A stretch of DNA of 63,014 bases, filler included, from Octopus bimaculoides (lineage: Eukaryota), in NCBI RefSeq assembly GCF_001194135.2. It is 4 parts of 4 records of this genome, joined end to end, with 100 filler letters (N's around TTAATTAATTAA, not from the genome) between each part and the next. Parts side by side here need not be neighbours in the genome. Positions count along the whole stretch, not along the records: positions 1 to 16,909 come from NC_068989.1; 3 more parts are not named here. One strand, written 5' to 3'. Below the pieces are notes generated by a model. It worked only from the letters and a program-made list of their open reading frames with translations, searched no databases and had not been told where the DNA came from. This document shows positions 1-63,014 of this stretch, piece by piece. Within the stretch, counting starts at the first letter, position 1; each line of letters starts with the position of its first letter. The position numbers and the translations under genes were made by a program.

Positions 1-70
1 ATATATGCATATATATATGGAGATAGATACATACATACATACATACATACATATACATATTTATATACAT

Positions 71-792
71 ATCATGTTGGAACATGGAATGTCTTCCTAG
101 TTCTTTGATGCTTTCATCATTGTTTTCTGCAATGTCACAATAAAGCTTTGAATCCATTATTCTCTCAATAAATGTGAGTCCTCCCACACCAGCCGCACTC
201 ATGCATCCCCAAAACATAACACTTCCGCCGCCGTGTTTCACGGTAGGCACGGTGCATTTGTGTCTATTATCTTCACCTGATCGTCGCCATACTCATTTAA
301 TACCATCTGACCAAACATGTTGATTTTATTCTCGTCAGAAAAAAGATTTTTTCCCCAAAATTCCTTCCCCTTACTCACATAGGTTTCGACAAAAGAAAGA
401 TGGCTTGGTTTATGCCTGGTAGTGAGGAGAGGCTTCCTACGAGGAATGGGTCCATGAAGACCACACTGGTTCAAATTTCAGCTAACTGTTTGGGCGGATA
501 CACTCTTTCCACTAACAGAAGACACTTCTTGGGCCAAAGATGAAGCGGTACGACGCCTATCGTCCATCACGCAACGTTGAATGCGGTGAATATCACGGGT
601 AGTTAAAATAGAACGACCTGGACGATGTTTATTGCTTAACCGTCCAGTACCTTTGTACTTCTAAATTACGTTGGCAACTGTGTTTACGCTACGTATTCGT
701 TTGCTAATTAATTTAGATCCTAAATCATTCATGTGCAAAATAAAAATAATTTTCTTCAAATCTTCAGGCAATTCTTTTCCTTTTGGTGCCAT
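71..792 (-). mobile_element. Tc1-family transposase pseudogene, 3'-truncated
   Basis: Manual translation: MAPKGKELPEDLKK...GRLSNKHRPGR...HGPIPRRKPLL...FSDENKIN...PTVKHGGGSVMFWGCM...FQHD. It ends at the second catalytic Asp motif and has in-frame stops. Confidence 0.9.
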
Positions 793-1984
793 TTTAATCA
801 CAATGAAGATTTTCACCACAGTACACAAACTAGAATTCCTGCAGATACAATAACAATGTCCAGTGCAAAAATGGCAGGAGAAATAATTTATTAGAATTGA
901 AATTATCAGTAATATCTCTCTCTCTCTCTCTCTCTCTCTCCCACAGAAGTTTGTTCACCCCTAAAAAAATTCAATAAAATTGCAATTACTCTGATAGTAT
1001 TGAAGAAAATCAGACGAAATTTATACCGAATAAAATATATTATACATGCAAACATTATACATATTTGGAACACAAAACAATAAACATTTTCAAAGATATG
1101 AACGAAATATTAATTTTCGTTATGAATTGGAATTTTGCAAATGATTTGCAAATAAAACTTTGAATCACATTGAAAATCGATATTGAAACTTAAGAGAAAT
1201 GACGTATCTTAAGTACTAAACAACGATCATTACATATATCATATTTATGCATACATACATAACAATGCATTTAAAATGCTATCTGTTACAATGTGTCTTT
1301 ATGACTCGGATTTTTGCAATAGCTGGCTTATCAGGTAACGTCATGACCCAATGATCCAGCGATGCTTAAAAGTCAATCGTAATGTAAAAAAATGTAACCT
1401 CCAGCTCTGAATATATGAATAAATAAATCAATGAAGAAGTATGTATATAATTATCGGTATGTGTATTATTTTTTGCAGCTAGTGTCAACAACAACAACAT
1501 CACGTATTTAATAAGATCTTTAATGAAAAACGTGACGAGTTAAAAGAGCGATTGTAAATAATGTGCCTTATATTTCCCTCGGGTAAATATTATTACAATT
1601 CACACTTCGCCATTATAGTGCAGCTGAAATAAATAATGAAAGAAAATGAATAAACACACAAACAACATACCAACAAATCAATAGATCGTTGGCTTCTTAT
1701 CTTTTCATCTAGGCTTTTTAAACTTCTTTTTCTATTTCTCTATCATCTTCAAGTTTACAGACGACGATGTATTTAGTATATACGTGCGTGTGGAGATAGA
1801 TGTATGTATTAATAGTATATAGTATATGTACATGTGTATATATGTGTGTTTGTGCGATCATATATTATGGATTCTTCAGATGTGTATTTATTCTAACGTA
1901 TCGTACACATTGTCGTAGCTGTCTTTGAAGCTTAAGTATAAATTATATTTATTATTATCACTGTTTTTCAGGTAACTGTGTATA

Positions 1985-2020
1985 TATAAAGAGATAGTTT
2001 GGACCATACGATATTAGCAT
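1985..2020 (+). promoter_or_regulatory. Putative TATA box and initiator of the secreted Pro-rich/6-Cys peptide gene
   Basis: TATAAA at 1985-1990; Inr-like TTAGCA with its A at 2016 (+31); ATG at 2090. Confidence 0.55.
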
Positions 2021-2089
2021 TGACTACTGAAGGAAAATAAGTCCTTTCATTTCACTTCGTCATCGTCGTCTCGCAGTAAATTTGAAGAC

Positions 2090-2240
2090 ATGAAAGCAGT
2101 CATCTTAATTTTATGTGTGATAGCCATCTCTCAAACAAAGGCCTATTACTATAGACATGGTGGCTATCGCCGTATGTACAGGCCCCCGCAACCCCCTATT
2201 CCACCAATTAAACCACCACTTCCACCACCAGTTATTCCAA
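2090..2240 (+). CDS. Exon 1 of secreted Pro-rich/beta-defensin-like peptide (signal peptide + Tyr/Arg-rich + polyproline)
   Basis: MKAVILILCVIAISQTKA|YYYRHGGYRRMYRPPQPPIPPIKPPLPPPVIP (50 codons + 1 nt), followed by a CAA|GTAAGT donor at 2241 (phase 1). Confidence 0.85.
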
Positions 2241-2499
2241 GTAAGTTTTCAGCCTCGGCAACTATCTACATATTATACACACATATATACACGCATACAT
2301 ACAACACATACGCAGGCACAGACACACACACACACACATACATGTACATATATATTCATGCATCTATGCGTGTTTATATATATATNNNNNNNNNNTACAG
2401 GTACATATATATTCATGCATCTATGCGTGTTTATATATATATATATATTTGTGTGTATATATGTGAGTGTATGTATGTATGTATGTTCTCTTACTCATT

Positions 2500-3556
2500 T
2501 TAATTTAGAGTAAATTTTGACCAGCCACCTACATCATAGCAAGGTTGTGAAGGAAAGTATCTTGTTTTAACCATCATCCTTTACTTCTTAAGAAGGTTTT
2601 GCAGATTTTTATAGTTTCAGATATTGTAATCGTTTGTAGCATAGGAATTAAGGATCTGCATCTCTCCCCAAGATTCCAAGTTCAGCCATACTTTGCTGCA
2701 GACTGGGTGGTATATCCTGTTGCTCCAGCAATAATGGGTATGAAGCTGAAAGTGTATATTGGGTTCTGGATTTGCAAACTCCTTATCAATGGTCCATAAA
2801 TGTCCTCTTTTTCATGTGTCTTTATAACCACCATCGTGTCCAAAGGGCAGCTGATTTCTACAACAGAACAAGTCTTTTCTTTGTGCTCCCACACAACGAT
2901 ATCTGGCCGGTTATGTTTTAACTTAGTGGCTGTTTTCATTTTTAAGTTCCACCAAATATTCTTTTGACCTCTCGGTGTCAATATAGTCGACTTCGTTTGT
3001 ATTTTCTTTTTTGTTATACTGTTCCAGATTGTTCTGGCCACCGAATCATGCTCCATGGGATAATAATATTTGAAAGACATTTTCGCGCAGTTGACAATAA
3101 TGTGGTTGATGTCTTCGGTCTTCAGCTTTAGCCTACATTTATTGTCTGTCAACGTCTTCTGCCTTTTATGCTGTAGATGTTTGGTGGGGAAACATGTTCT
3201 AGAATTGCATGGATGTAGCATTCAAAGTGGGATATCATAAACTTGTCGTTACACCTTGTCAAGCTTTTCACATGATCAATCCCTTCTATGGTTTGTGTTT
3301 TACATGCCAAGTACCCATGTACTAGCTTATCAGTAAACTGGTCCATTTTTTTCTGTTGTTCTGATAAATAGATTTTAACAACGCTCCTTGGAGAAAGATA
3401 TGTATCAGTTCTTTTTCTATACCTCTCCTGAAGTTCATTAGCTATCTTAATTATGTTGTTGGCTTCTTGGTCATAAACTTTAGCAAGATAGTTACGGGTC
3501 ACTTTTCTCTGCAAATCGTTCTGGTTTAGTCGGCCCCAAACTATATTAGATGACAC
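2500..3556 (-). mobile_element. R4/Dong-clade non-LTR retrotransposon 3' fragment (zinc knuckle + restriction-like endonuclease)
   Basis: ORF 2682-3221: CRL...EDINHIIVNC...HDSVA...IWWN...KHNRPDIVVW...VVEISCP...EKEDIYGPL...IPIIAGATG. Confidence 0.9.
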
Positions 3557-3620
3557 TTGTCCAAGGTGTCATGCAAAGAACTATGTTCTTGGGAAACAGA
3601 CTTCTTACCACACAGCCATA
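3553..3620 (-). mobile_element. tRNA-derived SINE head fragment
   Basis: Reverse complement matches the tggctgtgtggtaagaag...accttggacaagtgt head seen at 51112 and 62686. Confidence 0.6.
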
Positions 3621-3630
3621 TATGTACGTA

Positions 3631-3880
3631 TATGTTCTCTTTCTGTTTCTAATGTAGAATAAATTTTGACTGGCCACCTACTTAGTAAGCAAGGTTGTGA
3701 AGGAGTGATGCTAAATATGTGTGGCAATGCTGCTGGGTTCATGATGAAACCAGGACTTATCTACAAGTCCGTGAACCCGAGGGCCTTCAAAAATTGGTTT
3801 CTCCAATGCTTCATCCCTCAAGCAAAAGATCATCGAGGACAAGGGATACAAGCGGGAACAGGTCTTGTTATAATCATTAT
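3631..3880 (-). mobile_element. Second short R4/Dong 3'-end fragment
   Basis: About 70 bp (3631-3703) is a diverged copy of 2482-2553, the 3' UTR side of the first R4 piece. The minus strand also reads LKALGFTDL. Confidence 0.45.
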
Positions 3881-4144
3881 CCTTTAAACATTGTATGCAT
3901 GNNNNNNNNNNNNNNNNNNNNNNNNNNNNNNNNNNNNNNNNNNNNNNNNNNNNNNNNNNNNNNNNNNNNNNNNNNNNNNNNNNNNNNNNNNNNNNNNNNN
4001 NNNNNNNNNNNNNNNNNNNNNNNNNNNNNNNNNNNNNNNNNNNNNNNNNNNNNNNNNNNNNNNNNNNNNNNNNNNNNNNNNNNNNNNNNNNNNNNNNNNN
4101 NNNNNNNNNNNNNNNATATATATATATATATATATATACATATA

Positions 4145-4250
4145 CAGTGTACCCCCGCTTATTCGCCGTTCGGCATTCGCGGTCCCGGTTATTCGCAGAA
4201 CAAATATTTGTTCGCGGAACCGTAAATATCGTTCGCAATTTTTTGAGACT
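4145..4250 (+). mobile_element. Possible pogo/Tigger-like transposon end
   Basis: TA followed by CAGTGTACCCCCGCTTATTCGC, a CpG-rich start typical of such termini. No partner end seen. Confidence 0.3.
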
Positions 4251-4283
4251 TCTTTCGTGGTAATATCTCTCTCTCCCTCTCTC

Positions 4284-4314
<31 letters not shown>

Positions 4315-4329
4315 GTATAGATTACTGTA

Positions 4330-5145
4330 TCTAGTGGTAATGCAAACTAAAATTAAAGTTGTTGTTGAGAAAAAGTTTGCTGACATGGAGGATTGGAAGG
4401 CATCTGAATATTGGGAAAGAGTAACTTGTATCATGACGATCCTCATCGGGCGTCAAAATCCCAACATCACAACTGCTGCTCAATGCTCTGTGAATACTAT
4501 AAAGGCTGTAAGGCATGACATAGACAGTTGCAACGGAAACTACGAAGTCGTGGCCAGCAGAAGGAAGCACAGCAAGCATTCTGACTGCGTCTGCAAGTCG
4601 GATATTTAACCCCACATCTTTGAACAGGACCTTAAACTCCATTCAGACGGCTATGTGAAGCTGCTGGAGACTGGTCAATCTTTGGCTTTAGGGAGTTGCT
4701 GCTAGATGGCCAAATGTGCGGCAGCAGGATTCGGCTCTTGGCCATACTTTCGAAAAGAGTCAGAAATGACTGTTGGAGAATTTCAACGATTTCACCAGTC
4801 CAAGTTTTTGACCTTCTGTTGTAATCTCATGGATTACTATGTGTGGAGCACGGTTGAGAAAGACACCAACCGCTCTACCTGCGACACCAAGACAAAGCTA
4901 GTGGCCAAGATCAAGGTGTTCGAAGACCTTCCCAGAGACACAGTGAGGAACTTATGCGCCAGGTTCCAGAGCTGTCTTGAGGTGGTGGTGCAAGCTGAGG
5001 GTGGATCATTTGAGAAAAACTGTTATCTCCCGGCCATAATCTAGTTGATACTTTATGGGTTTTTTAAATACTTGTATTTTGGGATAACATATTGTGTTTT
5101 CTTTACCTTTTATGCAAAAATGTTAAGATTAACTCGAACACCCTG
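4330..5145 (+). mobile_element. maT/mariner-like transposon remnant with internal deletion
   Basis: Fragments LHSDGYVKLLET, RQQDSALGHT, NLMDYYVWSTVEK, CARFQSCLEVVVQAEGGSFEK; right end CTCGAACACCCTG followed by TA (5146-5147). Confidence 0.8.
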
Positions 5146-5631
5146 TATACACCCCTCTCTTTTTGCTATGTACAGACCTACTTTTTATATGCAAAGTTTC
5201 TTTATTGTATTTCTGGAAGGGCGATTCTAACTGCGAATTCTGTGGTTTTGATTTATTGAGAATAATCCATGAGTGGTTTCCTTGGATACATATTGATATT
5301 CATAGTTGCTATAGTTGCTTCCATTGCTGTTGTTGTTATAGCAGATGTTGCTGCTGTTTAACCTTTATTACAATCCTAATGGCATAGACTTTTGATAAAA
5401 AGCATTCCAGCTAGTAGCAACCAGTCTTTCCAGGGGTATTTTGGACAACTGAGCACTAATCCCGATGTTAAATTCAATCAAATTAACTCAATACAATACA
5501 GTCAGGTCTTTTTTTATGCGTGAAAAGCTAATATAAATAACACGGTTTCACCCGTTGGTATTTTTGTTATATTTGGTTCTCAGAAATCTGAGTTAAATAG
5601 ATCTAACCCTTTACCTTATTCTCCCATACAG

Positions 5632-5762
5632 CCCCACTCTGCCCAGGAAATGTTGCCGGTAAATTGCTTTTCTGCTCTCCGAACTGTGCCAAACCAAACT
5701 TTGTTCCTGTAAGTGGAGTTCCTGGATGCTACCCTGGATTAACTTGTTGCACTCAAGCATAA
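5632..5762 (+). CDS. Exon 2 of secreted peptide: 6-Cys beta-defensin/big-defensin-like domain
   Basis: Acceptor ccttattctcccatacAG (5630-5631). The phase-1 join gives T-PLCPGNVAGKLLFCSPNCAKPNFVPVSGVPGCYPGLTCCTQA-stop (TAA 5760-5762); Cys spacing C-x10-C-x3-C-x13-C-x5-CC. Confidence 0.85.
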
Positions 5763-6164
5763 AAATTATGTAAGTAAAATATGTATATTTTTACATTTGG
5801 GCTGCCATGGAAACAAACCTAGTAAATTTGTTTCTCTTAATGCTTTTTCTCTTCTTTAATAAAGGTTGTATCCCGAAACTTTACATTCTCTTGTTCCTTC
5901 TATTCACATATTCTTTTTATTGTCCACTTCTATTGCTGTCGTTCAACTTCATATTTCTACTGTTTTACATTCACATGTTTTTCTCGTCTAATTCCATGTA
6001 TTATTTGTTTGTCAATTTATTGCCTTATAATCTTACTAGTTTTCTGTGATTTTTATCTACATATGTAATATAATATACATACATGTGTATGTGAAGGTGC
6101 GTGCGTGTGCGTGTGTGTGCGTATGTGTGTGCGTGTAAGTGTCAGTCTGTCTGTCTGTGTAATC

Positions 6165-6403
6165 AAAGGTCCGTTTTGAGCCATAGGCTCATACGGCCAG
6201 TTTCCCGGATTCTATGGCGTATATATTCCTCACTGGACTCAATACCCGTCCATCGCAGGATCATTCAAATTCACCAGCTAACTAAGCTGGAGCAACGTAA
6301 TATGATGTACTTTCAACAAGAACACAACGTGTCTCCCGGACCAGGAATTGAAATCACGATCTTTTGATCATGAGTGCAGCACCCTAACCACTAAGCCGTG
6401 CGC
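6165..6403 (-). mobile_element. tRNA-derived SINE
   Basis: Minus-strand head GCGCACGGCTTAGTGGTTAGGGTGCTGCACTCATGATC...ATTTCAATTCCTGG has A-box and B-box-like motifs; the body is shared with 45283-45595. Confidence 0.75.
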
Positions 6404-6410
6404 TTGTACG

Positions 6411-6474
<64 letters not shown>

Positions 6475-7373
6475 NNNNNNNNNNNNNNNNNNNNNNNNNN
6501 NNNNNNNNNNNNNNNNNNNNNNNNNNNNNNNNNNNNNNNNNNNNNNNNNNNNNNNNNNNNNNNNNNNNNNNNNNNNNNNNNNNNNNNNNNNNNNNNNNNN
6601 NNNNNNNNNNNNNNNNNNNNNNNNNNNNNNNNNNNNNNNNNNNNNNNNNNNNNNNNNNNNNNNNNNNNNNNNNNNNNNNNNNNNNNNNNNNNNNNNNNNN
6701 NNNNNNNNNNNNNNNNNNNNNNNNNNNNNNNNNNNNNNNNNNNNNNNNNNNNNNNNNNNNNNNNNNNNNNNNNNNNNNNNNNNNNNNNNNNNNNNNNNNN
6801 NNNNNNNNNNNNNNNNNNNNNNNNNNNNNNNNNNNNNNNNNNNNNNNNNNNNNNNNNNNNNNNNNNNNNNNNNNNNNNNNNNNNNNNNNNNNNNNNNNNN
6901 NNNNNNNNNNNNNNNNNNNNNNNNNNNNNNNNNNNNNNNNNNNNNNNNNNNNNNNNNNNNNNNNNNNNNNNNNNNNNNNNNNNNNNNNNNNNNNNNNNNN
7001 NNNNNNNNNNNNNNNNNNNNNNNNNNNNNNNNNNNNNNNNNNNNNNNNNNNNNNNNNNNNNNNNNNNNNNNNNNNNNNTGTGCTTGTTGCACTGCATGAC
7101 CCAGACGCCTCTCATCTTCCAGCTGCCTTACTTGTTGTTCACGTAGCTTCCGCTGTTCTTGTTCATATATGTATGCATGTATTTGTGTGTATGTGTATAT
7201 GTATTCACATTTGGGTATATGTGTGTGTATACATATGTATGTATATATGCATATGTGTGTGTATTTATATGTATGCATACGTGTGTATATATATATATAT
7301 ATATATGCGTGTATATATGTATATATATGTATGTATATATATGTATGCATATATATGTATGTATATGTGCGTA

Positions 7374-7406
<33 letters not shown>

Positions 7407-7569
7407 GTATATTTTTTGTTTGTTTATATGTAGGAAAATAACTATGTGAGCTAGCATGATCTCCCCAAGCCCGCTTCCCAAACCAATATTAAAAAATACA
7501 TTTCTTTCAACAAACATTCCAAAACTAACCTTATGTATATTTCTTTCTCTCTATTATCATCCCCTTTTT

Positions 7570-7800
7570 ATCAAAAGACATGTATCTTACACCTCATTAA
7601 CACCACCACCACCACAGGATACACACACCTAAACTCATCTTTAACATGGAAAGTTACCGAAGCTTCTCTTTATAAAATTAAGACAGTTGATTCAGCCATA
7701 AGAAAATTTGAAAAACAGCTGACCATTATATTTTTCACCAAAGGTCAACTATTCAAATGGAACCAACAGGAGGACATTTTCACAAGCCCTTCATAAAACA
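7570..7800 (+). mobile_element. Penelope-like element, degraded endonuclease C-terminus
   Basis: SSLTWKVTEASLYKIK...FEKQLTIIFFTKGQL...EDIF resembles the end of PLE GIY-YIG regions. Confidence 0.4.
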
Positions 7801-8488
7801 CTCGCCACCTCCCAACTCCACCCTCAATCAATTATCTTGTCTTTACCATTCACTGTTTTCTTTCAGCTCTTGTTCATAAAAACTCCTTCACTCACACACT
7901 TATTACTAACAAGCCCCACCTCCCACTCCAGACATCCAGATCTCTTATATGTAGAATCACACAGCACAACAAACCCTCAGATCAGTTTGACAACCGCCAC
8001 CGACGAATGCGAGAAGGTTCTCCAGAAAAGTTAACAAAGAATATTTTAAATATCTATCTCCCCACCGAAGTTAACAAAGAACTTACTAGATCTACAAGCT
8101 AAACGGTAAAATTATATTATTAGAAAATTAAACTGATTAGAACTACTAGTGAAGTCATTCTTTTCTTTTCCTTTTTGAAAGANNNNNNNNNNNNNNNNNN
8201 NNNNNNNNNNNNNNNNNNNNNNNNNNNNNNNNNNNNNNNNNNNNNNNNNNNNNNNNNNNNNNNNNNNNNNNNNNNNNNNNNNNNNNNNNNNNNNNNNNNN
8301 NNNNNNNNNNNNNNNNNNNNNNNNNNNNNNNNNNNNNNNNNNNNNNNNNNNNNNNNNNNNNNNNNNNNNNNNNNNNNNNNNNNNNNNNNNNNNNNNNNNN
8401 NNNNNNNNNNNNNNNNNNNNNNNNNNNNNNNNNNNNNNNNNNNNNNNNNNNNNNNNNNNNNNNNNNNNNNNATACACATAAAATATAA

Positions 8489-10078
8489 ATGAGTAACAGG
8501 AAGATACAGGTGTCAATCCATTACGGCCGTTTCCAACGACTCCTTTGATTAATGAAAACATTACATTTGTGTAAAGAAACCGTTTTCGTCAGAAGAATTC
8601 ATAAACTTCGGAATAAAGGACATTCAGAATGATTTAACATAGTTTAAAACCCACGGAGCAAAAACGTTCACATTGATTCTGCTACTATTTCAGTTGGCAG
8701 AATGGATTTACCAGAATAGTGTATATTTGGTCAGAACAGAGAAAATTAGGGGTTAGTAGAGGGAAGGAATAATTTACTCTAGTGATCCAGATACCTATAC
8801 TTCTAACAAGAAAGGAGGGTGCGGCTTCAATAGTCCAGATCTATTTATTAAGAAGTTGTTTAATGCCTACTGGTCAGTGGTAAGAAAATGAATTGTGCTC
8901 AGGTCAACCTACTAAATAATCAAGGTCGTATGTGATGGAACCAATACACAGGTTTTATCTCTGCAAATGGGCAAGGCAGAGGAAGTGAGGGATTGGAAAG
9001 GGATGATAAAGAGAATGAAAAAAGAACGCAAGCTGATCCAACCGTTATTAATTACCATATTAGTGAAGGAAGACTTTGAAAGATAATGGAATAAGGGTTA
9101 TATGGGAAAACCCTAAACTATGAGTGGGAAACATTGCTTTGGGATAAAATGGACTACTAAAATTTAGCATAGTTACAATATTATAGTAATACAATAAATT
9201 AGAAATTAAACATGGGTAAAGAAAATTATAAGTGTACTTGAAATTGTAAGAAAAAGAGATACATTAAGATATGAGATATAAGAAAACTAAAATTCAAAGA
9301 AATGTAGAGTATATAAATAATAATAGGGTAAGCATGAAGATATATAAAATTTATAAAAAGAGCTGCCAATAAAATAAAAGTAAAATATTATTTGAACATA
9401 TGCCTTAGATCCGGGAGGCTGACGATAAGACATATTAAAACTTAGGCATTAAATATAAGGTAATTAATTTAAAATTATTTAAAATATATAAAGGAGTGTA
9501 TTCAGATACAAAAGTTTAAAATTTAAAAACTTAAGCTTGTAAAGGAATATAATATATATAAAAATATAAAATATACAACGAGATATGCAAAAAAAATATA
9601 TAAAAAGATTTTAAAATATATTAAAAAATTATTCTAAAAATTATAAAAAGGTAAAAATATATAAAAATTATAAAACGGTTATTAATAAAAATAAAACAAT
9701 AAAAATAAAAATAACAAAAGAATAATAACAATAAAATTAAAAACGAAAATAAAGGGTTTATATATTATATACAATAAAAAATATATAAAAGAATAAAGGA
9801 CCTAAAGGGAGATTGAAATCTGATATTATTACTAACCAAAATAAAAAATATAGTCAAAAAAATATACCTAAGTTTTTATGCGAAAAGTATAAATCCACTA
9901 AAAATAAAAATACAAAATATTTTATATCAACTATATATGAAAGTTATTAGTCTTGAACCGAGATAGATACATGACGAAAACGGTTTCTTTACAAAGATGT
10001 AATGTTTACATTAATTAATCAAAGGAGTCGCTGGAAACGGCCGTAATGGATTGAGACCTGTACCTTTCTGTTACTCAT
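8489..10078. repeat. Inverted repeat, ~105-bp arms (8489-8591 / 9972-10078) around a 1.4-kb A-rich interior
   Basis: ATGAGTAACAGGAAGATACAGGTGTCAATCCATTACGGCCGTTTCCAACGACTCCTTTGATTAAT...GAAACCGTTTTCGTCA is matched by the reverse complement of 9972-10078. Confidence 0.85.
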
Positions 10079-10332
10079 ATTTTATTTACCTATCTCGGAA
10101 TCTGCCCTTCGTAAATATTATGGACAGTATATTTGATATAAAGTACATGTCTGAATAGCTAAGAGCGGATTTCTTCACTCAACTAGGTCTAACTGACTAG
10201 ACACACTGCAATAATATCATTCAGCAAGTACTTATGTACCAAGTTTGATATTTAATTAATATTTTTGTGTGTGTATATTATTCCAACCTAGCGAAGTGCC
10301 TTAATTTAAGAGTCTAATTCAACTGAATCTTA

Positions 10333-10377
<45 letters not shown>

Positions 10378-11965
10378 ATCGTCAACACCTCTTGTGTCCA
10401 TCTCCTATGTTCCTGCCTTTTGGCTTTCATTTTATACACGCCAGCTCAATTTGATTCGTTCTCAGTTGAAAGACACCTGTTATTTTTTTGTTGTTTGTAT
10501 TCGTAATTATGTACCATGTTCTCAAATTGTTGTTTCTCTTGTCCGCCTTGTATCGTCTGTCTGTCCGAATGTTTTTGTCTATTGTGTTTTTGGTCCATTT
10601 GTGTGTGTGTGTATGTGTGTGTGTGTGTGTGTGTGTGCGTGCGTGCGAGTGCGTGTGAGTATGAATACGTGTACACCTACGACACTTGATTTGGATCGAA
10701 CGAGGTAAAAAGATGGTGAGAGTTTTATAGCTTTCTGCTGCCCTCACGTTTATCTTCTTTTCTCTCACTTGACTGACAAAATATCTGCTTGGTTTCAATG
10801 CCAATTCAAGGCTACAGCATGCCTATGATTTTTGTACGTTATCAACGCCAATATTAGCTATAAACTCATTTGAAATAATATAGTTTGTTTGAATTATATA
10901 TATATATGACTGGAGTGTATAATTGTTTTAGGTGTGTATTTAGTCACAAGAGACATCGATTCTCTCTCAGTCCCCTTACCCTTGACCTAACGGAGCAGCT
11001 AAAGAAGTAGTGTTGCATTGGTATTTGACAGACATTCGTTTTAAGCTGACTGGACTGGAGCAACGTGAAATGATGAGCCCTGATCAAGGAGACATCAATA
11101 TTGGTTGACAAGTATAGTCAGTTGATACCAGTGGCAAACTAGTATTGTCAGTTGATAAGATTAGCTGATCAATATTATAAATTGACAAGACTGGCTGATT
11201 AGGGTTATGTATTGACAATATTGTCAATTGAGATAGAATTGTCGATTGGCAAAACGGTCTTGTGTTTATGGAGCCACCTCATTACATTTACAGCTGTTCC
11301 ACTCCACTTACAAAGTTACAACTCCCAGAAAAGCACGAACATCAATATTTTTTCACATACGCACACACATTTAGTAACCATCAGGCCACCTATCCACGCG
11401 CATACAGCAGACACGTGTGCGCGTATACACTCTTCATTTGTTTCATATTTTTAACTATTCTTTAGTCCAAGGAAAAGAGAGCAAGCCCATAATTTTTATG
11501 AAATTGAAGTTGACGTATTACTTAAACTCTGTAGGTTGATACCTAAGCGTGAAAGTGCCAGTGGGATGCAGATTTGCAGAAGAAAGATTAACCAAATGTT
11601 GCACTATAGAATTAGAGTGCTCAGTAGGTGTAGGCGGGATTTCGAAAAGAGGAGTGATGGGCGAATAAGGTGGGAAGCGGCTTATCTAAGTCGTTAGGAA
11701 ATACTTAAATAACTTTTAAACGTTCCAAGACAAATGTGTTTAAATTTCTTGACCTTTCCAAAGACATTAAAATAATTTCGAAGCCGTACATGCTGGGCAA
11801 GTGGCTTGATCTGAGACCATATGTTAAAGCTAAACCAATTAAATTACAAAACAGACATTCTATCCTTATCACACACACACGCATGCATAAATATATGACT
11901 GTATATATCTATACATATACATAGATATCTACACATGCGCACGCACACACGCAGGTACGCACACA

Positions 11966-12006
<41 letters not shown>

Positions 12007-12010
12007 GCCT

Positions 12011-12203
12011 TTTATTTATTTCAGTCGTTAAGCTGAGGCCGTGCTGGGGCACCGCCTAGAAGAATTTTAGTCGAACGAATCGACCCCAGCACTTTTTTTT
12101 AAAGTCTGGTACTTATTTTATCAGCCTCTATAACCGAACCGCTACGTTACAGAGAAGTAAACACACCAACACCGGTTGTCGAACGTTGATGGGAGACAAA
12201 CAC
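12011..12203 (-). mobile_element. SINE 3' half
   Basis: Reverse complement of the 14681-14892 / 51300-51496 SINE 3' half. Confidence 0.8.
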
Positions 12204-12275
12204 AGATACAAACACAAACACACACACTCATACACGAAACATAATGCATACACACACACATACACACATGCACAC

Positions 12276-12311
<36 letters not shown>

Positions 12312-13548
12312 CAAAAAAGGGATTTAAAAATCCTGGCAGATATCAATAAAGCACTCAGTGTTAAAAGAATTTGGTTCACAATATTCAACAATTACACATC
12401 CATGAATGTAAGTAGAATAAATCCTCGTGCGTGACAGGTACGTCCAGAAATCCTTTAACAAAATTTTGAGAAATTCAAAATATTTGACACTAAAAGATCC
12501 GTAGAGAAAATTACATCTTTATTATAGATCTGTAACGGCAATTGTAACGGTTGGTTAAGGTGGTGTCAGTGGTCACCAGCTGTAACGGTATGTATTATGA
12601 TATCTATTGGTTACCATTTATAAGGATAAGTATAATTGTAACGGGTGTTGATATAGCAGATGTGCAAGATGAAAGAAGAACAGTGATCGAAGTTATAAAG
12701 AAACATTTATTTACTGTTACTTAATGTAATGCCATGCCTCGACGGGCAAGGTGTGTATAATAATATAAATGGAAATGTATGCGAGGTTAAGAGAGTTAAT
12801 TTTTATTTGTATAATTTGTCTGCATGTTCTCATTGTAGTTGTAAGAAGATTGAGATAGGGTAATGTTGTAGAGAAAAGAAAGTGAGCTAATAAAAGTTAG
12901 ACGAGTCGAGGGAAGTTGTGTCTCATAGTCGCTGGTTATAGCATTCTTTCTCCCTCTGGCCGTTTGTTTCAAGTGGCTGTCTGCTTGTGGCCATATCTAG
13001 TTGGTTTCTGTTCGCTAACTGATTTTGCCTTACCAAATTCTAGTATTTATAACCATGCAAAACCAGTCAGAAGGAGAGACATATTGTTGAGGACAACAGA
13101 TTTCGTTGGGGGTACCTGTTATATTAATTCTAAATTTTCATGGCCTAGAAGCGGTTAGAAGGGTCAAGTGGCCAATTTATAACTCAACTAAGCAAACGCC
13201 ATGTGTTCATTTTATTGCTAACAACTTAATATTTCTCTGAGGGAAAAGTGCTGTTGAAATATTATGGGAAATCTGCTGATTCAGGTTCGAATCTACTCTA
13301 TGTCTAAATGAAGACCACTACAGATCTCACCTTATAAAGCCGACAATTCTTTTTATTGCATTAACATACATACATACATACATACATATACATTAGTTGG
13401 CCCCGTGCTATAATACAAGTCTCTTTCTTAAGGTGCCATGCAGAGGAAGAGAATCCAAAACCATGTGCTTGGAAAACAAACTTTTTACCACACAGTCACG
13501 CGTAGGTCTATACATGCATATATATATATATATATATANNNNNNNNNN

Positions 13549-13690
13549 GTCTGATATGATATTTCGGAATAATATTCCTTCTTCAGATATTCTTAGATGG
13601 AGACGCTGCTATAACCAGTTTTCTAACGGCTTAGCGACTCCATCTAAGAATATCAAAGAAGGAATATTATTCCGAAATATCATATCAGAC
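13549..13690. repeat. Near-perfect 142-bp hairpin (MITE-like)
   Basis: Arms 13549-13607 and 13633-13690 differ by about 2 substitutions and 1 indel; 25-nt loop; TA follows the right end. Confidence 0.9.
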
Positions 13691-13772
13691 TATGGATGAC
13701 TAAATTACAACAGTTATTATAATCCATTGCTTGTATTATAGTGCATTGTTGTACCATTCAAAACTTTTTATT

Positions 13773-13814
<42 letters not shown>

Positions 13815-14624
13815 NNNNNNNNNNNNNNNNNNNNNNNNNNNNNNNNNNNNNNNNNNNNNNNNNNNNNNNNNNNNNNNNNNNNNNNNNNNNNNNNNNNNNN
13901 NNNNNNNNNNNNNNNNNNNNNNNNNNNNNNNNNNNNNNNNNNNNNNNNNNNNNNNNNNNNNNNNNNNNNNNNNNNNNNNNNNNNNNNNNNNNNNNNNNNN
14001 NNNNNNNNNNNNNNNNNNNNNNNNNNNNNNNNNNNNNNNNNNNNNNNNNNNNNNNNNNNNNNNNNNNNNNNNNNNNNNNNNNNNNNNNNNNNNNNNNNNN
14101 NNNNNNNNNNNNNNNNNNNNNNNNNNNNNNNNNNNNNNNNNNNNNNNNNNNNNNNNNNNNNNNNNNNNNNNNNNNNNNNNNNNNNNNNNNNNNNNNNNNN
14201 NNNNNNNNNNNNNNNNNNNNNNNNNNNNNNNNNNNNNNNNNNNNNNNNNNNNNNNNNNNNNNNNNNNNNNNNNNNNNNNNNNNNNNNNNNNNNNNNNNNN
14301 NNNNNNNNNNNNNNNNNNNNNNNNNNNNNNNNNNNNNNNNNNNNNNNNNNNNNNNNNNNNNNNNNNNNNNNNNNNNNNNNNNNNNNNNNNNNNNNNNNNN
14401 NNNNNNNNNNNNNNNNNNNNNNNNNNNNNNNNNNNNNNNNNNNNNNNNNNNNNNNNNNNNNNNNNNNNNNNNNNNNNNNNNNNNNNNNNNNNNNNNNNNN
14501 NNNNNNNNNNNNNNNNNNNNNNNNNNNNNNNNNNNNNNNNNNNNNNNNNNNNNNNNNNNNNNNNNNNNNNNNNNNNNNNNNNNNNNNNNNNNNNNNNNNN
14601 NNNNNNNNNNNATACATACATACA

Positions 14625-14659
<35 letters not shown>

Positions 14660-14680
14660 GTGTGTGTGTGTGTATGTTTG

Positions 14681-14892
14681 TGTGTCTGTGTTTGTACCCC
14701 AACATCGCTTCACAACCGATGCTGGTGTGTTTACGTCCACGTAACTTAGCGGTTCGGCAAAAGATATCGATAGAATAAGTACTAGGCTTACAAAGAATAA
14801 GTCCTGGGGTCGATTTGCTCGACTAAAGGCGGTGCTCCAGCATGGCCGCAGTCAAATGACTGAAACAAGTAAAAGGGTAAAAGAGTAAAAGA
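14681..14892 (+). mobile_element. SINE 3' half
   Basis: catcgcttcacaaccgatgctgg...aacttagcggttcggcaaaag...ggggtcgatttgctcgactaaaggcggtgctccagcatggccgcagtc...gtaaaag tail; multiple copies in the window. Confidence 0.85.
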
Positions 14893-15165
14893 TATATCGT
14901 CGACTTGAACTATAGTGTTTAAATAATTGGTTATTGTAAAGTAGGGAGAATGAAAGACAAAACGGTTTGCTGAGCTGTAACTTCGAAGTTAAGTCTGCTC
15001 ACTTAGAATTACAAATATTGTAGTAACATACTGGGTTCAAAACAGTCATTAAAAAGAAGGATCTGCACTCCGCCAGCCCGCCCGCATACCCCCTTATTAT
15101 TGTCTTTATTTGTATTTTAATAATTATTCTTTAGAAAAATTATAATTCTGACTTTCTATTTTCAG

Positions 15166-15270
15166 GCAGAAAACAATTGAAATATTTGAAAGTGGTTGAT
15201 AATATTCAGAACCAATGATGGACGGATAGAAAGGAATAATGCACAATAAAAGCACTTGATTCATGTATAA
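15166..15270 (+). other. Candidate terminal (3' UTR) exon of the peptide gene
   Basis: Acceptor actttctattttcAG (15164-15165) and AATAAA at 15245-15250; pairs with an unused GTAAGT donor at 5770. Confidence 0.35.
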
Positions 15271-15621
15271 ACCTCGTTATTGACTTATGTTTACAACTCT
15301 CTCTCTTTCTTTCTCTCTCTCTCTCTTTCGCTCTCTCTCTCCCCTTCTCTGTCTCCCTCTTTCTCTCCCACTGTCTGTCCCTTTGTGTGTATATATACAT
15401 ATATATATATTTATATATAAATGTTATATATATATACATATATATATGTTATATATATATACATATATACGTATACAAACACATACACACATATATTTAT
15501 GATATATATATATATATGTATATATATATGTATATATATATATATATATATATACATACATACATACATACATACATCATATATACATATATACATACAT
15601 ACATACATATATGTATATATA

Positions 15622-15669
<48 letters not shown>

Positions 15670-15734
15670 AAACTTACTTGTAAATGGATGCGTCGCGTTC
15701 AATTAATAAATAATATAATATATATATGCATGCA

Positions 15735-16047
15735 TGCATATATGGGTACAGGACGTCACCTACGGTGCAAATAGCATAAAATATTTAAACAAACGAGTTA
15801 AATACGTAAACAACGAGTAAAATGGAAAATAGGACAAGTAAAAACTGAGAAAGGAACCTTCATCAGTTGTCGGTTGTCTATGCTCAAAATGAGGAGTAGA
15901 TAGGTAGCCGGCAACTGATGAAGGGTCCTTTCTCTGTGTTGACTTGTCCTGTTTTCAATTTTTTCTCGTTGTTTACGTATTTAACTCGTTTGTTTACGTA
16001 TTTCATGTTATTTGCACCGTTGGTGACGTCCTGTACCCATATATGCA
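15735..16047. repeat. 313-bp foldback hairpin (~146-bp arms, 20-nt loop)
   Basis: 15735-15880 is the reverse complement of 15901-16047 with scattered mismatches. Confidence 0.9.
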
Positions 16048-16406
16048 TATATATATTTACACATATATATATTACATATTTATTACATATATATGTGTGT
16101 GTATGTGTGTATGTATGTATGTATGTATTTATGTATGCATGTATGCATACACACAGACACTCACATGCACATACACACATGTATGTATGTATGTATGTAT
16201 GTATGTGGAGAGCAATCGCCATATTTCATTTCATAACTGCCATCTCTGAAGAGCGATGGGTTACATAATCGGGCTGTTATCTAAAACTCCGTTGAACCCC
16301 TAGTGCGAAACCGATTGGTAAGATCGGTTGTAATAAACCGTTATCCGTAGTTACCCTCTATATATTCGAAGAGATATTTACATCTGTATCATAACTGACT
16401 TCAAAG

Positions 16407-16840
16407 ATGGTAAGAAGCTTACTTCTCAACCACGTGGTTCCAGGTTCAGTCCCACTGCGTGGCACCTAGGGCAAATGTTTTTTGCTATAGCCTCTGGGTG
16501 ACCAAAGCCTTGTGAATGGATTGTGTAGCCGGAAAGTGAAAGAAGAGCGATGTGTATATATATGTGTGTGTATATGTGTGCACGTATGAGTGTATGCCTG
16601 TATGTGTTTATGTATTTATGTGTGTGTGTTTGTGTCTTTATGTCTGTGTTTGTTCCACCATCATCGCTTGACAACTGGTGTTGGTGCATTTATATCCTTT
16701 TAACTTAGCGATTCGCCAAAAGAAACCGATAAGATAAGTACTAGGCTTTAAAAAATAAACTCTAGGGTCTACTAAAACCCTACAAGGCGATGCTCCAATA
16801 TGGCCGCAGTCAAATAACTGAATCAAGTAAAAGGGTAAAG
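16407..16840 (+). mobile_element. Near full-length tRNA-derived SINE with internal (TG/TA) microsatellite
   Basis: Head ggtaagaagcttacttctcaaccacgtggttccaggttcagtccc; same two-part body as 51112-51496. Confidence 0.85.
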
Positions 16841-16953
16841 GAATATATACATATATATATACATTTATATGGATAAATATATATTCATATATATATATAT
16901 ATATATATANNNNNNNNNNNNNNNNNNNNNNNNNNNNNNNNNNNNNNNNNNNN

Positions 16954-16965
16954 TTAATTAATTAA
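16954..16965. other. Assembly linker (N44-TTAATTAATTAA-N44); also at 33232-33243 and 61741-61752
   Basis: Identical 12-mer with stops in all six frames, centred in three ~100-bp N blocks. Confidence 0.9.
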
Positions 16966-17829
16966 NNNNNNNNNNNNNNNNNNNNNNNNNNNNNNNNNNN
17001 NNNNNNNNNAAATGAAGTGTTCTGCCGAAGAACACAACGCATCGCCGATTTGAGAATCAAAATGGCGAACTTACAACAATATAGATACTAAGTAGTAGTA
17101 GTAGTAGTAGCAGTTGTTGATCTTTTAACTGCTAACCTGTTCAGTTGTTGAAAAGATTCCCAATAAAAAAGTCTCGAAAAATTCTCGAAATTGTTATTCC
17201 AAATTATATACACAAGAAACAGAAGAAAACAGAAAATGCATTAGAATTATTGTCAGATATTGAGAATATTCCATTTCAGAAGTTCTCACCTCAGGAACGG
17301 AAACAGTAAAAAATTTTTCAAATTACTTATAACTGTGCAACTGTCTCTCAAAAGTATAATGAAATTTTACCAGCGTTGCCTCTAATATTTAAAGAAAATT
17401 CAATGCATTGATTGAGAATGCTTAAAAAAAGATATGTGCAAAAGTGTTCCAACCGAGACGATTTAACCTTTTTGAGGAATTTAGGTGTAAGGTCAGCCCT
17501 GATCTTAAGAAAACCCGTTAGATTAGACCATTCTATTTAATTCAGGGGACATATTTGTCCTTTAGCATCCACACAATATTCTCGTTATACAATTGTATAG
17601 TTATATGGCATCGATGCTTTAGTAGATATGTTATGTAAAACATTTCACTTAAGTCACGTCATAGAATTCTTATGGACACTTGCCAAACCATAAATATTGA
17701 AGTTTTAACATAAATCTACTTACGTTACTCCAAGACAATCTGCAATGCCAGTCGAAATGAACGAATGAAAAGAAAAATATAAGCGTTGTTATTATATAAT
17801 TGTTATTTCGTAAAATTTAAGTTTCTTAA

Positions 17830-18343
17830 CCCTTAAACGGCAGACGCCATCAACTGATGTTTTTGAAATTTTGCATGGATACGGCCGTTATCAAACGCCA
17901 TTCGAATGTCTACTTCGTCAAATGCGCTTAAGCGTAAGCTCTTCTTATCGATGAGAGAAATCTAGTCGCAAAAAGAATATTTAAACAGCGTTTTTTTCTG
18001 TTTTTCTTTCATCAAATGACGATGATGATGATACTCTAGCGAGCAGAGAAGAAACTGATGCTTCAGCTAGCTCTGGCTGGAAAAACCGAACCGAATTTTC
18101 TACTTTCGTTCATTCATTTGTCAGTAACAATGAAGAAAACTTAAATGAACTTATGCTCAAATAATTTTATTGATATTTTGCCTATATTCTATTATCCAAG
18201 AGAGTTAAAATATCATTTTCGTAGTTTTTGTACATATTTAAAATGAAAATAAGTATAAAAAATTACACTTATAAAAAAGGAATTTTTTGCATTTTGACCG
18301 TTTGGCACACATATCCACGCAAACTTTTCTTGCCGTTTAAAGG
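17830..18343 (+). mobile_element. Internally deleted piggyBac element (514 bp)
   Basis: TTAA target sites at 17826-17829 and 18344-18347; TIRs CCCTTAAACGGCA / CCTTTAAACGGCA; residual acidic N-terminus SSNDDDDDTLASREETDASASSGWK. Confidence 0.9.
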
Positions 18344-18558
18344 TTAAAAACTAAATCTGTACAATAAAAAATAAATATAGAGCATTTCAAATCATAATAA
18401 TAGTACTTAGCTAATTTTCATTTCAACTCATAAATTCAGTTAAATTCTCTAAAATGGTGATTTTATATCCTCTCGTCAAATATATGTATACTTCAAAATT
18501 ACCTCCTCTCTCTCCATTCTTTTTCTTCCTCGCTCTATCTCTCTCTGTGTACACACAT

Positions 18559-18599
<41 letters not shown>

Positions 18600-18787
18600 T
18601 ACATACACCATGCACAGTCATACACATATATATCTGTAATCATGCATACTTATACACATATATATATCTGTGTGTNNNNNNNNNNTTCATCATGGAGGGA
18701 GAGAAGGAAAGAGAGATAAAGAGAAAGAGAGAGAGAGGGACTGAGAGAAAGAGAGTGAGTGTGAGAGGGGAGAGAAAGATAATGACG

Positions 18788-19224
18788 TAAATAAGCAAAT
18801 AAAACTGCTCGGTTTATATATATACAAAGAATACATGTATACATGTAAATAGAAAGAAAGCAAAGAAGAGAAAGCTAATTTGAGAGTTCTATCTCTCCAC
18901 CGTGAAGACGGAGGCCGGATCTACCCAATATTTATATGCTTCTACTACTAGCTGCTTATATTTGTGAACTACATCTGCTAACATTATGAAGTAACTCCAA
19001 GCCCCCAGAAACAGTTGTCGGACCTGTAACTCCATACCTTCTCCCCTCTAATTTTCTGTGCCTTTGTACTCTGTAAGTTTGCTTAGTTGATATATAAATA
19101 AATATATATTCATACTTGAATATTCATCGCCTGGAAACTTTTAATCGTTCCTTTTTCTCTACTTACATGTATACATGTGTGCATATCTTGTATATCTAAC
19201 CAAAGCAGTTTTATTTGTTTATTT
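18788..19224. repeat. Imperfect inverted repeat, ~70-bp arms (18788-18856 / 19153-19224)
   Basis: AAATAAAACTGC...TATACAA...ACATGTATACATGTAA.TAGA is present in both orientations. Confidence 0.65.
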
Positions 19225-19403
19225 GCATCATGACCTGCATGCCTGCTCACCTGGATTTCTCTTATAGCTGCACTTTACACAGCAGACTTAGTCCTCGGTA
19301 AAGATATTGGAGTGTAAGTTCAAATCCTTAGAGCACTTCTAAGTGTTTTCTATATGAACCATCTCTGGATCTCATTTCTTGACTCTCTCACTCTACCTCT
19401 GTC

Positions 19404-19452
<49 letters not shown>

Positions 19453-20630
19453 NNNNNNNNNNNNNNNNNNNNNNNNNNNNNNNNNNNNNNNNNNNNNNNN
19501 NNNNNNNNNNNNNNNNNNNNNNNNNNNNNNNNNNNNNNNNNNNNNNNNNNNNNNNNNNNNNNNNNNNNNNNNNNNNNNNNNNNNNNNNNNNNNNNNNNNN
19601 NNNNNNNNNNNNNNNNNNNNNNNNNNNNNNNNNNNNNNNNNNNNNNNNNNNNNNNNNNNNNNNNNNNNNNNNNNNNNNNNNNNNNNNNNNNNNNNNNNNN
19701 NNNNNNNNNNNNNNNNNNNNNNNNNNNNNNNNNNNNNNNNNNNNNNNNNNNNNNNNNNNNNNNNNNNNNNNNNNNNNNNNNNNNNNNNNNNNNNNNNNNN
19801 NNNNNNNNNNNNNNNNNNNNNNNNNNNNNNNNNNNNNNNNNNNNNNNNNNNNNNNNNNNNNNNNNNNNNNNNNNNNNNNNNNNNNNNNNNNNNNNNNNNN
19901 NNNNNNNNNNNNNNNNNNNNNNNNNNNNATATACACACTTATACATATATACATATATATACATATATATATATATACATATATATACACATATATATAG
20001 ATATGTATACATATATATATATGTATATATACATACATATATGTATACACATACATATACATACATATATATACATACGTATATATACATATATATACAT
20101 ACATATATACATATATATATATACATATACGTATATATAGATACATATATATACATACATATATATACATATATATATACATACGTATATATATACATAC
20201 ATACACACATATATACATGCATATATACATACATATATACGTTCATACATATATACATAAATATATAGAGAAATACATATATTCATGCCTGTATAAATAC
20301 ACACACACATATATGTATGCATATATATGCATATACACATACATATATATTTTCTTTTCTCTCAAAAGACTTATACGGAGTAATGATCCCTAAGTTTTCG
20401 AGCACTCTGTGTGCGTTGAAAACTGCATGATCTAATGTTTCTCTCTATTAAGAATGTAGGCTGAGATTTGAAGTTTGATGGAAATTTAAATGCAATTGAA
20501 AATTTTAGAAAGACGTTTTACGGCCGCTAGTGCCAAAATTTATCGATTGGGTCATTTACCATAGTTAATTACGAATTAAAAATTAAAGCTAACAACTGAG
20601 CGAAATTTTACTGCATGGAATATTACTTAC

Positions 20631-20677
20631 CTTGAACAATGACGGCTATACCAGTTAATATCAATGCAACAAACAAC
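20631..20677 (-). CDS. 47-nt signal-peptide exon of a second secreted-protein gene
   Basis: Minus-strand acceptor TTTTCTTTTATCTAG and donor AAG|GTAAGT; reads (K)LFVALILTGIAVIVQ+G, phase 2 to phase 1. Confidence 0.7.
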
Positions 20678-20774
20678 CTAGATAAAAGAAAATAAATTGA
20701 GAAAGGATATAATAGGAATAGGTGTGACAAAAATCGACATCTTAATATTACATAGTTTTATGATGGTGACCTTG

Positions 20775-21189
20775 CAGAATAGTCAACCCATTGGGCAAAC
20801 TGCCTTACGGCATCTTTTTTCCAGCTCTTTACGCTTTGAGTTCAGATTTTACTGGCGCCAGATAGGATGAAAATCATAGTCAACCTCGTTGGAATTAGAA
20901 CTCAGAACTATAACCGGGAGAAATGCCGCTAAGCATTATGTCGGGCGTGCTATCGATTCTGCCAGCGCGCCGATTTCATAATGATTTCAGATTTGGGTAC
21001 AAGGCCAATAATTTCTTGGGTGGGGTAAGTCGATTACATCGATTCTAGCGTTCGCTAGTACTTATTTTATCGAGTCTGAAACGATGAAATGAAATCCATT
21101 CATGGCATTTAAACTCAGAGCGTAAAGATGGACGAAATGCCAATAAGCGTTTTGACCGGCGTGCTAACGATTCTATAAAGGGCTCTGCC

Positions 21190-21190
<1 letters not shown>
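20775..21190 (-). mobile_element. Two adjacent degraded tRNA-derived SINE copies
   Basis: Both contain ...ggaattagaactcagaac...aaatgccgctaagcat...cgtgctaacgattct; same family at 31335, 40680 and 54470. Confidence 0.7.
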
Positions 21191-21255
<65 letters not shown>

Positions 21256-21289
21256 CTTCTAAAAAGAAATAATAATAATAATAATAATA

Positions 21290-22900
21290 ACTGTCATACT
21301 ATTTTTATTAACAACGAGAGTGACGAAAACATTTAAGACAATACAACAATAAAGGACAGTAAGAAACACGTGCAAAGAATAAAGAACAATGACAAATAAC
21401 AAAAATCCACAATAGAGAGGAAAACCCATCTAGGGGCGACCAAGAAACCCCTCAAACTCCGAGCTACACTACTCATCTGGAGTACCATGGATAGTGCTCC
21501 TCTCGCTTCCATATTGGTCAGCCCACAAACGCCAATTGAAAAAAAAGGCCCACTCACTCAGATCACATCCTCACCACATCCACTCACCTTTATAATGCCT
21601 GGGAGGCCTTCTCTTAGTCAACTCTACACTTCCTTTTCAGATAGAATTTGAAAAAGTCGATGAGGACTTGATGGAAGAAGGAAGTGTCCACCACAAAAAC
21701 GCTTTCACCACAAAAGAAAATTAGCTGCTCTTCTCATCCAATGGACAGTATCGGGGCAAGCTATATGATGGAGTCCAGCACGAGAGAGCCACTGTCTGGC
21801 AACACACCGTGAATCAGCAATGCTCGAGCGTTATACAAATGTGTGAAGTACGGAAAAGGTGCAGAAAACAGCTCTACCGTGCCTATAGAGCTTATCCGAC
21901 CCAGCAACGTTCCTACCACTTGTAAATCAGGAACATCTGGAAATTATCCATGGGCTTCGGCACGAAAGTTCTCAGGAAAAATCAGCTGTTTGATTTTCAT
22001 CAAACCGAGAGCTTTCCCAAGGGACTTAGTCGTTGTTACCTAATACTAACCCTCTAGCATCCCCATGATGTTCTACCGTGAAATCCATGCTGGAATGTCA
22101 GCCAAGTACGTTTCCTCAGTGGCAGAGAAATGAGGGTGCCTGATTGAATCTTAGATGCCAGGAACCCTGCCTCTATCTACGGATGAATCAGGAGTGCAGT
22201 TTTGTTAAAGAGATGAGCTGTGGAAAAGCAAGTCTGACAAATGGTGGCCACACCTTCATACCATCAATGTCAAGACAACCTCATCCACAACTTGCCCAGT
22301 TCTCCAAGTAGTGAATGTTGGGAGCAAATGACCGTCCTTTCAGCCCATCTTTAGATAATGCGATCCACCTTGACGCTTGTCCCTTTTTCCAGTTCTTGTC
22401 CACTAGAGGGACTGTCGCAAGCCAATTTCTGTGCTCTTCAACCGACTCTTTCTACCTTAACGCGACAGGTATTTTCCCCTTAAATATGCTGGATAAGATG
22501 TGAGTTCCTTGCCCCGTACTGGAACTATGGAGTGCTTCAATGTGAGAATTTCGATACTGAAGCGTATCTCGCAAATTCCCTTGTCCTGGTCACTTGATCT
22601 ATATCTGTCCATATGTGTTTCCAGTCTTTTTCTGATGGGACGTGTGTTGCTCCTTCGAAATGTCTAGTTTTAGACGGCACAAGTCTGTTATTCAAAGTAG
22701 GTGCTGCCATTTCGGCTGGTACAACAACTTATCCTCCTATTCACCTTCACAAGCTGTTTTACCTGTCTCGGCTTTGCTTCGTTGCCGTCCAGAGAGCGTG
22801 GGAAGTATTGTGTTGATTTCATCGTCATCACAGCATGAAATTGGTTTCCCGGAGGAGGATCCACACTGTAGTCAATGACCAAAAGTCCTTCAATTCTCTT
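21290..22900 (-). mobile_element. L1/Tx1-clade LINE, degraded 3' portion of ORF2
   Basis: Fragments PMDNFQ, DKLYRHG, FFKFYLKRKCRV; minus-strand AATAAA near 21305 next to the (AAT)n tract; many stops. Confidence 0.65.
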
Positions 22901-23075
22901 CAACTCAATTGACGAATCACTTCTTTCCAAATGAGGCAAGCTTTCAACCACCAGTTGTTCAACCGATGTATAACTCTCTCTATCTCAACGCAATGGGTCC
23001 TTCTCTCTCTCTCTCTGTCTCTCTCTCTCTGTGTCTCTCTGTCTCTCTCTCTCTGTCTCTCTCTGTCTCTCTCTG

Positions 23076-23144
<69 letters not shown>

Positions 23145-24119
23145 NNNNNNNNNNNNNNNNNNNNNNNNNNNNNNNNNNNNNNNNNNNNNNNNNNNNNNNN
23201 NNNNNNNNNNNNNNNNNNNNNNNNNNNNNNNNNNNNNNNNNNNNNNNNNNNNNNNNNNNNNNNNNNNNNNNNNNNNNNNNNNNNNNNNNNNNNNNNNNNN
23301 NNNNNNNNNNNNNNNNNNNNNNNNNNNNNNNNNNNNNNNNNNNNNNNNNNNNNNNNNNNNNNNNNNNNNNNNNNNNNNNNNNNNNNNNNNNNNNNNNNNN
23401 NNNNNNNNNNNNNNNNNNNNNNNNNNNNNNNNNNNNNNNNNNNNNNNNNNNNNNNNNNNNNNNNNNNNNNNNNNNNNNNNNNNNNNNNNNNNNNNNNNNN
23501 NNNNNNNNNNNNNNNNNNNNNNNNNNNNNNNNNNNNNNNNNNNNNNNNNNNNNNNNNNNNNNNNNNNNNNNNNNNNNNNNNNNNNNNNNNNNNNNNNNNN
23601 NNNNNNNNNNNNNNNNNNNNNNNNNNNNNNNNNNNNNNNNNNNNNNNNNNNNNNNNNNNNNNNNNNNNNNNNNNNNNNNNNNNNNNNNNNNNNNNNNNNN
23701 NNNNNNNNNNNNNNNNNNNNNNNNNNNNNNNNNNNNNNNNNNNNNNNNNNNNNNNNNNNNNNNNNNNNNNNNNNNNNNNNNNNNNNNNNNNNNNNNNNNN
23801 NNNNNNNNNNNNNNNNNNNNNNNNNNNNNNNNNNNNNNNNNNNNNNNNNNNNNNNNNNNNNNNNNNNNNNNNNNNNNNNNNNNNNNNNNNNNNNNNNNNN
23901 NNNNNNNNNNNNNNNNNNNNNNNNNNNNNNNNNNNNNNNNNNNNNNNNNNNNNNNNNNNNNNNNNNNNNNNNNNNNNNNNNNNNNNNNNNNNNNNNNNNN
24001 NNNNNNNNNNNNNNNNNNNNNNNNNNNNNNNNNNNNNNNNNNNNNNNNNNNNNNNNNNNNNNNNNNNNNNNNNNNNNNNNNNNNNNNNNNNNNNNNNNNN
24101 NNNNNNNNNNNNNNNNAGC

Positions 24120-24690
24120 ATGGGAACAAGCCAGGTTGGGAGGTTGGACTGTGAGCTCGTTTGAAGGAGGGGAGGGGTCGGTTAAGGAAGATGTGTGAAG
24201 AGGAGAGGTCGGACTGGAGACGCCTGAAAGCTCGGAGAATGGTGCGTTGGAGAGGTAGGGTGGTGGGGTGGTAGGTGAAGGGAAAAGGGAGGCAGGAGAC
24301 GGCAGTGTGGGTTCAGAGGAGAGAGCAGATGCACGGTCCACAGAAGTGCTCTGGCAAGGGCGGTGTGGATAGTTGTGTGGGGATATCCACGTAGGACGAA
24401 GTGGCGGGCTATGTGTTGGGACTGAGTCTCAAAGTCATGATCGTCACTACAGAGCCTACGTAGACGGAGGAACTGGGAATAGGGGATGGAATAGGGTGGG
24501 AGGAAGAGAAGTTGAGGTATGAGTGTGAGTCTGTGTGCTTGTAGTGGACGGAGGTGGTAAGAGTGGAGTGATAAATGCTGACCGAAATGTCAGGAAAGGA
24601 GACAGAAGTGTCAGAGATAGTGCAGGGCGCATAGAAATAACTACCAGCAGTCTGAAAGAATTGCCAGGTGTCGATATGACCGACTTCATT
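24120..24690 (-). mobile_element. GC-rich Pro/Ser/Thr-coding-like segment, probably a LINE fragment
   Basis: Strong strand-skewed composition (PTLPSPASLFPSPTTPPP), no splice signals, same strand as the nearby LINE remnant. Family not identified. Confidence 0.3.
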
Positions 24691-24802
24691 TTCCTAAACT
24701 AGGTCCCAGCATGGCTGCAGTTCTATGATTGAAAGCAATAAGAGTAAAAGATTAAAAACAGTCAAACAGTAACATATATAAAAATTCATCGCAATGGCTT
24801 AC

Positions 24803-24807
24803 TTCAT
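24803..24807 (-). CDS. First coding exon of second secreted gene (ATG AA|)
   Basis: Minus strand GAAAAATGAA|GTAAGC; the phase-2 donor completes Met-Lys with the G of the 20677 exon. Confidence 0.6.
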
Positions 24808-24919
24808 TTTTCTTTTTTGTCTTTCAGGAAGATAAAGTGCTGCAGATATTCGGATACAACGATGACTTATTCAAGAGTTACGGGTTCGCTTTCAGTAACC
24901 GGTGTCACTGATGATGTCT

Positions 24920-24955
24920 GGAGTGATAAGTCCTTCAATTCTCCTTATATTTATA
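24920..24955 (-). promoter_or_regulatory. Putative TATA/Inr of second secreted gene
   Basis: Minus-strand TATAAA at 24955-24950; TCACTC initiator with its A at 24924 (+31); 117-nt leader to the ATG. Confidence 0.5.
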
Positions 24956-25139
24956 CGCAGAGCTACACAAAAGTGTGGGATTTAAGTTAATTATTACTTT
25001 TGTCTATACCTAGGCACAATGAAAGTATTGTCAAGGTTTCTTTGTTGTTGACCTTGTGGTGTGGCAGTGGTGGTGTGGCAGTGGTGGTGTGGTAGTGGTG
25101 GTGGTGGTGCCGTTGCTGCCGCTGCAACTGCTGCTGCTG

Positions 25140-25177
<38 letters not shown>

Positions 25178-26050
25178 NNNNNNNNNNNNNNNNNNNNNNN
25201 NNNNNNNNNNNNNNNNNNNNNNNNNNNNNNNNNNNNNNNNNNNNNNNNNNNNNNNNNNNNNNNNNNNNNNNNNNNNNNNNNNNNNNNNNNNNNNNNNNNN
25301 NNNNNNNNNNNNNNNNNNNNNNNNNNNNNNNNNNNNNNNNNNNNNNNNNNNNNNNNNNNNNNNNNNNNNNNNNNNNNNNNNNNNNNNNNNNNNNNNNNNN
25401 NNNNNNNNNNNNNNNNNNNNNNNNNNNNNNNNNNNNNNNNNNNNNNNNNNNNNNNNNNNNNNNNNNNNNNNNNNNNNNNNNNNNNNNNNNNNNNNNNNNN
25501 NNNNNNNNNNNNNNNNNNNNNNNNNNNNNNNNNNNNNNNNNNNNNNNNNNNNNNNNNNNNNNNNNNNNNNNNNNNNNNNNNNNNNNNNNNNNNNNNNNNN
25601 NNNNNNNNNNNNNNNNNNNNNNNNNNNNNNNNNNNNNNNNNNNNNNNNNNNNNNNNNNNNNNNNNNNNNNNNNNNNNNNNNNNNNNNNNNNNNNNNNNNN
25701 NNNNNNNNNNNNNNNNNNNNNNNNNNNNNNNNNATATATATATATATATATACATACACACACAGACACACTTATACACAACCACATACAAAAATATACA
25801 AATATACATACATATATACAAATACGCACCCATATTATATTATTGTTTTAGGAACTGGACTGGGTGCAGTATCTAAAGGTTTTTGTCACTCACATCCATC
25901 GTACCACTTACACAACCAATATACCAGTAATTGTATCGGGTTGATCAAAAGAGACATGATGAACAACATCCCAGACTGGAAACATAAGAAAAGAGAAATA
26001 CGCTCAAATATTCACACACGTGCACAAACACACACACGCGCGCGCGTGCG

Positions 26051-26082
<32 letters not shown>

Positions 26083-26110
26083 CACGTACACAAACTCACA
26101 TACATGCACA

Positions 26111-26167
26111 TCTATCTATTTATCTATCTATCTATCTATCTATCTATTTATCTGTCTGTCTGTCTGT

Positions 26168-26255
<88 letters not shown>

Positions 26256-26275
26256 CTATCGATCTATCTATCAAT
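26111..26275. repeat. (TATC)n microsatellite
   Basis: Direct read. Confidence 0.95.
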
Positions 26276-27337
26276 ATATCGTAAAGGAATAAGAATTCGA
26301 AATCCGAGCAGGTGGCTTAATGGCACTTTCATACAATCTAGATCTGGCTAGTCACATCTACTGAAAGGGAACATTTAAAATTGTTTAAGATAAACAATCA
26401 AACAGTACTTCACTCGATAGGTAAATTCTGAGTCCTCTTCGTAGGATTCCATGTAACACACAGTATATCATCAAGTCGTCATCACAAAAATAGAGAATCA
26501 TACACTTTTGAAGGTTATTTATTAATTAAAGAATTTTTTTTTCATATTTCATTCTTCTAAAATGAATATATATATATATATATANNNNNNNNNNNNNNNN
26601 NNNNNNNNNNNNNNNNNNNNNNNNNNNNNNNNNNNNNNNNNNNNNNNNNNNNNNNNNNNNNNNNNNNNNNNNNNNNNNNNNNNNNNNNNNNNNNNNNNNN
26701 NNNNNNNNNNNNNNNNNNNNNNNNNNNNNNNNNNNNNNNNNNNNNNNNNNNNNNNNNNNNNNNNNNNNNNNNNNNNNNNNNNNNNNNNNNNNNNNNNNNN
26801 NNNNNNNNNNNNNNNNNNNNNNNNNNNNNNNNNNNNNNNNNNNNNNNNNNNNNNNNNNNNNNNNNNNNNNNNNNNNNNNNNNNNNNNNNNNNNNNNNNNN
26901 NNNNNNNNNNNNNNNNNNNNNNNNNNNNNNNNNNNNNNNNNNNNNNNNNNNNNNNNNNNNNNNNNNNNNNNNNNNNNNNNNNNNNNNNNNNNNNNNNNNN
27001 NNNNNNNNNNNNNNNNNNNNNNNNNNNNNNNNNNNNNNNNNNNNNNNNNNNNNNNNNNNNNNNNNNNNNNNNNNNNNNNNNNNNNNNNNNNNNNNNNNNN
27101 NNNNNNNNNNNNNNNNNNNNNNNNNNNNNNNNNNNNNNNNNNNNNNNNNNNNNNNNNNNNNNNNNNNNNNNNNNNNNNTATATATATATATATATATGGG
27201 TATAAGAACATATCAGCAAGCGATATATGTGTGCCATAACATAGAATGTTGAATGCTTATACATAGGTATTCTGAAGAGAAATATTCTGGAAATATTCTG
27301 GATATTAACAGTTGTGACGTTGCTGCCGCTGCAACTA

Positions 27338-27349
27338 CTACTGCTGCTG

Positions 27350-27430
<81 letters not shown>
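27338..27430. repeat. (CTA)n/(CCA)n microsatellite; similar tract at 25125-25177
   Basis: Direct read. Confidence 0.95.
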
Positions 27431-29063
27431 TATCATATATGTTTTCTCTTTCGTCTCCTACTACAGCTTCTAATAGTACAATTTGCTTTCACATTTCCAT
27501 TCGGAAACACTTAACTTCACTTAAACATTCATTGTAATATGGTAGCAAAATTTTCGTCGTTCGAACCTGCCACATGATCACTGCCAAAATAATTATGATT
27601 TTTGAACTCTCTTCAAATATATGTCCATAAAACTATTTATACTGTTGTCATAGTGTAGATATTATTATTGATGTGTGGTAGGCTGGTCCGATAACTACGT
27701 ATGTATATCTTGATTGATTGGTGACGCGCTCACACCATGTTCCACTGAATCATACTGAGGCATCTCTGGTTCCAGTCTGTGTTCCGCTCCCTTGTTTTTA
27801 TAATGTGGGTCGTCGCACTGTTGCTAAGCACTTTTCAAATTATTTCACTTTATGAATTTCTTGGTCGAATCATTAACAGTCGTTCGGATAAAGTTCATAA
27901 CGTTAGCACATCAAAAACTTGTTTTGAAAAATCGTCAAGAAAATTTCTTGCTGTGGCGATGTGGTTAAGCTATATAGCTCTGACAAAATCTCCTCTCTAT
28001 CATAAAAGACACCTCTTCCAAAAATGATGTTAGTGGCTAGTTGATTAGGCATCTACTGAAAGTCTCGGATTCCATACAAGGTACTGAGACTAGTTTCTTG
28101 TGGATTACTCACTTTAACGTAACGTTAAACATTATAGAATCAAGAGCATAATATATCGACTCTTCACTATTATGTTGCTTTAATTTCATTCAGTGACTTC
28201 AGAGAGACCAAAGGTAAAATCTGTATTAACTAGTATAGTTATCTGTATCTACAACATGTACCACTACTTTGTATCAAAAGCAGAATGTGGAAATACTAAA
28301 TCTATATTAGTTGAGTTTGAATGCATAGCAGAAAGTAAACAAGCAAATAAATAAAAAAAAGCTTACATTACGATCAGCAGTTATTTTTAAAATGATGATC
28401 GACGTGTTCTTGTTTTGAGAGGGTAAATTTTTTTAAACTTAAAATCTAAATAGACAATTAAATACAAATATACTTTCAAATCTTAGAATTTTGTTTAAAC
28501 ATTAGGGCCACACTGATAAAAACGAAAAAAAAAAAAGCCAGATCAAGGTTAAAGTAGTCACAGATTTTATTCGAAAATCTAGCGTTTCGCTTGCCATATC
28601 ACTCTAATTAAGTGAAAGATAAGGATGAGAAAAAATGAATCCCCGTTGTATGCTACATATGAAGAAATGATGTGATTAAGCAACATATCTAAACAGAACA
28701 TACCCTTGCATGTGAGTCTGCGACGATTACCTATATAGCTGTCAATCATAACCACACATTTTCTTCTGAAATGCCGATTACTAACTTTGGCGTTTTTTAA
28801 AAAAACTGTAGCTTAGTTTTAGCTGACGCAAACACTTCCAATCAGCGTCTGCACTTCGGTTGGGCTATTTTAGCGAAGAAAACAAAACGTCCTCACCATA
28901 CAGGTGGTAAATAAAGCTTATCAGCGTTTTATTCACTATCAGTAAAACTATGTATAGGGCTTTCCTATAAGTAGGTTATCTCCCTTGGCTAGGCGGCGCT
29001 CCATGTAGATAATTAAACTTCCGGAGGCTAACCCACGCCATTGTTATTGTTTTACGTCTTATC

Positions 29064-29228
29064 ATGGATATAAAGCAGCTTGATGATTCAGCTATCGAAG
29101 TACTTACTGTGCCTGAGTTAAAGAAATATTTAAGATTATATGGACAGTATGTTACTGGAAGAAAGGCGGACTTGATTGAAAGGTTGAAAGGTATAAAAAT
29201 TCTGTCGATTTGTCAACAAAGTAAATTC
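29064..29228 (+). CDS. SAP-domain N-terminus (partial, runs into gap)
   Basis: LTVPELKKYLRLYGQYVTGRKADLIERL fits the SAP consensus (LkvxELkxxLxxxGLxxsGxKaeLieRL). Confidence 0.8.
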
Positions 29229-30123
29229 NNNNNNNNNNNNNNNNNNNNNNNNNNNNNNNNNNNNNNNNNNNNNNNNNNNNNNNNNNNNNNNNNNNNNNNN
29301 NNNNNNNNNNNNNNNNNNNNNNNNNNNNNNNNNNNNNNNNNNNNNNNNNNNNNNNNNNNNNNNNNNNNNNNNNNNNNNNNNNNNNNNNNNNNNNNNNNNN
29401 NNNNNNNNNNNNNNNNNNNNNNNNNNNNNNNNNNNNNNNNNNNNNNNNNNNNNNNNNNNNNNNNNNNNNNNNNNNNNNNNNNNNNNNNNNNNNNNNNNNN
29501 NNNNNNNNNNNNNNNNNNNNNNNNNNNNNNNNNNNNNNNNNNNNNNNNNNNNNNNNNNNNNNNNNNNNNNNNNNNNNNNNNNNNNNNNNNNNNNNNNNNN
29601 NNNNNNNNNNNNNNNNNNNNNNNNNNNNNNNNNNNNNNNNNNNNNNNNNNNNNNNNNNNNNNNNNNNNNNNNNNNNNNNNNNNNNNNNNNNNNNNNNNNN
29701 NNNNNNNNNNNNNNNNNNNNNNNNNNNNNNNNNNNNNNNNNNNNNNNNNNNNNNNNNNNNNNNNNNNNNNNNNNNNNNNNNNNNNNNNNNNNNNNNNNNN
29801 NNNNNNNNNNNNNNNNNNNNNNNNNNNNNNNNNNNNNNNNNNNNNNNNNNNNNNNNNNNNNNNNNNNNNNNNNNNNNNNNNNNNNNNNNNNNNNNNNNNN
29901 NNNNNNNNNNNNNNNNNNNNNNNNNNNNNNNNNNNNNNNNNNNNNNNNNNNNNNNNNNNNNNNNNNNNNNNNNNNNNNNNNNNNNNNNNNNNNNNNNNNN
30001 NNNNNNNNNNNNNNNNNNNNNNNNNNNNNNNNNNNNNNNNNNNNNNNNNNNNNNNNNNNNNNNNNNNNNNNNNNNNNNNNNNNNNNNNNNNNNNNNNNNN
30101 NNNNNNNNNNNNNNNNNNNNNNN

Positions 30124-30411
30124 TGATATTTTAAATACTTTGTTTGGAAAAACGGATGGCAAGGGGTGATCTTTCGATGGTCCATTAAAATTGACGAAAT
30201 GCTGGGAACACATTTGGCTATTTGCAGTGTAAACAAAGTCTTTCCTCACAAGTCTCGATCTCTGAAGCCAAATACGACGAATAGCTACATTTGCAGGATA
30301 TCTGTGTAGTGAAATAACTTTGCCGTCTACATTCTTCCCTCTATAGTGGCTGCATATACAGCAGTATTTGCGTCTGCGGAAGTTAAAACAAGTCACTGAG
30401 CATGCGTACAT
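30124..30411 (-). CDS. THAP-domain N-terminus (partial, runs into gap)
   Basis: YCCICSHYR...SLHRYP...RRIWL...MCSQHF...PSVFP carries the C2CH ligands, conserved P/W/F and an AVPTIF-like box. Confidence 0.85.
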
Positions 30412-30831
30412 GTCATACGGGAGAGTTCCAATCAGGGGTGGATAACAACCTTATAGGAATCCCCTATAGTTCAAGCAGTGATAAGCTTAGAAGCAGTAGT
30501 ATAACTGCCTGTGTTTTGTCGAGCTTTTTGTATGGCGAGAACAAATAAATAGAAGCGGGAGAGAAAAAATATAGAACTACAACTTTTATGTAGGAGGATA
30601 AAAAGATCACGTTTTAGCTGGAAGAGTACAATATTAAGACATGACTGGCTGTGTAATTAAGAATCTCAGACTGCAATAACGTGTTTCTAGCTTCACCTCC
30701 ATTTGGTTCTTTCTATACTAGGTTCGTGTTAACTAGTAAACTGCAAATGAAATTTGGTGGACGGAAAACATGGAAGCCTATCGTATATGTATATTTGTGT
30801 ATTAGTGCGTGCGAGTGTGCATACGTGTGTG

Positions 30832-30882
<51 letters not shown>

Positions 30883-31334
30883 ACGTGCGTATTTATATGT
30901 GTGTGAGTATGTATATGTTTCCTCTACGGATGAAAGACATAAACATTAGTGAAGAACTAAAAAAACGTAATGGTTATAGATGTATATATATATATATGTA
31001 TCACCATCAGAAGGGTGGTGAATCGGAAATCGATCTCGTGTAACGTGTAACGTGTAACGTCTCTCGTTCATAATTTGAGGTATATAATATAGGTTTATTA
31101 GAGAAACACATATGGGTAAGCGTCAAATACTAAGATTCAGTTCCACCACATTTAAATATATCGAAGGAGAGTTTATATCTCTTCACACTTCAAAGTGCTG
31201 TACTAGATCTCCATTTGTTTCCGGATCTTCCGTGATGCCAACGTGGTATGTAGATGTTTAAACATTCTCGATGATATTGCTTCACATTTTTGCACAAGGA
31301 CAGTAATTTTAACGCGAAGTATTCGTCGGTTATA

Positions 31335-31470
31335 GTGACCACTTTATTTATCGACCCCAGAAGGATGAAAGGCAAAGTTGACCTTCGCGGCATTTAAACT
31401 CAGAATATAAAGAACCGCAAGAGAACGTGCCATATTGCTCGGGGCGGAAGCGATTCTGTTAGATTTCCAC
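31335..31470 (-). mobile_element. tRNA-derived SINE fragment
   Basis: actttattatcgaccccagaaggatgaaaggcaaagttgaccttcgcggcatttaaactcagaat...gattctg. Confidence 0.75.
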
Positions 31471-32596
31471 CTTACTATGCTTGGTAATATGTATACAGAA
31501 CCGAAAGCATACTTCATGCAGTTCATCCAACAACACGAAAGAATGCAGTGTCACGACTTAAACAGCGAAATATCGTCCATGACTTATAGAGTTTTTAAGG
31601 GGGCACAAACTCGTCGATCAACATAAACTTGAAGAACGGCCAACAGCAAATTTGGAGTTGGTGTGTGTTCATACTTGCTCATGAGAAAAAAAGAATCCAT
31701 TTAATTCTGTTCCTATGAAACCTTTTAATTCTGAGAAAATTTCGTGTTTACTGCAATAATATCCTGGGAGTATATTAACAAGAAAAAGAAGAACAAAAGA
31801 AAAAACAAGAGAAAAAAACAAAAACAAATGTATGCGAAGAACATTTTCATAGAAATTTTATTCCGATTCAGGAAAGCAAATATACAAAGTAGGCTTTTAT
31901 ATAAGTTTTAAAAGCATGTTCTGCATTTGGCAGAATAAAATTACGTTGGTATAACTATTCTCACGCACAAAGACACACTTATCGACACACACACATACAT
32001 ACACGCACATACACATTCACACACACACACATTCACCCCCACATACACACATTCACTCCTCTCCACACACGCAATCTCATGTACGCGTTCCGGTTTGCAA
32101 TGCACACACACTTTCTCTCTCTCTCTCTCACCCCTGTTTTCATACACACAGACAAATGCAGATGCATACTCAGGCGCTCGCACATGCACATAAGCAAATA
32201 GATCTCTGACGATTTCAACGACGAGTGTTCCAGCAATTAGGTCAACTGATTTATGGTGTGTGTCTTCCACTGGTACTTGTCGTAAAGTAATTCCCAGTAA
32301 TTCGTGTATATATGCACTCATATATATGCTCCAATAGGTGTATATATGTATTTATGATGTGTATGTCCAAATGTGCATGTAAATACGTCTACCAGTCTCT
32401 ACGGACATGATCACACTGATTTCTACTAACCCCTTACACATCTATGACGACACGACACGACTAACGAGCTAAATGCACATTTATATGCTTGTGCGCGCGT
32501 GTGTTAGAGTCTGTGTATGTGTGTGTGATGTGTGTGTGTGTGTGTGTGTGTGTGAATGGGTGTGTGTGTGTGTGAATGTGTGTGTGTAAATGTGTG

Positions 32597-32638
<42 letters not shown>

Positions 32639-34415
32639 TGTATATGTAAATATATATAAATATTTCGTTTGCAATATTCTTTATGTGAATTTGTGCGTTG
32701 AAGCTTATTTTGCTGTGTCCGGGAGTCATTCTGCGTTAATGCCTTATTAATTAACACACTCATCCGTTCAATTTCCAGTAATTTACCTATTTATAAAATT
32801 TTTTTCTGAAATTTTCGTTACTTCTTGCAACCTTTTCGATAGTTGTTTACTCTGTCTGTTTGTCCGATGTGTGTGCGTCAATATGCATGTGTGTATGCAT
32901 ACATATATGTATGGGTGTGTGTACATGTGTATGTATGTATGTATTTATTTTGCATATTCATATGTTTGTGCGTTCATGTTTGTGTGCTTGTATGTGTGTG
33001 TGTGTGTGTGTGTGTATTTATGTATGTACCTCTGTCTCCTTGTACGTGCGTGTTTTAGTGTGTCTGTGTGTATGGGTTTTTGTGACAATGTACGTGCGTC
33101 TGTTATGTATAGATGTGTGTCTCCGTATGTTTCCTTATGTGTGTGTAGAGTGTGCATGCGTGAATATAATCATGTCTCATTTTATGTNNNNNNNNNNNNN
33201 NNNNNNNNNNNNNNNNNNNNNNNNNNNNNNNTTAATTAATTAANNNNNNNNNNNNNNNNNNNNNNNNNNNNNNNNNNNNNNNNNNNNTTTGTCTAGAATC
33301 AATTACTAGCCTGATAGACTCCGCTATGTCAAGATGGACTTATATATTCTTCCTCACATTTGGATTTTATGTATGCTCTCTCCCACTTGGATTTAATATG
33401 TTGCCACATTTATAATATGCCTTTTTCTGCATTTTCGTGCAGCTGAGGATTGCTCTTCATATTGCATTTAAGGTAATGCTCACATTACTTAAATAAATTG
33501 AAGTAGCATGAAACGTACGTACTGCAATCACTTTTGAAATCCGTGTTGCTTATTATTTGATATATATATATATATATATATATATATGGGTCGAAAAGCA
33601 AAATGTGTACACAACAAAAATAGAGGAATACATATATAGAGGAATATATATATATACAAGCAGAAAACTTGTGCTTTAACTACAGTATGTACTTTATATA
33701 TATATGTGTGTATGTGTGTGTGTGTGTATGTATAGAGAGAGGTGGAGAGGGGAGAAAGAGAGAGAGGGGGGAGAGGAGAAAAAGAGAGAGAGGTGGCAGC
33801 CTCGTTCTTATGGTAAAAAAAACATTCTTCCTGCTTGTGAGTAGCGATTGGGAGAAACACTCGACCGATTGATTGTAGTATTTATGACTACCTTATAATA
33901 TGTTTTTGTAGTTTTGTGGTTCATGTTGCTAGTTGATATTTCATCGAGTTCAACTCTACTCCACACTCTTCTGGAGTCTATAAAACTGTGCCAGTCGAGT
34001 ACTGCACTGCAGTTATATCCTTCCCCAAAATATCTAGCTCACTGGTTTCATTAGAAATACTTTTTATTATTGCTAGCGTGTGATTTTATTTTATTTATTT
34101 ATTTATTTTTTTGCTACAACTTTCTTTAAAATGATATTGATTCTTTTCAGTTTTACCTGTGTTATTCGTCATACCGTGGGTTGTTTTGAGAATCCTAGAA
34201 AGTGATCAACAGTGAGTATTAATCTAATGCTGAATTTTATTGTTATTCTACTTTATGAAATCTCACAAATTTACTTACACATATTGGAAAATATAAAGGT
34301 GTACATACATATAAGTGAAATATAAACTTAACCAATACCTAAACCCTGTCATATTGCATGTGAAATTTCATTGCGTGTATAGATTTATTTGTTTGACTGG
34401 AAAGAGATAAGTGAT

Positions 34416-37400
34416 TGTTATGGAGATAATAGTAATAATGGTACACCCCTCCCAATGACGAGTGATATGTGCTTGTCATTATAAACACTGTCAGTCAGTG
34501 TCAGTTTGGTAGAGAGTACGAATTGGACTGTCATACATAGTCGTAGTCTTGTCTAACTAACTATACTGCTATACCGGAGTGTGATAACAGTCAAATGAAA
34601 GGATCACAACAGTGGCGACGAGGAAATAAATTCACGATGAATTAAACAAACTCTCAAGAAGTTACGAAATTCACGAAAGTTTTTGTGCGAATTTTACGGG
34701 ATACAAAATCGTAAAATTATAGAAAATCTGTTGGCCGGTTTGCTCGAGTTGCAAAAAGCAGTAACAACAACTGAAAGAACAATAACAACAACGATTACTA
34801 TTACAGCAACAAACGCTGCAATTAATGAATAGTGAGTCGTCAGACAATTATGAATGAAAAGATGTTCTCGGCAGATTATGTTGCAAACTCAATAACAGAA
34901 TTTAAGTATGAACCAGACAAAGGAATTATCTTCGATGCGTACTATAGAAGATACGAACAAATCTTCAATAAAGAGTGCAAAGATTGGGACGACGATATGA
35001 GCAATTAAGTACTCCCGAATAAACCTTCTGACATAAGCTTCAAAGATACAATAGACATATTGTATAAAATTTTTAGCGAGAAATGTTCATTGTTCAATAC
35101 ATGCTGGAGATGTTTGAACGTAGAAAAGCACAATGAGGAGGACTACATCACATATGCTGGTAGACTTAACAGAGAATGTGAAAAGTTCAAACTGAACGAA
35201 TTAACGCCAGATATTTTAAAGTGCCTGATATTTACTCAGAGACTAACTGCATCAAATGATGCAGAAGTAAGAACAAGAATTCTCGCTATGCTGGAAGAAA
35301 ACCAAGCTGTAACCTTACAAGTGTCAGAAGAGTGTGAAAGAAGAGTAAATCTAAGACACGACACAGAAAATTGAACATAAATATTGCTTCCAAGTGAAAC
35401 AAGTGCGAAAAAGGCAGGGTAGAAAGCAAGTGTGTACCAAAATACAGTACAAACAGGACAAAAATCAGGACAAAGCCCATGCTTTGCATGTGGAGGTCTA
35501 CATCTGAGAAAAAACTGTCCATTAAAAAAAGCGGAACGTTTCTGTTATGGAAAAATGGGACACATAAAAGCGCACTGTAAAAGCGCACTGTAAAAGCGCA
35601 CTGTAAAAGCGCACTGTATTCGAAAAGATTAAAGAATATGGCTTCAAGTTAAAGGTAGAAAATGCAANNNNNNNNNNTGTATTCGAAAAGATTAAAGAAT
35701 ATGGCTTCAAGTTAAAGGTAGAAAATGCGAGTTCTTTCTGAAAACAAATTAAATACTTGGGCCAGATTATAGATAAAAATGGATGGCAACCGAGTCCATC
35801 CAGCGCAATTGTGATAAACAAAGTGTGCCCACGCCGAATAATGTTACTATGCTACAAGAATTTTGGGGTTTACTAAATTACTATAAAATTTACATTTCCA
35901 ATATACACAATGTAAGGGATTCACTCAATGATTTGCTAAGGAAAAATGCAAAATGGTGCTGGGCTGATAAGTGCCAGAAGGCATTTGACGAGTTAAAAAA
36001 CATTTTAACATCGGACTAACCGTTAATGCATGTTGATTGGATATTATATTGGCTACAGGTGCGAGGGATCACTGTTTAGGAGCTGTACTTCTCCACAAAT
36101 GTAACGATGGGAGTAAAAAGGTTATAACCCATGCGTCACGATCGGTATTGCCAGCTGAAAGGAACTATAGAAATAGAAAAGGAAGCATTAACAATCATAT
36201 TTGATGTGAAAAAATTCCATAGATTTATTCATGGTAGAAGTTCTGTCTACAAACGGATCACCACCTACAACTGTCAATATACGGTTCTAAAAAAGGAATA
36301 CCAACACACACACCTAATAAACTACAGCGATGGGGCACTATATTATTGAATTATGATTACAAAATATTTGCTGTCAAAAAAACTAGGGCATGGCTTGTCC
36401 AGACTGATACCGAAACCCTGCAAGCCATTTGGAGATATGGTAATCGCAGCTTTAAGATCAGAAGGAAAATTTTAAAATGTAACGTGGAATGTGATACGCG
36501 AATTACCGGTAACCCTAGAAGGCATAAAACGAAATGCGGCAAAGGACAAATTCATAGAAGAAATGAGAAAAATATTGTGGTAAGGAGAAGTAAATAGAAA
36601 CAGGATTGGTACGAAATGAAACCAAGACGTGAACCTATACTCAATTTGTGATGAGGTACTAATGTATGCACAGTGAGTAGTGATACCTGAATGCTTTGTC
36701 GATACATTCAAGTGAGCCCTAAGAAAGTAGAATAAGGAAATCACGGATGAGGTAGCTCTACAACACTTCTTAAGAGTATACCGTGTGATACCAAATGCAA
36801 ATGCACCAGCAAGTATGTCACCAGCAGAGCTGTTGTTCGCGAGAAAAGTACAATCAGTCTTCGACAAATTTCTACCTGACAAGAAAAGAAAAATTGGAAT
36901 GGAAAATACAGCAAGATATTTCAAAACTAGTGAAAAGGTATTTGTGAGGATATATAAGAAAGGAAAACAAAGTTGGGAAGATGGCGTAATTACCAAATGC
37001 ATAGGGAAAGTGCTATACTTCGTAAAAGGAAGAAAAGGGGTATACAAGACACACATGAACTAACTGAAAAGAAGATTCGTTGATAGCGAACTCAAGAGAA
37101 TGGAAGAACCAATGGAACTGTTATATGATACTTTTCAAGTACCAACACCACTACAAGTAATTGAACCCAGACGCACGAGCGTAAGAAAAAAAATATATAC
37201 AGAGTTCCTGGAAGTGGTTACCAAACGAAAGAGATATTAAATGTGTAACTATAAAAAAGGAGGAGGTGAGGTGATGTAAAAATTATTGTTATTAAAAGAA
37301 ATAAAATTACACTCCCTTAGAAAAAAAGAAAAACTTAAAAGGGGTGATGTTATGGGGATAATAGTAATAATGGTACGCACCACTCACGTGTCAAGTGGTA

Positions 37401-37550
37401 TGTGATAGTCATTATAAATATTGTCAGTCAGTGTCAGTGCAGTAGAGAGTACGAAGCAGTCGGTCATAGATAATCGTGGTGTTACTTGTCTAACTAACTA
37501 TACTGCTATAGCGAGTGGGCGTTATAACAGTCCAATAGAGTATTACAACA
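34416..37550 (+). mobile_element. Gypsy (Mag-like) LTR retrotransposon, decayed and internally deleted
   Basis: TG...CA LTRs 34416-34611 and 37348-37550 (visibly diverged, roughly 80% identical by eye); PBS TGGCGACGAG at 34613; purine tract before the 3' LTR; TSD GTGAT/GTGAC; gag (FKYEPDKGIIFDAYYRRYE, Zn knuckles), RT end (KYLGQII, GLLNYY), RNase H (EKEALTIIF), integrase end (SPAELLF). Confidence 0.92.
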
Positions 37551-38593
37551 GTGACTATTAGTTAGACAAGTGTCAAAAAGTTTATTTTCAATTTCTTTTG
37601 TAACGGCTTAGTGTTTGGATGAATACATTGAAAATATTAGAGCTGTAGGTTTGAGAGTTCTACTGATAAAAATGCGTGCGAGAAAGAAGAAAATGGTGAA
37701 CAAAAAAATAAAGAGTGATAAATGTGAATGGCATATATTTAAAATTTGACTCCAGGAAAAACCTGGTTCAAAATAACTAGGAACATCGATCAAGAGTAAA
37801 TAGACTGTAATAAAAAAAAAAACACTTCACCTGGAGAAAGATGAACTGATGAATTTTTATTGATTAAATTTAATATAGTTTTACAGGAACGACAAATCTT
37901 TCGATGCATTGAATTTGTGATAATTTGCGTTTTTCCACTTAAAAGTATTTCAGATCTCATTAGTATCTTATGGCCTTTGGTAAAATATTAATGCCGAGAT
38001 ATTCGACTTCCTCGCCCTCAAAAATTATTGTACCTTGTATTAGTTTTTTTTATGTATTTTATACTGTTAACTATTATTTCATGATGGTTTATTAAAATAC
38101 ATACCTTTGCTAGAATCAAGAAAATTTATTTATGCTTCTTCCATAAATATCGTCCCCATCAAATTTTATTCTAAAAATATTGACATCGTTCCAAATAAAA
38201 AAAATTAATACTTTATTGAATCTTTTCCACCGTCTGAAAGAAAGTCATTTTATGTAGAATGTCAGTAAGTATTTTTACTTTCGAAAGTAAACAGAAAAGC
38301 GTCGAGAACAGTTCTATTGTTTATTAGGTGAAGTGTTTTGTGGTAATATTGCTGTCAAAGTTAAGTGTATTGTTTAAAATAAATGTTTGTACATAGTTTC
38401 GTTCAAGTGAATGCCCATGCATTTTTACAACATCCACGTCTAGATATTTTCTGATATTTAGCCAAAGTGCTTGAGAAAGAACATTTCAGCTAAAGCGTTG
38501 GTTGCAAGATTACATTTCAATGTATACATGCGATATACTTGTATACCTTTTAAGAAAAAAAAAATATATATATATATATAACGTTGATATGTA

Positions 38594-39394
<801 letters not shown>

Positions 39395-40679
39395 TATATA
39401 ACATTTAGAGAAGTGGCGGAATACATATGAACTATCAACACAGGAGTCAAGAATGTACTACCTGCTGAAGGCATTTGCTGTATATACTACTCCGGTGTTT
39501 ATCTGTTGGTGGAGCGTACATAACTGTCGACAACAACAGTGCCTAGAGATAATCATTAAATTTATGAAGCTGTGAGATGGAGAGAGACATTATCCTTAAA
39601 GAAAAGCAGATGACAAAGACAAGAGAGTACATTTTCTGTCGTTCTTTCTCCCAGGGCCAATACAATACATTGCGTTAATATATCATGAGGAATAAGCGTC
39701 TTCTATAAAAATAATTATCATCATGATAAATGTTTTCAGGTTGACTGATCTTCACACGTAATTCCACACATTTAAGAAGTTCAAATGACCGAACTCTAAA
39801 GAACTAGATATGTTTCCTCCTTTCACACTTTTAGCGTCTTGCTCAAGATCAATTATCATTATAATATTACTGCATTTCGTTCTACAACTTCATATATAAC
39901 TTGTATCTCGTCACATTTTATTGATTTTCAATCTTTTTACAAGTTCTCAGATTCATGAAAGAGGTGACATTTATGTTATAATATTCGAAGCATTAGCCCT
40001 GTTAGAGATGTGAAATGGCTAAAATTAAGTATCGAAACGGATTTAAAGCAAAAACTGCAGTGTTTATGACCTTTGTTAAAATTTGTAGAGTATTCATATT
40101 AGTCGGATATTTTAATGTAACATACTAAGATTATTCACAAAGTTCAATGAACCTTCTTGTTTTCGGATAATGATTAATATGTCAATTATTTTTGTTTTGT
40201 AAATGTCTTAATGCAGACCGCATTAGAAAGAAGCTTATTTAATTCACTGATATCAGTTGATAAAATCTGATATCTTATAGATGCATGTGATAACAAAGTA
40301 TTAATAATAGAAGGCACATAATTAATTTGTCTTGTTTAATATAATTTGTCTTCGTCTAACATTACGAACATTCCCTGCAAATATTCTCTTAAGATTCATT
40401 CGTCACCAATTTGATTCCTATACATTCATCTCTTCATTTAGCAGCATCGTTCAAGTAGCATTTATTATATTACCGAAAAGCATTTTTGAACAACAAATAT
40501 ATATCGCTAATGTTATAAAAAGTGTGTTTTGATTTCATAAAATTGCTGCCGTATGTGTGTGTGTGTGTCATAATCAAGCAGGAAATACAACAGTTTACTT
40601 TAATACTTAGTACAACAGTTGTCAAGTAGTTGTCCTTAGTATAAATTATTCGTGAATGTAATTTCAAAATTTTCTTTTC

Positions 40680-40820
40680 TCAACGTTGAATATCAAAAAT
40701 CTCCGCCGAGGTCGACTTTGCCTTTCATCATTTTCTGGATCGATAAAATGAGTACCAGTTGAGCACTGGGGTCGATGTAATCGAATTATCCGCTCCCTCT
40801 AACTTGCTGCTTTGTGCAAA
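40680..40820 (+). mobile_element. tRNA-derived SINE fragment
   Basis: ccgccgaggtcgactttgcctttcatc...gtaccagttgagcactggggtcgatgtaatcga, followed by an (ATC)/(ATT) tail. Confidence 0.8.
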
Positions 40821-40844
40821 AATTTGAAATCATCATCATCATCA

Positions 40845-40885
<41 letters not shown>

Positions 40886-41420
40886 GAGTGAGAGAGAGCA
40901 GCGCATGCCATCAAAGTGATTCTAGGGTAAAATATACGAAGCCCAGTATGCCCAACGTAACTACCAGTCTGATAAGGGTATCCCAGGAACACATATCACA
41001 ACCATATGTCAGCGACATGGTAAATTTCATATCAAGACAAATAGCGCATGACCATGAAGATGGAACCCAGTTAGAATTTTCCTTAAGTCAAATAGCCTAT
41101 CCCGCTCAAAGATCATTGAATAAGGTTTTTTTTAAGGATGATGAACGAAACATCTATGTTTCCAGAGGCGAATTATTCAAACCCCAAGGAATCCCTCTCA
41201 ACACATGGCTATGATGCTTCCCCACTACTTCTGCTCGCAGACATACATATCATCGGCCATTAAGAGACATGCTCAACTGGTTATGGTGAAGCAACTGACT
41301 CGCAAATTTGTGGTATTGAGCAGGATATTTGCTGTAACCCATTTTTTAAAGTTTTTTACCATGTCAAAACATGTTTTACACATAACATTTCTTATCAGTT
41401 AAGATCCAAAGCTATGAGAA

Positions 41421-41625
41421 CCACTGCCTGGTACTGCATCAGGGCATGGCCAGGGCATGGCCAGGGCATGGCCAGGGCATGGCCAGGGCATGGCCAGGGC
41501 ATGGCCAGGACATGGCCACGGCATGGTACTGCATCAGAGCCACTGCTTGGCACTGCATTAGGACATAGCCACTGCCTGGTACTGCATCAAGGCATGGTCT
41601 CTGCCTGGAACTGCATCAAAGCATT
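41421..41625. repeat. GC-rich compound minisatellite (30-bp units with an 11-bp CAGGGCATGGC x~8 expansion)
   Basis: CCACTGCCTGGTACTGCATCAGGGCATGG-like units at 41421, 41541, 41571 and 41600; 11-mer array at 41440-41527. Confidence 0.9.
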
Positions 41626-41626
41626 G

Positions 41627-44040
41627 TTATTATTATTATTGTTCATTAGTTTTAATTTTATAACGTGCTTTCACTTCACTACCGGGCGCAGCTCTGTGCG
41701 CCTCGGGTATGTGCTGTGGTTTGCTGTGATGCTCTTATGGTTACTGTATTGAAAGTGTTTTGCGTAGGATGTGTGCAGTAGCGCAATTTTCTGTATGTTA
41801 TATATATTTGTAAGTCCTGGTGTTTTTGTTATGTATTTGTCTGAATATTTTTTTATTATACCTAAGGCACCTACTATGATAGGAATTGTTTCTATTTTTA
41901 GATTCCACATTCGAGTTACCTCTATTTCCAGGTCTTTGTATTTTGAAAGTCTTTCCATTTCTTTTAGGGAAACGTTGTCATCTGCTGGTATTGATACATC
42001 AATTAGAAAGCATTCTTTTTCTTCATGATCTTTGACAACTATATCTGGTCTATTTGCCTTAATTTCTCTATCTGTGTGTATTGGCATATCCCAGAGTGTG
42101 TATTGGCATATCCCAGATAATACTTTCCTAAAGATGTGCACTGTGCCCAATAAGGCTGCTTTTTGCAAGACATCAATCTTGCATGGGATTTCCAGTTGCC
42201 TTCAGAAATCTTGAAGTTTCACTGGGATTGAGCCCACTGGTATTACTTTTACATTACCCTCTCGCATTCCATACAGTCTTGCTATTTTCACTTTCACTTC
42301 GGAGTACTTGGTGATTTTTTTCAACCTCTTTACTCACAACATTCATGTCATTTGGTATGACTACATCAATGATCTGACAGTATTTGTCTCTCTTATTCAA
42401 TATGACAATATCCGGCCGACGTTGTTCGGTTACAAGATCCGTCTAAAAACCATAGCCCCACAGTATCATTACTTTTCCATCCTCCTGCATAAATTTACTT
42501 GGTACATGCTCATACCAGTTTTCTGTTACTTCATATTGGTATTTACGGCATAAGAGCCATTGAAGATACAAACACACTTTATCAAGGTGGCGCTTGTATT
42601 CTTTTTGTGAAAGGCTATCACATCCACTTACCAAGTGGGTCACATTTTCCACACTTTTTCCACAGTGTCTGCATTTCTGGGTGTCAGAAGTTTTATAGAT
42701 ATTATACTTCACTGACTTGGTAGCGAGAGCTTGGTCTTGTGCAGCAATGATCAGGCTTTCAGTGATACGCTTCAAATCACCTCACTCAAGCCGTGCCCAC
42801 GATGCTGTATTATCCTTCACGTTCTGTGTATTCCTTTCAAACTGCCCATGCATTCTCAGTTCAAGAAGGTCTTCTTTTCTTTTCTCCTCAGCTTTTTGGT
42901 TAAACTCTTCCTTGATCATTTCATCTGCATTTACATCCATATCTTTCGCGGCATATTGCAGCAGGTCTTCATCACTATCAAATACTCTCCCTTCACTCCT
43001 TATACTAATTAGTCCTCTGCCACCATTCTTTATTTTCATATACAGTGTGTTTACGTTTGATTTAGGGTGTAGTGCCCCATGCATCGTCAACTTTCTCGTC
43101 CTTCTATTCAGTGTTGATATTTCCTCCTTACTTCATTTGAGGATGGACGCACTATATCTGATCACCGTTAATCAAATTTTTGGCATTCACGTTGGATTTC
43201 AACACCATCTTCACCCTTTTCTGATACTCCTCGCTGACCTTGACTTTCATTTCAGCAACACCAAAAATCTGCAGGCGTTCAACGATCCAAAAATGAGGCA
43301 TCATATCATATCATATGCCTTCTTAAAGTCAATCCAAGCCATAGACATGTTTGTATGATGGTTTTTACAATGCCTTGAAATTTTTTATCGATGACCAGGT
43401 GATCCTTGGTACCCTGAAAACTCTTCTTACATCCTTTTTGTTCTCTTGGTAGTATTTCTTCCTGTGCCAGGAAAGTATATGTCTTCGCCGCACATATTCC
43501 AGTGAGTACCTTCCAGATTATTTTTAGGCATGCTATGGACGCTAGTTTCCCCACAATATTGCCCCTCTCTTCTATCTTTCATTATAAGTGTTGTCCTCCC
43601 AGTCACTATCCACACGAGGACTATAGCTTTCTGGAACACTCATTCAATTCGGTTGGTAGTTTTTCATGCACTGCACGGCGTCTCTTCAGTCAAAAGCCAT
43701 GAATCCCATCTGGTACGGAGGCTTTCCAGTTAGCCACTTTAACCACTTGTTCTTTCATGTCAACCGTGCTTAGGACAATATTTGTTTCTGTCCTCCTTGT
43801 AATTCTATCTTGATAGTTCCTATCCACTTTGCATCCCTTTTATTCACCACATTGTTTCCCCATAATCCACTCCAGAACTCTTTGACTTGATTTGCATCAG
43901 GAGCAACATTTTCCCCATTGTCTCCTTCTATCGTTCGGAAGGATTGCTTCGGGTTATTTTTTAACAATCTGTTCTCCTCGAACTGTTATTTCTGTTCACA
44001 AATCTCCTGATCTTCTAGGTTTTGGCGATGATCCTCTGTT
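41627..44040 (-). mobile_element. R4/Dong non-LTR retrotransposon remnants (RT + CCHC + RLE), at least two tandem copies
   Basis: EQKGCKK...GTKDHLVIDK, LYMKIKNGGRGLIS, ESLIIAAQDQAL, CRHCGKSVENVTHLVSGC, ANRPDIVV, IDVSIPAD, PIIVGALG; (TAA)n at the 3' end. Confidence 0.92.
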
Positions 44041-44061
44041 TTAACTGTTTCAACAAGGACC

Positions 44062-44210
44062 TCAGACAGACAGTACTTTACGCAATATGCGTTCAGTTCC
44101 AAGTAAGGCCGATTTTTGCAATACACGTAAATTGTAGGGCATTCCTAAAGTTTCCAGAAGTTTCTTCAGGTTAAGTGGTATTGAGCCCAATGCTCCGACG
44201 ACAATGTGAC
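44062..44210 (-). mobile_element. Further R4/Dong 3'-end fragment
   Basis: IVVGALGSIPLNLKKLLETLGMPYNLRVLQKSALLGTERILRKVLSV*. Confidence 0.85.
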
Positions 44211-44265
44211 AACCTTTAAGTTGACTCATGTAGATGCTGCATCTTGGCGATCTCAATTCTAAGAG

Positions 44266-44302
<37 letters not shown>

Positions 44303-44644
44303 AGTTCTGTCATTATTGTTGTTGTTGTTGTTGTTGTATCTTTTGTCTCTAATGTCGTGGTGCCGCCACGATATTGTGACTGATGATTTAGATACACTGT
44401 ACCAGCGTTGTAACAGCAAACAAGATAACGATGCAGCCGCAATAACAACGTAACGATCCAGCAATCTCTTCACGAATCAACAATCCATATTCCAAACGAA
44501 CAGACCAATCAGCACCTTCCAACTTCACAGCGACCTAATACACAACTAAAACTAATACACAAACTTCATCCCGTCCGCTACTATTCATCAGCGTTCGGTC
44601 CAGTCTATTTCTCGCAAAAGGGCGTCGTGGCACTCATCACAGCA

Positions 44645-44858
<214 letters not shown>

Positions 44859-45282
44859 GCGAAAATTGGCGTAACTCTTCACAAAGGCAAATAGACAACA
44901 AGAAGAGAGCGATGCGATTTGCAATACATAGAGATTGACTCTGTTTATTGACTTGAACGAATTGAACAATATTTCGAAAGATTGTCTGTCTTCTTCGGGT
45001 TCAAGATGTAAAATGAAAATTGCGAAATGAGGAGCGAACATAGCTTTCGTAAATTTGTATATCAGCATATTCGTTAACGTTACGAATTAATTTACTTAAC
45101 CTTTGACATAGGGGATATGTTTCGGAATAAATTTATATGCGTGCATTAAATAAATAAGCGTTTAGTTTTGCTATGAAAATACGCAGATCTCTTCGCAGCA
45201 CGGAAGAAAGAAAAAAACGTGAGTAGTTTTGATTGTTTTCGAAATCCTCGGCATAGCTCTCATCATCAAATCTACACAAACT

Positions 45283-45595
45283 GGCGCTCCGTCGGTTGCG
45301 ACGACGTATGATCTAGTTGACCTCATCAATGTAACAGCCTACACGTAAAATTACCGTGCAAGTGGCTGAACATTCCACAGACACGCGTATCCTTAACCTA
45401 GTTCCCATTGAGATTCAGTATGGCATACAGTATGACAAGGCTGGTCGTTTGAACTCATTTTTGTCAGCTAAGAGTACTGGAGCAACGTGAAATAAAGTGT
45501 ATTTCTCAAGGATACAACGCGTCGCTAGGTATCAAACTCACGACCTCACGATCACGAGCCGAATATCTTAATCACTAAGCAACTTGCCTTCACAA
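45283..45595 (-). mobile_element. tRNA-derived SINE (same family as 62166-62527)
   Basis: Shared 3' part (gacggagcgcc/gacggagtgcc) and central ctggagcaacgtgaaataaagtg block. Confidence 0.75.
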
Positions 45596-45953
45596 TCTAC
45601 ACAAAGACAGATAGATAAATGGCTATGTAGATAAATAGATAGAGAGTGAGTGAGAAAGAGAATGTAACTCACCATCACTTCTAAAAAAAAAAGCCGATGG
45701 AGAACAGGCACCGATTTAAAATAATTCACTTATCATTATGTTCGTTGACGAATGTACATGCAGAGAAAGTTGAAATGTACTCCTATTAAACGTTCGCATA
45801 TAAATAAATTGACAAACTTTTTCCCCATATCAAGGCTGAAAGATATTAGTTTAACGTTATATCTCTTCATGCACAGATTCAATTTGTCTTTTATGCTTAC
45901 GAGATCGACAAATTAAGAATCAGACCAGTATGGCTGGATTCCAGTGACAGAAT

Positions 45954-45987
<34 letters not shown>

Positions 45988-47264
45988 TGTATCTGTGAAT
46001 GTGTGGTTCTCTTGCATGTTATTTTGTGTGCAAGTTACATATATGTATATATATATAATTATATAAACCTAATTTCAGAAAGAAAAATATAGAAAAAACG
46101 GAATGGCAGGAATGATACAAGTAATTTTATACATATTATGATGAAGTGCAATGAGATATCAACTGTGACATATGCCGTATTATCAATTGATTTTGACGTA
46201 GTTTTAATTCTCAAATACTGTAATACTATCAATCATTAGTCTGTTCAGTAGCTAATACCCTATTCATCTAAATGATAGATAATCTAGCATCAGATATTGT
46301 TTTTGCTTCTTTGTTTTTTTTTTCTCCCTCACTTTCGCTCTCTTATTATGTCGCACGCAAAAAGTATTTGCACACACACACACACACACAAATACACTTG
46401 CATATACATACGTATCTATATTTAAATATACACAGGTGCTTATAAGCTGTTGCTCTTGCAGATTTGCACATTTGTACATGCACACAGTCACACACATAAA
46501 TATACATATCTATGTTTATGTGTGCATATGTATGATTATTTCAATGGGAACAAGAAGAAAAACGGCTAATTCGATATTGAGTAGATACTGAAAGTTGAAT
46601 GTAGAAAGCAGTGCCTTTATTGAAGCTGAAACCTCCAGAAATCGTTACTTCGATTTTTCCCTTTTCGATATTCAGGGGATAATGAAAGCAAAAAGTGAAA
46701 CAGTAGAGAGGAGCATGTAAGCATACAAGGCCCTATCTTTTTTTTTAATTTTTTTTTTTTATCAGATTCGTTTCTCAGGCACTTTTCAAATTTATCTTGA
46801 CGGATGATATATAAGGGGTGATTATGGCCGTATTAGAACTTATTTACAAATATATTCGACATATACTGTATACTGTTTAACTGCGTCAGGACGCCGAACC
46901 CTAACAGAGTTATAGTATACCTTCTCATCTACTTTTGTCAGTGAGTGTCCGTGTGTGAAGGCGTATCTACTTGCTGTACGTCACAACAATAGTCATTTAC
47001 AAGATTCGTTCATATTCATTACATTTTATTCTGAGTCATACTGTCAGGTTTTACGTCAATTATTCTTAACAGACCATTACGTAACTTCACTTGTTTCCTG
47101 ATATACCTCCTCTGAGATCAATACTATCAATCACAGTCAGTTTTTAGAAACAAGAGAGTCACATGCTTGGACTGCAATAACCTCGCAACACATTTCACGC
47201 TTGATAATTTTATATTCTAACTATTTTGTTTACTTATAGATTTGTTGGTTAGAATATGAAATTA

Positions 47265-47459
47265 TCAGGCGTTTGATATAAATCGTTCGGCAAGTTCCGT
47301 CGAACTACTGTTATAGTGCCTGGCATCATACCTATGTCCACTGAAGCTTTCATTTAATTTTTTTGTAGTACAGCCAACATAAATCAAGCCGTGTTTGGTG
47401 CAGACCGCTGCATACACCAAATGAGAATCTTTACATATCCCACCTTCTATATAAATCAT
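47265..47459 (-). mobile_element. Penelope-like GIY-YIG endonuclease fragment
   Basis: CKDSHLVYAAVCTKHGLIYVGCTTKKLNESFSGHR fits VY...C...YVG.T...L..RF..H. Confidence 0.75.
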
Positions 47460-47626
47460 AACATTTCATTCACGATTTGCGATGGAGTTGAATTCACTCA
47501 TGTTGTTGCTCTGTGAACAGAGCTCATCTGTGTTGGGGCGTTTTTCGGGGCGCAGCGTTCAGAAACTCCAATTCGGCTGTAAACTACATTTTCACATTCA
47601 TACTACAACTTCCACCACGACCATCC

Positions 47627-47671
<45 letters not shown>

Positions 47672-47757
47672 ATACTCACTCACTCACTCACTCTCATTCT
47701 CTCAGACACACACTCACTCATTCTCTCTCTCTCCCTCTCTCCCTCTCNNNNNNNNNN

Positions 47758-47818
<61 letters not shown>

Positions 47819-47912
47819 TTTCAGCAAAACAAAATGTATGTCCGCATTCAAATTCATTCACCAACGTGCACACACAAATATATACATATGTATGAAAATA
47901 TATGTGCAAATA

Positions 47913-48955
47913 CAGGGGTTGCACAAAATAATGGAAACACCTTAAAATGTCTTTGGCAGTAATTACAGCTTGAATTCTACAGGTACAAAGTTTGAATTGT
48001 TTCCAAAGGAATTTTTGTCCATTCTTCAGCTAAAACAGTCTCCAGTCCTTGTAGTGATGATAGTGGGGGATATCGACTCCTAGGTTGTTTTTTTCGAAAA
48101 TGCATTATAAATGTTCAATGATAATGAGATCTGGGGACTGTGGTGGCCAGATAAGATCGTCAAGTTCGCTAGAATGTTTCTCGTGCCATTCAGTAACAAC
48201 TTTAGCTGTGTGAATTGGTGCATTATCATCCTGAAAGATTGCGTTTCCCTCCGGAAACAGTTCCGCAACCATAGGATGAATTTGATCAGATAAAATGCTT
48301 AATTAGTCTTGACTATTAATTCTGCCGTGAAGGGAAACCATTGGGCCGGCGAATTTCCAAGACATCACAGATCATCACTGATCCTCCTCCACTCTAGATC
48401 ATCACAGATCCTCCTCCATGTTTAACAGTTAGAAGACAGTCTGGGTGAAATGCTTCTTTTGGTTGTCTCCACACGTATACTCAGCCAAGGGTCAAAAATA
48501 AGGTAACGGATGACTCGTCCGAGGGAATAACATTCTTCCACTGCTCTAGGGACCAATTGTGTAGGTTTTTACTCCACCCTAAACGCTTTGCAACGTTTGG
48601 TTTTGAAAGTAATGGTTTTGTGATTGCAGCCCTCCCGTGAAATCCGCCTTTGTACAGCTCTCGGCGAACAATTTTTGTGGAAACTGGGTTCTCAAGGTGG
48701 TCATTAAGCTCTGCAGTAATTTTAGGAGCTGTGCTTTTGTGATCCTTTTTAACAATTCGCTTAAGTGTCTGAAAGTTTTGGTTTTCTTCCGGAGATTTGT
48801 TTCGACGAGGTTTTCCTTCTTTCGCAAAGGCTGTCATTACTTTCGAGATAGTACTTCTTGATACACCAAACATTTCGGCTATTTTCGTTACGCTAGCACC
48901 TGCCATACGAGCACCAACAATTTGAGCTCTTTGAAAGCCTGACAGATCTGTCATG
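47913..48955 (-). mobile_element. Tc1 transposon (DD34E), decayed; 5' end lost in gap
   Basis: ORF 48481-48954 (HTH, GRAAITKPLL, SDES), then TVKHGGGSVM, FQDDNAPIHTAK, WPPQSPDLIIIEHL; terminus TA-CAGGGGTTGCACAAAATAATGGAAACAC. Confidence 0.92.
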
Positions 48956-49236
48956 NNNNNNNNNNNNNNNNNNNNNNNNNNNNNNNNNNNNNNNNNNNNN
49001 NNNNNNNNNNNNNNNNNNNNNNNNNNNNNNNNNNNNNNNNNNNNNNNNNNNNNNNNNNNNNNNNNNNNNNNNNNNNNNNNNNNNNNNNNNNNNNNNNNNN
49101 NNNNNNNNNNNNNNNNNNNNNNNNNNNNNNNNNNNNNNNNNNNNNNNNNTATATTCCACTGTGGGTTTTGTCTCTTAGCTTTTTTTACTTTTGTTTCAAC
49201 CGTCCAAATTATCTTAAATTATACGTGTATGTGCAT

Positions 49237-49267
<31 letters not shown>

Positions 49268-51111
49268 ATAATTTAGTATAGGTATAAATTAAAACGAGTT
49301 TAACAAGAATGATGTTGATACGGTGAACAAGTATTAGCAAATTTACCCATAATTCCGTATGTGTATCGTTTTCAATGTTTCTATTTACAGCGACAGATAA
49401 AAGAAAGTGTTTTTACATACGAAAAATATTTTTTCCTGTAGCGATTATGAGACGAAGTTGAAGCTTCATAGTATCCTAAGTAGACTCTAAGACAAATGGT
49501 AATATCGCCGGTCAGACCATCTGTCGTCTTCTAATCTGCTTTCTCCTTTCTGTTCTTGAGAAGCCTAATTTCACAATGTTGATGTTGGGGTAGTTTGTTA
49601 CATATCCTAGTGTTCCAATAATTACGGGTAAAAACCTGGTCTTGCAATTCGAGTGGAGTAGCTGTAAATTATCTAACAGGCGTTTTCTTTTTCGCTAAAA
49701 GGTGTTTTGTGCCATGTTGCTTTTCTGTTATTTAACTGTGTTGCTGTAGTTGTGACCAGTCATATTACTTGTAGCCAACCTCTGCGTGGTAAAATCAGGT
49801 TTGAGAAGAAAATTATTACAATCTTGTATAAAAGCCTCCCTCCATCAATTCATCTGAAGCTCAACTTGTTATCTAATAGGGTTGATAGATGTGGCTCTAA
49901 AGTGGTAGATAGTATTTATCGTATTTCCAATGATTAGTCACCTACACCAAACATACGACTTGTCACAACGATCGGTAAGTACGTGTATATGCATGTATTT
50001 ATAAACGTATGTATGTGTGTCTGTGTGTGTGAAATTACAGAATATATTTTGATCAAGCACTTCCACGGGGCAAGACAGAGAACAAACCCCTATTTTTAAA
50101 AGTTAGTACGTTATTGTTTTGTATCCTTTACGAAAACATTCACCCTTTAAATTTCCACATCTTGAAGATGTGCAGCGTTGTTCTAGAGAACATAGTCATT
50201 TGATATGGCTTAGGTTTGAGTGAGATAAACTAAAGAACTGAAAAGAATTAATGTGTCTGTAGCGTATGAATTATGCAAGAACTCTTTGTCTCCAATAATT
50301 TAAGTCTCTCCGCCTGTTGATCCAGTTGGTATATAACTTATCGTTTCAGTAATAATGCATTTAAAGCCGAATGCGTATATCGTCTAGTCAATTCGCAAAC
50401 ACATCAGCAATCTATCATAGATGTCTTCTTTCACGAGATATTTTTCAAGCAAGTATGTGTAGTTGAGTTTTGGAGTCAAAAACAATATGAGGACTATTTT
50501 TATCTTAAAGCTCTAGCGATGTTGTTATGATCTAATATTCAGCTCTATTACTTTTCCATGCTTATTTTATTCTAGATTGCTGTCTACGATATCAAGCCTA
50601 CAATTCGCGCATGCGCATTTGTGTGTGCGTGTGTGCGTGTATAAAAAGGGTCAACACGTTTTCCATCATTGCAAGTTTTGTATTCATACAAGTTTTTACA
50701 TATTCCATTTCAGTTGCTGGAATACTCATTTGGACCGAAGAATATTTTGGATTATTCGGGCTCCGTGTGTTATATCAGTTGGGGTGAGTCTCTTAACAGT
50801 TTATTTTCAAAACTTATTCATATAAATTATTTTGAAAAATTAAGAAATATAAATACAAAATGCACGAACAATGTCGCAAACAACTGAGAATATAGGGTTT
50901 GTATTCGATTATTTTATTTAAATTTGACACATTGGGAAGAAAAAATAGTCACGTGTTTGGTCCATAAAAGAAAGGGATTTGTCAACAATTTAACAAGTTA
51001 CATTTCTTTTGTCTGGTGTGGGTTCTAACAGTGAGACTTAAGGAGAGTATTTGTGGTCAAGTTGTAAATATTCGGAAAAAAACTCATTCAATTTTTTTTT
51101 TAATGTCTATG

Positions 51112-51496
51112 TAGGCGCAGGCGTGGCTGTGTGGTAAGAAGCTCGCTTCCCAACAACATGCTTTAGAATTCAGTCCCTCTGCGTGACACCTTGGGCAAGT
51201 GTCTTCAGCTATAGCCTCAGGCCGACCAAAGCCTTGAGTAGATTTGGTAGACGGAAACTGAAAGAAGCCCGTCGTATATGTGTGTGTGTGTGTGTGTCTG
51301 TGTTTGCCCCCCACCATCGCTTGACAACCAATTTTGTTGTTTACGTCCCTGTAACTTAGCGGTTCGGCAAAAAAGAACGATAGAATAAGTACCAGGCTTA
51401 CAAGGAATAAATCCTGGGGTCGAATTATTCGACTAAAAGGGCAATGTTCCAGCATGGCCGCAGTCCAGACTGAAACAAAATAAAAGAATAAAAGAA
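51112..51496 (+). mobile_element. Full-length tRNA-derived SINE
   Basis: ggcgcaggcgtggctgtgtggtaagaagc head, central (TG)n, 3' half and (TAAAAGAA)n tail. Confidence 0.9.
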
Positions 51497-53260
51497 TTGT
51501 ATTATTTATAATATAATTTATATTGTATATAGTTTTGAAGTAGTAATAGTAAAAGAAAACAGATTATGACAGTATGTATCAAAGAAATATGTACTTAATA
51601 GCTATGGACTTCATGAGTTTAAATATGACTGTATGCCGGGGAATCTCACGTTTAGCTGAACCAAATTAAACTTTTCAACAGATGAAAAGTCATTCCTCTC
51701 TCCCCACCACCACCGCCACCGCCACAGTATACAAACTCGTGAACTCGTTTCCTCGCACTGTTTTCTTCTCTCCGAATTAAGTTACATGAGTGTATGCAAC
51801 ATCAGGTCTACGAAAGAATTCTTTTTATCAATGAATTTCTAACAGAAAATTAGTTTAAACGAATCATAGGTGAAGGTGTTTTACTGAATGGAGAAAATTA
51901 CCGCTGGCTTGTATTTCACTTAAACTAGTAGATCGGTAACGATCCAAGGCAGGGCTTTTTTGTTTAGCTGCAGAATTTTAGCACATTAGTTTCTCGTAGT
52001 CGAAACACAACAAATCATTTAGTCAAATAGTTCTGAATTATTTTCAGGTAGCAGTGAATTGTGTTCCCTTTAACTTAGTAACCATCTTGATTATTTCCGA
52101 TGGAAATGTAATTCTGTGTGAAGTATAGGCTTATACATTTTGTATTCCTCCTGCTTCTGCCTCTACCATGTGAGCCATTGTTTCTCCTGACTATTTCTAT
52201 GTAGATATTACACATAAGCACGCATACATAGATTCATTTTCTTTCGTTTTAGCTTTAGAGGGAATATTTTATTTAGAATTAGAATCAAGCGGTAGTGAGG
52301 AAGAATTAAGTTCATTTAAAGATTATCAAGAAATTTTCCTCACCTACATTTCTGAATCTTTCGTGGTTATATCTTAATTTCCCCGATATAAGTATTTTAA
52401 ATCCATAAATATGAGTATCATTTCTTCTCATACAAATTTTCCGATTGTATATATGGTTAAATATCTTACAGATAACACAGGTCACCGACTTTTGCAGAAT
52501 GGAGAAGTTTGAAAATACTGCTTACTTGTATTTCATTTAGGACAGTAGATTTATCATTATTGAAGTCATATGTTGAACAGTAATTTTTTATCTGGATAAC
52601 CTTATTAAAACACTACATATCCTTTGCTTACTTAACTGTGAAAGATTTTGTTGTTAGCAGACAATCGTCTTTAATTTCTTTAGTCACCATCTGCGTGTTC
52701 AGAATCAGTGAGGACGAAAAGATAGCCTCTTCGAGAATATATTTTCGAAAAAACTTTTCAGACAGACAAGCCTCACGATACTTTTAGAAAACTAATATAG
52801 TAACATTAGGTCAAGAGAACTACCGTAACATTGTTTTATAACAATGCGATACTTCGTTTAGAAAAGCGTTAAAAAATATAATAGAAATCGAAAGCCTTGA
52901 AACTACATTTAACGACGTAACTTTCTTAAATTTTATAGGGAATGCTCCGTCGTAGCAAAAGCACAAAAATTATGTAAATTTAAAAATTCTAAGTGAACAC
53001 CACAAATCATTCACTCAGAGAGTTGTAAAGTGTATCGTAGATATAAGCGAATCCGTGTGTGTGTGTGTGTGTGTGTGNNNNNNNNNNNNNNNNNNNNNNN
53101 NNNNNNNNNNNNNNNNNNNNNNNNNNNNNNNNNNNNNNNNNNNNNNNNNNNNNNNNNNNNNNNNNNNNNNNNNNNNNNNNNNNNNNNNNNNNNNNNNNNN
53201 NNNNNNNNNNNNNNNNNNNNNTGTCTGTGTGTGTCTGTGTCTGTGTCTGTGTCTGTGTGT

Positions 53261-53298
<38 letters not shown>

Positions 53299-53628
53299 GT
53301 GTGTGTGTGCGCGTGTGTTACTTTGTTCTCCCGAGTCATCATCTTGGAATTGTCGATCGAAATGCAACTCATTTTATATGTCAATGTAGAACCGTAAAGT
53401 CTGGCAAAAAATAACTTTTACGTTGAAGATATTCTAGCGCAAAAAACAATACAAGAATGCTGGGGAATAAGAAGTTCAACAAGCACGATGTTGATATAGT
53501 AATCAATTATGAATAAATTTACCAATAATTCTGTTTCTGTATGAGTTCAAATGTTCCTATTTTTAGTGTCAAGTAAAAGAAAGTAATTTTGGTAAAGGAA
53601 ATATAATTTCGTGTTTGCTTTTCTGAAG

Positions 53629-53678
<50 letters not shown>

Positions 53679-54469
53679 CTCTTTCCATTGTCTCCTTCAA
53701 TAAAATCTATTTTCCAACAATGCAATGCAATGAAAAAATTGATTCAAATTGTCTATAGACGCTGTCTGGAACTAAATATAATGCATTGAAGAAAAAGCTC
53801 AATATTTAGAGGTTTTCTCACCACCTGGGTGTGCTTCCATGGATTGGTCGGTCGATCTCCCATAATAGTAGGAAGTTCAGCAAAGCAACATCATGTGTCT
53901 GTATAGAAGTGGCTTGCATTATCCTGATCCATGTATATCCACACCAGGTATCCATAGACATATATCCATAAAATATTCCTACCATAACACACATATCTTT
54001 CCAATGACATTCATGCTAGCTATACAGATGACTGCCATACAGTCTTTTTTGGTCGGATGATTTTCCCACAAGGCGTTTTATAATTTATTAGAAATATTTA
54101 CTGATAACCATCCTAGCTTCTTTTTACATCAGTAATTATGAATTTTGTATCATGAGATATATCTGCAGAATTGAAATGTTTTCTTATAATATTTATGTAG
54201 ATATGCGAAACCCAGAGAAATCATTTACTATTCGAATGATAGTCTTTCATGAGGTGGGAGTGTACATAAAAGCAATATAGTTATAGAAGGTTGGAGATTT
54301 TCCAAGTGATGTAGATCGTATCCCTCTCATTCGGTGCAGCAGCCTGTGACCCACTTGGCAGATTTGGGAATGTTGACATGATTGGTGTGCATGAATTTCC
54401 TAAGATGATGTTGATGGTGGCCCACTTATCTATCTCAAAAATGCCCGAATTTTGACCACTTCGTTGACT

Positions 54470-54655
54470 TTCTGCGAAATACTCAGCGGTATTTCGTTTG
54501 TCTTTACGTTCTTAGCTCAAATTCCGTCGAGGTCGACTTTGCCTCTCATCCTTTCAGGGTATATAAATTAAGTACCACTTGCGTACTGGGGTCGATCTAA
54601 TCGGCTGGCCCCCTTCCCAAAACTTTCGGGCCTTGTGCTTAGAGTAGAAAAGAAT
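54470..54655 (+). mobile_element. tRNA-derived SINE
   Basis: cagcggtatttcgtttgtctttacgttcttagctcaaattccgtcgaggtcgactttgcc...tactggggtcgatctaatcg. Confidence 0.8.
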
Positions 54656-54820
54656 ATGCCTGTGAATGCGCGGTAGGAAGACTTAATGAGGCAGTAGTCA
54701 GAAGATCCAATAGATGTAGAGACATTGATAATTTGGTAAAGGCTTGGTTTAGAAGTGAGAAAGGCTGAAGAGATATTTGAGGTGCCAGTACCCACTTATA
54801 TGGAGGTGATGGTACTAAGT
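54656..54820 (-). mobile_element. CR1-like LINE endonuclease C-terminal fragment
   Basis: AFLTSKPSLYQIINVSTSIGSSDYCLI resembles the APE ...GSSDH.LI motif. Confidence 0.55.
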
Positions 54821-57800
54821 TTTACGGACAGTACGGAAATATCAAATGTTTAGCTTCCCTGCAGAAGTCCCGACGATGTCAAGGACACAAATGTCAATGA
54901 CTGCAGAGAGAGAAGGTTTCGCAAGTCGTTGATCTGAAACGACTGCTGGTGGGCCGACCAACCCAAAGTTAGACTTGTAATAAAACTCATCTTCTATTGT
55001 TTTTCTTTCTTCGTATTGCCCATAAATCTTAGGCTCGCATCTCTTTGAATTATAACATATTCTCGATTATTTTCATGATGAACAAATAGATGTAAAAATA
55101 GAATCTGAGCCATTGTAACTGAAAGTCCTTTTGCTTAGGTCGACTTCTGAGAGATAAAATAGATGAGTCAATTAGTATTCAAAGACTATATTAACCCTGA
55201 TAATAGGGGCTAATATACGTCTTGTGTACAAATAATAGGCAGTGTACGGGAGCAATTGTGGACCAAATTTTAAGAATGTCTACAAGAAATAGGGATAAAT
55301 GTTCAACAAGTTTATCGTTTTTCATAACAGATTTAGTGAGCGAGAAGAGGAAACTACGGTTTATGAATTGTTCTAACTCCTGCCGTACGTTGATATCTGT
55401 AAGTAGTCTACTTGATGTTAATAGCTGATTTTGAACCTCTCGTCATTATTTCCTCGTTGAGACACGAATAATAAACTGCAAGAGAAGAGAGTAGTTGATT
55501 TTGCGCTAACTTATAGGGCAACCTCTGCAGACGTTAACAAAGGTTTTATTTGTTGTAATGGAAAGTAATATTGTCCACATTATCTAAGGCTCCTGCGTCA
55601 CACTTAAATAATTCTATATCTAAGAACATTTCCAGCATGAATAAACAGATGGCAATATTAGTGAGAAGAGAGATACAAAACAACTGTAGTTCTTTAAAAA
55701 GACAAATTAGACAAAGATTTAGAAGTAAATATGCGATACTGGGGTGAATAGAAAACTAATAATAGTGTGAAGTTCTGATACTTGGCTGAGTCTAATAAGG
55801 ACAGAAGATGACAATATGAAATGAGATGAGGAAATGTGTCTGTCGAAATAATTTGACTTTTTTTTTTGTAGAATTAATTCCGATGTTCTACTGGATTTTT
55901 GACATGTAAAGAAAGAACCTTCAAATTTCTTGGTTATTTGTCCTTTGTTTATAAAATTTTGATGCTAATTTTGTGAGAGATTAAGAAAATGGAAGAGTTT
56001 CAATTTTCTGTTTGGCCATATATTGATTATTCAGAGAAACCCTGCTGAAATAAAATAACCTTGAAATGACTTCATTTATGAGTCAGAAGTGCAGAAACAA
56101 TGTCCTGAATAAAACTTTTAAATAGAAAAATATCAATGAAATCTTACAAGCTATTTTTTTTTCAAAAAACTTTCAATAAACCAAATATCGGTAGCATAAC
56201 CACGTCTCTGCGCAGGATCAAATTCAATCCTTGCAGTTGTCAAAAGTATATCCATCTCATTTTTCAAATTTTAAATAGTTCATCTAATTTTCCTTTCCAA
56301 TATTAAACAAGAGTCGCATTTTTCTTTCGGTGAGTAAGACGGGTTAGTCCCAAATAGAATGTCTTTGTCCATAGATCCCTTAGATCAAAGCTGAAAACAA
56401 TGTTTTGCCTTCCCTTTTAGGCCACAAATGACAATTTTTATACCAGTATCGCAATCGAATCAAGAAAATTCAATCATAAATTCCATATAATTTTGTACAT
56501 TAAAGGAAAGTACATTTTCTTTCCTTGAACCAACTAATGTCAATGGTAAGTAATTTGATAAAAGAACAAGAATTGTTTTTCTTGTACTCCAAATATGTAA
56601 AATTATTCCAGAAGCAAGAAATAGATTGTTAACAGTATTAATTTTTCTCTCCTTAAAGAATTTTTAGCATTCGCACGCAATAAGATACACATTTTCTGTC
56701 TCAATGACATTGATGAAATCCTTGATGGAAACAAATGATATGCAATTACATTAAAGTTCATTGAACGCAATCCCTAATACGAGGAATATAATACAATTTC
56801 CTTATTGTTTTTATGTACTTCAGATAAATAAGATCCTTTATCAACGCATGCGATTTATTTTATGACATTCATTATATTCGTACGCTGTTAATTTTTGTTT
56901 CAACAAGATTTTACTTGTTGAAGTTTATGTGAAATATAAAACTTGACATTTAAATTTAACAGCAAAAACGAATGAACATTTTCTGTCAGAAAATATTATA
57001 TCAGCATTTATCTTCGAATATAAAAGAGGATTTCGAACATGAAGGATGAAAACGGTTGCAGAAAGCCAAGCGTGTGTCAAAGCTTAGCAATTTCATATAA
57101 ATTTATTGAAAACAATATCAATTTCAGTTAACGAAACTCGAGTCTCATCGAATATTTTTCAAAAGAAATTGATGGAATTTCAATTACTACTATGCAGAAA
57201 TCCGAAGTAGACCTACAGACGCAACTAATGGGTAAACATTCATAAAAACGTAGAGCACATAATGTTTTGCTTTATCTTAGTTTGATCATTGTTTTCATTT
57301 CAAATCTTTCCATGGGATTACTTTATTCAATAACTAAAATAAGACTTAGTCACATAATAATTCCAACCTGGAATTATTTAATAATTTATACATGCTACTC
57401 ACGTATGTATGTATGTATGTATGTATGTATGTATGTATGTATGTATGTATGTATGTATGTTACGAACGAGAGAGTGTCAGATAACTGATAAGTACATAAG
57501 TAAACTAATCATCTATGAAATGTATATCTAATAAACTAGACTTCCGAAATCGATGAAATAAGTACCAGAAGATATATAAAAGTTTTAATTGATTTTTTTT
57601 TCCTCCACACAAGATTTATATTTTGCTAATTAGATATAATTGCCTTTGAAACATACAAGAAAATAAATATTTCTTTCATTGAAAGAAGACAATTTATTTC
57701 TAAAGAGAATTATAATAGCCTTAATTTAGCTTCCCGAATCAATCCAGAGGAAAACCAAGCAAATTAAAATATATTGATATCTATGAAGAAACAATTCATG

Positions 57801-58369
57801 ACAAATTAATTTGTCCAATCTATTGTAGAACGTTACTGCTATTTATATTCTATAAATATTTAAACATCAAGCAATGTATTGACGATTGCATTACGATAAG
57901 GCAGGAAATCCAGTGCGGTACTGCCATGAACGGTCTCTTCTTTTCTAAACCAACTAAATAGTATTTTTGTTTGTAAACATGTAAACTCTGATAAAAGACC
58001 AGTAGATAAAGGCGTTTTAGATACGACCACCCCTTTTTAGATAATTTAATATAGCAGTACCTGGTATATCCTTCCCTTTTTTAAATACGTTAAGATGCGA
58101 TATAGGTGGCAGGAGGATCTGGCTACTATTTCTAACAAGCGAGCAACATCTTAAAAGGATTTCTCTCGTTGACTCAAAATGTATAAAGCTCGATGTTACA
58201 TGCGGAAGAGAGAGAGTAAAGCTGAAATTTCAGGAAACATAGTCATCAGAGAATAAATCTTACTGAAATGTTTTCTTCCCTTTGTACCTCATATATAGAT
58301 GTTTTTTAATTTTTTGTTTTAGTTGTTTTTTTTTTAAACAGTTGGTTGTTACTAATACAGATCATTTCA

Positions 58370-59400
58370 AACAACTAATCTTTTCTTACCGAAACTGTTA
58401 ATGCCAGGGCTAATCCTACACACCATGCAGTTATCATTGGTGCATATGGTACTCTCAAAGGGGTACGTCCTACATAGTTGTGATCTGACGGAGTTCCCTG
58501 GTTTTTCAACAATCTTAATGTTGTGTTTGGTCTCCTTCAGGGCTTTTCTAAATCTACGGGCTAGTTCTCCATGGGCTGTGGCCTCTACAAACATCACTCC
58601 TTGATATTTGTTGGTTTTATACCACGTGTTTGCCCTGTTTGCTTTGTCACAAGTTCTTTGTATCCTATTCCAGTCTTTGTTTCTATATCTAGGGCAGGTA
58701 CCACTAATATCATTAGGTATAATGTTATCTAATATCTAATACCACTAATATCATTAGGTATAATGTTATCATTAGGTATAATGTTTCCTTCTAGCATCCC
58801 TGTATACCCGAACCCTATCTTTCTGATCATATCCAGAGAATTGCATGAAGTTCTGTATATGTCTTTTTCATTTCATAAGATTCGCATAGTGTTCATTATC
58901 CTAACTAAGTCTACTATCAGTATGTTAATTTTCATGTTGTGTGACAAAGCTGAGTTCTTGTGAACAACATATTTTGAAGCTATGGGTTTCATTTAATAGG
59001 AAATGGAGGAGCTGCACTCTATTGTTTACAGTCTCTAACCAAAGTTCAGTGTCAAGGATGGGGAGTCTATTGTTGGGGTACCTAGTGGGATAATCTATAG
59101 TTATCTTCATACTTTGGTGGATGGAGTTAGCTACTTGCTGGATGCTCTCCATCACATTCCTCTCAGTTTCTACACTACCGTTACTAGAGTTTGTCCTAAC
59201 TACGATATTAATTTCATCTAGTTTTTTGTTAAACTTTACTATAAGGTTCTTCAAGATGTTTTTTTACACTGGGCTCCTATTGCATGTGCAATCATTTCTT
59301 TCACCTGATTGTTGTTCTCAGGGTTTTGGGTGGGTGCGATCCAGCCACTCCAGCGCTCTGTGGTGCTTTTCTTCACTGCTGAAGTGATGGTGGGTCCCCT
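58370..59400 (-). mobile_element. Penelope-like retroelement RT/linker remnant
   Basis: ITIDYPTRYPNNRLPILDTELW, KPIASKYVVHKNSALS, MFVEATAHGELARRF...KIVEKPG...CMVC. Confidence 0.8.
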
Positions 59401-59575
59401 CTGTGACCTTATAGGGCAGAATACATACATACATCTATAGGCACACACACACACATATTAACCCACACACATGCGCACAAACAAACAAAAAAAGGAACGC
59501 AGTGTGAATAACGGACAGAATCAAAACTATTGAAAAGGTTGCAAGACGCAACGAAAATTTTAGAAAAATAAAAAA

Positions 59576-59612
<37 letters not shown>

Positions 59613-61342
59613 CTTTATTTTAATTTATCTTTTGTTTCCTTAAACTATAAAGCACATCATATCTGTGAAACATATTAAAAGAAGGAAAATAAGCAGTACC
59701 TTCTAAGTTCATTTCGATTATTCTGATTAAATGGCTAGATATCAAATGAATTCTTTGACTTACACTGTCGAATTTTCACAAGTCCTGTTAGTATAAAATA
59801 ACTCACAAGTCTTGCAATCTTAATTAACTTTTGGCGGGTTTGTTTTAAATGTATGTATCGAATCGTTGAAGTTACATGAATATTTATAGTAATAACTCTA
59901 TGTATCTCTAATTACCAGCTGAATTTCTGTCTGTTCCTTAACATCGTAAGAGTATTATTCACGAAACTGAATTCACAACAAAACTTGGAATCAAGAAATA
60001 CTCGTTATACGTAAGTGATTACATTTTGTCTTTTTATGTTGTATATCATTAGTATCTAATACTATGTCTTGATGAAATCAAAATATACTATAAATATTAT
60101 GGTTAGATGAGATCATACTGCACAAATTGAATTATGCATTTAGCGACTAGCCTGCTTATAAAATTTCTTAATTGATTTGCAGTGGTATTATGTGGTGTTC
60201 GCCCCCGCCCCACAATTAACATAAATGAAACAGCTCGTAAAAGAAGAGAAATATATGTGGTATCTACATGGAGATAAGGAATGAAGCTGATGAGAGGGGA
60301 TGTGAGGAATTAATGAATAAAATAAACAGGGAATTGTCTATACATAACTGGATAAAATAGACGAGGGAAGCAAAGGTTTTTCACATTGCATATGCTTATC
60401 TTTTTTTCTAATTTTATGAAAATAAATTTCATCTCTTTTTAGATACGATTTATATATGAAATAATAATCATGTTGGAAACAAATCTAAAATAGCAATAGT
60501 GACATTCGATATATCGAAACTTATATCGAAAGTAATCATACCAAATAAGAATGGTTCTTTGTTGCTTTTGATGATAAGCAATTATTTGTTCGATCGATTG
60601 GACCACCCAGTCGTTATTGACGTAAAAGTGGCTGAATATTAAAAAAAAATTGTGCCATATAAATATTGTTTTTAGTTAGACTCGGCATGAGTCATTATGG
60701 AAACGGTGGGGAAGGGACTTTGAATTACAGGACTGCACCTGTAGTTCACCGGGTTTATGTCACGGGTACTGCCGATATAATCTCACAACGCTTTAAGCGA
60801 CTCGAGGCTCTGCTAAAAGACACTTTCTTAAGGTGGCGTGTAGTGAGATTGAGGCATGACTATATAATTGCATAACTATATAATTGCAAGCAACTTCCCC
60901 ACTCAGCCATGCCAATATCCATTGTATTCATGGCAACCATATCCAAACATTGCTACGCCAATTGGGAATATCACAAATTGTGGGGGGGGGGGGATGAAAG
61001 ACGGCGTAATTGCGTTATTCTCATTATTATGATAAAGTTATTAAAACGTGTTTTATTGTTTACCTTCTTGCCAAGCTGGACATCAGTATATCAAACTCTT
61101 GGGAGTTGTTAATAAACCCTTGCTCAAGATAAATAAATCATTGATCAAACAACGTCGGAGTAGCATGAGAAGATCAATCAAAGAGAAAATTATTAAAAGC
61201 AATTAATAACCTAGAAAAGAAATTAATACCAAAAATCATGATTTTTTTGGTTGTTTGTTCTTTTCATGAAACGATAAAATCTCGCTGACAATTATAAATA
61301 TAAGTCTCTTAACGATGTCTTAAGATCTTCCTTTATCATTTA

Positions 61343-61560
61343 CTAGCAGTATAACCCGACGATGTCCGGATGTGACTTATTATGCCATCTACGATAAGTC
61401 TTGCTAGGTGAAAATCAACTAAAAAAGAAAGCCTTACAATGAAAAAACCCTTATGATGTAAATATGTTCATAATTCAAAAGACGAAATTAATAGGGAAAG
61501 TCTGAAGGCTGTTTTGTGTAACATTATTAAGTGTACGTAAATTTCATCCGTCTAATTGGC
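61343..61560 (+). mobile_element. Possible non-autonomous Helitron-like repeat fragment
   Basis: Starts TACTAGCAGTATAACCCGACGATGTCCGGA (short GC-rich hairpin). Resemblance only. Confidence 0.25.
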
Positions 61561-61796
61561 TATACAAATGCTTGTGCAAAACAACTTTTTGCGCTGCCTT
61601 GATTATACATAGCAGGGTAATTACTTTTCGCAGGAGGTAGGACGGCAATTTCTGATGAAGCAATTGCTGGCGATCTGTTGCTACACAGTTCTGCTANNNN
61701 NNNNNNNNNNNNNNNNNNNNNNNNNNNNNNNNNNNNNNNNTTAATTAATTAANNNNNNNNNNNNNNNNNNNNNNNNNNNNNNNNNNNNNNNNNNNN

Positions 61797-62620
61797 GGTA
61801 TTGCACTTGAGAAGTGACATTCATAGGTTTTTATCTGCCGATGAAAAATGGAGGAAGAGGTTTGATAAGTTGCGAGGACAATGCAAGAAGTAAAGCGAAC
61901 AATCTGGAATAGTCTGTTGCTAATAATTTAGAATTATTTGTTGGTTGTTGTAAGAGTCTCTGGTGTGATGGAGATTGCGGACAGCATTGATAAAAATGAA
62001 TGTAAGAGAACTAAAATAGAGGAAAGCGAGACACGATGGAGTGGAAATACAATATATGTACAGTTTGTTAGAGATAAGCAAGAATAATGGTGTGGATAAG
62101 CATGAGGGATATTAGCACTATGTTGCAGAAAATAAAGAAGTATCTTAGTTGTTACTCGATCTGCGGTGTTACTCGCGGTCATAGGATCGCGGTTTCGATT
62201 CCCAGACCGGGCGTTGTGAGTGTTTATTGAACGAAAAACACCTAAATCTCCACGAGGCTCCGGCAGGGGATGGTGGCGAACCCCGCTGTACACTTTCACC
62301 ACAACTTTCTCTCACTCTTACTTCCTGTTTCTGTTGTGCCTGTAATTCAAAGGGCCAGCCTTGTCACACTGTGTCACGCTGAATATCCCCGAGAACTACG
62401 TTAAGGGTACACGTGTCTGTGGAGTGCTCAACCACTTGCAAGTTAATTTCACGAGCAGGCCGTTCGGTTGATCGGATCAACTGGAACCCTTAACGTCGTA
62501 AGCGACGGAGTGCCAACAACAACAACAACTCGATCTGCGAGAAATAGTAGATAATAGCAGAAATATTTTTCGAATCATACCCTTTCGTCTTAAAGATATG
62601 ACATGTATAAGGTATACTTT
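61797..62620 (+). mobile_element. R4/Dong fragment interrupted by a SINE
   Basis: Across frameshifts: LPMKNGGRGLISCEDNARS, KNECKRTKIEESETRWSGNTIYVQFVRD. Confidence 0.7.
62166..62527 (+). mobile_element. SINE with (AAC)n tail and 12-bp TSD
   Basis: ACTCGATCTGCG at 62154-62165 and 62528-62539; B-box GGTTTCGATTCC; slightly 5'-truncated. Confidence 0.92.
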
Positions 62621-62685
62621 ATCCGGACTGCTCTGGAGATGACCACCGTATTATAAGAATATTGGAAATAACAGGAAATAACAAC

Positions 62686-63014
62686 AGGCGTAGGAGTGGC
62701 TGTGTGGTAAGTAGCTTGCTTACGAACCACGTGGTTCCGGGTTTATTCCCACTGCGTGGCACCTTGGGCAAGTGTCTTTGAACATGTCATCCACGGGTGT
62801 TTTGCTCTTGGAACCACTTTTTAAACATTTCTGCTTTTTATTGTTTATCTACGATTGCGCACACGCACTGCACATACGCAAAACCTGTGAAAATGATCGC
62901 AACGGGTTCAGTTCCACTGCGTGGCACCTTAGGCAAGTATCTTCTATAGCCTCGGGCTAACAAAAGTCTTGTGAGTAGCTTTTGTAGACACTGGAAGAAG
63001 GCCATCGTATATAT
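62686..63014 (+). mobile_element. Two SINE 5' fragments (62686-62778, ~62900-63014)
   Basis: ggcgtaggagtggctgtgtggtaagtagc...cactgcgtggcaccttgggcaagtg. Confidence 0.8.

Follow-up and report, generated by a model that had tools for sequence, protein, structure and literature searches.

What is encoded between positions 2,090 and 5,762 of this stretch of Octopus bimaculoides DNA, and what would a small, cysteine-rich product of this kind be for? Gene-encoded antimicrobial peptides are almost unknown in cephalopods: one study states that neither homology searches nor immune challenge had turned up any (PMC7551771), and only unannotated big-defensin orthologues have been reported (PMC7203481). 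We analysed the locus in its window, i.e. the whole stretch of 63,014 nucleotides, filler included, and conclude that it probably holds a genuine protein-coding gene with two coding exons, an orphan that encodes a secreted disulfide-rich peptide. Its features are listed below.

1981-1990, + strand: TATA-like TATATATAAA, candidate core promoter (regular-expression scan of the sequence; consensus match only)
2090-2240, + strand: coding exon 1, 151 nt (sequence, translation)
2090-2143, + strand: start codon and predicted signal peptide, residues 1-18, MKAVILILCVIAISQTKA (translation, AlphaFold)
2144-2240, + strand: Tyr/Arg-rich head YYYRHGGYRRMYR, then polyproline arm PPQPPIPPIKPPLPPPVIP, to the end of exon 1 (translation)
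2241-5631, + strand: phase-1 intron, nominally 3,391 nt, with a GTAAGT donor, a polypyrimidine tract and a CAG acceptor (sequence)
5632-5762, + strand: coding exon 2, 131 nt including the TAA stop codon, reading (T)PLCPGNVAGKLLFCSPNCAKPNFVPVSGVPGCYPGLTCCTQA (sequence, translation)
5858-5863, + strand: AATAAA polyadenylation signal, 95 nt past the stop codon

Direct reading and scripted translation place the start codon at 2090-2092, with a purine at position -3; the TATA-like TATATATAAA lies 100-109 nt 5' of the ATG. Exon 1 ends at the donor CAA/GTAAGT, at 2241, and exon 2 follows the acceptor ...CCTTATTCTCCCATACAG/CC, whose AG occupies 5630-5631. Both junctions are in phase 1 and split codon 51 as A/CC, its first base (2240) being the last one of exon 1. 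Once spliced, the 282-nt coding sequence gives a 93-residue protein, MKAVILILCVIAISQTKAYYYRHGGYRRMYRPPQPPIPPIKPPLPPPVIPTPLCPGNVAGKLLFCSPNCAKPNFVPVSGVPGCYPGLTCCTQA. This translation is identical to the one put forward in an earlier sequence-only reading of the locus, whose two-exon model, with a donor at 2241, an acceptor at 5631 and phase-1 junctions, is thereby reproduced. Downstream, the AATAAA at 5858 is the sole one between the stop codon and position 6200.

The same reading described the gene as hidden. In fact, the identical protein is already deposited in UniProt/UniRef under accession A0A0L8GEX8, as an "Uncharacterized protein" of Octopus bimaculoides, in a cluster of one member; the peptide sequence itself is therefore not new. 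Its alleged invisibility in the ORF track holds for a bacterial-style ORF list and not beyond it, the exact protein being on deposit. The claim that the layout belongs to no named family fared better, with no match in Pfam, in the PDB or among 1.84 billion representative proteins. A word-indexed search of 5.8 billion proteins matched only A0A0L8GEX8 itself, and the exhaustive phmmer (HMMER) search of the 1.84 billion likewise returned only self. Pfam gave no family at E-values up to 10, be it with the full protein, the mature peptide or the domain alone; no PDB chain was matched by phmmer, no encoding contig is on record in assembly collections by exact look-up, and neither exon had a paralogue elsewhere in the window by tBLASTn. 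A0A0L8GEX8 is not mentioned in any paper that we found, nor did the literature on cephalopod antimicrobial and defensin peptides yield a named family with such a layout. The missing homologues are weak evidence, because the protein collection is evidently poor in cephalopod content: one repeat ORF in the intron had a single ENA relative.

As proposed previously, the precursor appears to carry a secretory leader: it has a signal-peptide-like h-region (AVILILCVIAI, mean Kyte-Doolittle value of 3.6), T-K-A at positions -3 to -1 of the predicted cleavage site, and an AlphaFold helix spanning residues 2-22 (pLDDT 83). Alternative cleavage after Ser14 is possible. The mature peptide, residues 19-93, contains 75 residues, 6 Cys, 7 Lys+Arg and no Asp/Glu, our recount agreeing with the earlier figures, as well as 19 Pro and 6 Tyr. 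Its pI is 9.4 and its net charge about +7, with five of the seven basic residues within the first 13 positions. Residues 19-50 (32 residues, of which 12 Pro, 5 Tyr and 5 Lys+Arg; pI 10.3, GRAVY -0.99) make up the Tyr/Arg-rich head, with a dibasic RR at residues 27-28, and the arm; AlphaFold models both as coil, at a pLDDT of about 60. The layout holds up: the Tyr/Arg head is cationic, the arm is polyproline, and the chain ends in a domain of the C-C-C-C-CC type. The label "cationic peptide" suits the mature chain taken as a whole, given its pI and charge, but not its Cys domain, which is hydrophobic and near neutral (2 Lys, 0 Arg, net charge about +1.3, GRAVY +0.42).

This domain had been called beta-defensin-like. 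Its cysteines follow the pattern C-x10-C-x3-C-x13-C-x5-CC, and the phase-1 intron is placed three residues ahead of Cys1. The spacing 10-3-13-5-0 falls within the range of 37 published big-defensin C-domains (4-14, 3, 12-14, 4-7 and 0, with a mode of 6-3-13-4-0), its x3 and x13 loops having the modal values. On an HMM that we built from big-defensin C-domains, the octopus domain scores 6.6 bits, a value reached by 0.2% of full shuffles; the match has a p-value of about 0.002 with full shuffling and of 0.15 when the cysteines are held fixed. Judged by sequence, the likeness to defensins would thus be one of cysteines only, and hhalign assigns a probability of 1.2% to the comparison with big defensins. 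Three hallmark columns, invariant or at least 90% conserved in alignment A1, are occupied differently: the invariant Gly two residues before Cys2 is replaced by Leu and the near-invariant Arg after Cys2 by Ser (LLFCS), while Asn takes the place of the near-invariant Glu four residues past Cys3 (CAKPN). Known defensin domains are strongly cationic, unlike the octopus one; the clearly cationic Cys domain of a trans-defensin antimicrobial is not seen here, and the charge sits in the head.

From the single sequence, AlphaFold modelled the Cys domain with a pLDDT of 76-79 in two independent runs. Of the three predicted strands, one falls on Cys2, one on the stretch separating Cys3 from Cys4 and one on the CC pair, a placement that in the models corresponds to the beta-defensin order. 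Foldseek found no usable match in the PDB for either model, the method being weak on knots of 40 residues. Two power controls put these results in context: Pfam misses the canonical big defensin of O. sinensis, and human beta-defensin 2 scores below the octopus peptide on the big-defensin HMM, so the sequence tests are blind to relatives this distant. The earlier label is favoured by the phase-1 intron 5' of the Cys domain and by the spacing in the big-defensin range; the similarity limited to cysteines, the missing Gly, Arg and Glu, the charge of about +1.3 and the blank Foldseek search speak against it.

We tentatively propose that the gene makes a small secreted peptide that acts most likely as an extracellular host-defence effector, a reading to which we give somewhat less than an even chance. 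A defensin-like role in host defence is our leading guess; an antimicrobial one is plausible, and the resemblance to defensins seems to reside in cysteine spacing and intron phase only. Once the 18-residue leader is cleaved off in the ER, the C-terminal domain of 43 residues would oxidise to form three disulfides and a small three-stranded trans-defensin (beta-defensin-like) beta domain; a fold of that type is expected to have antiparallel strands and the disulfide pairing C1-C5, C2-C4, C3-C6. The N-terminal part would stay disordered, with most of the positive charge in the Tyr/Arg cluster, and a stiff polyproline-II arm would connect this head to the disulfide knot. The cationic aromatic head could then bind anionic microbial surfaces, the knot providing a second binding surface and protease resistance. 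Functionally, such a molecule would resemble penaeidins, or an oyster Pro-rich peptide and defensin pair fused in one chain. On the other side, a scan for kappaB-like sites found 0, where 0.75 were expected.

How does this peptide compare with known families? Big defensins, present in molluscs, horseshoe crabs and amphioxus (PMC7203481), share with it a secreted precursor, a six-Cys C-terminal domain ending in CC, loops of x3 and x13, a Cys exon directly preceded by a phase-1 intron, and a possible dibasic site upstream. Such an intron 5' of the Cys domain is used to link the big-defensin and beta-defensin genes (PMC7203481). As a marker it has limited specificity, since phase-1 introns are common past the leader regions of secreted proteins. 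The N-domain of big defensins, upstream of a linker, is a hydrophobic beta1-alpha1-alpha2-beta2 unit (PMC7203481) that the octopus peptide does not have, its residues 19-50 being a Tyr/Arg/Pro-rich coil. In this respect as well there is a parallel, the N-terminal domain having been replaced or lost in some mollusc lineages: non-canonical big defensins without it are known in other molluscs (PMC7203481). The octopus peptide further differs by its first and last loops, x10 and x5 where x6 and x4 are usual, by its near-neutral Cys domain and, with the cysteines held fixed, by the lack of significant sequence similarity. That it might be the canonical octopus big defensin itself (…SHVCGNGGWCRLHCRQFEDIDWKRKNICGAYNCCQ…, Table S1 of PMC7203481) was considered and rejected; that is a separate gene, unrelated outside the cysteines.

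Vertebrate beta-defensins, crustacean panusins and other peptides of the trans-defensin fold have the same C-C-C-C-CC six-Cys framework and a mature domain on its own exon past a phase-1 intron; their three strands are ordered along the cysteines as predicted for the octopus peptide. The loops of beta-defensins, roughly x6-x4-x9-x6, are unlike the 10-3-13-5 observed here, and the low-charge Cys domain and 32-residue Tyr/Arg/Pro arm set the octopus peptide apart from this group.

The chimeric build, a secreted cationic Pro-rich N-region followed by a Cys-rich C-domain, recurs in the penaeidins of shrimp and in arasin and hyastatin of crabs, along with a start of the Y-x-GGY type. The Cys domain of penaeidins is helical and includes two CC pairs, where the octopus domain has one; neither the Pfam Penaeidin family nor a penaeidin chain in the PDB search was matched. 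Any likeness would be convergent, as they belong to a different phylum. Pro-rich antimicrobial peptides of the apidaecin, oncocin and Bac7 type are dense in Arg-Pro (PRP) motifs. These motifs are absent from the octopus Pro stretch, RPPQPPIPPIKPPLPPPVIP, whose 20 residues include a single Arg and a single Lys, and which in this poverty of basic residues differs from the ribosome-targeting peptides. Finally, the oyster Pro-rich peptide Cg-Prp acts in synergy with the defensin Cg-Def (cited in PMC7551771). The pair combines a Pro-rich module with a disulfide-rich defensin-type one, as the octopus peptide does; the oyster modules are separate gene products, Cg-Def being a cis-defensin (CS-alpha-beta), whereas the octopus ones form one chain.

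The rival that survives best, though in itself unlikely, gives the secreted product a structural, matrix or adhesive role instead of one as an immune effector. Candidate sites would be the sucker lining, the egg case, the beak or radula, and mucus. Cross-linking (through di-Tyr or DOPA) and extension would be the tasks of the Tyr-rich head and polyproline arm, with the Cys knot as a cross-linking or chitin-binding module. The 6 Tyr and 19 Pro per 75 residues agree with such a role, as do the hydrophobic, near-neutral Cys domain and the lineage-restricted orphan status of the gene. The YYYRHGGY head is reminiscent of Tyr/Gly/His-rich structural proteins of cephalopods, and the octopus genome paper of 2015 reportedly describes many genes of cephalopod skin and suckers as lineage-restricted. 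However, the peptide is very short and devoid of repeats, long tandem arrays of which are usual in structural proteins; no chitin-binding or structural Pfam family was matched; and trans-defensin effectors and toxins typically have a framework of this kind, with a terminal CC.

Slightly less likely again, all variants taken together, is that there is no functional gene here. The model could be an ab initio artefact, made of a chance hydrophobic ORF with an ATG, a GT and a distant AG; the exons could have been misjoined by scaffolding across a 214-N gap; or the locus could be a young, unexpressed proto-gene. Such readings can draw on homologue searches that return the protein itself only, on an exact contig look-up with no transcript record, and on an intron rich in repeats and gaps. 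The UniProt model was moreover built on the same assembly, and hence brings no independent validation of the join across the 214-N gap. Nor is the open frame of exon 2 rare by itself, as 71 of the 610 downstream AG acceptors are open for at least 43 codons; the acceptor at 5632 is the only one among the 610 to yield a compact, non-repetitive 6-Cys domain. What argues for a gene is the coincidence of many independent signals: at the 5' end the TATA-like element, the purine at -3, the signal peptide and the perfect GTAAGT donor, and at the 3' end the strong polypyrimidine/CAG acceptor and the AATAAA 95 nt past the stop. In addition, the number of cysteines is even and their framework a recognised one, exon GC is raised (0.44 and 0.47, versus 0.38 in the intron and 0.35 in the window), the fold that AlphaFold assigns from one sequence alone is compact and confident, and missing homologues weigh little in a collection poor in cephalopods.

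It is improbable that the product serves as a toxin or pheromone, or as a signalling peptide of another kind, with a beta-defensin-like knot acting on an ion channel or receptor in the manner of crotamine, sea-anemone toxins or platypus defensin-like peptides: the C-C-C-C-CC framework is common to several toxin families and the Cys domain is hydrophobic and of low charge, but no toxin was matched in the PDB or Pfam. Cleavage of its precursor at the dibasic RR27-28 might shed a short propeptide; a 10-residue stretch precedes that site, and big-defensin prodomains likewise end in RR or KR (PMC7203481). Against this, the residue at P4 is Gly, so the RR site is not a furin consensus.

Under the preferred host-defence reading, the exon for the Cys domain may trace back to an ancient one of the big-defensin or beta-defensin type. 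If verified, the combination of a polyproline arm with a beta-defensin-like knot would be a new design in mollusc immunity, and a further case of beta-defensin-like peptides arising from big-defensin genes by exon recombination. A bolder version, about as improbable as the toxin, makes the gene the founder of a cephalopod-restricted host-defence family, with a Cys exon of the big-defensin or beta-defensin type retained behind the ancestral phase-1 intron and recombined with a new Tyr/Arg-polyproline leader exon. It would imply an independent molluscan transition from big defensin to beta-defensin-like peptide, and no gene-encoded antimicrobial peptide of chimeric Pro-rich/defensin-like build would have preceded it in cephalopods. 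As a structural or gland protein, or as an unexpressed model, it would be an ordinary lineage-specific orphan.

The intron itself holds microsatellites and decayed repeat-like ORFs, the latter with sub-threshold Pfam matches only; scanning the window for tRNAs and Rfam families gave no match. The intron is interrupted by two runs of N, at 2386-2395 (10 N), 145 nt past exon 1, and at 3902-4115 (214 N), 1,516 nt ahead of exon 2. Gap sizes being estimates, the true intron length is uncertain; as both runs are intronic, their lengths affect neither frame nor phase. The 10-N gap looks like an unmerged overlap: the 47-nt stretches on its two sides, 2339-2385 and 2396-2442, are identical at 46 of 47 positions, which supports continuity across it.

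The two exons proposed by the sequence-only reading join into a single open frame. A scripted translation of positions 2090-2240 joined to 5632-5762 yields a 282-nt coding sequence of 93 residues, with both junctions in phase 1, and reproduces the proposed protein exactly. The composition given for the mature form (residues 19-93, after a predicted 18-aa leader) is also correct when computed: 75 aa with 6 Cys, 7 Lys+Arg and neither Asp nor Glu. The gene consists of the following elements.

2090, plus strand: start codon ATG, followed by a hydrophobic leader
2090-2240, plus strand: coding part of exon 1 (151 nt), with a Tyr/Arg-rich and then a Pro-rich stretch up to the donor
2241, plus strand: donor CAA/GTAAGT, a perfect match
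5630-5631, plus strand: AG of the acceptor, a polypyrimidine tract ending in CAG
5632-5762, plus strand: coding part of exon 2 (131 nt), an open frame that encodes six cysteines and ends in the stop TAA at 5760-5762
100-109 nt upstream of the ATG, plus strand: TATA-like TATATATAAA, from a sequence scan
95 nt past the stop, plus strand: AATAAA, from a sequence scan

The last two elements fit a gene, as do the G at -3 of the start codon and the raised GC content of the exons (0.44 and 0.47, against 0.38 in the intron and 0.35 in the window). An open second exon is unremarkable by itself, since of the 610 AG dinucleotides that follow the donor, 71 leave at least 43 codons open in the right phase. 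Among these 610, a six-Cys domain that is compact and non-repetitive arises only with the acceptor leading into 5632; the remaining Cys-rich candidates are all translations of TG/CA microsatellites or long repeat-derived ORFs.

The gene had been thought hidden, but its model is already deposited. The sole match in a collection of 5.8 billion proteins is UniRef A0A0L8GEX8_OCTBM, an "Uncharacterized protein" of Octopus bimaculoides, 100% identical over its full length; by exact look-up its cluster has one member, and no contig encoding the exact product is on record. Because the same assembly underlies it, the deposited model is no independent validation of the join over the large gap. The absence of a named family was upheld: an exhaustive phmmer search of 1.84 billion representative proteins returned nothing beyond the protein itself, Pfam gave no match up to E = 10 whether queried with the whole protein, its mature form or the Cys domain by itself, and a sequence search of all PDB chains gave none either. 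No paralogue was found in the window. No paper found mentions the accession, and the cephalopod antimicrobial-peptide literature that we searched nowhere describes a Pro-rich/six-Cys layout; the sequence is public already, yet uncharacterised and unnamed. The 5.8-billion-protein collection is clearly poor in unannotated cephalopod sequence, and an intronic repeat-like ORF used as query has only a single relative there. "No homologue" thus means no annotated homologue, and does not imply absence from other cephalopods.

We enumerated all N runs of the piece carrying the gene (positions 1-16,909, NC_068989.1). Two of them, 2386-2395 and 3902-4115, are intronic, at their nearest 145 nt 3' of exon 1 and 1,516 nt 5' of exon 2, so that frame and phase are independent of them. 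The 47-nt stretches flanking the 10-N gap (2386-2395) agree at 46 of 47 positions (2339-2442). This is most likely an unmerged assembly overlap, one copy and the gap itself probably being artefactual, with a short tandem duplication as the alternative; since the flanks look like such an overlap, continuity across this gap is supported. The two flanks of the 214-N gap (3902-4115) have nothing in common, and the gapped intron could formally conceal a symmetric exon or a misjoin made in scaffolding. Four more gaps (6475-7078, 8183-8471, 13539-13548 and 13815-14611; together about 10% of the piece) are bordered by (CA)n, (TA)n and TATG-type microsatellites.

The C-terminal domain (C-x10-C-x3-C-x13-C-x5-CC) had been called beta-defensin-like, which holds for its cysteine spacing and its intron and not for sequence resemblance beyond the cysteines. 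Across 37 published big defensins, the C-domains have 4-14, 3, 12-14, 4-7 and 0 residues between successive cysteines (mode 6-3-13-4-0), and the octopus spacing, 10-3-13-5-0, falls within this range. Big-defensin and beta-defensin genes have in common a phase-1 intron where the coding region of the Cys domain starts (PMC7203481); the octopus gene is alike in this, its intron sitting three residues before Cys1. Against an HMM of the big-defensin C-domains the octopus domain scores 6.6 bits, a value reached by 0.2% of full shuffles and by 15% of shuffles with the cysteines fixed, so the likeness is confined to the cysteine framework. Across 26 aligned big defensins, the second position ahead of Cys2 is always Gly, and conservation is at least 90% both for the Arg that follows Cys2 and for a Glu at the fourth position past Cys3; in the octopus peptide these three positions are occupied by Leu, Ser and Asn.

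Comparison of the octopus domain with the big-defensin profile by hhalign gave a probability of 1.2%. As a control, human beta-defensin 2, whose cysteine pairing is that of the big-defensin C-domain, scored lower still, at 0.3%. Octopus genomes carry unannotated big-defensin orthologues (Gerdol et al. 2020, PMC7203481), and Table S1 of that paper lists a canonical O. sinensis sequence with the C-domain SHVCGNGGWCRLHCRQFEDIDWKRKNICGAYNCCQ. This is a different gene, and we rejected the identification of our peptide as the canonical octopus big defensin. The big defensins of clams include non-canonical forms whose N-terminal domain was lost (PMC7203481). Up to E = 10, Pfam-A, including Defensin_big and Defensin_beta_2, detected neither the O. 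sinensis sequence nor a published non-canonical big defensin of Dreissena. Cephalopod trans-defensins (the beta-defensin-like scaffold) are therefore systematically missed when annotation relies on profiles, and with the O. sinensis and human controls failing too, these negatives for the octopus peptide carry little weight.

AlphaFold2, run on the single sequence without alignment, gave the full protein a mean pLDDT of 72 (leader helix 2-22, 83; coil arm, about 60; C-domain, 78-79), with C-domain strands at 63-66, 74-76 and 88-92. The Cys domain alone (pLDDT 76) kept the three strands unchanged. They lie at Cys2, between Cys3 and Cys4, and at the CC pair, the predicted order being that expected of the three-stranded trans-defensin scaffold (PMC7203481). 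Foldseek found no PDB match for either model; the modelled fold is consistent with a beta-defensin-like domain.

For the mature peptide the computed pI is 9.4 and the net charge about +7; YYYRHGGYRRMYR contains five of its seven basic residues. The Cys domain, with two Lys only, a net charge near +1.3 and a GRAVY of +0.42, is unlike typical defensin domains. Ribosome-targeting Pro-rich peptides act through an Arg-Pro pharmacophore; the Pro stretch RPPQPPIPPIKPPLPPPVIP, with one Arg and one Lys, looks from its sequence like a polyproline-II spacer instead. Signal cleavage after Ala18 would fit the -3/-1 rule, cleavage after Ser14 being a possible alternative. RR27-28, with Gly at P4, could be a dibasic processing site, by analogy with the one that ends the big-defensin prodomain (PMC7203481).

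Tentatively, we read this as a genuine gene, restricted to its lineage, whose secreted cationic product is stabilised by disulfides and most probably serves host defence. The Tyr/Arg head would be the source of positive charge, the proline arm a spacer and the trans-defensin-like knot a stable core. This working layout would resemble that of penaeidins, and also the oyster pair of a Pro-rich peptide and a defensin (cited in PMC7551771), here fused in one chain. Big defensin, beta-defensin and penaeidin were each rejected as its class, since defining features were absent from it when tested; it may work like them. A structural or adhesive secreted protein, the next reading in order, is unlikely. 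A non-functional or artefactual gene model, on which the unremarkable open exon and the gapped intron bear from one side and the gene-like signals from the other, seems to us rather doubtful, and a toxin or signalling peptide improbable. If real and defensive, the octopus peptide joins the chimeric Pro-rich/Cys-rich peptides and the beta-defensin-like peptides derived from big-defensin genes.

The piece yielded no hit in tRNA and Rfam scans and no second gene; between 5.9 and 16.9 kb, nothing gene-like, no tRNA and no Rfam match turned up. Repeats abound in the intron and its flanks, with microsatellites adjoining the gaps, and the following features lie there.

238-474, minus strand: HTH_Tnp_Tc3_2, a Tc3-type transposase HTH (Pfam E = 0.0037, weak, sub-threshold)
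2682-3556, minus strand: two ORFs of 179 and 135 aa from the ORF list, in different frames, overlapping at 3149-3221
3666-3887, plus strand: DDE_1 transposase domain (Pfam E = 0.025, weak, sub-threshold)
4334-5044, plus strand, the gene's own: two intronic ORFs of 91 and 112 aa from the ORF list, with sub-threshold Pfam matches
5163-5387, plus strand: 74-aa ORF with 13 Cys (...CYSCFHCCCCYSRCCCCLTF...), just upstream of exon 2

The last ORF has no splice or signal context and resembles low-complexity sequence more than it does a second Cys-rich exon. The 112-aa ORF, whose single relative among the 5.8 billion proteins (P0002, from a 512-bp ENA contig) is 76% identical over 58% of the query, probably stems from a repeat and forms no part of the peptide gene. 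The Pfam matches of the two minus-strand ORFs at 2682-3556 are sub-threshold and implausible (CBM_3, HepT-like), and the pair looks like one decayed, frame-shifted mobile-element ORF within the intron. The matches at 238-474 and 3666-3887 suggest remnants of Tc1/mariner-type and pogo-type transposons, respectively.
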